Shown here piece by piece: positions 1 to 64,000 of a stretch of 64,000 nucleotides of DNA (position 1 is its first letter; each line of letters begins with the position of its first letter). Below the pieces are notes generated by a model. That model had not been told where the DNA came from, made no database searches, and saw only the letters and a list, made by a program, of their open reading frames with translations. Both the position numbers and the translations under genes were made by a program. The stretch is from positions 15,492 through 79,491 of the forward strand of contig JACPPH010000003.1 of assembly GCA_016191105.1 (NCBI GenBank), in the 5' to 3' direction. This stretch comes from Candidatus Saccharimonadota bacterium. Its GTDB lineage: Bacteria; Patescibacteriota; Saccharimonadia; CAILAD01; BJGX01.

Positions 1-218
1 ATTTCGGCCATTCGCCCCTCAATGGTTGAAAAAATTTTCTCTACATCTGATTCAGTATATTTGTATAAACCTTTATTGCTAGTATTTCCAAGTAGTCTAA
101 GATCATTCAAAATTTTGTTAGTTCTACTCTGCGCCATTCTCTCGAACCTGTCCCGCTTTGCCTCTTCTGTGTAAAGCTCTTTTCTATACGAACTTGTCTT
201 AATCTGGTTAGCTTTCAT
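1..218 (-). CDS. Hypothetical protein, partial (N-terminus at 218, continues past window start)
   Basis: Minus-strand ATG at 218-216 preceded by an in-frame TAG. Translation is MKANQIKTSSYRKELYTEEAKRDRFERMAQSRTNKILNDLRLLGN..., with no stop before the window edge. No clear SD and no recognisable family. Confidence 0.3.
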   Translation of the reverse strand, partial: MKANQIKTSSYRKELYTEEAKRDRFERMAQSRTNKILNDLRLLGNTSNKGLYKYTESDVEKIFSTIEGRMAE

Positions 219-448
219 AAACTATATATAGCATATAGTCTATATAATATGCAAGCCTTGTGGTTTGTATTTTAGCAACTAGTGTGGTAGATTAGTAGAA
301 ATATTAAATTGGAGGCGTGAGTGAAAAAGAAAATTCCAACTAAATAGCCGTCGCAGTGCAATGCGACGGCCAAAGAGTCAGTTTGGGTCTAACCAAATGC
401 TCTTTTTGTATTTTAACAAACAATTTATCAAGAAGGAAATAATAAAAA

Positions 449-760
449 ATGTTAACTGTGATCACAAATACACATCAATATAAATTTGAAGGGCCGTACG
501 ATGAAATACGGCCGTTGAAAAATGATTCTGGCGTCTACCTAATCAGCACACTAAACAATGCCGGGGGGCATGATGTAATTGATATTGGTGAATCATCCAC
601 AGTTCAGGATAGAGCATCAATGCATGATAGGGCCGACGATTGGCGGGCATGCATTAACAACGGATTATATTATTCAGCTTGCTATTGCGATGAAAACAAA
701 CGGATGGCTCTAGAAAAGGAGTTGCGAGCCTACTTTGACCCGCCCTGTGGGGATAGATAG
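449..760 (+). CDS. Small hypothetical protein (103 aa) with a GIY-YIG-like motif; convergent with the RM gene
   Basis: AAGGAAA lies about 10 nt upstream of the ATG. The motif S-GVYLIS-(10 aa)-VIDIGES-(5 aa)-R...E loosely resembles the GIY...YIG...R...E core of GIY-YIG nucleases, but the second Tyr is replaced by Asp. Cys-rich C-terminus. Low GC like the neighbouring RM gene. Confidence 0.35.
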   Translation: MLTVITNTHQYKFEGPYDEIRPLKNDSGVYLISTLNNAGGHDVIDIGESSTVQDRASMHDRADDWRACINNGLYYSACYCDENKRMALEKELRAYFDPPCGDR

Positions 761-761
761 G

Positions 762-3700
762 TTAAATCTTCCAGACCTTATCAATTTCTTTCATAATTCT
801 ATCTGTTTCTATTAGAGCTTTAATGATTTTTTGATAGTGTACAATATCGTCGTTTGTTAGAGTTCTGCCTTTCCGATCCTTGAGCCACTTTTGGGCTGGT
901 TGATAACCGCCAATGTAGAAGTTCCAGGCAGCTTCTGGCACACTTCCAAAATATTGATCTTTATTAATTGTTACCGTATTTGCCTTGTAAACGGTTGCTT
1001 CTTTTTCTTGCCCTTTCCAAAAAGTGCTGGTGTCGGCGGGCCAATATTTTACATCTTCTACTATGTTTGATCCTTGCTCAGGATAGGTGATTTCAAGCGT
1101 TTCAAGTAGTGATGAATTCATTAAATGAAGCTCACGAAGTTGCCCGCCAAGTTCAGCTAGTGCCCTAAATTGCTGATCATTATTGGGAATGGGTACCCTT
1201 GGGAAGTCCATCTTCAGAAATTCTTTATATTTTTCGCGATAACTTGTCGAGTGAAGTGTTGCGTAAATATAGTCAAACACCAATCTAACATCTGTCTTTG
1301 AATCAATGTTAACCATGAGTCTTTTTAACTCGTCCCTGTTAAAGTTATCATATCGATTTCCAGAATCGTCATAAGTGTAGAGGGGCATAACATAATTTAT
1401 ATCCAAAGAACTTATAAAGGTTGAGCCTGAGGTCATTAATGCAGAAATAAAAACAAAAGACCAATCAGCATTTTTATCTCTAGAGCGCCTTATTGTAACT
1501 AAACAATAGTTGTCCTTGCCGATCATGCTTTTCATAACTTTTAGTCTTGTGCGCTCAATTAGATTGGATTCAAAGTAAATAAGTCTACTGTCGAATAGCC
1601 TATAATCAATCGGGAGAATATTTGAATCTACAATCTCGTTGGTAGCTAGATATTCTCCACGTTTATCTTGGTTAGACTTTGCTGCCTCCAAGTTTTTTAC
1701 AAGCTCCTGCTCTGTAAACGCTATTAATACTTTATCGGCACCCGTTACAACCCCAACACTATTTATGCTAAACAAATCGCTTAGCCGTATGCCTTCGCGG
1801 TATGATTGTCCGATCTCTGAATCCTTTTCTTTTTTGAAATAAAACATCTCATTATCGGGCTTAATTTGCTGCCACGGTATCTTGTTGACATTCATCTCAG
1901 CAAATTTATCAGTTCTAGGGCCATACAAGTCAGAAAGATAAATCTGTGCGGACGCTTTGCTTCTGCCCCTCTTTACTGCGAGCAATATTGCTACTCCCTG
2001 CATTATGTCAAAAACATTTTCATCTATTCCGCCATCTGGCGAAACTTCCTTCTTCTTTGCATTGCCATGTAAATCTAAGATATAAATTTTGTCAAACGTT
2101 TCTGAGAAGTGCCATCTCATACCCCGAAATGTCGGGTTATCTAGATATGCGTGGTTTGTAATCATTGCAACTATACCCTCGCCATTTTTTTCGATCATTT
2201 CCTCTGCGAACGCAATAAACTTAACATAATCATCATTAATCCATTTAGGATTGCGCTCTTGTAGCTTAGATTTTCCACCAGGTTCTACTTTGTATTTATT
2301 TACCAAATCTAATGCAAAGTCTGTTTTATTTGAACTCTCACCACTATATGGAGGGTTGCCCACAATTACCATAATTGGCTTCTCATCTTTGACCTCTGCA
2401 GCCAATGCTGCTTCTTTGGTGACTTCACCAGCTAACCCAAAATTTGAAAACATATCGAGCTGGTTTTTAATGCCTTCTTCAAGTGTGTTGGTTAAGTATA
2501 GGCCTAGTCGTTCATTCAAATTTTCTACACCAGTTTCTTGCAAGGTCATGCCTAGCTTAAGGTGTGCAATTGTATAAGGTGCCATCATTAGTTCAAATCC
2601 ATAAAGGCGAGGAACAAGCTCTTGTTCTGCATAGCTGAGCCATCGGCCCTCTTGGCCCTTAAGCCCTGCGTAAATGTATTTGATAATTTCATTCAAAAAA
2701 GTTGCTGTTCCAACGGCGGGGTCAAGTATTTGGACTCTATGTAGATCTTTATAAGTTCTCTTCGGCTTAGTATTTAGCAAAAATCGCTTTTTAGTCGTGT
2801 CGGCCAACCCCCCAGCAAGGCCAAACTCCTCTTTCAAAATTTTATCAACTTGCCGAACAATAAATCTCACAACTGGAATCGGAGTATAATATGCTCCCAT
2901 TTTTTTCCGTTCTTCAGGATCATATTCCTTCAAGAAGTCCTCGTAGAAGTGAATTATTGGGTCTTTACCGTCATGATTAAGGTCGGTCAACTTAAGATGC
3001 TTATGGACAATATCTTTTACGTCACTAACAGAAAAAACCTCACACAGCTCGTCGACGATATAGGCCAATCGTTTGTCAAAGTGCGGCCCAACAATATGGT
3101 CAAAAAACTCACGTAAAAACGGATTGGTGTCTGGCACCAAATCACGAGCTTCCTGTCGAGTAAAGCTGGCTGGTGTGTCATCATTATAACGAGCCACAAA
3201 CAAGCCATATACTAATGTCTGGGCGTACATGTCGGCAAATTTTTCGTGGCTTAAGTCATGCACCAAGAGTGACTTGATCATGTTATAAATTTTTTCTAGC
3301 TCTGCACTCTTTTCATCTTCACTATCTAGATAGGCTGAGACATTATCTCTAATACGACGTGCCTTTGCACCCATTATCAGTGCTAACCGCTTGCCACTTT
3401 TTATTTTTTCTGGTGCTTGTTCCAAGAATGCCTTAAGTTCGTTTTCCAAATAAGAAAAGTTCGAAGAATCGAGCTCAATTTGGCCATCATCAATAGCACC
3501 AATTCCTATTGTCTGATATTTTTCGCCGTTTTTATAAAACCTAAATTCAAGCGAGTTTGTAAGAAATAAGTTGTCGTAACCAGCGTAGCGATGTAGTTGG
3601 TTTGTTTTCTCGACCCTATCTAGGTCTGTGTCGATATCTTTGGCTTCTGCATAACCCAAGACCACACTATTATTTGATCTTTTCAAGAAAATAAAGTCCG

Positions 3701-3863
3701 GGTTTCCAAATTCAGAGCGTTTAGGGTCATTAACACCAATCGTACCTGGGAAGCTCGACATAAGCCGCTCTAGAGCTGGTCTATAGGCATGCTCGCGAGC
3801 ATGGCCAGTCTGATATGCAGACTTAACTTCTTGAATGTATCTTTCTATTTGATTTTCTGGCAT
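762..3863 (-). CDS. Type IIL (MmeI/Eco57I-like) restriction endonuclease / N6-adenine DNA methyltransferase fusion enzyme
   Basis: 1033-aa ORF. The N-terminal PD-(D/E)xK-like nuclease motif is PDFIFL...YAEAK. Gamma-class amino-MTase motif I (ILDPAVGTATFLNE) and motif IV (VIVGNPPYSGE) are present, followed by a long C-terminal region consistent with a target-recognition domain. Local GC is about 40-42%, below the backbone. Confidence 0.8.
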   Translation of the reverse strand: MPENQIERYIQEVKSAYQTGHAREHAYRPALERLMSSFPGTIGVNDPKRSEFGNPDFIFLKRSNNSVVLGYAEAKDIDTDLDRVEKTNQLHRYAGYDNLFLTNSLEFRFYKNGEKYQTIGIGAIDDGQIELDSSNFSYLENELKAFLEQAPEKIKSGKRLALIMGAKARRIRDNVSAYLDSEDEKSAELEKIYNMIKSLLVHDLSHEKFADMYAQTLVYGLFVARYNDDTPASFTRQEARDLVPDTNPFLREFFDHIVGPHFDKRLAYIVDELCEVFSVSDVKDIVHKHLKLTDLNHDGKDPIIHFYEDFLKEYDPEERKKMGAYYTPIPVVRFIVRQVDKILKEEFGLAGGLADTTKKRFLLNTKPKRTYKDLHRVQILDPAVGTATFLNEIIKYIYAGLKGQEGRWLSYAEQELVPRLYGFELMMAPYTIAHLKLGMTLQETGVENLNERLGLYLTNTLEEGIKNQLDMFSNFGLAGEVTKEAALAAEVKDEKPIMVIVGNPPYSGESSNKTDFALDLVNKYKVEPGGKSKLQERNPKWINDDYVKFIAFAEEMIEKNGEGIVAMITNHAYLDNPTFRGMRWHFSETFDKIYILDLHGNAKKKEVSPDGGIDENVFDIMQGVAILLAVKRGRSKASAQIYLSDLYGPRTDKFAEMNVNKIPWQQIKPDNEMFYFKKEKDSEIGQSYREGIRLSDLFSINSVGVVTGADKVLIAFTEQELVKNLEAAKSNQDKRGEYLATNEIVDSNILPIDYRLFDSRLIYFESNLIERTRLKVMKSMIGKDNYCLVTIRRSRDKNADWSFVFISALMTSGSTFISSLDINYVMPLYTYDDSGNRYDNFNRDELKRLMVNIDSKTDVRLVFDYIYATLHSTSYREKYKEFLKMDFPRVPIPNNDQQFRALAELGGQLRELHLMNSSLLETLEITYPEQGSNIVEDVKYWPADTSTFWKGQEKEATVYKANTVTINKDQYFGSVPEAAWNFYIGGYQPAQKWLKDRKGRTLTNDDIVHYQKIIKALIETDRIMKEIDKVWKI

Positions 3864-3977
3864 GCTAGTCTAATTCTACGCTTTTTGATCGGTAAATTCC
3901 AGATCGGGTTGACGCAAAAAGCTGTGCAGGCGTATGCTTAGGCTGTCCTTAACAACCCGAGGCTCTAAGGAGGCCAC

Positions 3978-4352
3978 ATGGACGAAGCTCCGCTAGGTCC
4001 CCTGCCGGGGACAATGCACATCTACCACTGGCGCGAAGAGGGCAAGCCGGTGCTAGACGTTTGGTTTGTTCGGCCTGTACGGCTCAGAGGTATTGGCGAC
4101 CCTCGATTGAGAGAGTTCGGCGAGCACTACCTGGACTACTACACGCCCAGTGCCCCCAGGTTCCGACCCAGTCACTTCGACACCGTCGAGGGCATCGACG
4201 GCCTGCGTGATTGGCTGAATGCCAACGACTTCTTCGCCAAGAAGTGCAACGAAGTCGTTGCGGCCGTAACCATCTGCTGGTTCATCACCATCTCAGACGA
4301 GTCCGACACCCAACCCATCAAGCCTCAGAGCCCACACGAGCGCCCTGCCTGA
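3978..4352 (+). CDS. Hypothetical protein (124 aa) on a GC-rich (~60%) island
   Basis: Canonical AGGAGG SD 7 nt upstream of the ATG, strong GC3 bias, no recognisable domain. Divergent from the RM gene. Confidence 0.5.
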   Translation: MDEAPLGPLPGTMHIYHWREEGKPVLDVWFVRPVRLRGIGDPRLREFGEHYLDYYTPSAPRFRPSHFDTVEGIDGLRDWLNANDFFAKKCNEVVAAVTICWFITISDESDTQPIKPQSPHERPA

Positions 4353-4373
4353 GCTCACAACATGCGATCTACC

Positions 4374-4414
4374 AAGAAGCGACCCTTGCTTTCTGGCGGG
4401 TCGCTTCTTGATTT
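4374..4414 (+). terminator. Stem-loop terminator-like element after the GC-rich ORF
   Basis: gaagcgaccc...gggtcgcttc makes a 10-bp inverted repeat, followed by cttgattt (weak T-run). Confidence 0.4.
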
Positions 4415-4512
4415 AAACTAGATTAGGCTTATCGATTAGTATGTCTATGCATTGGCTTTGGCCCCATAATGAGCATGCGATCGAATGGCGCCGGAATGTT
4501 GTTGTCGCGGGC

Positions 4513-4908
4513 TTACTGCACCAGCGCCAGGTGTTGAGCTTTAATAGCTGCTTGCCGGTCTTGAGATGACTTGTCTTTAAGGCTATCGGCAAAGCTTTTG
4601 AGCTCATCGACCTTTTGCAAAATAGCCGATTTTTGAGCCTCGCTAAGATTGCCATCTTTAACGGCTTGAGTTAGGCGCGCTTCGAGCTTGGCCCGGCGGT
4701 CTTGTTGCTTTTCGGCCCGAAAGTCTTGAACCCGGCTTTGCACGTCGTCGTGATTGAGGTGAAAAGCCGAAGCAATTTTATCTACTAGGTTGGGCTTGTG
4801 CTCAGAGCTGTTGGCCGCCATGGCCGGCACTGCTCCGGCTAGCAACATTACACTAGCAGCTATAGCCACGGCAGTGACTTTGGCTGATTTTTTGAGTTTA
4901 GACTTCAT
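4513..4908 (-). CDS. Secreted hypothetical protein (131 aa) with Sec signal peptide
   Basis: GGGGAG SD. The N-terminus MKSKLKKSAKVTAVAIAASVMLLAGAVPAMA-AN is a typical signal peptide with an AxA site. The mature part is Lys/Gln/Ala-rich and helical. Confidence 0.55.
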   Translation of the reverse strand: MKSKLKKSAKVTAVAIAASVMLLAGAVPAMAANSSEHKPNLVDKIASAFHLNHDDVQSRVQDFRAEKQQDRRAKLEARLTQAVKDGNLSEAQKSAILQKVDELKSFADSLKDKSSQDRQAAIKAQHLALVQ

Positions 4909-5042
4909 AATTAAGCTCCCCGTTAAGCTGTGTGGTCATAATAACTAGCTAACCGCTGGTCTGTGACATTACTGATCATGATTGACTCCGCCAGACCAAC
5001 AGGTATAGCATGGGTGTATAAAATAATGAGGAGTAACTAACA

Positions 5043-5603
5043 ATGGCAAAAGCAGTCGCTGTCGACATGACACCAGGCCTCCAAGAACCAACTTGGGTTT
5101 CGGTAGTCAAAGGCGTGGTGTTTGTACTGTTTGGGCTAACCGCTCTGGCTTGGCCGGCAATTACGCTGGTGAACTTGGCCTGGGTGTTTGCCCTATATAT
5201 ATTAGTAATCGGGGTAGTTGAGCTAGTAAGCGGCATAATCTATGCCGGCAAACAAGACTTTTGGTGGCTCAAGCTCCTAATGGGTGCGCTAAGCATTGGC
5301 GTGGGCGTATACTTGCTGCGAGCTGATAGTGTGGTGCAACTCTCAACCTTCCTGTTTGTGGTTGGTTTTGTGTTGATCTTTCGCGGCGTGCTCGAGGTCG
5401 TGTTCGCTTTTAACCGCGCAATCGAAGGTTCCACTCGAGCTCTGCTCGCAATCGTGGGTATAATCAGCGTATTGGCTGGTTTTGTAATCTTACGCCAGCC
5501 GGTCGCTGCCGGCGTAGCTTTTACCTGGGTCTTGGGCTTGTACGCGTTAATTTCTGGTCCAATCATTATTGGCATGGCCATCGCGCACCATCACAACTCT
5601 TAG
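5043..5603 (+). CDS. HdeD-family (DUF308) acid-resistance-type membrane protein
   Basis: 186 aa with six hydrophobic helices and the repeated G-x6-G pattern characteristic of DUF308/HdeD. Confidence 0.5.
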   Translation: MAKAVAVDMTPGLQEPTWVSVVKGVVFVLFGLTALAWPAITLVNLAWVFALYILVIGVVELVSGIIYAGKQDFWWLKLLMGALSIGVGVYLLRADSVVQLSTFLFVVGFVLIFRGVLEVVFAFNRAIEGSTRALLAIVGIISVLAGFVILRQPVAAGVAFTWVLGLYALISGPIIIGMAIAHHHNS

Positions 5604-5611
5604 GCAAAACA

Positions 5612-5652
5612 ATCAAAAAACACAGCTTTTATTACAAGGCTGTGTTTTTTGA
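5612..5652. terminator. Bidirectional rho-independent terminator between convergent genes
   Basis: aaaaaa-cacagc-(loop)-gctgtg-tttttt. A-run and T-run flank a GC stem. Confidence 0.6.
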
Positions 5653-6288
5653 TTAGTCCACTTTCACGGGAGCGGTAAACAGTCGCATAAAAACTGGCGC
5701 CAGGGCAAATAGCAAAAATGCCCAGGTGCCCACAAAGATCGAAAGCACCACGGTTGCAGCCGATATAAGTAGAAAAACTACGTTGCGCTGCTCACCATTC
5801 ACTATCTCTGGCTTGTCGAGGTTTGCCTTAAGCTGCTTATCAAGTTTGGTGGCGTAGCTCCACTGCCACCAGCTAATGAGGGCAAGAAAGAAAAAGTTTA
5901 GTGGGAACAACACGCGAGCTATTAGTAGATTTGGATAGGCTCCAGCCAGGCTGGTGGTAAAAGGTATAAACACCACGGCCAGCAAACGCAGGGTGTTGAT
6001 CATAGTAAAGTGGCGATCGGCAACATGAAAGTGCTCAAATTGCCGTACGTGCACCGCCCACATGCTGCCAAGCAGCAAAAAACTAACCACAAAGCTAACA
6101 ACATTACTTTGCATGCCTCTTAATGCCTGCATTAATCCTGTATTTGTGACTTGCCCAACAATCTCTGGCACTTTCAAGTCGAGCACCAAAAGGGTCATAG
6201 CAATGGCAAACACGCCGTCGGTTAGGGCCTCAAGTCGTCGGGTCGAAAAGGTTTGCTTATCATTCTCTGCTAATAGGGCTTTGCTCAT
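5653..6288 (-). CDS. TMEM175/DUF1211-family potassium-channel-like membrane protein
   Basis: N-terminal RLEALTDGVFAIAMTLLVLDL matches the RxxxFSDGVFAIAxTLLVL signature of DUF1211/TMEM175. Polytopic. Confidence 0.6.
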   Translation of the reverse strand: MSKALLAENDKQTFSTRRLEALTDGVFAIAMTLLVLDLKVPEIVGQVTNTGLMQALRGMQSNVVSFVVSFLLLGSMWAVHVRQFEHFHVADRHFTMINTLRLLAVVFIPFTTSLAGAYPNLLIARVLFPLNFFFLALISWWQWSYATKLDKQLKANLDKPEIVNGEQRNVVFLLISAATVVLSIFVGTWAFLLFALAPVFMRLFTAPVKVD

Positions 6289-6342
6289 ACATATTAGTAT
6301 AACAAATTGCCGTTTGTAGCGTCTTGGTTGTAAAATAAAATC

Positions 6343-7371
6343 ATGCTAAAGATCTTCGATCGCTCGCGCCGCAGCAACGAAAAAATTGCCGAAACAATCT
6401 TTGTCCCCACAATTGTACTTGCCTCACTGCTTAGCCTGTTGGCATTCTGGCACAAATCTACCATCAAAATAGTTGGCCCGGATTCGATTGGCTTGGCAAT
6501 GCTGGTAGCTGGAATTGTAATCTGTTTGTTAGTTTTTCCGCCGGTTTATATATATGGCGTAAACCACGGCCAAGAGCGACTCAGCAATAAACAGCTGATA
6601 TTTAATGTGATCACCCTTACCATTGCCTCAGCCATCATGATCGCCATGGTAACTGCCATTGGCGTGTGGCTGTTTAACGCCGCCTTTCAAGACCTAGGGC
6701 TCGACAAATACACCTCTTCGATAATTGTCGGCACTTATTCGGCCGGCCTGGTGTATGTGCTGGTGCCAGCCGCAATTGCCATGAATACCAAGCGGATAGT
6801 TAGTATGTTCTCGGTGGTAATGATCTCTGGCGTAATGCTAAGCATGATCACGGCTGGTAACCCACTCTGGTGGCAAGAGAACTTCAGCTCACTCGGCACT
6901 CAAAGTGGCCTGAGCGCTCTTGCCTTCAACTTTACGCTCATTCTATCAGGCTTTATTTTGATCACCCTCAGCTCGCATATGCTCGAAGATGTTAAGCTAA
7001 TAAAGCACGGGCCTAAAAACAAGCCGAATATTAAGCTATTAAAGATTTTGTTTATATTTGTGGGCCTTTGCATGGCCGGCGTGGGGTTCTTTCCCTACGA
7101 TCGTGCGCCCCTCCTGCATAACCTTTCGGCCTACTCGATGGTGCTTGGCTTTGGCGTGATTGTGCTTGGCTTAAAGAAGATACTGCCTTTTATAGACGCG
7201 GCTTTTCTAACCAACTCTTATTTTGCACTTGGAGCCATCTTGATCAGCTACATATTATTTAGTAGAGTTGGTTATCTCAACCTAACAGCTTTCGAAATGC
7301 TAGCTTTTGGTATTACCTTCGCCTGGCTACTCATGTTTACCCGCAAGGTTAGTAGCTACATGGCTAGCTAG
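6343..7371 (+). CDS. Polytopic integral membrane protein, unknown function
   Basis: 342 aa with about 9-10 hydrophobic helices and no recognisable motif. Confidence 0.45.
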   Translation: MLKIFDRSRRSNEKIAETIFVPTIVLASLLSLLAFWHKSTIKIVGPDSIGLAMLVAGIVICLLVFPPVYIYGVNHGQERLSNKQLIFNVITLTIASAIMIAMVTAIGVWLFNAAFQDLGLDKYTSSIIVGTYSAGLVYVLVPAAIAMNTKRIVSMFSVVMISGVMLSMITAGNPLWWQENFSSLGTQSGLSALAFNFTLILSGFILITLSSHMLEDVKLIKHGPKNKPNIKLLKILFIFVGLCMAGVGFFPYDRAPLLHNLSAYSMVLGFGVIVLGLKKILPFIDAAFLTNSYFALGAILISYILFSRVGYLNLTAFEMLAFGITFAWLLMFTRKVSSYMAS

Positions 7372-7912
7372 CAGCCTTTTTGGTATCGCCGTCGCAGGTG
7401 TTGGGACTCCAAAAGCCTTTTTGTTCAGATTTAGCCAGCGCTTGAGCAGCTTTAAACTGAGCCTGATATTTGTAGGGTTGGCTCTGGTAGGTATATTCGT
7501 GGGCAAAGCCTTCGGCTATCATATATTGATTATACAGGCTACCATCTGGCAACCAGACATAAGCTAGGCGCCGATTGTATTTGTCGACTTCACCAGCCAA
7601 GGTGTCAGACTCAAGACGCACACTTTTGCCATCCATGAGTTCATGGCCTTTGGCGCTGGCCTCGCGGCCAAAGCACTGCACAGGCTTGCGCGGGTCAACC
7701 ACCTCTGGTGTGTCCATGCCAATCAAACGAACGGTCTCGGTTTTGCCATTTATTACCACCTCAATGGTGTCGCCATCGACTACTTTTTTTACTTGGTAGG
7801 TGTTGGCCTGTCCTGATGTTTTGCTGGTATTGACCCGAAACTGAACATAAGCTCCATATATCAATAAAGTACCCACCACCACAAGACCCAAAGCTTTTAC
7901 TATCTTTTTCAA
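7364..7912 (-). CDS. Thermonuclease (staphylococcal nuclease/SNase family), membrane-anchored or secreted
   Basis: VVDGDTIEV...VRLIGMDTPE plus downstream Arg/Glu residues give the classic SNase Ca-binding and catalytic motifs. N-terminal TM/signal. Confidence 0.85.
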   Translation of the reverse strand: MKKIVKALGLVVVGTLLIYGAYVQFRVNTSKTSGQANTYQVKKVVDGDTIEVVINGKTETVRLIGMDTPEVVDPRKPVQCFGREASAKGHELMDGKSVRLESDTLAGEVDKYNRRLAYVWLPDGSLYNQYMIAEGFAHEYTYQSQPYKYQAQFKAAQALAKSEQKGFWSPNTCDGDTKKAAS

Positions 7913-7920
7913 ATCTTCTC

Positions 7921-9069
7921 CTAAACCTTACTAAAGCTAACACGTTCTGGATCTGAATATAGCAGATTGGGACGGCGGCGCAAATAGATGCTTTCTAAAA
8001 CACCAATACTAACCAACATCACCAACATGCTGCTACCACCAGCCGATATGAATGGCAACGGAATGCCAGTAACCGGCATTATACCCATGTTCATGCCAAT
8101 ATTTATAAGCACATGGAACAGCAGCATGGCAGCCACCCCAACTGCAAAGAAGCTGCCAAAATAATCTGGTGCAGCCCTAGCAATCATAAGGGCTCGAAAA
8201 ATCAAAACTACAAAAATCAGAATCGCCAGGCCTGCCCCCACAAAACCAAGCTTTTCACTCAGAACAGCAAATATAAAATCAGTTTGTTGGCTGGGTAAAA
8301 AGTTACCCTCACTTTGTGACCCAGCCGTTAAGCCCTGCCCCCACACACCGCCTGAGCCAACCGCAATTATAGCTTGATTCACATTATAACCAGTTGTAGC
8401 GGGGTTAGCAGTCGGGTTAATGAATGTCTCGAGCCGTTGCTTCTGATACGGAGCTAGATACTGATAAGCAAAGGGCAGTACAATTAAGGCCGCTGCAACT
8501 AAGGCAATGACATAGCGCTTGGGCACTTTACTGGCTAGAACCATACTTAGCCAAATTGCTACAAACACCAGTGCTGTGCCCAAATCCGGCTGCGCTAAAA
8601 CCAGAGCCAGCGGAATCAAAAGTAGCGCCACCGAAAACATTAGATAGCGCACCTGCCGCAAACTGACATAGTACTTCGAAAAAAACCAGGCAAAGAAAAT
8701 AATCAAAAAAAGCTTAGCAAATTCAGATGGCTGGAACTGAAAGAAACCAAGGTTGATCCAACGAGTTGCCCCGAGCCTATTAGCCCCAAATACAGCCACA
8801 AAAAGTAGCGTAACAAGCATCAACCCATACAGCATAGGTGCATAATCTCGCAATACCCTGTAATCAAGCCGGCTCACACCAAAAAGCAACCCCAGGCCCA
8901 CCAATACATATATAATCTGGCGACTAGTATCGAGCTGAGTTGGTGTAACCTCGCTGCGTAGACCCGAGGAATACAATACTGTTAGCCCTAGTGCGGTTAG
9001 CAACAAAGTGCAAACCAGTAACACCAGGTCGTAATGGGCAAAAAACGATAATTTACTGGATTTTTTCAT
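7921..9069 (-). CDS. SEDS-family peptidoglycan polymerase (FtsW/RodA)
   Basis: 10-TM protein with SEDS motifs (FQPSEFAKL, GSGGVWGQGL, NFLPSQQTDFIFA). Overlaps ileS by 17 nt. Confidence 0.85.
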   Translation of the reverse strand: MKKSSKLSFFAHYDLVLLVCTLLLTALGLTVLYSSGLRSEVTPTQLDTSRQIIYVLVGLGLLFGVSRLDYRVLRDYAPMLYGLMLVTLLFVAVFGANRLGATRWINLGFFQFQPSEFAKLFLIIFFAWFFSKYYVSLRQVRYLMFSVALLLIPLALVLAQPDLGTALVFVAIWLSMVLASKVPKRYVIALVAAALIVLPFAYQYLAPYQKQRLETFINPTANPATTGYNVNQAIIAVGSGGVWGQGLTAGSQSEGNFLPSQQTDFIFAVLSEKLGFVGAGLAILIFVVLIFRALMIARAAPDYFGSFFAVGVAAMLLFHVLINIGMNMGIMPVTGIPLPFISAGGSSMLVMLVSIGVLESIYLRRRPNLLYSDPERVSFSKV

Positions 9070-11968
9070 CTTGACTCAGGCGAATCTGAATTTCGCCAGA
9101 GTCTATTGTAGCAGTTTTTGAGAATTCTAGATCAATTGCCGGATCGGTCGTAAGCTCGTTGGCAAGGGTCTCAGCCGAAATCAACTGAGCACATTGTTTA
9201 ATTGCCGCTAGCAATGGCTCCGATTGAGTAGCTAAGTTGAGCTTTATTCGGTTATCGACATCCAGTCCAGCCTCTTTACGAGCTTGTTGAATGTTACGAA
9301 TTATGTCGCGCGCAAGACCTTCGTTTTTGAGTTCTCGAGTAATATTTGTATCCAATTCAACTTTAAGCTCAGTGGCCTTCTTAACTATCACGTCTTTAAC
9401 ATTAAGCTCCTCACCAATTAGCGCTTGCAGTTGAGCGGAAATATCTTGTGGGCTATTGATTGTGGCATTTGAGAGGGGCTGGCGAACTTTTATGCCGGCT
9501 TCGGCCCGCACGCTCAAGCCATCATTCACGGTCTGCCGAACTAGCTTCATTTCTTCCAGCATTTTATTGTCCACAGTTCCAGACTCTGGCCAGTCACATA
9601 AATGAACCGACTCTGGAGCGTCACTCAAATCACTCACCAGATGTCTGTAAAAGTAATCGCTAGCAAAAGGTGTCCATGGAGCCAGCAGCTGGCAAATCTT
9701 AACCAGCGACCAATAAAGCGTCTGGTAGGCCTGGTTTTTATCGGCATCGTTTTGGCTTTTCCAAAAACGTCTGCGGCTGCGGCGCACATACCAATTCGAC
9801 ATATCTTCTACTAGCCCATATACTGGCCAGCTGGCTTTGGCTAGTTCAAAGTTATCGGCAGCTTTGGTGCTCAATTCTACAGTTTGTTGAACTCTTGCCA
9901 CCAGCCATTTATCTAATGGGTTATCTAATTTGCTTGGCCTATCTAAATTCGATGGCTTCCAACCGTCAATTTCGGCATACATACTGAAGAATGAAGCGCT
10001 GTTAGCTAGTGTCATAACCAAGTTCCTGTGGATATCCTTCAAAGCTGAGCGGTCAAAGCGCATGTAGTCGCCGGTTACTGCCGGAGTACTCGAAAGTAAA
10101 TAAAATCTTAAACTGTCCGCACCTTCAGTTGAGAACACCTCGTCGAGTGGGGGGTAGTTTTTGAGCCGTTTAGAAAGCTTTTGGCCATCAGCCGCCATTA
10201 CCATGCCGTTCACCAGCACGTTTTTGTAGGCAGGCTTGTTGAACAAGATCGTCGCTATCACATGCAACACATAGAACCAAAGCCTGGTTTGATCTAAGCC
10301 CTCGCCGATATAATCTGCTGGGAACGACTCTTTAAACTCGTCTTTGTTTTCAAATGGATAGTGAACCTGAGCATACGGCATGCTGCCCGACTCAAACCAA
10401 CAGTCAATCACCTCTTCAACCCGGTGATAGGTTTTGCCGTCTTTTTGTATCACCACATCATCAATATGTGGACGGTGCAGATCCGTAAATTCAGGATTTC
10501 CTAGGGCTAACTTTTTAAGCTCATCGATGCTAGAAATCACCAAAAAATCTTCTTTGTCGTCATCGTTTACCCATACAGGCATAGGAGCGCCCCAGTAGCG
10601 GTTGCGCGATATCGCCCAATCACGAGCGCCTTCCAGCCATTTGCCAAAGCGACCTTCTTTAATGTGGCCAGGCACCCATTCTATCGACTCAGAAGATTTT
10701 AGCAGCTCTTCTTTGAGCTTTGACACAGCAATAAACCAAGTGTCAATTGCATAATAAAGTAGTGGGGTTTCGCAACGATAGCAAAACGGATAAGTGTGAG
10801 CTTGCTCCTCGGCCGCATACACCATTCCTTTTTTTGTTAAATGCTCAATAATAACGGGGTCGGCCTTTTTAAAGAACAGGCCCCCAATCTCCTTGTCACC
10901 CACAGACTCGCTCACCAGGCCTGCCGAATCAACAGTAGTTAGTACGGGTAGACCGTGCTCCAAACCCAAGTTAAGATCATCTTCACCAAAAGCTGGCGCT
11001 ACATGCAAAACGCCTGTACCGTCTTCAACGCTTACAAACTCCGCCGCCCAGACTTTGTACAGGTTATCGTTCTTGGGAAGCTCCTCAAGGTTAAATACCG
11101 GCTCGTAGCCCTTGCCGACCAGGTCTTTACCCATGTAACGATCTAAGACCTCGTAAGTTTCGCTATTAAGTGCTTCCAAGCGCTTCTCGGCTAGGATTAA
11201 CTCTTCATTATTGCCTTCGTCGTCGTAGAGCTTAACCTTTACATATTTGGCATTCGGCTCGACCGCCAGTGCAACGTTACCAGGTAAACTCCAGGGTGTG
11301 GTGGTCCAAGCCAAAAAGTAAGCGCTATCGTCGACAAGCTTAAACTTAACAAATAAACTAGGGTCGGTTACACCGTCTTTATAGCCCTCATTGACCTCAA
11401 AGTTGCTCAAAGGTGTAGCGCAACGCGGGCAGTAAGGCATACTTTTGTAACCCTTATAAATGAGGTCTTTTTTGTAAATTTCTGAAAACACCCACCAAAC
11501 CGACTCTGTATAACTATTGTCGATCGTAGCGTAAGCGTTCTCCTTATCGGTCCAGCGACCAATCCGATCAAAAAAGTCTTCCCAATCTTTTTTATAGGTA
11601 AAAACTGAGTCGCGACAGGCCTGATTGAACTTCTCCAAGCCCAGCTCCATGATCTGTTTTTTACCTGATACGCCAAATTTCTTTTCAATCTCAAACTCGA
11701 CCGGCAAACCATGGCAATCCCAACCGTTGCGACGCTCCACGTATCGGCCGCGCATGGTTTGGTAGCGGCCGATAGAGTCTTTTATACTTGTCACCAAGCT
11801 ATGCCCAAAGTGCGGCAGGCCGTTGGCAAACGGCGGCCCATCATAAAAACTAAACCGCTTGCCCGATTCAGTTTTCTTTAGAGTTTTGGCAAAGATATCT
11901 TCCTGCTGCCAAAATTCTAACATTTTTTCTTCAACCTCTCTGGTATTGTATGGGGATAGTTTTTTCAT
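9053..11968 (-). CDS. ileS: Isoleucine--tRNA ligase
   Basis: 971 aa with HIGH-type motif PPFANGLPHFGHSL, GWDCHGLP (Ile-specific rather than Val), a KMSKS-like QKLSKRLKN, a CP1 editing domain and Zn-binding Cys pairs. Confidence 0.95.
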   Translation of the reverse strand: MKKLSPYNTREVEEKMLEFWQQEDIFAKTLKKTESGKRFSFYDGPPFANGLPHFGHSLVTSIKDSIGRYQTMRGRYVERRNGWDCHGLPVEFEIEKKFGVSGKKQIMELGLEKFNQACRDSVFTYKKDWEDFFDRIGRWTDKENAYATIDNSYTESVWWVFSEIYKKDLIYKGYKSMPYCPRCATPLSNFEVNEGYKDGVTDPSLFVKFKLVDDSAYFLAWTTTPWSLPGNVALAVEPNAKYVKVKLYDDEGNNEELILAEKRLEALNSETYEVLDRYMGKDLVGKGYEPVFNLEELPKNDNLYKVWAAEFVSVEDGTGVLHVAPAFGEDDLNLGLEHGLPVLTTVDSAGLVSESVGDKEIGGLFFKKADPVIIEHLTKKGMVYAAEEQAHTYPFCYRCETPLLYYAIDTWFIAVSKLKEELLKSSESIEWVPGHIKEGRFGKWLEGARDWAISRNRYWGAPMPVWVNDDDKEDFLVISSIDELKKLALGNPEFTDLHRPHIDDVVIQKDGKTYHRVEEVIDCWFESGSMPYAQVHYPFENKDEFKESFPADYIGEGLDQTRLWFYVLHVIATILFNKPAYKNVLVNGMVMAADGQKLSKRLKNYPPLDEVFSTEGADSLRFYLLSSTPAVTGDYMRFDRSALKDIHRNLVMTLANSASFFSMYAEIDGWKPSNLDRPSKLDNPLDKWLVARVQQTVELSTKAADNFELAKASWPVYGLVEDMSNWYVRRSRRRFWKSQNDADKNQAYQTLYWSLVKICQLLAPWTPFASDYFYRHLVSDLSDAPESVHLCDWPESGTVDNKMLEEMKLVRQTVNDGLSVRAEAGIKVRQPLSNATINSPQDISAQLQALIGEELNVKDVIVKKATELKVELDTNITRELKNEGLARDIIRNIQQARKEAGLDVDNRIKLNLATQSEPLLAAIKQCAQLISAETLANELTTDPAIDLEFSKTATIDSGEIQIRLSQDEKIQ

Positions 11969-12190
11969 AAAATCTCTTCCTAAAAAACAAAAAGCACCGC
12001 TTTTGCGGTGTCAGAGTTCGCCTAGTTGCGAACGGTACCATCTGACTTCCCTAAATTATTTAGGGCACTTAATTTGATACTTACGTGATCATACGGCGAG
12101 TTCTACTCTCTTGCTTAGATTTCTGCTCGCTGCTTCGCGGGGGATAGCCGCTCATTCGCCACTTAAGAGCGAAGCGCATTTATTAACTAA
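11969..12190 (-). ncRNA. Putative T-box riboswitch leader (Ile) controlling ileS
   Basis: ~215-nt leader between the TTGTCA-17-TATAAT promoter and ileS. It contains ...UUUAGGG..GAUGGUACCGUUCG..., resembling the T-box core AGGGUGGNACCGCG with a UGGU acceptor-pairing bulge. A candidate specifier, AUC followed by A, lies in GUAUGAUCACG. It ends in the terminator. Confidence 0.4.
11982..12012 (-). terminator. Intrinsic terminator/attenuator in the ileS 5' leader
   Basis: Minus-strand caccgcaaaagcggtg followed by ctttttgtttttt, about 20 nt upstream of the ileS SD (aggaag). Confidence 0.6.
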
Positions 12191-12191
12191 T

Positions 12192-12220
12192 ATTATAAGA
12201 TTGATTCAAGCTTTTGACAA
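12192..12220 (-). promoter_or_regulatory. Sigma70-type promoter for the ileS leader
   Basis: Minus-strand TTGTCA (12220-12215), a 17-nt spacer and TATAAT (12197-12192). Both hexamers match consensus. Confidence 0.5.
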
Positions 12221-12222
12221 GC

Positions 12223-12483
12223 TTAAATTATGCCCATCTGATAGCTAACATCGTCTGCTCGGGGAATATTATGCCGCCAGCTAGCCACTGGCGCACCATC
12301 GTCGCGGGTTAGCACTACCGCTGGTGCGCTAAATATATCGTATAACTGGGCTTTGCTCGAACCATCACGGCTGTTCACATCGACCTGATTCAGTGCCATG
12401 TGGCGGCGGCTAAGCTCACGCAGCAGCGATTGCAGCTCAGTATTGAAGCTTGAGTGTTTGTCGGTAAATATAAGCGCTTTCAT
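12223..12483 (-). CDS. Glutaredoxin/NrdH-like thioredoxin-fold protein lacking the CxxC motif
   Basis: 86 aa, MKALIFTDKHSSF..., with beta-alpha-beta topology and ...VDV...AQLYDIFSAPAVVLTRDDG resembling Grx/NrdH. The redox cysteines are replaced (HSSF). Lies immediately downstream of nrdR. Confidence 0.35.
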   Translation of the reverse strand: MKALIFTDKHSSFNTELQSLLRELSRRHMALNQVDVNSRDGSSKAQLYDIFSAPAVVLTRDDGAPVASWRHNIPRADDVSYQMGII

Positions 12484-12505
12484 AGCTTAATTGTATCAGA
12501 CCGAG

Positions 12506-12976
12506 TTATTTTTTTGTATCTCCAGGCTTACGCTTCTTGAGCTGGTTAAGCTCCCGCTCAAACGAGGCAATCCCCGTAAAGCTGCGATACACACTAGCAA
12601 AACGCACGTAGGCTACTTCGTCGGTCACCAGTAGTTCTTTCATAACCAAGCCACCAATTACCGTGCTCTTAAGCTCGCGCTCACCTTTGCCATAGAGCGC
12701 CTGCTCAATGCGCGAGATTATGGCCTCAATCTTTTCTACCGGAATCGGGCGCTTTTCGCAGGCCTTATAAAGCCCTTTGGCTAGCTTGTCGCGATCATAC
12801 GATTCCCGATCGCCATTTTTCTTAATAATCATTAAGTGGGGCGTTTCAATTCGCTCGTAGGTGGTAAATCGGCGCCCGCACTTGTTGCACTCCCGCCTAC
12901 GCCGAATGCCCGAGGGGTCATGCTCACGCGACTCTAGTACCTTGCTATCGCTGCTGCCACAATTTGGACAACGCAT
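12506..12976 (-). CDS. nrdR: Transcriptional repressor NrdR
   Basis: MRCPNCGSSDSKVLESR...ECNKCGRRFTTYER zinc ribbon plus an ATP-cone domain. 156 aa. Confidence 0.9.
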   Translation of the reverse strand: MRCPNCGSSDSKVLESREHDPSGIRRRRECNKCGRRFTTYERIETPHLMIIKKNGDRESYDRDKLAKGLYKACEKRPIPVEKIEAIISRIEQALYGKGERELKSTVIGGLVMKELLVTDEVAYVRFASVYRSFTGIASFERELNQLKKRKPGDTKK

Positions 12977-12982
12977 GTATGC

Positions 12983-14395
12983 CTACATCTTTCGCTTCAC
13001 AAAGCTTGGAATGTCATCGTCATCATCAAACGAAGGCTCTTCAACCTTCACGTTCTGGCGCAAGAAGGCTGGTTTATCTAGGTCGTCCTCTTCTTTGTCA
13101 TCGAAGCGCGAGCCTACTGTCTCGACAATTGGTTTTTCGCGCACTGGTTCACGTTTGCTTTCTTCATCGAGCAGATCCTTTTCCATATCAAAGCCGATTA
13201 GCTCTTCTTCTTGAGGCGATTTGGCCTTAGAATTAGCTAGATCTTCATCTGGTACCTCTGGGGCCGGCACATCGGGCTCAGCCTTTACCATTGGCTCGTG
13301 TTCACGAGTATCAAAGATTGGCTGCTCTTTTTCTTCTTCTATAAACGGCGTAGATGGTGTCTCCTCAACAATATCAACTTCTTCGATCACGGTTTCTTCT
13401 TGCAAGCCGCTAAAATCGGTGTAGCTTTGTTTTTTACGGCGCTCGCCATCAAAACCAGTGGCCACCAGGGTTACACGGATTTCGCCAGCCATGTTTTCAT
13501 CGATTACTGTACCGAAGATAATGTTGGCCTCTTGGTCGACCGAGTCGTGTACCAGCTTGGCGGCTTCTTCTATCTCGTGCATACCCATGTCGCGCCCGCC
13601 GGTAAAGTTAATTAGCACACCCTTGGCACCTTGAATTGAAACTTCGAGCAGTGGCGACTCCATAGCCTGCTTAACAGCATCAACCGCGCGAGTATCGCCC
13701 GAACCCTGGCCAATACCCATTAGGGCTGAGCCGGCATCGTGCATAATCGATTTAACATCGGCAAAGTCCAGATTCACCAAGCCATTAACAGTTATCAGAT
13801 CAGCTATGCCTTGTACACCCTGACGCAACACGTCATCGACCGTGCCAAAAGCGTCGAGTAAGCTGGTTTTGCGATCAATTATCTGCAAAATCCGATCGTT
13901 TGGGATAACTATTAGGGTGTCTACCTTGTCACGCAGCTCCTCAACGCCAGCATCGGCAATCTTGCGTCGGCGATCACCCTCGAAGGTGAAGGGCTTGGTT
14001 ACAATCGCTACAGTAAGCGCACCGACCTCTTTGGCAATGCGGGCAATTACCGGAGCGGCACCGCTACCTGTGCCGCCACCTTCGCAGATGGTCAAAAACA
14101 CCATCTCGGAGTGCTTGAGCGCGCTATAGATTTCTTCTTCGCTTTCTTCGGCGGCCTGCTTGCCTATGTCTGGGTTGGCACCGGCCCCAAGGCCTTTGGT
14201 GGCCTCTTTGCCAATATGAACCTTTTTGTTGGCCTGTGAATAGTGCAAGGCCTGGGCATCGGTGTTGATGGCAATAAAATCAATGCCGTGTAATTTGGAT
14301 TGAACCATTCTATTAAGCGCGTTGTTGCCGCCCCCGCCAATGCCGACTACTTTGATGCGTGCGAATGTTTCAATTTCTGGTAAAATTTCGGCCAT
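12983..14395 (-). CDS. ftsZ: Cell division protein FtsZ
   Basis: [17 protein letters not shown] and [11 protein letters not shown] tubulin-signature motifs, then a long acidic/Lys-rich C-terminal tail. Start chosen at [11 protein letters not shown] (14395). The longest ORF extends to 14470. Confidence 0.9.
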
Positions 14396-14758
14396 AGTTT
14401 TATGTTTCACCCCCTCTTTGATAATTCCTGTGGTAGAGCAATCTCTACCAGGTGTGTTTTGCCTTGCCACAACTCCTGGTAAACACTGGCCAAGAGTTAA
14501 GATTAGTATACAGTCGCTGGATTGTTAATACAAGAATTTTGCTCGACTTTTTTGAAAAAGCTTAAGAAGTAATTAATGTGTTCGTGCCAAAATGGCAGTG
14601 TTCTATTTTTGTGTTCATATTTTTGACTAAGTTTGGTAAAAGTTATATGCTAGGGCCAATCCTGGGCAGGATAGCACATGAACAGTCAGTGCCAGTGAGC
14701 AACGACGCTCGAGGCCAATGACAACCAAAAGTATCCGAAAATCCGACGCCAGTGGCCC

Positions 14759-15253
14759 TTGCGGGTCGAGGCATATGGAGGAAACATGAATGAAGTACAG
14801 TTAGAGAACTTGTCTCTGCCGCTCCGAAGGGGGCGTGTCCTGGTTAGATTCCAGAAGTGGGCGGGGGTGGTCAGCATCAGGCTTTACACCGAGTGTGTGA
14901 TTGGTGGGAAAACACTCGTGGCTGAGGTTCAGTCGCTCGGTGTCAGAGTCGACAGAGGTGGGGTGCAGCTTTTGAGCAAAGAGTACGACCTTGACAGAGC
15001 AACGCATGAGTGGAGGCCAGAATGGCAGACTTCTGCCGAAATTGTCTGCCTCGTGAACGGCATTGAGCAGCAGTTGTGGCACCCAACTGTACTCATCCAT
15101 ATAGCCACCCTGAGCGGGAGGCTTATGGAGCGTCGTGACTATGTAGATCGCGAATCAGACATCTACATGATTCTGAAGACATTCGGAACCAGAATCGAGG
15201 CTCTCCTAGCAAGAGGGTCTAAGAAGTGGGAACCCATCTTCGCCGACAATTAA
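14759..15253 (+). CDS. Hypothetical protein on a GC-enriched island inserted between ftsA and ftsZ
   Basis: GGAGG then ATG at 14786 (MNEVQLENL...) is the likely start. About 54% GC with GC3 bias, no known domain. Opposite strand to the flanking division genes. Confidence 0.5.
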   Translation: MRVEAYGGNMNEVQLENLSLPLRRGRVLVRFQKWAGVVSIRLYTECVIGGKTLVAEVQSLGVRVDRGGVQLLSKEYDLDRATHEWRPEWQTSAEIVCLVNGIEQQLWHPTVLIHIATLSGRLMERRDYVDRESDIYMILKTFGTRIEALLARGSKKWEPIFADN

Positions 15254-15301
15254 GCTCTTCTGCCCAGGAGAGCACCAGAAATTATCTAAAAAAGAACCTT
15301 A

Positions 15302-15331
15302 ATTCGCTGTCCAGCGAAGGGTCTTTTTTGT
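15302..15331 (+). terminator. Rho-independent terminator
   Basis: ttcgctg-tcc-agcgaa stem followed by gggtcttttttgtt. Confidence 0.5.
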
Positions 15332-15332
15332 T

Positions 15333-15408
15333 GTCATTCCCGCGCAGGCGGGAATCCAGAGAGCATGGATCCCCGATGTCGAATGCTACGCGTCGACTCG
15401 AGGATGAC
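15333..15408. repeat. Structured palindromic repeat element, copy A (76 bp)
   Basis: gtcattcccgcgcaggcgggaatc...gatgtcgaatgctacgcgtcgactcgaggatgac. About 88% identical to the copy at 21041-21112. Imperfect terminal inverted repeats (gtcattcc / ggatgac) and internal hairpins (ttcccgc-gcag-gcgggaa). Confidence 0.6.
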
Positions 15409-15417
15409 GAGGGTCGA

Positions 15418-16653
15418 TTACGGAGCCAAACTTTTGAATATCGACTTGAGTTTGCTGGTTACACCGCCCATAAAACCGCCGAGCTGGATCTTGTGGTGAG
15501 CTGTCGGTTGATCGGTATCAATTAGCATCAAGCCAACTGCGGCTGAGTACATGGGGTCGTTAATCTTGTCGTAAATACCACTAAATCCAGATAGTTTGCC
15601 AACTGTAGCCGGTAGCTTAAGTACCCGCTTAGCATAATCTGTTAAACCTGTCATATGGGCACCGCCCCCAGTTATAACCACTCCGGCGGTCAGCAGAGAG
15701 CCCTTGCTGGCCTTTTTGATCTCGCCAGCAATCATGCCAAATATCTCGTCAAGTCGGCTAAGCACAATCTTGTCGATTTCACTTCTGCGCACTACGCCTT
15801 TGCCACCAAATTCTTCTAAGTTGATCTTGGTATTGGCACCAGACTTGCCTTTTTCGGCTCTGGCAGCTGCTATCTTCACCTTTTCGGCAATATCTATGTT
15901 GGTGCGCAGGCCATACACGAGGTCCTTGGTAATATGGTTGCTGCCGACCGGCAAGATGGTGGTAAACACCACATGGCCCTCTTCGTACATCACTACACCA
16001 GTGGTTTCGGCCCCAAAATTGATTACAATTACGCCCAGCTCTTTCTGGCGTTTGGTGAGCACCGCGCGGGCTGCCGCCATAGGTGCAATTACTTGATCGT
16101 CTATGGTAATGCCCGAGCGAAACACCGCATTGGCCACATTTTTAATAGCCGGCGTGGTACCAGTAATTATATGGGTGTCAACCTCCAATCGCACCCCATT
16201 CATGCCCACCGGGTCAGCAATACCAGCTTGGCCATCGACCGTGTAACTACGGGGCATGACTTGCAAGATCTGGCGATTGGCATCTAAGTTAATGGCTGTA
16301 GCGGCCTCTTCGGCTCGGCCCAGATCCTCGCGGGTAATCTGGTGATCGGCTCTGGCTACAGCAATCACCCCACGCGAGTTTAGGCTTTGAATGTGCGCAC
16401 CGTCGATACTCACAGTCGCCCGCTCAATAGCTATGCCGCTCATACGCTCAGCCTCTTCGAGAGCCGCTGTAATCGAGCTGACAGTCTCCTCGATATCTAT
16501 AACCACCCCGCGACGCAGGCCAACCGTGGGGCTTACACCCAAGCCAATTATGCTCGGCGTCGACGAGTCTTCTTGCTGTAGGCCAACCACACACACAACT
16601 TTACTAGTGCCAATATCAAGCCCGACGTATGGAATTTCTTTGGGTTTTGCCAT
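15418..16653 (-). CDS. ftsA: Cell division protein FtsA
   Basis: 411 aa actin-fold protein. MAKPKEIPYVGLDIGTSKV gives the phosphate-1 motif. Typical FtsA length and C-terminal amphipathic tail. Confidence 0.9.
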   Translation of the reverse strand: MAKPKEIPYVGLDIGTSKVVCVVGLQQEDSSTPSIIGLGVSPTVGLRRGVVIDIEETVSSITAALEEAERMSGIAIERATVSIDGAHIQSLNSRGVIAVARADHQITREDLGRAEEAATAINLDANRQILQVMPRSYTVDGQAGIADPVGMNGVRLEVDTHIITGTTPAIKNVANAVFRSGITIDDQVIAPMAAARAVLTKRQKELGVIVINFGAETTGVVMYEEGHVVFTTILPVGSNHITKDLVYGLRTNIDIAEKVKIAAARAEKGKSGANTKINLEEFGGKGVVRRSEIDKIVLSRLDEIFGMIAGEIKKASKGSLLTAGVVITGGGAHMTGLTDYAKRVLKLPATVGKLSGFSGIYDKINDPMYSAAVGLMLIDTDQPTAHHKIQLGGFMGGVTSKLKSIFKSLAP

Positions 16654-16698
16654 ATTTAGCTATTATACACAAAAAATCAGGCCAAGCTAAATCTGTCG

Positions 16699-17466
16699 CT
16701 ACCAAGCAGTCAAGACTTCGGCACCACCTTTGGTAATAAGTATGGTGTGCTCAAACTGAGCGCTCAAACTGCCATCTTGGGTTACAAATGTCCAGCCATC
16801 GTCGGCCACATAGCCGTCGTGAGTGCCCAGGCTAGCTATGGGCTCTATGGCCACAGTCATACCCTCTTGCAAGTGCACACCGGTGCCGGCAGTGCCATAG
16901 TTAGGTATTACTGGATCCTCGTGCACTTCGTGCCCCACGCCGTGGCCGCACATGGCATAAATAGCGGCGATGTTACCGGCCTCAAAGACCTTTTCTACAG
17001 TTGAGCCAATGTCACCCACCTGAACCCCTGGCTTAATAACGTCTATAGCGGCGTCGAGAGCCCGCTGAGTGTACTTAAGTAATCGCTTGGCATTATCTGG
17101 TACTTTGCCAACTGCTATGGTTACAGCACTATCAGTTATCATGCCGCTGTAGTTTACGCCGAAGTCCAAACCCACCAGGTCGCCACTTTGTATAACTTTA
17201 TCGGCCGTTGGAATACCGTGCACAATCTCATCGTTAATTGAAATACAGATGGTGGCCGGGAAAGGTGCCGAATCGGGCGCATAGTTTAAAAAGGCAGCTG
17301 TAGCGCCATGTTTTTTGAGCTCTTTGCGACACAGTTGGTCTATTTCAAGAGCAGATACACCAGGTTTTGTGGCTGCGGCTGCTTTCTTTAAAATAGTTGC
17401 CAAGATCTCGCCACTTTGGCGAATATTGGCAATCTCGACCTCGGTCTTAATTTGATTCCGCATCAT
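16699..17466 (-). CDS. map: Methionine aminopeptidase, type I
   Basis: 255 aa pita-bread fold with the conserved metal ligands (D...D...H...E...E pattern) and ISINDEIVHGIP. Confidence 0.9.
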   Translation of the reverse strand: MMRNQIKTEVEIANIRQSGEILATILKKAAAATKPGVSALEIDQLCRKELKKHGATAAFLNYAPDSAPFPATICISINDEIVHGIPTADKVIQSGDLVGLDFGVNYSGMITDSAVTIAVGKVPDNAKRLLKYTQRALDAAIDVIKPGVQVGDIGSTVEKVFEAGNIAAIYAMCGHGVGHEVHEDPVIPNYGTAGTGVHLQEGMTVAIEPIASLGTHDGYVADDGWTFVTQDGSLSAQFEHTILITKGGAEVLTAW

Positions 17467-18017
17467 CGGTTTATTTCTCGCTCAATGACTTTGTATACGT
17501 CCTCAACCGACTGCTGTCCATCGACCTCCACAACAAATTCTTTTTGTCGAAAGTATTCGACAACTGGCAAAGTCTGGGTTTCGTAAACGCTAAAGCGCCG
17601 ATCAACTAAATGACTCAAATCGTCGTCGCGACCGCGCTTAGCCAAGCGTCTTTGGGCTTCATCGCGGTCAATCTTAAGCCAAAAAACGTGCGAGATAGTT
17701 TGATTATTTGCAATCAAAACTTCACTCAGCCACTTGGCTTGTGATACGTTGCGTGGAAAGCCATCAGCAATTATTCTATCTGTAGAATTGTATTGCTGTA
17801 ATTGCAACATCACAGCTTCGTTCACAATAGCGTCATCAACCAGCATGCCACTATCTAGTTGTTGTTCAACTTTTGTATTCGTTTTGGCATAGGTGCGCAA
17901 AAGTTCGCCAATTGGCATTAGTTCGAAGCCATGGCGCGACACCAATAATTGAGCCTGGGTGTCTTTGCCGCTGCCCGGCCCGCCTAGGAATATGTCAAAA
18001 CTTTTAAACGAAGGCAT
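17463..18017 (-). CDS. adk: Adenylate kinase (short form)
   Basis: P-loop IFLGGPGSGKDTQA, an NMP-binding region and a short LID. 184 aa. 4-nt overlap with map. Confidence 0.85.
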   Translation of the reverse strand: MPSFKSFDIFLGGPGSGKDTQAQLLVSRHGFELMPIGELLRTYAKTNTKVEQQLDSGMLVDDAIVNEAVMLQLQQYNSTDRIIADGFPRNVSQAKWLSEVLIANNQTISHVFWLKIDRDEAQRRLAKRGRDDDLSHLVDRRFSVYETQTLPVVEYFRQKEFVVEVDGQQSVEDVYKVIEREINR

Positions 18018-18023
18018 AACTTA

Positions 18024-18383
18024 TTATTTAAAAATCAATTGCCAAACACGTGGGCCAAAAACTAAAATGCCCACCAATACTGCACCAACAGCAGTTACCA
18101 ATACACCCGCCGCGGTCATGTCTTTTACGAGTTTAACCATTTGGTTTGATTCGGTATTGGTAATGTCTAATGTCTTTTCGATTGCGCTATTAACAATCTC
18201 AGCAAAAAATACCAGCACAATTGCCAAAACCACCAAGCTAGCCTGATAAAGACTTATTTGTAGTACGATCCCGGCTGCTATGGCTAAAATCGCAAAAACA
18301 AGGTGTATACGGGCGTTGCGTTCACTGCTTAAAACAACCTTAACGCCTCTTAATGCGTATTTAAAACTATCTAAGCTAACCAT
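18024..18383 (-). CDS. dgkA: Diacylglycerol kinase / undecaprenol kinase family protein
   Basis: 119 aa with 3 TM helices and a DgkA-type motif AEIVNSAIE...D. Confidence 0.75.
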   Translation of the reverse strand: MVSLDSFKYALRGVKVVLSSERNARIHLVFAILAIAAGIVLQISLYQASLVVLAIVLVFFAEIVNSAIEKTLDITNTESNQMVKLVKDMTAAGVLVTAVGAVLVGILVFGPRVWQLIFK

Positions 18384-18847
18384 TTAAATTCTCGTGTATT
18401 CCGCTTTAGTCTCTTCATGATAGCACCTTGGGCGGCCTCAAAGCTAGACCGATCTGTGGCATTAGCGTGATCGAGACCAAAAACATGTAAAAGCCCGTGC
18501 ACCAACAACAAAACCAGCTCATCGGCATAAGAATTCTTGTATTCTTTGGCTTGACTAGCGGCGATCTCACTACAAATGGCAATCTCGGCCAGTGTTGTAT
18601 CTGGCTCGTGCACTAGACCTTGATCTTCAAAATAGTTAAAGCTTAGTACGTCGGTTGGATAGTCATTACCAGCAAACTGTTCATTGAGCACCTGGATGGC
18701 TTTGGGCGACACAAAAATGCAGTTAATTACACCTTGGACCTCGACTTTCAGCACCAAAACCACGGCTTTAAGAGCTTTTTGTAGATCTGTCTCGCTCACC
18801 ACTTTGGGCAAGTCGCCTAAAATCTCCAATTTTACAGATTTAGCCAA
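18371..18847 (-). CDS. ybeY: rRNA maturation endoribonuclease YbeY
   Basis: HGLLHVFGLDH gives the H-x3-H-x5-H zinc motif. 158 aa. Confidence 0.85.
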   Translation of the reverse strand: MAKSVKLEILGDLPKVVSETDLQKALKAVVLVLKVEVQGVINCIFVSPKAIQVLNEQFAGNDYPTDVLSFNYFEDQGLVHEPDTTLAEIAICSEIAASQAKEYKNSYADELVLLLVHGLLHVFGLDHANATDRSSFEAAQGAIMKRLKRNTREFKWLA

Positions 18848-18852
18848 GATTG

Positions 18853-19296
18853 TTAGTTAAGTTTTTTAGCTACTAAGCCACTTACACGTTTACCATCGGC
18901 TGCCCCGCCGGTTTTAGCCATAACGGCACCAATTACAGCACCCATTTGAGCCTTATCGGTTGCACCCTGTTGGGCGATAACCTCATCGACAATCTTTTCG
19001 AGTTCAGAATCGTCCATCGCTTCTGGTAAATAGCCATCAATTACATCAAGCTCGGCCTGCTCTTCTTTAACTAGATCATCTCGGTTGGCATTCTGGTATT
19101 GTTCGATTGAGTCGCGGTGTTTTTTGGCCTCTTTTTGCAACACCTGGATCATCTCTTGTGGGCTTAGGTCGTGACCGACCTCTATCTGGTAGTTTTTGAG
19201 GGCAGTTTTAAGCAAACGAAGCGTGGTTAGCCTAACCTGGTCACGCTCTTTGAGCGCTTCGGCCAGATCTGATTCTAGTTGCTGCAGATTGTTCAA
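18853..19296 (-). CDS. GatB/YqeY domain-containing protein
   Basis: 147-aa helical protein matching the YqeY/GatB C-terminal domain architecture (LL.ALK...Y...). Confidence 0.8.
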   Translation of the reverse strand: MNNLQQLESDLAEALKERDQVRLTTLRLLKTALKNYQIEVGHDLSPQEMIQVLQKEAKKHRDSIEQYQNANRDDLVKEEQAELDVIDGYLPEAMDDSELEKIVDEVIAQQGATDKAQMGAVIGAVMAKTGGAADGKRVSGLVAKKLN

Positions 19297-19474
19297 ATTT
19301 ATCTCCTATGGACTTACTTTTGACTTCTTGCGAAATTCGAAATCCTATCAATTTGAGCCATATGGTCATTTTCTTGTAACGAGGCATAGCCGTAGCTATG
19401 CTGAGGAGCAAAAAATGCGCAGATGGCCAAAGTGTTAGATTTTAGACGTGAGAATGTCGAGAGTAAGTTCATTG

Positions 19475-19684
19475 TTAACGAATACCGAGTAGTTCGCGAG
19501 TTTTAGCCTCTTTACGGGCTCGTTTGCGGATGGCAATCTCGCGCTGTTCTTTTTTGCTCAGCGGTTTTTCGAAGTATTTTTTGCGACGGGCTTCGGTAAG
19601 AACACCAGATTGAGCGACTTTTTTATTAAATCGCCGAATTAGGCTTTCTACAGATTCGTCATCTTTACGGCTTACTTGAAGCAA
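19475..19684 (-). CDS. rpsU: 30S ribosomal protein S21
   Basis: 69 aa, basic, VSRKDDESVESLIRRFNKK...RRKKYFEKPLSKKEQREI. AGGAGG SD. Confidence 0.85.
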   Translation of the reverse strand: MLQVSRKDDESVESLIRRFNKKVAQSGVLTEARRKKYFEKPLSKKEQREIAIRKRARKEAKTRELLGIR

Positions 19685-19770
19685 ATCAAATCACCTCCTA
19701 AGGTGTGGTTATCTTATTGATTGGTGTAATTATATCTGAATTTAGCTAAAAACACAAGCTATTTAGCTTA

Positions 19771-19805
19771 TGGCTATATTGACTTACGAGAGCTTTTGTG
19801 GTAAC
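19771..19805 (+). promoter_or_regulatory. Putative sigma70 promoter driving the GC-rich island genes
   Basis: TTGACT-17 nt-TAACAT immediately upstream of the 19808/19883 ORF. Confidence 0.4.
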
Positions 19806-19807
19806 AT

Positions 19808-20260
19808 GTGCAAATCGTTTCGGGTTTCCGTCTCGATCTGCCATGGCAGCAACGACCCATGGACGAACCTGGAGTTTTCAATATGCCCGATTACAAAGTG
19901 TGGATCCCGGCGGACCTCCTCTCCGTAATCCAGAAGGAGGAACTGAAAGCGGCAGTCCGCTACATCACCGCCGCCGAGATGACCTGCAAGAAGCCTGATG
20001 GCGAGGTGATGATCATCGAGCCAGAGATGGTCGACGTGACCATCGTCGAGGTACCCCAAGAGAACCTCGACTGGGGAGACACAGGCGCACTTCTTGAGGT
20101 GGGCGCCTTCGACTTCGAAGATCGCATGCGCAACATCGATGAGCGCATGAAGGCCATCGCCATCGAGACCAGGCGAGTCCTGCCCATCGGCGACAAGCAT
20201 GTCTCGTGGACCTTCGACCCTCAGCCTCTCAACTGCTGGGGATCCACGAAGGTCGCCTGA
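19808..20260 (+). CDS. Hypothetical protein on a GC-rich (~60%) island
   Basis: Strong GC3 bias. Likely start MPDYKVWIPADLL... at 19883 with GGAG upstream. No recognisable domain. Followed by an agctccgg-acca-ccggagct hairpin. Confidence 0.5.
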   Translation: MQIVSGFRLDLPWQQRPMDEPGVFNMPDYKVWIPADLLSVIQKEELKAAVRYITAAEMTCKKPDGEVMIIEPEMVDVTIVEVPQENLDWGDTGALLEVGAFDFEDRMRNIDERMKAIAIETRRVLPIGDKHVSWTFDPQPLNCWGSTKVA

Positions 20261-20444
20261 AGCCGATCACTTCCTCGGGCATATTCACCAGCTCCGGACC
20301 ACCGGAGCTGGCATGCCCTTAGCTCTCAACGGATTGAGATTTAAGGTTGTGAAGCAATTTAATACTTGACTATAAGATGCAATTATGGTAGCCTTTGGCT
20401 AGGTCGTAATTCACGTCCGCACCAAACAACAAGGAGGTAGGCTG

Positions 20445-20906
20445 GTGACCGGATCACAGGCCTATGTCATCATCGCTCTGGCCATCGTCGGCCTCGTCGT
20501 GTTCATCGTGTTCGAGGTGTACGCGGGTCGAGTCCGGCGCCCAAGGATCGCCTTCGAGATCCAAGAGGCCATCGAGCAGCTCAACGCCGCGACCAGGCAC
20601 CACGTTCAGGTTCAGGCGGTGCTGGCTCTGATGGACCAGTTCGTGGAGCACCCCGAGCTCATGGCCAACCTGGCCGAGTACAGCCGTCAGACGGTCGCGA
20701 CAGCTCTGCTGAACCGAGTCAACACGCTCGGTGCAGATCTCGAGGTTGCCCAGAAGGCGCTGTCGTCGGCACGACAGAGCTATGTCCGGTATCCAAGCTT
20801 CGAACAAGACGTTCGGCGTGCTGAAATCTGGGTCGAGCAGCTGCTCCTGCAGCTCGAGGACGCCAACCAAGCAGCCGAGCTCTTCGGCGGCCTCCACTCG
20901 GTCTGA
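20445..20906 (+). CDS. Hypothetical membrane-anchored coiled-coil protein on the GC-rich island
   Basis: GTG start with a perfect AGGAGG SD 6 nt upstream. N-terminal TM helix (AYVIIALAIVGLVVFIVF) then a helical region. About 62% GC. Confidence 0.5.
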   Translation: MTGSQAYVIIALAIVGLVVFIVFEVYAGRVRRPRIAFEIQEAIEQLNAATRHHVQVQAVLALMDQFVEHPELMANLAEYSRQTVATALLNRVNTLGADLEVAQKALSSARQSYVRYPSFEQDVRRAEIWVEQLLLQLEDANQAAELFGGLHSV

Positions 20907-20928
20907 GCGACCTCCACAAAGAGGTTCG

Positions 20929-20995
20929 GGTGGGCGCACAACAGCGCCCGCCCAGCCTCTCTTCTTTTTGTAGACACAAAGGTGTCTTTTTTGTT
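20929..20995 (+). terminator. Tandem rho-independent terminators ending the GC-rich island
   Basis: gggcgcacaacagcgccc followed by a T-run, then agacacaaaggtgtct followed by tttttgttt. Confidence 0.6.
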
Positions 20996-21040
20996 TACAA
21001 ACAGATCTCTCGACTACGCTCGAAGTGACACATCCTCTAT

Positions 21041-21112
21041 GTCATTCCCGCGTAGGCGGGAATCTAGACTGGATTCCCGACGTCGAATGCTTCGCGTCGA
21101 CTCGAGGATGAC
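21041..21112. repeat. Structured palindromic repeat element, copy B (72 bp)
   Basis: gtcattcccgcgtaggcgggaatctagactggattcccgacgtcgaatgcttcgcgtcgactcgaggatgac. Paralogous to copy A. Sits at the right edge of the GC-rich island, just before hisS. Confidence 0.6.
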
Positions 21113-21125
21113 AAAATGTAGAGAT

Positions 21126-22394
21126 TCAGGATGACAACAGGACTGCTAGTTTTTCCGAAGCTTTGGCTACATCTACTGGCTCTTGATTGCCAGTTTTGAG
21201 ATCCTTTAAGATAGCTTTTTTGGCCTTAAGCTCGGTTTCGCCAATAATCAGCGCGTATTTGGCCTCGAACTTGCTGGCCCGGGCCAGCTGATCTTTCATA
21301 GTCTTGGTCGTTAGATCGATCCTGACACTCAGGCCGTCATCGAGCAGTTTTTCAGATAGGGTTAGTGCAGCCTTTTGAGCCTCGCTGCCCAAGTAAACCA
21401 CATAAACATCGGGCTTTTGGGCCTCCAGCTTGTGGCCGGTTGCCTCGAGCTCTAGCTTGATACGCTCCAGGCCCAAACCAAAGCCAACTGCTGGGGTTGG
21501 CTGCCCGCCTAGTAGCTCCACCAAACCATCATAGCGGCCGCCGCCGCCAAGTGAATCTTGCGATCCCTGGCGCGTACCCTTGAATTCAAACACCGTTTGA
21601 TTATAGTAATCCAAGCCTCGCACTAAGCGTGGATTTACATCGTAACCAATTCCCAGATCATCTAAGGCCTCCAAAACGGCTGCAAAGTGTTCTTTGCTAG
21701 ATTTATCAAGATAATCTAAGATCTGCGGAGCTTTTTCGATCAGCTCTTGCATATTAGCCTCTTTGCTATCCAAAAGACGCAACGGATTGCTCCCCAGCTG
21801 TTTTTTGGCCAAGTCTGTAAGCTTAGGCTCATGCGGCTTAAAGTAGTCGCGCAAAGCCTCTTGGTAGCGCTTGCGAGCTTCGAGAGAACCAATACTATTC
21901 ACCTGCAATGAGGTTGCCAGTCCTAAACGGGTATAAAACCTATTGGCCAGCGCAATGGTGTGCACGTCGGCAGTAGGGCTATCAACACCAAAAATCTCCA
22001 CTCCCAACTGGTGGTGCTGGCGATATCTACCCTCTTGAGGACGATCATAGCGGAAAAGCGGCTCTATATAGAACAGACCTACGGGCTTGGGCCAGCTTGG
22101 CATGCCGTTTTCTAGGTAGGTTCTTACCACGCCCGCAGTGCCCTCGGGCTTAAGCGCCAAGACACCTTTACCACGATCAGTTAAGGTGTACATTTCTTTA
22201 TGCACCACCTCGGTGGCCTCACCAACTCCTCTAATGAATAGCTGAGCATCTTCGAGAATTGGAGTCGAAATACGGCTTAGACCGGCAGCTTCGCAGATTT
22301 CGGTAAAGGTTTGCACTATGTGCTGCCAGGCTATCTGATCGGCAGGCAAAATATCTTGCATGCCACGTACCTTTTGAAATTGATTTTTGGCCAT
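21126..22394 (-). CDS. hisS: Histidine--tRNA ligase
   Basis: 422 aa class II aaRS. MAKNQFQKVRGMQDILP..., motifs 1-3, and HisRS-specific GGGRYDGL in the anticodon/His-binding region. Confidence 0.9.
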   Translation of the reverse strand: MAKNQFQKVRGMQDILPADQIAWQHIVQTFTEICEAAGLSRISTPILEDAQLFIRGVGEATEVVHKEMYTLTDRGKGVLALKPEGTAGVVRTYLENGMPSWPKPVGLFYIEPLFRYDRPQEGRYRQHHQLGVEIFGVDSPTADVHTIALANRFYTRLGLATSLQVNSIGSLEARKRYQEALRDYFKPHEPKLTDLAKKQLGSNPLRLLDSKEANMQELIEKAPQILDYLDKSSKEHFAAVLEALDDLGIGYDVNPRLVRGLDYYNQTVFEFKGTRQGSQDSLGGGGRYDGLVELLGGQPTPAVGFGLGLERIKLELEATGHKLEAQKPDVYVVYLGSEAQKAALTLSEKLLDDGLSVRIDLTTKTMKDQLARASKFEAKYALIIGETELKAKKAILKDLKTGNQEPVDVAKASEKLAVLLSS

Positions 22395-22793
22395 ATAATT
22401 CCTTCCTTTTTAGGTTATCATAGTTGTTTGTAAATAACTATTTCATCAAAACTTACTGTCTGGATCTCCGATCGATCCGTCAGCTGGCGGAAGGGATAAC
22501 GTGGGAGAGAAGATTAGCATAATTTAAGCATAGTTGTCTTGGTATGAGGTTGGGGGCTTTTTAGGCCCCCAACCTATTTGTCGTGAGTGTGAGTCAGTGA
22601 CTCAGCGGTGCGACCAGGTGTTCCAGGTCTGATGGGTTCGCATGGCTGGTTCTCCTTTCTCTCGATGTGGCCTTGCGGCTAAAGGCGATCGGAGCGAGCC
22701 GGGGCTCAACGATGCGACCAGTTGCGGGTGTCCCAGGGAACCGGGGTGATCGTGACCACAGTTACCTTCCCTTCTCTCGACTTGACTCTTTGG

Positions 22794-22825
22794 AATCAAA
22801 AAGCCCTTCCCGTTTGGGAAGGGGT
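22794..22825 (-). terminator. Rho-independent terminator downstream of recJ
   Basis: Minus-strand aaccccttccc-aaac-gggaagggg followed by ctttttga. Confidence 0.65.
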
Positions 22826-22932
22826 TGAGTTCAAATGCTAAAAATCCAAGCCTTTCACAAACGGGGTGAACCGACTCGATGCCAACGCAAAATTGTAGCT
22901 TGGATATTCATTTGCAACACAGTGTATTACGT

Positions 22933-24624
22933 TTATGATTTTCTGTCAAGCGAGCAGATATCCACAACCTCTAGCTGCAATTGGGCAACATTCTGCCAAA
23001 CATTCTCACTCAATCTGTAAACAACCTCTATTGGACTAGGTTTTATACCATCAGGCCAGCGGTGCGCGCTATTAAAACTAATGCCATCTAAGAATCTTCT
23101 TGAGTTTGTGCGAAACCGAAATTTGGTGTGATTTCTATCCTGACCAATAAATTTAGCCTCCTCCAAATATAGCTGGCTTACAAACATCGGCGGGGGGTTG
23201 GCATTGCCGTGTGGCTCAAGTTTTTTTAGCTCGCTCAAGCTTTCCAAAACCAATAAATCTCCGCTCAATACACAGTCGATGTCGAGTTGGTGCAAAAAGT
23301 CGTCTTTTGAGTACTGCTTTTGTACAAAATCGTTAATTTGCTGCCTAAATTCATCTATTTTACTGGTTGGCAGCGTGAGCCCGGCCGCAAAAGCGTGGCC
23401 ACCAAATTTGATTAAATCTTTGCCGCAGGCCGCAATCGCCTCAATAATATTGCATTTGCCAAAACTGCGCGCCGAGCCCTTGGCCTCCTCACCCAGGATT
23501 TGCAAGATTATTGTCGGCCTGTGATACCTTTCTGAAATTCGCGAGGCCACCAGGCCAGCAATGCCGTGCGACCAGTCGGGATTGGCTAAAACTAATACTT
23601 GATCCTCAACATATTCTTTAGCCACTTCACTAGCCTGCTCAAAAGCTTGGGCCGTTTGGGTTTGGCGCTCTGAATTAAGTTGATTGAGTGATTGAGCAAT
23701 CTGGTTTGCCTGCACAATGTCTGTGCACAATAGCAGTTTGAGAGACTTTTTGGCATGTTCTAGCCGTCCGGCCGCATTCAGGCGGGGACCTAAGCGGAAA
23801 CCAAGGTCATCGGTTTTGATTTGTGATAGTTCGACACCTGCGGCTTCAGATAGCGCCTTAATACCAGCCCGTTTGCTTTTGCGCAACACCATCAGTCCAT
23901 AATGCACTAGCACTCTATTTTCGCCCGTTAGATCAACAACATCACAGACTGTACCGAGAGCCACCAGATCGAGCAGCCATTTTTCGTACCCTACAGGCAA
24001 CCAGTCCGGCCGTTGCCGCTGCAAGGCTCTAGTTAAGTTAAAAGCCACACCCACACCCGCCAATTCTTTATATGGATATTTGTCGTCTGGCTGTTTGGGA
24101 TTTATAACACCAATAGCTTTGTCGGGAAGCTCTTCAGGCAAAGTGTGGTGATCGGTAATAATAATGTCTAAGCCAAGCTTGGCTGCCTCTGATACCTCGA
24201 CGGCCGAAGTTATGCCACAATCAACCGTGATCACTAGGTCTGTCTTGTCGGCGTGTAACTTCTTTAGTGCGGCGCTATTTAACCCATATCCCTCTTCGAA
24301 TCGATCCGGAATATAAACTTCCACTCGCGGATTAAGCTTGTGTAAAACATCGTACAGCAAAGTTGAGGCGGTCAACCCATCGATGTCGTAGTCGCCATAT
24401 ATGACGATCTTTTGCTTATCTGCTGTGGCCGCAATAATTCTATCCACAGCCTTCTGCATATCCTTCATTAAAAAAGGGTCGCCTAAATCGGCCTGGTAAT
24501 CAGGCGATAAAAAGCGCTTTTGCTCGTCGCCTTTCAGCCCCCGCTTTTGCAGGATGGTTGGGAGTAGGTCGTCGCGATTAGCAATAATGGCATTGGGCTT
24601 TTGCCAAATCGAAGAATTGTCCAT
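22933..24624 (-). CDS. recJ: Single-stranded-DNA-specific exonuclease RecJ
   Basis: DHH motifs (YGDYDIDGLTAS, ITDHH), DHHA1 and OB-fold regions. 563 aa. Confidence 0.9.
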   Translation of the reverse strand: MDNSSIWQKPNAIIANRDDLLPTILQKRGLKGDEQKRFLSPDYQADLGDPFLMKDMQKAVDRIIAATADKQKIVIYGDYDIDGLTASTLLYDVLHKLNPRVEVYIPDRFEEGYGLNSAALKKLHADKTDLVITVDCGITSAVEVSEAAKLGLDIIITDHHTLPEELPDKAIGVINPKQPDDKYPYKELAGVGVAFNLTRALQRQRPDWLPVGYEKWLLDLVALGTVCDVVDLTGENRVLVHYGLMVLRKSKRAGIKALSEAAGVELSQIKTDDLGFRLGPRLNAAGRLEHAKKSLKLLLCTDIVQANQIAQSLNQLNSERQTQTAQAFEQASEVAKEYVEDQVLVLANPDWSHGIAGLVASRISERYHRPTIILQILGEEAKGSARSFGKCNIIEAIAACGKDLIKFGGHAFAAGLTLPTSKIDEFRQQINDFVQKQYSKDDFLHQLDIDCVLSGDLLVLESLSELKKLEPHGNANPPPMFVSQLYLEEAKFIGQDRNHTKFRFRTNSRRFLDGISFNSAHRWPDGIKPSPIEVVYRLSENVWQNVAQLQLEVVDICSLDRKS

Positions 24625-24672
24625 GGCTATTAGTATAGACTATGAATTTGAGCTTATCGAATCTGTTACCAC

Positions 24673-24861
24673 TTAGAATCGATCAGCGCTATAATAGCTG
24701 GCACCTGAGCGCGATCTAAACCCGGCCGGCTCGCTTGGTTGTAGATTGCGATGACGCGTTAGATATATCTCGGTCTCGAGTAGTTTGGCTTTCTTAACCG
24801 AACCAATGCCGGCCCTGCCTTTAGTATGCGCAAACAATAGACTTTTTATTTTTTTTACCAC
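24673..24861 (-). CDS. Small basic hypothetical protein (62 aa)
   Basis: GTG start with AAAGGAG 9 nt upstream. Lys/Arg-rich. No family recognised, could be spurious. Confidence 0.3.
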   Translation of the reverse strand: MVKKIKSLLFAHTKGRAGIGSVKKAKLLETEIYLTRHRNLQPSEPAGFRSRSGASYYSADRF

Positions 24862-24890
24862 TCTCGCAACTCCTTTTGTTTTTTAGCTTT

Positions 24891-25172
24891 TTATACTTTT
24901 TTGGACTTTTTGTTGCTGGTCTTTAATACCATGCCCTGCAGCTCTTTGAACAATAAAAACGTTTGGTTGGCCCAATAAACCTTGGTATTGCCATCTTTGG
25001 CCGAGCGAACATAGCCAATCTTCTCTAATCGCGCCAATTCGCGGGCTATATTACCAGGGTCTTCGTGGGTAATCTTGGCTAATCCCCGAATGTGGACTTT
25101 ATAATCGGGGTACTTACTGAAAAGCGTAATGACCTTACGCCTAGTTTTGGAGGTTATGAAATATTGTAACAT
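24891..25172 (-). CDS. Winged-helix transcriptional regulator (93 aa)
   Basis: IRGLAKITHEDPGNIARELARLEKIGYVRS matches an HTH plus wing pattern typical of ArsR/MarR/PadR-like small regulators. Confidence 0.5.
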   Translation of the reverse strand: MLQYFITSKTRRKVITLFSKYPDYKVHIRGLAKITHEDPGNIARELARLEKIGYVRSAKDGNTKVYWANQTFLLFKELQGMVLKTSNKKSKKV

Positions 25173-25321
25173 TGTATTTTTCTCAACTTTGTTTTTAGAT
25201 TATTGCTTGTTTTCAGATTATTACATGTAGTATATCGTACAACTGTAGCCATTACAACACCCTAATTTACAAGTTTTTTGTATTTGCTATAATAAACATA
25301 AGGATTAATGCAAAACCAAAC

Positions 25322-26092
25322 ATGGATCGTTATTGCTCAAATTGTAATGCAATCGTCGTGCCATCGGCGGTTGGTCATTTGTGTCCGAATTGCGGCCAAC
25401 TAAATCACTTCGAACGCACGGCCAGTACCACTGTTCCGTCGGCCATAAAAATGGACGAATTCTTGGGTACCGACATCGATAGTAAACCTAAAAAAGCCAA
25501 AAAACCTAAGTCTGTCGCTTCTAAGCATGCTAAGCAGACCAAAACAAAATCTAAGGCTAAAAAAACAACTCTGTCAGATCTGACACCAAAACCTGTTAAT
25601 ACAGCCGGATCTGAGAAAGAATTTGTTGATCTTACTGCCCCACCAGAAACAATACCGACAGAGCAAAAACACGAAATCTCCACTAAGACAGTTGAGACCC
25701 CAAGCAAGGCCGAACCAAAATCGGTTAGAACCATTATGAAAAGATTGTTGGTGCCAGAACTGCCGGCGCCGCACTTTAGTGCCGTACCGACCGAGGCACA
25801 TAGCAGCAGCATTGCCATGGTAGCTGACTCGCCATCGAAAGTTAGCGAACCTAGCCCCGCGCCACATATTAACTCAATGGACACAGCCATCACTGCAAGT
25901 ACTGTCGCCGCTACTACAAACAGCCTGGCCCCAACCAGCACTCTCGACCAAGCTGAGCTTGAGCACGGCCAGATGATTCAAGCTGAACTAGAAGACACAC
26001 CTACCACAACCGCAATTCATGTAGTAGTGATTATTTTGGCCTCAGTTTTACTGATAGCAGCCGGGGTTTTGGTGTACTTAGTAGCTCGCTAA
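25322..26092 (+). CDS. Zinc-ribbon protein with disordered Lys/Ser/Thr-rich linker and C-terminal TM anchor
   Basis: N-terminal CSNC...CPNC forms a CxxC-x15-CxxC ribbon. A low-complexity middle is followed by a C-terminal hydrophobic helix, VVVIILASVLLIAAGVLVYLVA. The architecture is reminiscent of zinc-finger anti-sigma factors. That is speculative. Confidence 0.45.
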   Translation: MDRYCSNCNAIVVPSAVGHLCPNCGQLNHFERTASTTVPSAIKMDEFLGTDIDSKPKKAKKPKSVASKHAKQTKTKSKAKKTTLSDLTPKPVNTAGSEKEFVDLTAPPETIPTEQKHEISTKTVETPSKAEPKSVRTIMKRLLVPELPAPHFSAVPTEAHSSSIAMVADSPSKVSEPSPAPHINSMDTAITASTVAATTNSLAPTSTLDQAELEHGQMIQAELEDTPTTTAIHVVVIILASVLLIAAGVLVYLVAR

Positions 26093-27015
26093 GCTTTGGT
26101 TGGCTTTAGATTCTTAGCACCACCCTTTTTGGAGCGCTTGATTTTCCAGTTGTTGTAAACAACCAGAAGAGGAGCAGCGTTAAATATAGATGAATAGGTG
26201 CCCGAGAAAATTCCGATCAACAAGGCCAAAATAAAGAATTTAATCGACTCGCCGCCGAACAAGAAGAAAGCCAACAAGACCATAATCACGGTCAGGCTGG
26301 TATTGATGGAGCGAGCAAATGTCTCCAAAATGCTATCATTAACCAGCTCTTCAAATGGTTTATTGTAGCGCCGTAGGTTTTCACGTATCCTATCGTACAC
26401 CACAATCGTGTCGTGCACCGAGAAGCCAATGACTGTCAAGATAGCAGTTACAAACAAGCTATCGACCTGAATACCAAAAAAGTGGCCAAGCAACGAAAAT
26501 ACGCCAAGCACCAACAATACATCGTGCAACACCGCGATTATGGCTGTTACCCCAAAGCTCCAGGAGCTCAAGGGTGGTGGGGTTTTGCGAAAGGCAAAAG
26601 CAATATAGCAAATTATAGCTAAGCTCGCTATGAACACACTCAAAAGTGCGTTACGGGTAATGTCACGGCTAACGGTCGGGCCAACCGAGCTAAAGGCTGT
26701 TTCCTGAATATTCTGGGCAGCTAGATTAGCCTTGATGGCCTGGTGGATAGCCTCGCTATCGCCCCGACCCTGATTGCTGTAGCGAATTAGTAGCCTGTTG
26801 TTGCCACTTGTGGTAACGGTGATATCGGCCACCTCTGATTTAGCCACAATTGCTCTAACTTCGGACTGATTGGTGTTGCCACTAACTTCAATCTCTTGGC
26901 CACCAGTAAAATCGATGCCCGGCTTTAGCCCCCACAAAATCAGCGAGATAGTCCCTGGGATAATCACAATTAACGAAATAATAAACCAGAGTTTTCTGCG
27001 ACCAACAATATTCAT
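26089..27015 (-). CDS. secF: Protein translocase subunit SecF
   Basis: 308 aa, 6 TM, SecD/SecF family C-terminal block. 4-nt overlap with secD. Confidence 0.9.
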   Translation of the reverse strand: MNIVGRRKLWFIISLIVIIPGTISLILWGLKPGIDFTGGQEIEVSGNTNQSEVRAIVAKSEVADITVTTSGNNRLLIRYSNQGRGDSEAIHQAIKANLAAQNIQETAFSSVGPTVSRDITRNALLSVFIASLAIICYIAFAFRKTPPPLSSWSFGVTAIIAVLHDVLLVLGVFSLLGHFFGIQVDSLFVTAILTVIGFSVHDTIVVYDRIRENLRRYNKPFEELVNDSILETFARSINTSLTVIMVLLAFFLFGGESIKFFILALLIGIFSGTYSSIFNAAPLLVVYNNWKIKRSKKGGAKNLKPTKA

Positions 27016-28331
27016 GCTTTGGCCACCTTGGCTTTATTTGACTTGGAGTTGAACCGATACATTTTGGGGTCACTGGCCCACTCGGTCTGTAACAACAGCA
27101 TCATGAATGTCTTGGATACCGTGATAGCGGTAAACATACTTACTAGAACACCAATCGCTAGGGTAACTGCGAAGCCTTTGACAATCGAGTTGCCAAAGCT
27201 GAATTCATAGAGAATAAAACATGTGATAAGCGTAGATATGTTGGAGTCACGAATACTGGTCCAGGCTCTCTTAAAACCGTCTTCCAAACCAGTTTGTAAA
27301 CTTGACCCAGCCCGCACCTCTTCTTTCATGCGCTCAAATATCAAAATATTGGCATCGACCGCCATGCCTATGCTCAAAATAAAACCAGCTATGCCAGCCA
27401 GGGTTAATACGATTGGGAAGGGTGTTAAACCGCTCAGCTTAAATATCGCCAAGTTAATAAGCGTATAGATAACCAGCGCCACACTGGCCACAACGCCAGC
27501 CAACCGGTAGTAAGCAATCATAAAGAACACCACTGCCAACAAGCCTATAGCACCAGCAATAATACTTTTTTGAATCGACTCCGACCCCAAGCTAGCTCCA
27601 ACCGTTCGTTGCTCAACCAGATTAATTGGCACTGGTAGCGCACCGGCATTTAACAGCACTGTGGTATCTTGAGCATCCTTAATATCTTTGAAGCCCTGCA
27701 TTTGTCCCTTGCCGTCGGTAATTGCCGAGCTAACACTGCCGTTAAAGAGCGGCTGATCATCGAGCAAAATCAGAAGCCGGCCGCCACTTTGATTTATCTT
27801 GGTGGTAAGGCTGGCAAACTTCTGGACTGATTCAGACTTCATTGTGAAAGTAATAATTGGTTTACCCGACTGCTGATCGATATCAGTTGTAGCCGTGTCT
27901 AGATCCTTACCAGAGATGTCGGTGGCTTGCGGAAAGCCATTCTGCTCTACCTCATAAAAGCTAAGTTGGGCGGTCTTGCCGATTAAAGCAATAGCCTGGT
28001 TGACATCTTTAATGCCGGGCAACGAAATGGCCACTTTATCGCTACCACTAGTCTGAACAACTACCTCTGAGGTGCCGGTCGGATTCACGCGTTTTTGGAT
28101 GACATTAATTACGCCGCCAACAGCTTTTTGTTTGTCTTCGGCCGATGTTTTAGACAGATCAGTCTGATAAAGTAAGTTAGCACCGCCTTGGAGGTCTAAT
28201 CCTTGACGCACCTTCAGACTAGTATCTTTTAAGCCAATAGCGCTAAAGACTTTGTCTTCGCGAGGTATATCAATAACTATTACAACCAGGATAACGGCCA
28301 ATATTAACAGCAAGCGAGTCCGTAATTTCAT
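27012..28331 (-). CDS. secD: Protein translocase subunit SecD
   Basis: 439 aa with a large periplasmic loop plus 6 TM, with SecD motifs. Confidence 0.9.
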   Translation of the reverse strand: MKLRTRLLLILAVILVVIVIDIPREDKVFSAIGLKDTSLKVRQGLDLQGGANLLYQTDLSKTSAEDKQKAVGGVINVIQKRVNPTGTSEVVVQTSGSDKVAISLPGIKDVNQAIALIGKTAQLSFYEVEQNGFPQATDISGKDLDTATTDIDQQSGKPIITFTMKSESVQKFASLTTKINQSGGRLLILLDDQPLFNGSVSSAITDGKGQMQGFKDIKDAQDTTVLLNAGALPVPINLVEQRTVGASLGSESIQKSIIAGAIGLLAVVFFMIAYYRLAGVVASVALVIYTLINLAIFKLSGLTPFPIVLTLAGIAGFILSIGMAVDANILIFERMKEEVRAGSSLQTGLEDGFKRAWTSIRDSNISTLITCFILYEFSFGNSIVKGFAVTLAIGVLVSMFTAITVSKTFMMLLLQTEWASDPKMYRFNSKSNKAKVAKA

Positions 28332-28426
28332 TTTCTAACCTTGGCTCAATTCCACTTAGTTACCATACGATAGTACATCTTACACCTGAAAAAGGCAATA
28401 GTGCCAGTGCGTACTAAACCGAACGG

Positions 28427-38192: not shown

Positions 38193-39323
38193 CTACCCGC
38201 TCGCCTGTGTCTCTTGGGCAGCTTCGGTCTTGACTGCTTTTTTGGCTGGTTTTACGCTGTCGGCTTTGAGGCTTAATGATAGTTTGTGGTGTTCTGCCTC
38301 GATAGCAATAACTTTGAAACTACGTGTTTCGCCCACCTTAACAAGTTTAGAAGGATCGCTAACGTGGTCTTCTGAAAGTTCTGATATGTGTACCAGAGCC
38401 TCGATTATTGGGTTGACCTGCACAAAAGCACCAAACGGTGTTATGCGGGTAACTTTCCCTGCAACGGTGTCGCCAACTTTGTATTTTGAGATCTCCGACA
38501 TCCAGGGATCCTTGCTTAACTGCTTAATCGATAGCGACAGCTTATCTTGGTCGATAGCAATAATCACGGCCTCGATTTCTTGGCCGACTTTTACATAGTG
38601 AGCCGGATTATCGACGCGGTCCCAGGCAATTTCGGAAATGTGAACCAAGCCTTCGATGCCATCAACATTTACAAATACACCAAAGTCAACAACACCGGTT
38701 ACTATGCCCTTCACCTTATTACCGACTTTAAACGATGAGATCTTGCCTTCGGTAAATTCACGTTGAGCTTCTTTTTCGGACACAATCAATTTATTCTGCT
38801 TTCGATCAAGATCTAAAATTCGCACCATAAGCGTTCTACTTACCAGCCCATTTAGCCGATGTAGGATTTCGTCTTTGTCGGCACCCGTTACCCGGGGATA
38901 ATTCTCGGCCGAAAGCTGGCTGACCGGCAAAAAGCCGCGAACACCCTCAACCTCAATCAAGAGGCCACCCTTGTTGGCATCGAATGGTACTATGCCAAAG
39001 GTTTCTTTGTCGGCAAATCGCTTTTCTAAAACGTCCCAACCCTTCTCTTTAGCCACCCGCTTAAGACTCAAAATCGCATAGCCCTCGGGGGTTTCTGGCA
39101 CAACCACCGAGGCACTAATAACATCACCAACCTGGAGTGAACCGCTAGAGTGTTCTAGTTCTTTGCCAACAACCAATCCAGTACCAAAGACGCCTAGATC
39201 TAGCCAGATTTCGTGCTTATCAACACTCAGTACGGCTCCCTCTACTACGTCTTCGGCTTCGAGAGCACGAACCGTATTTGAACTCAAAAGCTCTGCCATT
39301 ACAGCATTGTCTTGATTTTGCAT
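38193..39323 (-). CDS. rpsA: 30S ribosomal protein S1 (four S1 domains)
   Basis: 376 aa with four tandem S1 OB-fold repeats (G.V.G.V..I...GAFV.....G..G..H.SE). AAGGAG SD. Confidence 0.75.
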   Translation of the reverse strand: MQNQDNAVMAELLSSNTVRALEAEDVVEGAVLSVDKHEIWLDLGVFGTGLVVGKELEHSSGSLQVGDVISASVVVPETPEGYAILSLKRVAKEKGWDVLEKRFADKETFGIVPFDANKGGLLIEVEGVRGFLPVSQLSAENYPRVTGADKDEILHRLNGLVSRTLMVRILDLDRKQNKLIVSEKEAQREFTEGKISSFKVGNKVKGIVTGVVDFGVFVNVDGIEGLVHISEIAWDRVDNPAHYVKVGQEIEAVIIAIDQDKLSLSIKQLSKDPWMSEISKYKVGDTVAGKVTRITPFGAFVQVNPIIEALVHISELSEDHVSDPSKLVKVGETRSFKVIAIEAEHHKLSLSLKADSVKPAKKAVKTEAAQETQASG

Positions 39324-39514
39324 ATTTAACTTTGCTCCTTAGGTATAGATTTATTGGCTTTTTGGCCAATATATTAGCGTTAGACACTAACCGGCTCATA
39401 GCACCAGGTTTTGGCCTAAACGTCTTACTAACTATACCTTGTATCGGGTTATTTGTAAAGTTTAGCGTAATGCCAGTGGCTTTTGCAACCAAAATGGTCG
39501 CCTGTTAACCCTGT

Positions 39515-39760
39515 AAAATGACCAATAAACGAACAGGCCAGCCCTCACGACACATACAAAATCGCACCCGGGTAAGACCCCAAAACGACAGTGCTCAGTT
39601 AGAACGCCTTAACAAAACTGTTCAAGATGAATGCTTGGGGGCGCCATTTTTAAGCCAGCAGATATTAACTACTTACTAGAAGATTGGCTAGAGTACTAGC
39701 CCAGCGAAAAAATTAAACCTAGGCATAAGTCTGCATACACCCAGCCAAATGTTACAAAGG
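39515..39760 (+). pseudogene. IS481/IS3-family (rve integrase-core) transposase C-terminal remnant
   Basis: Translation gives ...TRVRPQNDSAQLERLNKTVQDECLGAPFLSQQILTTY*KIG*STSPAKKLNLGISLHTPSQML. It matches the rve C-terminus (P.TNG.VER.NRTL.EE...W...YN..RPH..L...TP) but holds in-frame stop codons and has no upstream catalytic region. Confidence 0.55.
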
Positions 39761-39771
39761 TGCAGAGCTAG

Positions 39772-40182
39772 TTATGGTTTAACAGGTTTGCGCGAGCGCC
39801 AGTACATATAGGCTAGAGTCGCCAAGATTGTAAGCGGTATTACGCTGGTTTCGCCACCCGTAGCCGGCATAGAAGCTGGGTTATTGCTTGATTGAGCCGG
39901 TGGCGTGGTAGATGGCGCTGGCAATGGTGTTGGTTGGTCTGGTGTTGGTGTTTGGGCAGGCTTATTGGCAGAACCGCTCTGGCTGGCCTGATCTTTAGGC
40001 TTTTGGTCTTCTGGCACTGTTAGTTCTTGCTTGCTTTGAGTATTTGACTGGCTTTGGTTGCTGCTCTGGTTACTTTTGGTTTGCTTGACCCGCTGCATAT
40101 TACCATACCAAAAAGTCGCTGCCACTACGGCAACTATCAGAACTACACCGACAGCAAGTTTAATTAAAGTTGGTTTGTGCAT
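39772..40182 (-). CDS. Putative sortase-anchored surface protein (LPxTG-like MPATG sorting signal)
   Basis: N-terminal TM/signal, a Gln/Ser/Pro-rich low-complexity stalk, and a C-terminal MPATGG motif. A hydrophobic stretch TSVIPLTILATLAYMYW and a basic tail RSRKPVKP follow. Confidence 0.5.
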   Translation of the reverse strand: MHKPTLIKLAVGVVLIVAVVAATFWYGNMQRVKQTKSNQSSNQSQSNTQSKQELTVPEDQKPKDQASQSGSANKPAQTPTPDQPTPLPAPSTTPPAQSSNNPASMPATGGETSVIPLTILATLAYMYWRSRKPVKP

Positions 40183-40290
40183 AGTTGTTTACGCATTAAT
40201 TGTACGGCTAATCAACACAGGCCTACAAGCATAAGCAGCCAATTAATTAGCTGGTTTCCTAAGTTTAAGCAGTTGTTTTATAATATTCTT

Positions 40291-41124
40291 ATGCTAGTTG
40301 GCATAGACATTGGTGGCAGCAAGATTCATGTAGCTAGTTCGCACTTGGGTAAAAAAATCGAGCGTGAACATATATTCCCCACGCCTACCAACCAAAGAAC
40401 TGTTGGCCCAACCCTAATCAAGGCCGTGAGGGAGGTCTGTGGTCGTAGCCCAATCGATGCCATTGGCATTAGCTCTCCCGGCCCTATAGACAAAAGGCGC
40501 GGCATGGTTCTGACACCCTCACACATACCGTGGCACAATCTTAGGATAGTTGAGCCACTACGTAAGGCATTCGGGTGCCCAGTGGCTATAGAAAATGATG
40601 CTAATTGTGGCGGTATGGCCGAAGCCAAATATGGTGCCGGCAAACCGTTCAAGGTTTTTGTGTACATAACCATTTCGAGCGGTATTGGTACGGCCATTAT
40701 GGTAAAAGGCCAGCCACTGCCCACACCACACAACAGCGAAGGTGGCCGTATGATTATAGAGCCAAGCCTGGAGGCGGTTGAAGGGCGAATCGGCACATTT
40801 GAGAGCCTTTGCAGCGGCCAGGCGGTTGTAAGGCGCTTTGGCGCGATTGCAGCCGAGATCCACGATCACGATACTGCCAGCTGGGAGATAATTGCCCACG
40901 AACTAGCCCTGGGGTTTTACAACATCATTACCCTAGTCAACCCCGAAGCTTTGGTGCTGGCCGGTGGTTTTAGCCTCAACCACAAAAAATTCATTAGGCA
41001 CGTTAAACAAAATTTGCACAGCATGCCGCTGCTCTACCCACCACCCAAAATTGTGCCGGCCAAACACATTTTAAACGCCCCCGTCTTAGGTGCGCTATTG
41101 TTAAGTACTGAATTAATTACCTAA
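40291..41124 (+). CDS. ROK-family sugar kinase (glucokinase-like)
   Basis: LVGIDIGGSKIHVA matches the ROK/actin-fold N-terminal motif. ...ENDANCGGMAE and a CxCGxxGC-like region are also present. The longest ORF starts at 40177. Confidence 0.8.
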   Translation: MLVGIDIGGSKIHVASSHLGKKIEREHIFPTPTNQRTVGPTLIKAVREVCGRSPIDAIGISSPGPIDKRRGMVLTPSHIPWHNLRIVEPLRKAFGCPVAIENDANCGGMAEAKYGAGKPFKVFVYITISSGIGTAIMVKGQPLPTPHNSEGGRMIIEPSLEAVEGRIGTFESLCSGQAVVRRFGAIAAEIHDHDTASWEIIAHELALGFYNIITLVNPEALVLAGGFSLNHKKFIRHVKQNLHSMPLLYPPPKIVPAKHILNAPVLGALLLSTELIT

Positions 41125-41130
41125 AAGCCG

Positions 41131-41640
41131 TTGTGGCGTTTGTGCATGGGAGCGTATACTAAGAGTAAATGGAGGGGGGAACAAAAATTGGAAATCATAG
41201 CGCATTTTCCGCAGCTATCTTTTGTAGATAGCAGCTATTTTGCCTACGACGCATCTGAAGACCAGATTTATTACGACGGCAAACGGTTGCCTACCTCGAT
41301 TGGCAAACTCAGCCTGCTACACGAGATCAGCCACTGTCTGCTGGGACACTTTCACTACAATTCAGATATTGAACTGCTTATGATGGAGCTAGCCGCCTGG
41401 GACAAAACCCGACAGTTAGCGGCTAAACATGGCGTAGATGCTAGTGAAAGCTACATACGAAGCTGCGTTACGACCTATGACAACTGGCTCACCAAGCGCG
41501 CTACCTGCCCAGTTTGCCAGAACTTTTGCTTACAACACGACGAGGCTGAATTTCGTTGCTTTGTTTGTTCTGCCAAATGGCGAGTTAGTAAGCGCACCGA
41601 CACCCGTGTGGTGCGTCGATTGATTCAAGTCGAAGCCTAA
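41131..41640 (+). CDS. SprT/ImmA-like zinc metallopeptidase with C-terminal zinc ribbon
   Basis: HExxH motif (LLHEISHCLLGH) and a C-terminal CPVCQNF...CFVCSAKW ribbon. Start uncertain (ATG 41131, 41146, or TTG 41188). Confidence 0.45.
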   Translation: MWRLCMGAYTKSKWRGEQKLEIIAHFPQLSFVDSSYFAYDASEDQIYYDGKRLPTSIGKLSLLHEISHCLLGHFHYNSDIELLMMELAAWDKTRQLAAKHGVDASESYIRSCVTTYDNWLTKRATCPVCQNFCLQHDEAEFRCFVCSAKWRVSKRTDTRVVRRLIQVEA

Positions 41641-41692
41641 ATCAAAAAAGCCCCGTGTGTTTGGAGCTTTTTTGAAAATACTGCTGCTACAC

Positions 41693-41887
41693 TTAAGCCT
41701 TGGCTGTTTTGCGACTGCGCAAACCGCCTATGCGACCTGCAGTTCGAGCTAGTTCTGGGTTGGCAGCAAAACCACCACCCACGCTCTTTTTGCCACCCAT
41801 AGCACCAATTTTGACATAAAATTCTTTGCCATAGCGCTTTTTGTTGGTAGCAGCGGCTAGTTTGCCGCCAGCTTTTGTTCCGGCCAT
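41693..41887 (-). CDS. KGG-repeat general stress protein (YciG-like)
   Basis: 64 aa. GGKKSVGGGFAANPELARTAGRIGG resembles the KGG stress-induced repeat (..ASEAGRKGG..). Confidence 0.5.
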   Translation of the reverse strand: MAGTKAGGKLAAATNKKRYGKEFYVKIGAMGGKKSVGGGFAANPELARTAGRIGGLRSRKTAKA

Positions 41888-42073
41888 AAGACCTCCTTTG
41901 GTTTATTCAAAGGAGTCTGACTTATAACTCTTCACCTGCTTTACTAGGAGACCCTCCAAGAGTGTCAAACTCTTGGTTAATTTATTTAACGATAAGCATT
42001 TTACCAGCTTATGCTTATAATGTCAACACTTTTTAAGTGCTTGTGGTTAAGTTTTAGGTAAGAACCCTAAGCT

Positions 42074-42454
42074 TTAGCCAGAGCAAAGCCCAAGACCAAT
42101 CTCTTGCATATTAACCCAGCCATATTTAAATCCAGGTGAAAGTTGATAGCAACGGGTCGAGCCCGCTATATTCACAACCTTATCGCCGCCTAAACTACGG
42201 TAGGGCTTACTTCCCTGAGACGAACCACTGACATACTGTGTATAGTAGTCATATCCGCCACTGTAGCCGTCGTAGCGCGCAGTTACACTGCCAGGGACAA
42301 CAGGATTAGGGGTGACAGCAGCCCGACTAAAGCGCATATATATAATTCCTGCAATAGCAACTAGAGCCACCAAGATAATAGCTATATACCACTTAAAACT
42401 AGAGGTGTTCTTTGTTAGGCTTTTTTTGGCAGTCTTAGATTTTTTGGCAGTCAT
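42074..42454 (-). CDS. Membrane-anchored secreted protein, member of the paralogous Lys-rich/WWM/RFSRA leader family
   Basis: MTAKKSKTAKKS...FKWYIAIILVALVAIAGIIYMRFSRAAV shares the N-terminal module. Cys-containing C-terminal domain. Immediately downstream of the lnt-like gene. Confidence 0.5.
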   Translation of the reverse strand: MTAKKSKTAKKSLTKNTSSFKWYIAIILVALVAIAGIIYMRFSRAAVTPNPVVPGSVTARYDGYSGGYDYYTQYVSGSSQGSKPYRSLGGDKVVNIAGSTRCYQLSPGFKYGWVNMQEIGLGLCSG

Positions 42455-42479
42455 TACATAGCCTTTAAATTAGATTGTT

Positions 42480-44099
42480 CTAACCGTTAGTATAGCTATT
42501 ACGCTTATGGTTGTCAAGCTTGCGCCTTGAGTAAACGGCCGCTACCACCAAGACGCCAGCGCTGGCCACCACTGCCCATTCGCCCAGTAGGGTATAGAGA
42601 GTTTTGGTGTTATTAAGTTTTACACTTTCAACCAACAGCTCCAGGTTTTGTTGGCCACTTTTGGCTAGCCAGCTACCGTTTTGATCAATTATAAACGAAT
42701 AGCTACCGTCGGTGGCCTGCACAAACGGTCGGGCGTTGGCTACGGCTATAAAGCGCGCCATTTGCTGGGCTTGCTGGTGATAGGCTGGAGCCTTGGCAAA
42801 GATAGACAAGCTAGCCGAGTTGGTTAGTATTTGAGCTCCGCCAACCGCTAGGCTCCGATATAGTTCGGGCCCAATCGCGCCCGAACAAGCCAGCGCACCT
42901 ATTTTGAGATCATTTAATTCAAAGGTCGTATCGGGCTTTGGGCTTCTGGTTACTTCGCGGCTCTGAAACTGATCATCAATAACTTTGCCTTGGCCAATAG
43001 CTTTAAGTAAGAAAATAAAGGCGTATGGCATAGCCTCGCCGATGGGGATCAGAAACTGCTTGTCTTGTTCTCGCACAATCTTGCCCTCTGGGTTATACAC
43101 GGTTAAGGTATTGCGCCGCTCTGTGCTATCCGCTCCCGGTTGGGTTTGGGTTGAGGTAATTATGGGGGCGTTTTCGCTGCTTAGCAGTTTGTGAGCCAGA
43201 GCTTGATCGGTCTGGCTTTTGTCTTCGGCAAAAATACCGGAGTATTCTGATAATACCAAAACCTCAGCTTGTTTTGCTTGCGATAGCTTAAACAGACCCT
43301 GCCGAAAATCAAGTCCACCAATCTGTAGCGAATCGTTGGTGCCAAGCTGTACAGCCGCAACACTTATAGACTTAGAGCTAGCGTCTTTATAAATTAACCA
43401 GGACAGGACAGTTGCAAGCATTAACCCAAACCCAATAACAGCTGGTAGCTTCCAGCGTTTGTGCAGCAGCCAAAAGACGGCTAAATTCACCACAACAACT
43501 GCAAAGCTTAGCCCCCACAAGCCAACGAATCGGCTCAAGTATACCAATGGTGTTACACTAGCTGCAAAGCCTAGCGCGCCAAAGTTCCAAAACGGCCCAA
43601 GCGTGGTGTTAGGCCCACTCGAAATAACCGAGAACAGCCAGCTACGCACAAACTCCCCAATTACCCAAGCCGCTGGCAAGGTTAAAAATACCCAGGGGTT
43701 GTCGAGCTTAGATTTGGTGAGTTTGTAGAGCCAGCCAGCTACTACAAACCCAACCGACAGCACCAGAGCAAATGCCAAATAGCCAAACACTAGCCCGCCG
43801 ATAGCAGTCCAGCCACTAGTGCCGGCCCAGCGCTCCGGCTGGGTTTGGAGCATCCAAAACAAAATTATGGCTTGAGAACCAAAGCCAACCATCCACCAAA
43901 AACCCAAAGCCTTAACTTCCCCGTGTTTTTGCAGATACTGCAGTAAATAAAGCAGCGGTAAAAGCCCCACCAGGCCAAGCCAGCCTAGGTTATAGCCCAA
44001 AAAGGGTAGGCTTAAGCCAATTATGCTTAAGAGCGTTAGGGCAGCAGCAACTAAGGCTGGTTTGTGTTTCTTATACCAGCGTTTGACCTGTGTTTTCAT
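42480..44099 (-). CDS. lnt: Apolipoprotein N-acyltransferase-like protein (polytopic N-terminus + CN-hydrolase domain), paralogue 1
   Basis: 539 aa with about 6 N-terminal TM helices, a CN-hydrolase domain with an E/K/C triad (VLVLSEYSG, KQFLIPIGEAMPY as the Lnt KxxLVPFGE motif, ALACSGAI) and a C-terminal TM. Confidence 0.65.
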   Translation of the reverse strand: MKTQVKRWYKKHKPALVAAALTLLSIIGLSLPFLGYNLGWLGLVGLLPLLYLLQYLQKHGEVKALGFWWMVGFGSQAIILFWMLQTQPERWAGTSGWTAIGGLVFGYLAFALVLSVGFVVAGWLYKLTKSKLDNPWVFLTLPAAWVIGEFVRSWLFSVISSGPNTTLGPFWNFGALGFAASVTPLVYLSRFVGLWGLSFAVVVVNLAVFWLLHKRWKLPAVIGFGLMLATVLSWLIYKDASSKSISVAAVQLGTNDSLQIGGLDFRQGLFKLSQAKQAEVLVLSEYSGIFAEDKSQTDQALAHKLLSSENAPIITSTQTQPGADSTERRNTLTVYNPEGKIVREQDKQFLIPIGEAMPYAFIFLLKAIGQGKVIDDQFQSREVTRSPKPDTTFELNDLKIGALACSGAIGPELYRSLAVGGAQILTNSASLSIFAKAPAYHQQAQQMARFIAVANARPFVQATDGSYSFIIDQNGSWLAKSGQQNLELLVESVKLNNTKTLYTLLGEWAVVASAGVLVVAAVYSRRKLDNHKRNSYTNG

Positions 44100-44178
44100 T
44101 TAGCTATAGTATAACCGAATCGTTCAACCAAAAAAACTTACTGCTTATGCTATAATTTAACCTGGCACAACTAAAGCT

Positions 44179-44874
44179 GTGGCCACGAACATTATGATAC
44201 GAGCTATTAAAGTTTCGAAAAAATATAAATACAATGGCGTGGAGCAACTAGCCTTGCAAAACGTCTCGCTTATGGTGCCAACCGGCAAAAGCATGGCCAT
44301 TATTGGCAAAAGCGGGTCGGGCAAGAGCACACTCATGCACATACTCTCTGGGTTAGATACGCCAGATTTTGGACGAGTGCTTTTGGGCAAGAATGATCTA
44401 GATGCGCTTTCGCAAAAAGAAAAAGACAGATTGCGCAACCGCTACATTGGTTTTGTGTTCCAGAGTTTTTTTTTGCTACCCAAAGAGCCAGTTTGGCGCA
44501 ATGTAGCCATGCCACTAGAAATAGCCGGTGTTGGGCTCGAGGAGCGCCGCACCGACGCCATGAAGGCCCTGGGCTTTGTGCAGATGCAAGACTTTGCCGA
44601 AAGGCCAGCATTTGAGCTCTCCGGCGGCCAAAAACAACGGGTTTGCATAGCCCGGGCCGTGGTAAATGCACCCCACTACCTGTTTGCCGATGAGCCGACC
44701 GGCAACTTAGACGACAAAACTGGTGCCCAAATAGAGGAACTGCTTTTTGCCATGAACGAGGCTCTGGGTAGCACTCTGGTGATGGTTACCCACAACCTAA
44801 AACTGGCTAAAAAGTGTAATGAGGTGGTAGAGATAGAAGACGGCAAAATTGCCAAGGTTGAGGGGCTGTGGTGA
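44179..44874 (+). CDS. ABC transporter ATP-binding protein (MacB/LolD/FtsE-type)
   Basis: Walker A GKSGSGKST, ABC signature LSGGQKQR, Walker B LFADEPTGNLD, H-loop THN. Confidence 0.9.
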   Translation: MATNIMIRAIKVSKKYKYNGVEQLALQNVSLMVPTGKSMAIIGKSGSGKSTLMHILSGLDTPDFGRVLLGKNDLDALSQKEKDRLRNRYIGFVFQSFFLLPKEPVWRNVAMPLEIAGVGLEERRTDAMKALGFVQMQDFAERPAFELSGGQKQRVCIARAVVNAPHYLFADEPTGNLDDKTGAQIEELLFAMNEALGSTLVMVTHNLKLAKKCNEVVEIEDGKIAKVEGLW

Positions 44875-44875
44875 T

Positions 44876-46153
44876 ATGAAAGTAGCCGACGTTTTTAAAC
44901 GCAGCTTAGAAGGCATTAAGCAAAACAAAGTGCGAGTAGCCCTTACCTCTTGCGCCATTGCCATTGGCGCCTTTGCCCTCATGATTACCTTTGGCCTGGG
45001 CGAGGGCGCCCGCCAAGCCGCCGCCACTTTAGTTGCTAGCTCGCTCAACAACCAGGTTATTAAGGTTAGCCCTAAGCAGCCCGAAAGCAGTTTTCTTTCT
45101 GCCACCACACTTCAGGAGTACAATGCCGAGCAGGCTGGCAAAAACAAAAATGAGCCCAAATTGCTTACCGAGAGCGACATTAAAAAGATAGAGGGGCTCA
45201 AGGGGGTGGGCCAAGTAATTCGCAACTACCCTTTTACCCTCGAGTATTTAGAAGCCAACGGCAAAAAATTTGTTATTAGTGCTAGTCAATATAGCCCGAT
45301 CTACAAGCCGCAGCTTGTAGCTGGCGAGGCAGGTGGTAGCATTGGTGTCGACGGCATAATAGTGCCCGAGGTTTTTTTAAGCCAGCTGGGCTTGGGTTCG
45401 GCTCAAACCGCCATTGGCAAAACCCTGCCAGTTACCTATTTCGATCGTGAGCGCTTAGCCAGCCGGATCCAAAACTTTAAGGTTGTGGCGGTTAGCAAAA
45501 AGCCCATTACCAGCGCTCTGCCATCTAATTTTCAGGTCTCTGAGTCGGCCGCTTCGAAAATCAGTTCTTTTCAGAGCAGCGATAGTAGCAAGGTTGGCTA
45601 CGGCAGCCTAACAGTGGTTGTGCCAGCCCAATACGGCATTGAGGGGGTCGATGTGGTTAAACAAAACATCGCTAAACTTGGTTTTACGGTGTCAACCGAT
45701 GCCGAGAGCGCCAAAGGTTTAACCGATGTTATAAACGGCTTACAGCTGTTTTTGGCTGCCTTTGCAGCCGCAACCTTGCTAGCCGCCGTGTTTGGCATTA
45801 TTAATACCGAATTAATTGGTATATTAGAGCGTAAGCAAGAAATTGGCCTGCTCAAGGCCTTGGGCATTCGTGGCCACACCCTGTTTGCCATTTTTACGGT
45901 CGAAGCCGGCTGGATTGGGCTTTTTGGCACAATCTTAGGCATAGTTCTGGCTTTTGTGTTAAGCCTGTTTATAAATCCACTCATTGCCAAGCGGCTAGAT
46001 ATATTTGCCGACTCCGGCTCGGCACTAGTATTCACACCAACTCAAGTGCTGGGAATAATTATCTTGCTGCTGGTTATTGCATTGGTCTCGGGTGTTTTAC
46101 CGGCCGCCAAAGCTGTACAAATGGATCCAATCGAAGCGTTGAGGACTGAGTAG
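44876..46153 (+). CDS. ABC transporter permease, FtsX/MacB family with extracytoplasmic domain
   Basis: N-terminal TM, a large periplasmic domain, and C-terminal FtsX-like 3-TM bundle. Start overlaps the ATPase stop (gtggTGAtATGa). Confidence 0.8.
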   Translation: MKVADVFKRSLEGIKQNKVRVALTSCAIAIGAFALMITFGLGEGARQAAATLVASSLNNQVIKVSPKQPESSFLSATTLQEYNAEQAGKNKNEPKLLTESDIKKIEGLKGVGQVIRNYPFTLEYLEANGKKFVISASQYSPIYKPQLVAGEAGGSIGVDGIIVPEVFLSQLGLGSAQTAIGKTLPVTYFDRERLASRIQNFKVVAVSKKPITSALPSNFQVSESAASKISSFQSSDSSKVGYGSLTVVVPAQYGIEGVDVVKQNIAKLGFTVSTDAESAKGLTDVINGLQLFLAAFAAATLLAAVFGIINTELIGILERKQEIGLLKALGIRGHTLFAIFTVEAGWIGLFGTILGIVLAFVLSLFINPLIAKRLDIFADSGSALVFTPTQVLGIIILLLVIALVSGVLPAAKAVQMDPIEALRTE

Positions 46154-46154
46154 C

Positions 46155-46496
46155 CTACAAAAACTTAAACGAACCAGGTATACACATAACTAATTCATTT
46201 GGCGCCTGGGGTGGACATACATATTGGATATTAAGAGGCCCGTATTTTATAACATGGACTCCTTTCACTCCATTGTCCGTGGCTCGGCAAAAAAGACCGC
46301 CAAAAAAATACTTACAATATCCTTGGGGAACCCAATCTGGGTCTGAGCTTGCATAGCTCTCATAAACAACAAAAACACCTAAGGCGGCCACCAAGCCCAC
46401 CATAACCACCACCATCCATACTGGCACAGCGGCTTTGGCCTTGAGGCCTTTGCCGGATACGCTTGATTTTGTTTTAACTTTCTTTTTTGCTGGCAT
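46155..46496 (-). CDS. Membrane-anchored secreted protein, member of the paralogous leader family (divergent)
   Basis: MPAKKKVKTKSS...VPVWMVVVMVGLVAALGVFVVY, then a Cys-rich C-terminal domain. Immediately downstream of the second lnt-like gene. Confidence 0.45.
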   Translation of the reverse strand: MPAKKKVKTKSSVSGKGLKAKAAVPVWMVVVMVGLVAALGVFVVYESYASSDPDWVPQGYCKYFFGGLFCRATDNGVKGVHVIKYGPLNIQYVCPPQAPNELVMCIPGSFKFL

Positions 46497-46556
46497 TTCG
46501 TTACCTATTAAAGATGTAACTATTAAAACTTAGGTTCTATTTTGACAAAACCCAAG

Positions 46557-48149
46557 CTAGTTGTCAAACTTTTTACGCTTAATGTAGTAAGCAAAGTAGG
46601 CAGCTGTAAAAATGAAACTAAGAACAACCACCCATTCTCCCAAGATAGTATAGAGGGTTCGCCTACCCGGCACCCCCACTGTGGCACTTTTGTAGGCAAA
46701 GCCAAAGTCCTGATTGATTTTCTCGACACTGCCGTCCTTATTGAGTATAAATGAGTAAGTACCAAAAGCTCCTTGCGCGTACGGGCGGGCATTGGCCATA
46801 GCCATAAAGCGGGCGGTTTGCAGGCTTTGCTCGTGGTAAACAGTTGCTTTTAACAGCCCAGCGGGCGAGGCTGGGTTTGTCATAACATTGCCGCCCTGCC
46901 GTACTTGCTGCCGGAACAGTTCTGGCGCAATCGCCCCCGAGCAGGCTTGGGCAGCGATTTTTAGGTTATTAACCAACAAAGGCATGCCGTTTGCTGCGCC
47001 CTTTGCCACATACAAATTGTTTCTTTGCTTGGCTACAAAACTACTCTGCCCACCTGCTCTTAAAACAACCTCCAAAATATATGGTAGGTATTCCCCGATT
47101 GGAATTAAAAAGGCTTTATCTTGTCTGCCAATAATGTTGGCGTTCTGGTTGGCTGCTATTAGAACATTTTTACGCGGGACAACCGAACGATCTTCGGTAG
47201 TGGTAATCACCACTCCGTTGTTTTTAAGCACTGGAGCCAGCAGGGCCTGGGCAGCCTTGGGTGTGAGTAGACTACTGCCAATTATCCCTGAATACTCTGG
47301 TAAAACTAGCACGTCAGAAGGTTTTTCGGTATTTGCACCTTGGTTTATTGCCTCTGTAGTTGCTTTTTGCCACACCGCCCTAAGCTGCTGATGGTCTACC
47401 AAAGGCAGACCATATTGAAGGTAGCCAAGGCTCAAACTGCTACTGGTAGTCTTCCAGCCAAAATAGCCTATCATTGTAATTACCAAAACGGCCGCAAAGA
47501 TAATTACCGGCCACAAAAACTTCTTTTTGAACAGCCAAATCCAAGCCAGGCTTATAGCAACCGCCGCAAAGCTCATGCCCCAAAGCCCCACGATTCGCGC
47601 TGCAAACCCCAAAGGCGTTACAGCGAGTGCGAACCCCAAGTTGCCAAAGTTCCAGTATGGACCAACGCTGCCACCTGAGCCTATTGTCACGAGGGACAAC
47701 AACACACTTCGGCTGAACTCAGCTACCACCCAAAAGGCTGGGATAAGTAAAAACACCCAGGGATTTAAAGGGTTCTTTATACAGCGAAAGTACAACCAGC
47801 TAAAAACCACGTACTGCAAACTCAAAATAAGTACAAGTAGACCGTAAACCAGAGCCAGCATAAAAAGACTAAAAGCCTGGTTTAATTGCAATTGTGAACG
47901 ATCAGAGAACAGTAACCAGCCCACAACTATCATCATCGAAGCTAGTCCCGGTAGCCAACCCCAAAAGATCTTCTTAGCAAGGCTCAGTTTTTTACTTGCA
48001 ATAGCCTGTAGTAAAAGCAAGTAAGGGGCAAAGCTAATTAAAATCAGCCAGCCGTAATTGTAGCTCAAAAACGGCACAGCTAGTAGCAGCGCCGAGAGAA
48101 TGCTTAACAAAACTATCTTTTGGGATTCAGAAAAATAGTACTTTTTCAC
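46557..48149 (-). CDS. lnt: Apolipoprotein N-acyltransferase-like protein, paralogue 2
   Basis: 530 aa. Same architecture and motifs as 42480-44099 (VLVLPEYSG, KAFLIPIGEYLPY, AQACSGAI). Confidence 0.65.
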   Translation of the reverse strand: MKKYYFSESQKIVLLSILSALLLAVPFLSYNYGWLILISFAPYLLLLQAIASKKLSLAKKIFWGWLPGLASMMIVVGWLLFSDRSQLQLNQAFSLFMLALVYGLLVLILSLQYVVFSWLYFRCIKNPLNPWVFLLIPAFWVVAEFSRSVLLSLVTIGSGGSVGPYWNFGNLGFALAVTPLGFAARIVGLWGMSFAAVAISLAWIWLFKKKFLWPVIIFAAVLVITMIGYFGWKTTSSSLSLGYLQYGLPLVDHQQLRAVWQKATTEAINQGANTEKPSDVLVLPEYSGIIGSSLLTPKAAQALLAPVLKNNGVVITTTEDRSVVPRKNVLIAANQNANIIGRQDKAFLIPIGEYLPYILEVVLRAGGQSSFVAKQRNNLYVAKGAANGMPLLVNNLKIAAQACSGAIAPELFRQQVRQGGNVMTNPASPAGLLKATVYHEQSLQTARFMAMANARPYAQGAFGTYSFILNKDGSVEKINQDFGFAYKSATVGVPGRRTLYTILGEWVVVLSFIFTAAYFAYYIKRKKFDN

Positions 48150-48169
48150 ACTAGCTAGTATAACAGTTG

Positions 48170-49012
48170 CTACTGCCCAAAAACATTACTAAAGTTCTGC
48201 ACCAGTTTGCTCCACCAGTCGGTCGGGTTTTGCACTTGCAGGGCATAAACATAGTTTTTGTTGGCCCCAAAGCCATTTTTAACCTCGGCCTGCAGCAAGT
48301 GGCTGCCGTTTTCGTAACGTGTGGAATTAAAGGTTTGATTGAAAGGCGCGGCCTTGCTAATGCCGATTTGTTTGCCATCTACCCTATATATTACCTGGGT
48401 TGCGGTTTTGGCTATATCGGCCGGCAAACGAAAATCAACCACACCGCTCACCGGGTAGGTCTTGGCAGGCGCTGGGCTAGTCGGTGCTGGCGCAGTGGCA
48501 GATGGAGCCGCTGGCGCAGAGCTTGGCTGGACGGCGCTTGGTGGCGGCTGGAAGGCTGGAGTTTGCTGGCTAGCGCTCTGATTTTGTGCGTCTTTGCCCT
48601 GTTGATTGGCACTGTTGAGCTGAGTTTGAACCTCGGCCGGCAAACTGCCTGGATTGATAGCATCGGCCTGTTCGGCTTGGCCGCTAGCCCGCAGGGCATC
48701 TTGCACCATCTGCAAACCAACGGCTTGAGCTTGGGCAAAGGCCACGTTTTTGCGCTCTTTGCCGGCAATCGATTCTTTTAGATTAACCGAGCCATCTATA
48801 TTAAAATCATAACTCACATAGGGTCCGTCGTTGCCGCCATAAATATAGATCTTGCCGCCACCAAAGGCGTGTGAGAACCTAAAAACTGCGATCCCGACAA
48901 CCGCAACCACTAGCACCAACACTAATACCATCCACCACTTAGGTTTAAACTTGCCTTTTTTGCTGGCACTAAAGCTAGCTACCCTAGATTTTGTAGACTT
49001 TTTTTGCGGCAT
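48170..49012 (-). CDS. Secreted protein of the paralogous leader family with C-terminal Ig-like (Big_7-like) domain
   Basis: MPQKKSTKS...KFKPKWWMVLVLVLVVAVVGIAVFRFSHA leader. Ala/Pro/Ser-rich linker. C-terminal ...YRVDGKQIGISKAAPFNQTFNSTRYENGSHLLQAEVKNGFG matches the YxVDG...PY...D.T...G.H pattern. Confidence 0.55.
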   Translation of the reverse strand: MPQKKSTKSRVASFSASKKGKFKPKWWMVLVLVLVVAVVGIAVFRFSHAFGGGKIYIYGGNDGPYVSYDFNIDGSVNLKESIAGKERKNVAFAQAQAVGLQMVQDALRASGQAEQADAINPGSLPAEVQTQLNSANQQGKDAQNQSASQQTPAFQPPPSAVQPSSAPAAPSATAPAPTSPAPAKTYPVSGVVDFRLPADIAKTATQVIYRVDGKQIGISKAAPFNQTFNSTRYENGSHLLQAEVKNGFGANKNYVYALQVQNPTDWWSKLVQNFSNVFGQ

Positions 49013-49027
49013 TACACTCGCGCCCGG

Positions 49028-50536
49028 CTATTGATTGGTTCGCTTAAAAGGTGGTCGAACATTGATCTCTTTGGCACAAGCCGGCACACTAAAAGCATCG
49101 GATACAATGTTGTGGCCGCGCCAGAATATTCGCAAAAACACCTGATAGGTTTGGTTTTGGCCAGTTGTGTTGGCGGGCATAATAAAGGTTCCTGCTGGGT
49201 CTACCTGGGGTGGTCGTACTACTGTGTAAACACCGCTGGCATCTGGCGAGTTGCCCCAGGCTTGAATCTCGTGGCGGCCTTTGGCATCGACCGTAGTGTC
49301 GTCGTAAGTGCCGTCGGGCTTTTTGGCCCTCAAGTAAAACGAGAAGTCAGCTAGCTCGTTGGGATTCAAGCTGCCCACTTGCTTGGCCGTAGCTGTCATT
49401 TTAAGTGCCTGGCCACCACCTACCGTAACTGGTTCTATCTTTAGATCTTGGCACGCGACAGACGGGGTCTGAGCTACCGGCCTAGGCTGTGGCCGAACTA
49501 CAGGAGAGAATTTTTTGGCTATACCGTCAACCAAGCCAGGTGCAAAAGTTCCGTTATTCAGAGAGTTCAATAAGTAGTCTGCCAACTTAGCCGAGCCAGA
49601 AGCTAAGTAGTGTACTCCGTCGTCGCTCAGGTTTTTATTGGCGTCTTTCTGGTCGGTGGTAAGTATTATGCCGTTGTTAGAGGCGTCGTTGCCCCATAAA
49701 AACTTAAACTGACTAATTAGGTTGTAGTTGAGTGCAGCCGACTGGTTGTAGATAGTGTTTAAAGTGTTCTGGAGGCGCTGGCGGCCAACTGTATAGTTGT
49801 TGGCAAACCATTGGTCAAAGGCTTCTTGGCTCGGAAAGTCGTTACGGCGAAAATACATTTCGGACTGGTACGACAAAGCTTTGTTACCGGGAGCCGCCAC
49901 ATCGACCCAGTCAATCTGAGCACTAGGGTTTATAGCCCTAATCTTTTGTATCAGCTGCTTTTGGGCATTGGCGAATATGCTAGGCTCGGCCAGATTGTCG
50001 CATGGCTTACCGTTGGCAGAACACTTCGTGTCGCCGGTTTCTGGGTTGGTACCCAAAAATATCACAATGGTTTTGGCATCTTTTACGGGGTTGTAAACAC
50101 CGCCATTGGCTTGGCAGTAGTTGTTCATAGTGGCATTGCTCTTGGTTTGCTCAGACCCGCAAACATTGGTGTTGTTGGCATCAACAGCCACCAGCGCGCT
50201 TTGCTGGCCAAAGCCACCCTTGCTGATTGAGCGACCAGGATCTTGGTTAATAAAAGCTGGGCTATAGCCATTATTCTGAAGCTTTTGTGCCAACCCGCCA
50301 TCTACAACCAGACCAGTAGTAAGCGAGTCGCCCAGCCAATAGACCGGCCCTTTGGGCGCCGAGCCGGCGCTAGCCCGCGAAAACCGCAGCACGGCAATGC
50401 CGGCAACAATAACTACCCCCACCAACAAAACTGCCATCCACCAACGGAATTTAAGCTGATGATTTTTGTTTAGCCCAGACCTAGCAATTCGAAATTTCGA
50501 CCTTGGCGGTTTAGTAGTTTTGGTTTTTTTTGACAT
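49028..50536 (-). CDS. SGNH/GDSL hydrolase of the paralogous leader family
   Basis: Leader ...KFRWWMAVLLVGVVIVAGIAVLRFSRASA. SGNH blocks I (YWLGDSLTTG), III (FLGTNPE) and V (DDGVHY). Extra C-terminal ~150-aa domain. Confidence 0.65.
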   Translation of the reverse strand: MSKKTKTTKPPRSKFRIARSGLNKNHQLKFRWWMAVLLVGVVIVAGIAVLRFSRASAGSAPKGPVYWLGDSLTTGLVVDGGLAQKLQNNGYSPAFINQDPGRSISKGGFGQQSALVAVDANNTNVCGSEQTKSNATMNNYCQANGGVYNPVKDAKTIVIFLGTNPETGDTKCSANGKPCDNLAEPSIFANAQKQLIQKIRAINPSAQIDWVDVAAPGNKALSYQSEMYFRRNDFPSQEAFDQWFANNYTVGRQRLQNTLNTIYNQSAALNYNLISQFKFLWGNDASNNGIILTTDQKDANKNLSDDGVHYLASGSAKLADYLLNSLNNGTFAPGLVDGIAKKFSPVVRPQPRPVAQTPSVACQDLKIEPVTVGGGQALKMTATAKQVGSLNPNELADFSFYLRAKKPDGTYDDTTVDAKGRHEIQAWGNSPDASGVYTVVRPPQVDPAGTFIMPANTTGQNQTYQVFLRIFWRGHNIVSDAFSVPACAKEINVRPPFKRTNQ

Positions 50537-50553
50537 TACCGCTATTTTATAAC

Positions 50554-51948
50554 CTACTGGCGATCGTAATAAAAATCAATAAAGGTATTTTGATTTTCTA
50601 CAGCGTTGGCTAGAGCAAAGGCCGTAGGAATATTGCCGGCATATTTAGTCACGCCATTTACCATCACTCTGGTGATTTTCCAGCCTGCCGGCGCGGTGGT
50701 ATAAGCCTGGTAGGGATTATCGCTTACAAAAATACCATTGGCTACAAATGGATTGCTGCCACCGCAGGCAAAAGTAACCCCGCCTCTGTTTTTAATACAA
50801 ATTCCTGTGTTGCCAGGTGCGGTGCCGGGGTTTGATTTGAGGTAGCCATTGGGAGGCACTGGCCCATTGGGACCGTATTTAGTAATGTACAGCCTGCCCT
50901 GGGGATTTCGCGGTGTTTCGGCCGGCCGATTGGCCATGCGATTCTGCAACTTAAAACTATAGACCGAATTCGCAGTTGGGCAGCCCACCAAGTAAAAATG
51001 TACCACACCGTTGCTTTCGTCTACCTTGGTGAGTCTAGGCTCCCCTATAACCCGGCTCTTGACCGCGCAAAAATTACCCCATTTCCAATAACCCACATCG
51101 TGCTCGGTCGTAACGCCACGAGCTTGGTTTTGAGCCCAGGTGCCCACCCAGTCGTCGAGTAGGCCAATGTAGCTCCACTGGTTAATGTTTTGGGGACAAA
51201 CGCTGGCGTAACCAGCTACCGCTTCATAGCCACAAACCGTGGTTAGTTGCCCGGCAGGAAAGTTTAGAGTCTGAATATTGGGGTTTCCAGGCGGAGCTGG
51301 ATTACTGCCACCAACCGGGTTGGGCCCAGGAGCGGCTTGGACTTTTGGATAAACCGCCAGCGTCGTACGTGTGGCCGACACAACATCGATCTGGTTTTCG
51401 TTGGCTCCCAAAAAGCGGTAAAAATAGTTCAAATTACCATTAGGCGCGCCAATAGTTTGTCTTATGCATTGCCGGGTTGTTCCCTGCGCGTACAGCGTAC
51501 CTTGAGTAACAGCAACTTCGTTGCCGCCCCAGTCTAAAATTAGAAGATAATAATTAGCGGCATTTCCATCGGGCCGGGTTTTGTAAAACACCCAACAAAC
51601 CTCTACATCTGCCCGGTCGATGTTAGCAACATCATTATTACTAACTATGTTGCCATACGTATCGCTAGCCTCGGCCGAAGTCCGGTTGGCCACGTTTATG
51701 GCATAGCTATATGCTGTAAAGCTGGGGTTGGCCGGCACGGTGCTGGCATTATATATACCACTCAAACCATTACCCACCGAAAACACCCTAGTAGCCGAAG
51801 CTCTGCTAAAGCGCAGTATAATAACCCCTAGACCAGCCACTACAGCTATCAGTATTAGCGCCATCCACCAACGGAATTTAAACTGGTGTAGCTTGTTTAG
51901 GCTTGATTTGGCAGTACGAGATTTTGATTTTGTTTTTTTAGCAGGCAT
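50554..51948 (-). CDS. Secreted protein of the paralogous leader family, unknown C-terminal domain (464 aa)
   Basis: Leader ...FKFRWWMALILIAVVAGLGVIILRFSRASA. Gly/Asn/Pro-rich beta-type extracellular region with several Cys. Confidence 0.5.
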   Translation of the reverse strand: MPAKKTKSKSRTAKSSLNKLHQFKFRWWMALILIAVVAGLGVIILRFSRASATRVFSVGNGLSGIYNASTVPANPSFTAYSYAINVANRTSAEASDTYGNIVSNNDVANIDRADVEVCWVFYKTRPDGNAANYYLLILDWGGNEVAVTQGTLYAQGTTRQCIRQTIGAPNGNLNYFYRFLGANENQIDVVSATRTTLAVYPKVQAAPGPNPVGGSNPAPPGNPNIQTLNFPAGQLTTVCGYEAVAGYASVCPQNINQWSYIGLLDDWVGTWAQNQARGVTTEHDVGYWKWGNFCAVKSRVIGEPRLTKVDESNGVVHFYLVGCPTANSVYSFKLQNRMANRPAETPRNPQGRLYITKYGPNGPVPPNGYLKSNPGTAPGNTGICIKNRGGVTFACGGSNPFVANGIFVSDNPYQAYTTAPAGWKITRVMVNGVTKYAGNIPTAFALANAVENQNTFIDFYYDRQ

Positions 51949-52005
51949 TTTATAGCGCTTATGTTATTTAGGACTGATTATAATACACTGCACAAATTAT
52001 TACAA

Positions 52006-52566
52006 TTATGGTCTGGCGGTTAGCACATAGAACGGGTAGGTAATAATATTGCCTAATTGTTTTAGCAGATTGGGGCTGTTGTCGATAGCAATGGTTTTTT
52101 TGACGGCAGCCAGCGGCCTGTTACTTGTATCGAAGGCTATGGCCGAAATAGTGTGCTGCCCGGCACTGTATCTGGTTGAGTCAAAGGTGAAGCTATAGGG
52201 TGTTTTGGTAGCAACCCCGGCCAGGGTACCATCAACATAAAAACCTACTTTTCCAACATTCTCTAGCCTGGTAGTGTTATAGCCAAATATAACTGTGCCG
52301 CTAACCGGAATCGGCGAGCCTGTTTGAGCGATAGTGGCGCCACCGGCAACCTGTTGGATCTCGGCATCGGTGAGCGGTGTGCTGGTAACCTCACTAGTGG
52401 CGGCCCGGCTTAGGCGAATAATAATAATGCCGGCAAACATAACAATAACAATAAAAACAATGACTTGCCAGGACTTAATATAGTGAGCATGAGCCAACGT
52501 TGCCACACCAATACTGGAAGAGCTGCTGCGTGATTGGTATTTGGTTTTGGACTTAGCTTTTGCCAT
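52006..52566 (-). CDS. Secreted protein of the paralogous leader family with Big_7-like Ig domain
   Basis: Leader ...IIIIRLSRAAT. C-terminal FYVDGTLAGVATKTPYSFTFDSTRYSAGQHTISAIAFD. Confidence 0.55.
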   Translation of the reverse strand: MAKAKSKTKYQSRSSSSSIGVATLAHAHYIKSWQVIVFIVIVMFAGIIIIRLSRAATSEVTSTPLTDAEIQQVAGGATIAQTGSPIPVSGTVIFGYNTTRLENVGKVGFYVDGTLAGVATKTPYSFTFDSTRYSAGQHTISAIAFDTSNRPLAAVKKTIAIDNSPNLLKQLGNIITYPFYVLTARP

Positions 52567-52588
52567 AAGAATCTTAAACCATTGTAAC

Positions 52589-53155
52589 TTAGTTGTCGCC
52601 CAAAATCACTTTCCAGGGATAACTTAGGCTATTTTGAATCATTTGCAAGCGGCCGCCATTTATGACATTAACGCGCTGTTGTATCAAATTTATAACTAGA
52701 TTGTTTTGATCGTAGGCCGCAAGCGCAATGGTGTGCTGGCCATTACTAAGAGCGGTAGTGTCTAAGGTATAGGTGTAGGGGGGGTTGCTTTCAGTGGCCT
52801 TCAAGTTACCGTCGACATAATAAGCCACAAACTTGGGGCTGTCTTTGCCGCCATAGCTAAGGTTTGCCTGGCCGCTGACTGGCACGGTCGGCTTGGTGTT
52901 GGTACTTGCCCTAGCACCAAATTGGGTCTGGTAGCGTGTAATTTCTGGTGGCTGCAAAGTTTTGGCAGCTTGGAGATTTATAGTATCGCCGCTGGCCTTA
53001 CTGAGTCTAACTATTAAAACACCTATTACTAATATAACTAAAATCAAAACCAGGCCGTGCCAGATTCTAGGCCGGAAGCGCGACTTACGCACAGCGCCGG
53101 GGGCAACATGCGATGCTCGAGCTTTAGCCTGTGTGGTTTTAGAGTTGTCGGCCAT
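52589..53155 (-). CDS. Secreted protein of the paralogous leader family with Big_7-like Ig domain
   Basis: Leader ...LIVRLSKAS. C-terminal AYYVDGNLKATESNPPYTYTLDTTALSNGQHTIALAAYD. Confidence 0.55.
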   Translation of the reverse strand: MADNSKTTQAKARASHVAPGAVRKSRFRPRIWHGLVLILVILVIGVLIVRLSKASGDTINLQAAKTLQPPEITRYQTQFGARASTNTKPTVPVSGQANLSYGGKDSPKFVAYYVDGNLKATESNPPYTYTLDTTALSNGQHTIALAAYDQNNLVINLIQQRVNVINGGRLQMIQNSLSYPWKVILGDN

Positions 53156-53235
53156 AGGTTTATTGCTTATGGTTGTATCATACTACAGATTGAGCCAATA
53201 AACAAAAGCCCTCTGTGTAGTAATGGCAGTTATAA

Positions 53236-53949
53236 CTAGGCCTGGAGCCTGAGCGTTAAAAGTTCTCCGTATTCTGAAGGTCGATGCACACCACGCTCCG
53301 GGTGACTTAAATCCAAACGTGGCAGATCAGAAACTCGGGCCAAAACGATATTGTTTGTTGGCACTAATAGAGTATCGGTTTTATCAACAAAGTTAATGAC
53401 CGCCTCTGGCAGACCCAATTGACCACCAGGATCAAGCCCTTGCTCTGGCTCATCGAGCACTACAAGTACGTCGGGGTATTCAGAAGGAGCACCGCTTGGA
53501 TAAGGCCGTTTTGGCTTTTCAATCCGTGTCCTTCTTAGATCTTCTAGGGCTTGCTCAAAAAGCTGACGAGTAGATTTTCGGTGGGTATATTTGCTATCAA
53601 TATTGTGGCCGGCTCGAGCATCCCTGTACATTTGCTCTGCCCAACGTTTTGTTTCGTGTATTATCTCTGCACCGTCAATATCTGTCGGGTGTGCTCCGCG
53701 ATTTTCACCACGAGGAACACCAACTTGCAATGCAGGTAAAAGCTTTGCAGCAGGAGAATCTTCGTTAAATTCGATTGTCTGCCTGTGTATGGGAATATCT
53801 TCATCAACATGGGCGTTACGGACAACAGCAATAGCTTCCATTAATGCCCTGGCAAACTGGGTCTTGCCAGAGCCGTTCGGGCCAACGATAAGTGTTACCT
53901 GTTCATCAAAGCTTAGTTTTTCGGGCAAACGCAATAACCAGTCTTTCAT
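53236..53949 (-). CDS. Small stand-alone P-loop ATPase (ABC/SMC-like Walker A/B, no transporter signature)
   Basis: Walker A LIVGPNGSGKT and Walker B VLVVLDEPEQGLDP. 237 aa. No LSGGQ signature, no adjacent permease. Sits just downstream of the rRNA operon terminator. Confidence 0.5.
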   Translation of the reverse strand: MKDWLLRLPEKLSFDEQVTLIVGPNGSGKTQFARALMEAIAVVRNAHVDEDIPIHRQTIEFNEDSPAAKLLPALQVGVPRGENRGAHPTDIDGAEIIHETKRWAEQMYRDARAGHNIDSKYTHRKSTRQLFEQALEDLRRTRIEKPKRPYPSGAPSEYPDVLVVLDEPEQGLDPGGQLGLPEAVINFVDKTDTLLVPTNNIVLARVSDLPRLDLSHPERGVHRPSEYGELLTLRLQA

Positions 53950-54103
53950 TTGGTCTGGAAGTTCTGCTTGGGTTATAAGTTCCTTATCGACTGATACCTC
54001 AAACTGCCCGGCATATTCCTTTTCATTTTTTTCTATGTTGCCGCCTGAAAATTCTCCATTTTAAGAAGGGGGTCTTGGCTCTTTTTCCATGATTACAAGT
54101 ATA

Positions 54104-54131
54104 TCAAAAAAGAAGCTTAACGGCTTCTTTT
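54104..54131 (-). terminator. Rho-independent terminator of the 23S-5S rRNA operon
   Basis: Minus-strand aagaagc-cgttaa-gcttctt followed by ttttttga. Confidence 0.6.
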
Positions 54132-54180
54132 TAGCAACAACTATGATTGGTTGAGGACTGGGTTTTGCTAATTTACTTAA

Positions 54181-54291
54181 TCCTGGCATCGTTCTACTTT
54201 CCCCTTTGGTAGAGTATCATCGACGCTGAAGGGCTTAACTGCGGTGTTCGGGATGGGAACCGGTGTACCCCCTTCGCCATAGACACCAGGA
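54181..54291 (-). rRNA. rrf: 5S ribosomal RNA
   Basis: The reverse complement reads cctggtgtctatggcgaagggggtacaccggttcccatcccgaacaccgcagttaagccc...gtagaacgatgccagga, which is the canonical 5S loop C / helix IV sequence. Confidence 0.85.
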
Positions 54292-54624
54292 TTAAACAAA
54301 TTAGTTGTTTAAAAATAAATCGGATCTCCGAGGCAAACGACTACAAATATAGCCGCTACCTCGAAAATTCGAAGTATTTATTTGTATTTGGATATAAACT
54401 TGCTGGAGAATAAATATCTCCAAATTGCTAGCTATAAGACCCTGCCACAAAACTTCATTCCGTTTCAGAATAGTCCGTTCCGACTGCAAATTGAATATAT
54501 TTTTCTCAACGTAGATACCTCTACGCCTTACAAAATATATCAATTTTCGCCAAAAACGCTTCTGTCCTGAATTCGAAAGCAAGTTTTGCAGCAGTGTCTT
54601 TGCAAAAAGAAACACAAAAAGTCA

Positions 54625-58150
<3,526 letters not shown>

Positions 58151-58415
58151 ACTTTTTTCATTTCTTTTACAATTAGCTAGCAATTTAGAAATACTAAACT
58201 GCTTTAAATTGCTCGTTTTTACCCAAATAACATATTAGGCTGTCAAGAAACAAAAAATGGTCACTTTTTAGGGCGACCACATACGAACAAACAACTGCCA
58301 GTGCTATCTTATAGCGTGGGCGCCTCCTTGGGATGTTTGCATGCTCATATGTGATTACCTAAATTATCTTTCCAATGATAGCAAGTTTTAATCTGTTTGT
58401 AAAGAGTTTTCTAGT

Positions 58416-59117
58416 TTAGCTGTTGGTAAGAGCCGAAATGATGAACTGGCGCAGTGCTTTCACCTTGTCGCTGCTTAGAGAAGATTTTTTATCGGCCTCA
58501 GTTAACTGGCTGCCTAGCTGATGAAGCCCATCCAATATCCTTGTGATTTGATCATCAGACCAGCTTCTAACCTTCGTACTTATAACAAAATCAGGCACAC
58601 TTCCTTGAGTTAATATCCTATCGATATATACCGCAACTATGTCGCGTTTTAGTGTCGTGATATCTAATTCCGCATCTGTATTAAAAATCTTTGAGCGTAC
58701 CAACTCGCTAAATAATGGGTATATCACCTTATTGCGTGTATCTGAGGGAGTTTCGAATCCCATAAGAAATTCTCTATTTGTTTCATATCTAGAATCGGTA
58801 GAAAAGTGGTGGTATGATGCCGTGTGGTCGCCACCTTGAATAATGCTTATTTTCAGCGCGTCTGGAGAACCATCTATTTCGTTTCGCAACTGACTTATAA
58901 CAGTTTGGTCGCGTGCAAGATAATATTTGGCGGTCGTCTCAACAAGATCTGAAAGCTTTGCAACCATTGAATTTGGGTCTTCAAAATCCCCCATGGCTTG
59001 CGACATTTCGCTGTCAGCATTATCACGTTGTTCCTTTAGCCGGGCAATTTCTGGGCTGTCCAAATTAACATCGATTAAGACAATTTGCCCTACCTTTCCC
59101 CTAAGATTCTTAACCAA
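58416..59117 (-). CDS. Hypothetical protein (233 aa)
   Basis: Long ORF, about 40% GC, no family recognised. Confidence 0.4.
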   Translation of the reverse strand: MVKNLRGKVGQIVLIDVNLDSPEIARLKEQRDNADSEMSQAMGDFEDPNSMVAKLSDLVETTAKYYLARDQTVISQLRNEIDGSPDALKISIIQGGDHTASYHHFSTDSRYETNREFLMGFETPSDTRNKVIYPLFSELVRSKIFNTDAELDITTLKRDIVAVYIDRILTQGSVPDFVISTKVRSWSDDQITRILDGLHQLGSQLTEADKKSSLSSDKVKALRQFIISALTNS

Positions 59118-59120
59118 TAC

Positions 59121-59417
59121 TTAATCAAATGCTGCATCTTCGTTATCTTCGCCCCTCTCGGCAGTTTCCCTTCTGCCACTTAGAATATCGTTGAGAGCAT
59201 TCTGATACACCCCCCTTTCTTGTTGGCTATCCTTGATATCTTCAAGCATTAGGATATCGGTCGGCTCTATGGATTCCGCAACCGTCTTAGCATTGTCGGG
59301 GGTATGGGTAGTGTAAAAGAATTTAAGTTCGGGTCGAGGCGCTCCTGCTTTTGCCTCTCCGCCTAAGTCTGCTGAGTTTTTAGATTCTAAGTCGTGGACA
59401 CTGGGCTGTTTTTCCAT
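59121..59417 (-). CDS. Hypothetical acidic protein (98 aa)
   Basis: ORF immediately upstream of 58416-59117 on the same strand. Acidic, low complexity. Confidence 0.35.
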   Translation of the reverse strand: MEKQPSVHDLESKNSADLGGEAKAGAPRPELKFFYTTHTPDNAKTVAESIEPTDILMLEDIKDSQQERGVYQNALNDILSGRRETAERGEDNEDAAFD

Positions 59418-59504
59418 ATACTTTATACTACCAAATTAGTTGATAATTACTAAACCAAAAGAGCCTCTGGAACGAGGCTCTTTATTATATATAAGAATGT
59501 GCTA

Positions 59505-60146
59505 TTACTTTACAAACACTACTATGCTGGCACCTTGGGGCGCAGCTTCACCAGCTGGCAAGGCACCGACTGTGGCGCCAATGGCCGCAGCTACATCTTG
59601 AGCCACCTGGCCGTTCTGGCCACTTACATCGACCACCGTTAGGCTCTTAACGTTGGCCTTATTCTTGGCATCGGTGGTGCCGGTTACACTAACCTCGTTG
59701 GCTAGTTTACTCGAGAGGGTATTCTGAACACTGCCTACATCGCCACCAGCATTCACAATTGCTACCGGTACAGCGTTTTGGTTAATCGCGATCGGGCCGA
59801 CATTAATTAGCTTGTTGTCTTTGGGTCGGTAAATAATCGCCTTTTTAGCTTTGGTGTAGATCAGAATCTTGTCGCCATTTTGAGCATTGGTAAAGAACGG
59901 CTGATCTTTGAGCTTGTCTTTGTCAACTATTGTAGCTACCGTTGGCGTCTCATCGGTAGGTAGGGTTATGAGCTTGCCAACCTGCTTAACTAACACATCG
60001 GTTTCTTGTTGTGCGACAGCATTTGGATTTTGTTTAATCTTTTGATATTGCAAGTAAAAATAGACCGAGGCCACACCTAGCAGGACTATGAGTACACCCA
60101 GAACAATAATCAACACCATATTGGTGTTCTTAGATCGTTTTTCCAT
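59505..60146 (-). CDS. Membrane-anchored LytR_C (LCP C-terminal-like) domain protein
   Basis: N-terminal TM (MVLIIVLGVLIVLLGVASVYFYL). C-terminal VAIVNAGGDVGSVQNTLSSKLAN...VSVTG...NVKSLTVVDVSGQNGQVAQDVAAAIGATVG matches the LytR_C pattern (V.VLNG....G.A..........G..V............T.V). Confidence 0.5.
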   Translation of the reverse strand: MEKRSKNTNMVLIIVLGVLIVLLGVASVYFYLQYQKIKQNPNAVAQQETDVLVKQVGKLITLPTDETPTVATIVDKDKLKDQPFFTNAQNGDKILIYTKAKKAIIYRPKDNKLINVGPIAINQNAVPVAIVNAGGDVGSVQNTLSSKLANEVSVTGTTDAKNKANVKSLTVVDVSGQNGQVAQDVAAAIGATVGALPAGEAAPQGASIVVFVK

Positions 60147-60252
60147 TACAGCTTAAACCCTCTATTAATTATATTTCAAGTATACCCTCTACATTACCTA
60201 AGGCCAGGATAGCTGTCAACCAATTAGGGCTTAAGAGATAGGCATGGAATTA

Positions 60253-60281
60253 TTGACATTCTATTGCCTAGGTACTATAAT
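60253..60281 (+). promoter_or_regulatory. Consensus sigma70 promoter upstream of the sulfatase gene
   Basis: TTGACA (60253-58), an exact 17-nt spacer and TATAAT (60276-81). Both hexamers are perfect consensus. Confidence 0.55.
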
Positions 60282-60359
60282 ATGAGCTCTAGCAATGCCA
60301 CCCTATGCGGCGGCAAAAGCGGAAACTTAAAAACAACCATCTACCGGGGGAGAACCCTC

Positions 60360-64000: not shown

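Follow-up and report, generated by a model that had tools for sequence, protein, structure and literature searches.

The window, a 64-kb stretch of DNA, carries two copies of a structured repeat at 15333-15408 (76 bp) and 21041-21112 (72 bp), each placed between a plus-strand gene and the end of a minus-strand gene (Table 1). As an earlier note on this DNA had claimed, the copies are about 88% identical: 66 of 76 aligned columns agree, the differences being six mismatches and one central 4-nt indel (87% identity, or 92% without the indel). They adjoin ftsA and hisS and lie at the 3' ends of both genes, as their edges fall 9 nt (ftsA) and 13 nt (hisS) past the stop codons. That note had also set both copies immediately after the terminators of GC-rich gene islands, which is accurate for copy A, where the terminator-like hairpin ends 3 nt before the repeat, and inaccurate for copy B, where about 47 nt intervene. 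GC enrichment is modest in island A (0.54-0.56) and strong in island B (0.60-0.64). Within the 64 kb, the 20-mer ATTCCCGCGNAGGCGGGAAT is present at the two repeat sites only (0.01 expected from shuffles), as is a 31-mer from the right half (0.00 expected), and no third copy or half-copy was found in the window with up to three mismatches allowed.

Table 1 Coordinates of the repeats and adjoining features in the window
Feature	Position	Strand	Description
Terminator-like hairpin and T run, island ORF A (14759-15253, +)	15303-15329	+	Directly left of copy A
Copy A, hairpin pair including tag bases	15332-15409	.	Alignment, pattern match
Left arm A	15332-15359	+	TGTCATTCCCGCGCAGGCGGGAATCCAG; 8-bp stem, 4-nt loop; SRM pattern match
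Right arm A	15365-15409	-	CGTCAT-CCTCGA-(21-nt loop with its own GTCGA..TCGAC hairpin)-TCGGGG-ATCCAT; inverted, degenerate tagged hairpin
ftsA	15418-16653	-	Adjoins copy A
Terminator-like hairpin and T run after island ORF B2 (20445-20906, +)	20972-20993	+	Kept in L139 and L140, both without the repeat
Copy B, hairpin pair	21040-21113	.	Alignment, pattern match
Left arm B	21040-21067	+	TGTCATTCCCGCGTAGGCGGGAATCTAG; SRM pattern match; two mismatches to NTS consensus
Right arm B	21069-21113	-	TGTCAT-CCTCGA-(loop with GTCGA..TCGAC hairpin)-TCGGGA-ATCCAG
Extra partial arm	21119-21137	-	TTGTCATCCTGAATCTCTA; repeats the right-arm end; AGGATGACAA present twice
hisS	21126-22394	-	Adjoins copy B

Each copy consists of two tagged hairpins, with CGTC/TGTC tags facing outward and a spacer of 5-9 nt between the arms. 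The nested hairpin TTCCCGC-GCAG-GCGGGAA, the palindromes GTCGAC and CTCGAG, and the imperfect terminal inverted repeats (GTCATTCC at one end and GGATGAC at the other) that the earlier note had listed are all present. No direct repeats indicative of a target-site duplication flank copy A or copy B, so the element has the inverted ends of a classical MITE and not its duplication. Predicted DNA folds of the left arms give an 8-bp stem and a 4-nt loop, and retain GTC before the palindrome and C directly after it. The right arm has a stem of a sister type, ATCC[C/T]CGA, with an enlarged loop and an inverted orientation relative to the left arm. Its stem in copy A includes one G-T pair on the minus strand, which is a C-A mismatch on the plus strand, and is more degraded in copy B. 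Beside copy B, the extra partial arm is complementary to CATCCTCTA at 21032-21040 and contributes the hisS stop, TGA, and is part of a block of about 130 nt absent from close relatives; the last five HisS codons are replaced at this site. When both strands were folded, as the earlier note had proposed, the repeats scored moderately better than shuffled sequences as RNA or as DNA (z of -2.1 to -3.5).

Family membership of the arms

The NTS, a repeat of 28 nt, has the Neisseria dRS3 within it and is equated with the CGTC-1 REP family (PMC11893778, PMC3733652). Members of that family carry a CGTC (or TGTC) tag, an 8-bp stem beginning AT, a 4-nt loop and a CCA tail; they occur mostly as dimers, mostly just 3' of ORFs, and accumulate at convergent junctions (PMC3733652). 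The 21-mer ATTCCCGCGCAGGCGGGAATC is the commonest REP in N. meningitidis (Bertels and Rainey). The published definition of NTS is the consensus CGTCATTCCCGCGMAVGCGGGAATCYRG with at most one mismatch (PMC11893778); left arm A agrees with it at 27 of 28 positions, the sole change being the first C to T, and left arm B at 26 of 28, one mismatch beyond that limit, with the same change and T at the position given as M. The SRM search pattern, HGTCWYN(0-2)YYVSBRHN(0-5)WNVSBRGN(0-2)RNCYNB, has two matches in the 64-kb window (0.16 expected), which are the two left arms. Their format, TGTC-ATTCCCGC-GCAG/GTAG-GCGGGAAT-CCA/CTA, is that of CGTC-1 REPs, and so is the setting, an intergenic inverted pair at convergent junctions just beyond the ftsA and hisS stops. 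Judged by sequence, the left arms fit the NTS/SRM (dRS3, CGTC-1 REP) hairpin type. The published SRM pattern misses the right arms, whose loop is too long and whose stems contain mismatches, and these arms may no longer be recognized. The description of the element as MITE- or REP-like is thereby made specific: a canonical NTS/SRM hairpin forms the left arm and the whole is an inverted pair of such hairpins. As this repeat class has already been described under the names dRS3, CGTC-1 REP and NTS/SRM, the finding is mainly a correct re-identification, and what is new is the host.

The motif is the substrate of SsnA, a 94-aa GIY-YIG nuclease that cuts NTS/SRM as single-stranded DNA (Chenal et al., Nat Commun 2025, PMC11893778). 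Ssn, a small single-domain GIY-YIG nuclease, binds the single-stranded hairpin and cleaves a few bases upstream of the tag; for SsnA, both activities are sensitive to the GTC before the palindrome and to the C that follows it (PMC11893778). The ssn genes are typically flanked by two such hairpins in an insertion-sequence-like layout (PMC11893778).

The position of the repeats would also suit an RNA element, a structured 3'-UTR of the ftsA and hisS mRNAs that stabilizes them or tunes the end of translation. E. coli REPs near stop codons act on mRNA stability or the end of translation. The gap from stop codon to repeat is 9 and 13 nt, REPs of the CGTC-1 family lie mostly just 3' of ORFs (PMC3733652), the minus-strand RNAs fold at -32.6 and -26.4 kcal/mol, and in a minus-strand transcript the mismatched right-arm bases would pair as G-U. 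Nevertheless, we consider an RNA function improbable: the minus-strand fold z is only -2.1 to -2.5, no Rfam family matches, close relatives have no repeat at hisS, and SsnA does not bind RNA (PMC11893778). Conservation of sequence, and not only of pairing, across phyla points instead to recognition by a protein.

Close relatives and the neighbouring gene islands

Both copies touch an inserted plus-strand island that is missing in more distant relatives, and the earlier note offered, as one reading of the repeat, an attachment-site scar or a footprint of island integration. By analogy, such a reading could draw on the Neisseria dRS3, a known integration target near variable genes (PMC11893778) and the target of the Nf phage recombinase. 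The comparisons speak against it. The repeat is one-sided at each island, with no partner in the 64 kb even at three mismatches and no target-site duplication, and the window genes include no integrase or recombinase. Other GC-rich stretches of the window, at about 4.0-5.0, 31.9-33.1 and 60.3-62 kb, carry no copy. Relatives decouple island from repeat: at the hisS site, two of them (L139 and L140, with HisS 87% and 89% identical) keep the terminator hairpin and have GC-rich sequence but neither the repeat nor its block of about 130 nt, and one with 85% HisS identity has no island there. At the ftsA site, L134 (FtsA 89% identical) has an island-like ORF with a single short hairpin only. L146 carries a different cassette and no hairpin. 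An origin as an integration scar is thus highly unlikely and already largely refuted. Integron attC, like attachment sites in general, was considered and rejected, given a single copy per island, no recombinase in the window and ends unlike GTTRRRY cores.

These comparisons indicate that the repeats went in independently of the GC-rich gene islands beside them, copy B having come within the larger block of about 130 nt and not as a clean 72-nt insertion. In the clade, gene turnover has a hot spot at the ftsA-ftsZ and hisS-rpsU junctions that is independent of the repeat; the latter is now set apart from the small GC-rich cassettes found there. Contact between repeat and island is most simply explained by position at these junctions, because plus-strand island genes create convergent junctions with terminators, where such REPs accumulate (PMC3733652). 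The comparison further supplies dated empty and filled sites that can be used for working out the mode of insertion.

That the gene content beside both copies varies between close relatives raises the possibility that the host uses them: as putative Ssn targets in what would be a naturally competent epibiont, they could be cut on incoming single-stranded DNA and so limit recombination across variable cassettes, by analogy with N. meningitidis, in which SsnA and NTS lower transformation by NTS-bearing DNA (PMC11893778). We give this little weight, as there are two sites only and no ssn was seen in the 64-kb window, and as relatives with equally variable loci have no hairpins; it would be compatible with the origin from a gene-less cassette proposed below.

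Hairpin pairs in other contigs and a candidate origin

The same architecture recurs in metagenome and viral contigs, which were fetched by the motif itself, so that the association counts given here are not unbiased. The 24-mer of the left arm is in at least 120 viral contigs, and in seven of eight metagenome matches the same two arms recur, set in unrelated sequence. One of these seven, L129, lies 18 nt past an rpsU stop codon and has the inner GTCGA..TCGAC hairpin in common with the window repeat. Pairs with outward tags and no gene between them, 58-130 bp long, number more than 60 distinct examples in these motif-selected loci, one of them belonging to the window repeat's own subfamily. Two loci (L126 and L128) contain 74-nt gene-less pairs as well as two long versions with ends in common, in which a 95-aa GIY-YIG ORF (Pfam PF01541, E=5e-17) lies between the arms. 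Each of the seven copies of the Ssn-like gene in the motif-selected loci has 30-96 nt between it and a forward tagged hairpin upstream, and 20-82 nt between it and a reverse hairpin downstream, and the stem types at the two flanks are often unlike, as in the window repeats. Versions that carry the ssn-like gene and shorter ones that lack it, bearing the same two unlike ends, are the pattern expected if Ssn cassettes yield MITE-like derivatives, an idea raised in the literature only as a hypothesis.

With all seven Ssn-like genes between the same kinds of arm and gene-less pairs common, we think it probable that the repeat is a gene-less, MITE-like, non-autonomous derivative of an arm-ssn-arm cassette. 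An ancestral cassette would have lost its gene, leaving the hairpin pair, which would then have been copied as a unit within this Saccharibacteria lineage; such copying is suggested by the derived right arm common to A and B and by the empty hisS site of close relatives. The pair would have settled at sites that tolerate insertion, with a terminator on one side and the stop codon of a convergent gene on the other, and would most likely be selfish or neutral DNA and not a mark of island integration. If the genome encodes Ssn, incoming DNA and DNA under replication would, when single-stranded, also be cleaved at these sites, as in Neisseria. Against this origin, tblastn over the 64 kb found no intact gene for Ssn (cd10448, a single-domain GIY-YIG protein of about 94 aa), only two copies lie in the window, and the tags are on opposite strands, at odds with the same-strand cutting of IS200/IS605. 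The sole GIY-YIG trace in the window is a pseudo-ORF within a 23S rRNA insertion, whose intact homologues have no SRM flanks. To our knowledge, mobilization of such hairpin pairs by Ssn has never been demonstrated.

A REPIN, in which a single-copy RAYT (Y1, IS200-like) transposase copies a REP doublet, would share the inverted pair and short spacer, and Bertels and Rainey assigned the Neisseria ATTCCCGCGCAGGCGGGAATC doublets to Group 2 RAYT. Several observations make it a poor candidate. Neither a cognate RAYT flanked by REPs nor the GTAG tag was found within the window: its Pfam-annotated genes include no Y1 transposase, and the tag is CGTC/TGTC, whereas RAYT cuts GTAG. An E. coli RayT query, a weak test, returned no homologue from the window or from 1.4 Mb of NTS-bearing loci. 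Moreover, Di Nocera et al. found no RAYT with CGTC repeats on its flanks (PMC3733652), and every ssn-like copy in the motif-selected loci is hairpin-flanked.

A bolder version of the gene-less cassette origin, which we advance tentatively and rate as rather unlikely, is that gene-less pairs still transpose, as non-autonomous elements that Ssn-type GIY-YIG nucleases copy in trans. It would fit the derived arm common to A and B, the empty hisS site in relatives of 85-89% identity and the replacement of five HisS codons. If true, Ssn cassettes would be a new class of single-stranded-DNA mobile element that crosses phylum boundaries, reaches the tiny genomes of Saccharibacteria and lands beside essential genes, whose 3' ends it can rewrite.

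Comparison with known systems

The closest likeness is to NTS/SRM (PMC11893778), with which the window repeats share near-consensus left arms, the SRM pattern and outward tags as in NTS-ssnA-NTS. Unlike that system, they have no ssn between or near the arms, a right arm with a 21-nt structured loop and stem mismatches, and two copies in 64 kb as against hundreds. The host, a Saccharibacteria (Patescibacteria) MAG, belongs to a group absent from the main text of that paper, and a near-consensus NTS there extends the host range of a motif conserved in sequence across phyla. With the dRS3/NIME elements of Neisseria (PMC3733652), the repeats have in common an identical core, ATTCCC-N8-GGGAAT, the tag, the 8-bp stem starting AT, the 4-nt loop and the CCA tail, as well as dimers within 20 bp of stop codons at convergent junctions. 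In the motif-selected loci, Neisseria pairs measure about 102-106 bp, have conserved RS spacers and usually occur in clusters, whereas the window copies are solitary, with a short spacer and unlike arm stems. REPIN-RAYT systems (Bertels and Rainey) likewise comprise inverted REP doublets that behave as non-autonomous units, but differ in the tag and in the RAYT, in place of which the gene associated with the arms in the motif-selected loci encodes a GIY-YIG nuclease. Finally, IS200/IS605 elements resemble the repeats in having subterminal hairpins that are unlike at the two ends, in recognition as single-stranded DNA and in leaving no target-site duplication; both of their hairpins act on the same strand with an HUH Y1 transposase, whereas here each strand carries one tag and a GIY-YIG nuclease is the candidate enzyme.

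Paired hairpins beside ftsA and hisS

The repeat is present in two copies, as an earlier note on this DNA had described, which agree in 66 of 76 alignment columns and are separated by six substitutions and one central 4-nt indel. A 20-mer core of the left half and a 31-mer of the right half each occur at two sites in the 64 kb, those of copies A (beside ftsA) and B (beside hisS), where shuffled sequence predicts 0.01 and 0.00 matches, respectively. Folding of both strands, as RNA or DNA, was somewhat better than that of shuffled sequences (z-scores of -2.1 to -3.5). Each copy is a pair of hairpins and not a single palindrome.

The left arm reads (T)GTC-ATTCCCGC-GCAG/GTAG-GCGGGAAT-CCAG/CTAG on the plus strand, with a 4-nt loop and a perfect 8-bp stem, and is separated by a 5-9-nt spacer from a right arm that reads (C/T)GTCAT-CCTCGA-[21 nt]-TCGGGG/TCGGGA-ATCCAT/ATCCAG on the minus strand. 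Legible there as a tagged hairpin, the right arm is the same kind of hairpin, inverted, and differs in its stem and in having a large loop. This loop contains a small hairpin of its own, GTCGA...TCGAC, to which the SalI/XhoI-type sites of the earlier note can be traced. What had been called terminal inverted repeats are indeed inverted ends, in the form of two hairpin tags facing outward; no target-site duplication was found around either copy.

The host is a 'Candidatus Saccharibacteria bacterium' MAG, and the window sequence was also assembled from run SRR12113392. The conserved minus-strand gene run includes hisS, rpsU, map, ftsA, ftsZ and nrdR, and its ftsA-ftsZ and hisS-rpsU gaps hold GC-rich islands, each with promoter-like and terminator-like sites of its own. 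Each repeat lies at a convergent junction, between the terminator of its plus-strand island and a stop codon, that of ftsA (9 nt away) or of hisS (13 nt away). The island ORFs gave no significant match in Pfam, PHROGs, NCBIfam or PADLOC, and the island proteins show no similarity to each other or to those of relatives' islands except for a weak 20-aa match. ORF B2 is a real gene, and 108 cluster representatives of similar length are homologous to it. These homologues and the hydrophobic, transmembrane-like N-terminal segment of its product make the plus strand the likely coding strand, on the opposite side from the public gene call at this locus.

Coordinates of the repeat copies, islands and other features in the window
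Feature	Coordinates	Strand	Size	Remarks
Type ISP restriction-modification enzyme	762-3863	minus	1033 aa	N6_Mtase and Type_ISP_C domains; at the low-GC left end
ftsA-ftsZ gap (island A)	14471-15417		~950 bp	one ORF
ORF A	14759-15253	plus		
Stretch shared with L134	15253-15286		34 nt	AGCTCTTCTGCCCAGGAGAGCACCAGAAATTATC; single occurrence in the window
Copy A	15333-15408			beside ftsA
hisS-rpsU gap (island B)	19685-21125		~1440 bp	60-64% GC; two ORFs
Other ORF of island B	19808-20260	plus		
ORF B2	20445-20906	plus		
Public gene call at ORF B2	20454-20939	minus	161 aa	
Copy B	21041-21112			beside hisS
HisS C terminus	21126-21140			VLLSS
Weak tagged hairpin	32922-32955			AGTCATTAGGGT...GCCCTAATG; intergenic, beside GC-rich 31.9-33.1 kb; may be a chance match
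23S rRNA gene	54613-58158	minus	3546 nt	model 2925 nt
GIY-YIG pseudo-ORF in 23S insertions	57601-57825	minus	74 codons	one in-frame TGA

Orthologous junctions in relatives

Comparison with relatives separates the repeat from the islands. At hisS-rpsU, L135 (HisS 58% identical) and L147 (85%) have gaps of 107 and 85 nt with no island, and L146 (73%) carries a different GC-rich ORF of 75 aa. L139 (87%) and L140 (89%) contain GC-rich DNA (0.59-0.61) that is non-homologous to the island of the window, and the terminator hairpin AAAAAAGACACC..GTGTCT is common to all three; neither the repeat nor its ~130-nt carrier block was found at this junction in L139 or L140. The pair beside hisS was thus inserted after the split from the relatives with 85-89% identical HisS. 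In the window, the ~130-nt block replaced the last five HisS codons (...SEKLAVLLSS versus ...SEKLAE(A/S)(I/L)NK in relatives) and, through an extra partial arm, TGTCATCCTGA, provided hisS with a new TGA stop. The resulting C terminus stands against EAINK/ESLNK in close relatives, with protein length equal.

At ftsA-ftsZ, L135 and L136 (FtsA 66-68% identical) have gaps of 276-293 nt and no island. In L134 (89%), an island-like ORF on the plus strand shows barely any similarity to ORF A, and one short tagged hairpin, CGTCATCCTAAGCTTGCTTCAGGATC, lies at the exact position of copy A. Since the derived right arm is common to copies A and B and is missing from the L134 hairpin, the two copies appear to be related by copying within the lineage. 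A 34-nt stretch between the ORF A stop codon and the terminator is 100% identical in L134, where the surrounding ORFs are nearly unalignable and the terminator stems unlike. A scan of the relatives' 2.5-21-kb segments for the Ssn-related motif (SRM) found none.

Both junctions are hot spots for small GC-rich gene cassettes that have promoters and terminators of their own; across relatives with 58-89% identical HisS or FtsA, the junctions are empty or hold unrelated content. The islands are therefore distinct from the repeat, as small GC-rich cassettes that turn over at fixed junctions. The repeat had been read as a footprint of island integration, and its position at the edge of both islands would fit such a scar; that reading does not hold, as L139 and L140 have GC-rich DNA at hisS-rpsU without the repeat. 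The apparent link would be explained by the island genes: being on the plus strand in a mostly minus-strand region, they give rise to convergent junctions, which are rare there.

A known hairpin repeat, with and without a nuclease gene

The description of the repeat as REP- or MITE-like proved right. Literature searches by sequence and by topic identified the left arm as dRS3 / CGTC-1 REP / NTS-SRM. The commonest REP in Neisseria meningitidis is ATTCCCGCGCAGGCGGGAATC, with 241 copies. It includes dRS3 (ATTCCC-N8-GGGAAT) and is one of the CGTC-1 tagged palindromic repeats, which occur mostly as dimers, mainly just downstream of ORFs, and for which no dedicated transposase was known as of 2013 (PMC3733652). 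Chenal et al. (2025) widened the repeat to the 28-nt NTS, CGTCATTCCCGCGMAVGCGGGAATCYRG, and a degenerate SRM (PMC11893778). SsnA is a single-domain GIY-YIG protein of 94 aa. It binds the hairpin in one orientation and only when the DNA is single-stranded, and its cut falls a few bases upstream; together with the NTS it reduces N. meningitidis transformation, and motifs of this kind flank ssn homologues across phyla, in the IS-like arrangement NTS-ssnA-NTS (PMC11893778). The SRM pattern has two matches in the window (0.16 expected), both of them left arms, which differ from the NTS consensus by one base (copy A) and two bases (copy B).

A 24-mer of the left arm occurs in at least 120 viral contigs, Neisseria-type arrays among them; the exact right-half 31-mer had no hits in viral contigs. 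Four hits of the 20-mer CGCGTCGACTCGAGGATGAC in species-representative genomes were chance matches in GC-rich coding-like sequence, without the element. A pattern combining the left arm with the end of the right arm picked out eight metagenome contigs; in seven of them the same two-arm element recurs, with unrelated flanks. One contig, L129, is low in GC and includes rpsU and a HIT gene; its element, 77 nt long and 18 nt past the rpsU stop, is of the same subfamily as that of the window, inner GTCGA..TCGAC hairpin included.

In L126 and L128, gene-less pairs of 74 nt are interspersed with two long versions, in which a 95-aa GIY-YIG ORF lies between the same left and right arms. These form a tandem array (10900-13600 in L126; also in L128) with a ~160-nt unit of hairpin pair and conserved ~85-nt spacer; two units hold the gene, one copy with an in-frame stop. 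Using the ORF as a tblastn query, we recovered seven gene copies at six loci. All are flanked by tagged hairpins, a forward one at 30-96 nt upstream and a reverse one at 20-82 nt downstream; in several, ATTCCCGC stands at the left and ATCCCCGC at the right, the asymmetry seen in the window. The fetched loci also contain gene-less pairs with their tags outward, over 60 distinct ones of 58-130 bp, although these loci were picked by the motif itself, so that the counts illustrate the association and are biased as a measure of it. The Ssn-like proteins matched no specific NCBIfam model, and a solved-structure search with that of L126 returned only spurious WD40 repeat matches.

Origin of the element

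We propose that the window element derives from an arm-ssn-arm cassette that would have lost its gene, and that the gene-less form has been copied as a unit; recognition and cutting of single-stranded DNA by Ssn are taken from the literature. Most likely it is selfish or neutral DNA, which would persist where insertion is least harmful. No intact ssn was found in the window. The paired REP-like arms also resemble a REPIN, a doublet driven by the Y1 transposase RAYT; against a REPIN, no RAYT was found in the window, and an E. coli RayT query, a weak test, had no homologue there or in 1.4 Mb of fetched loci. Two less likely readings, a 3'-UTR RNA element, as its place past stop codons could suggest, and an Ssn target used by the host, would each be compatible with the gene-less cassette origin. 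At gathering thresholds, Rfam matched only 23S and 5S rRNA in the whole window, and a permissive scan of 15250-15480 gave chance-level hits only. The window has neither a tRNA nor a tmRNA gene, and we rejected an origin from either; an integron attC or CRISPR repeat was also rejected (no core sites, arrays or associated genes).

In the 23S rRNA gene, two insertions (~300 nt and ~70 nt) near positions 280-312 of the model hold a GIY-YIG pseudo-ORF, with intact homologues (74-79 aa, 54-73% identical) at the same 23S position in loci L141 and L144. It was rejected as the cognate nuclease, as these homologues sit at the same rRNA site without SRM flanks.

The best leads for testing whether Ssn cassettes are mobile elements are the long and short forms, which have their unlike ends in common, and the sites dated as filled or empty. 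The element is a known kind of repeat, that of dRS3, the CGTC-1 REPs and NTS-SRM, in a new host and in a compact heterodimeric form.
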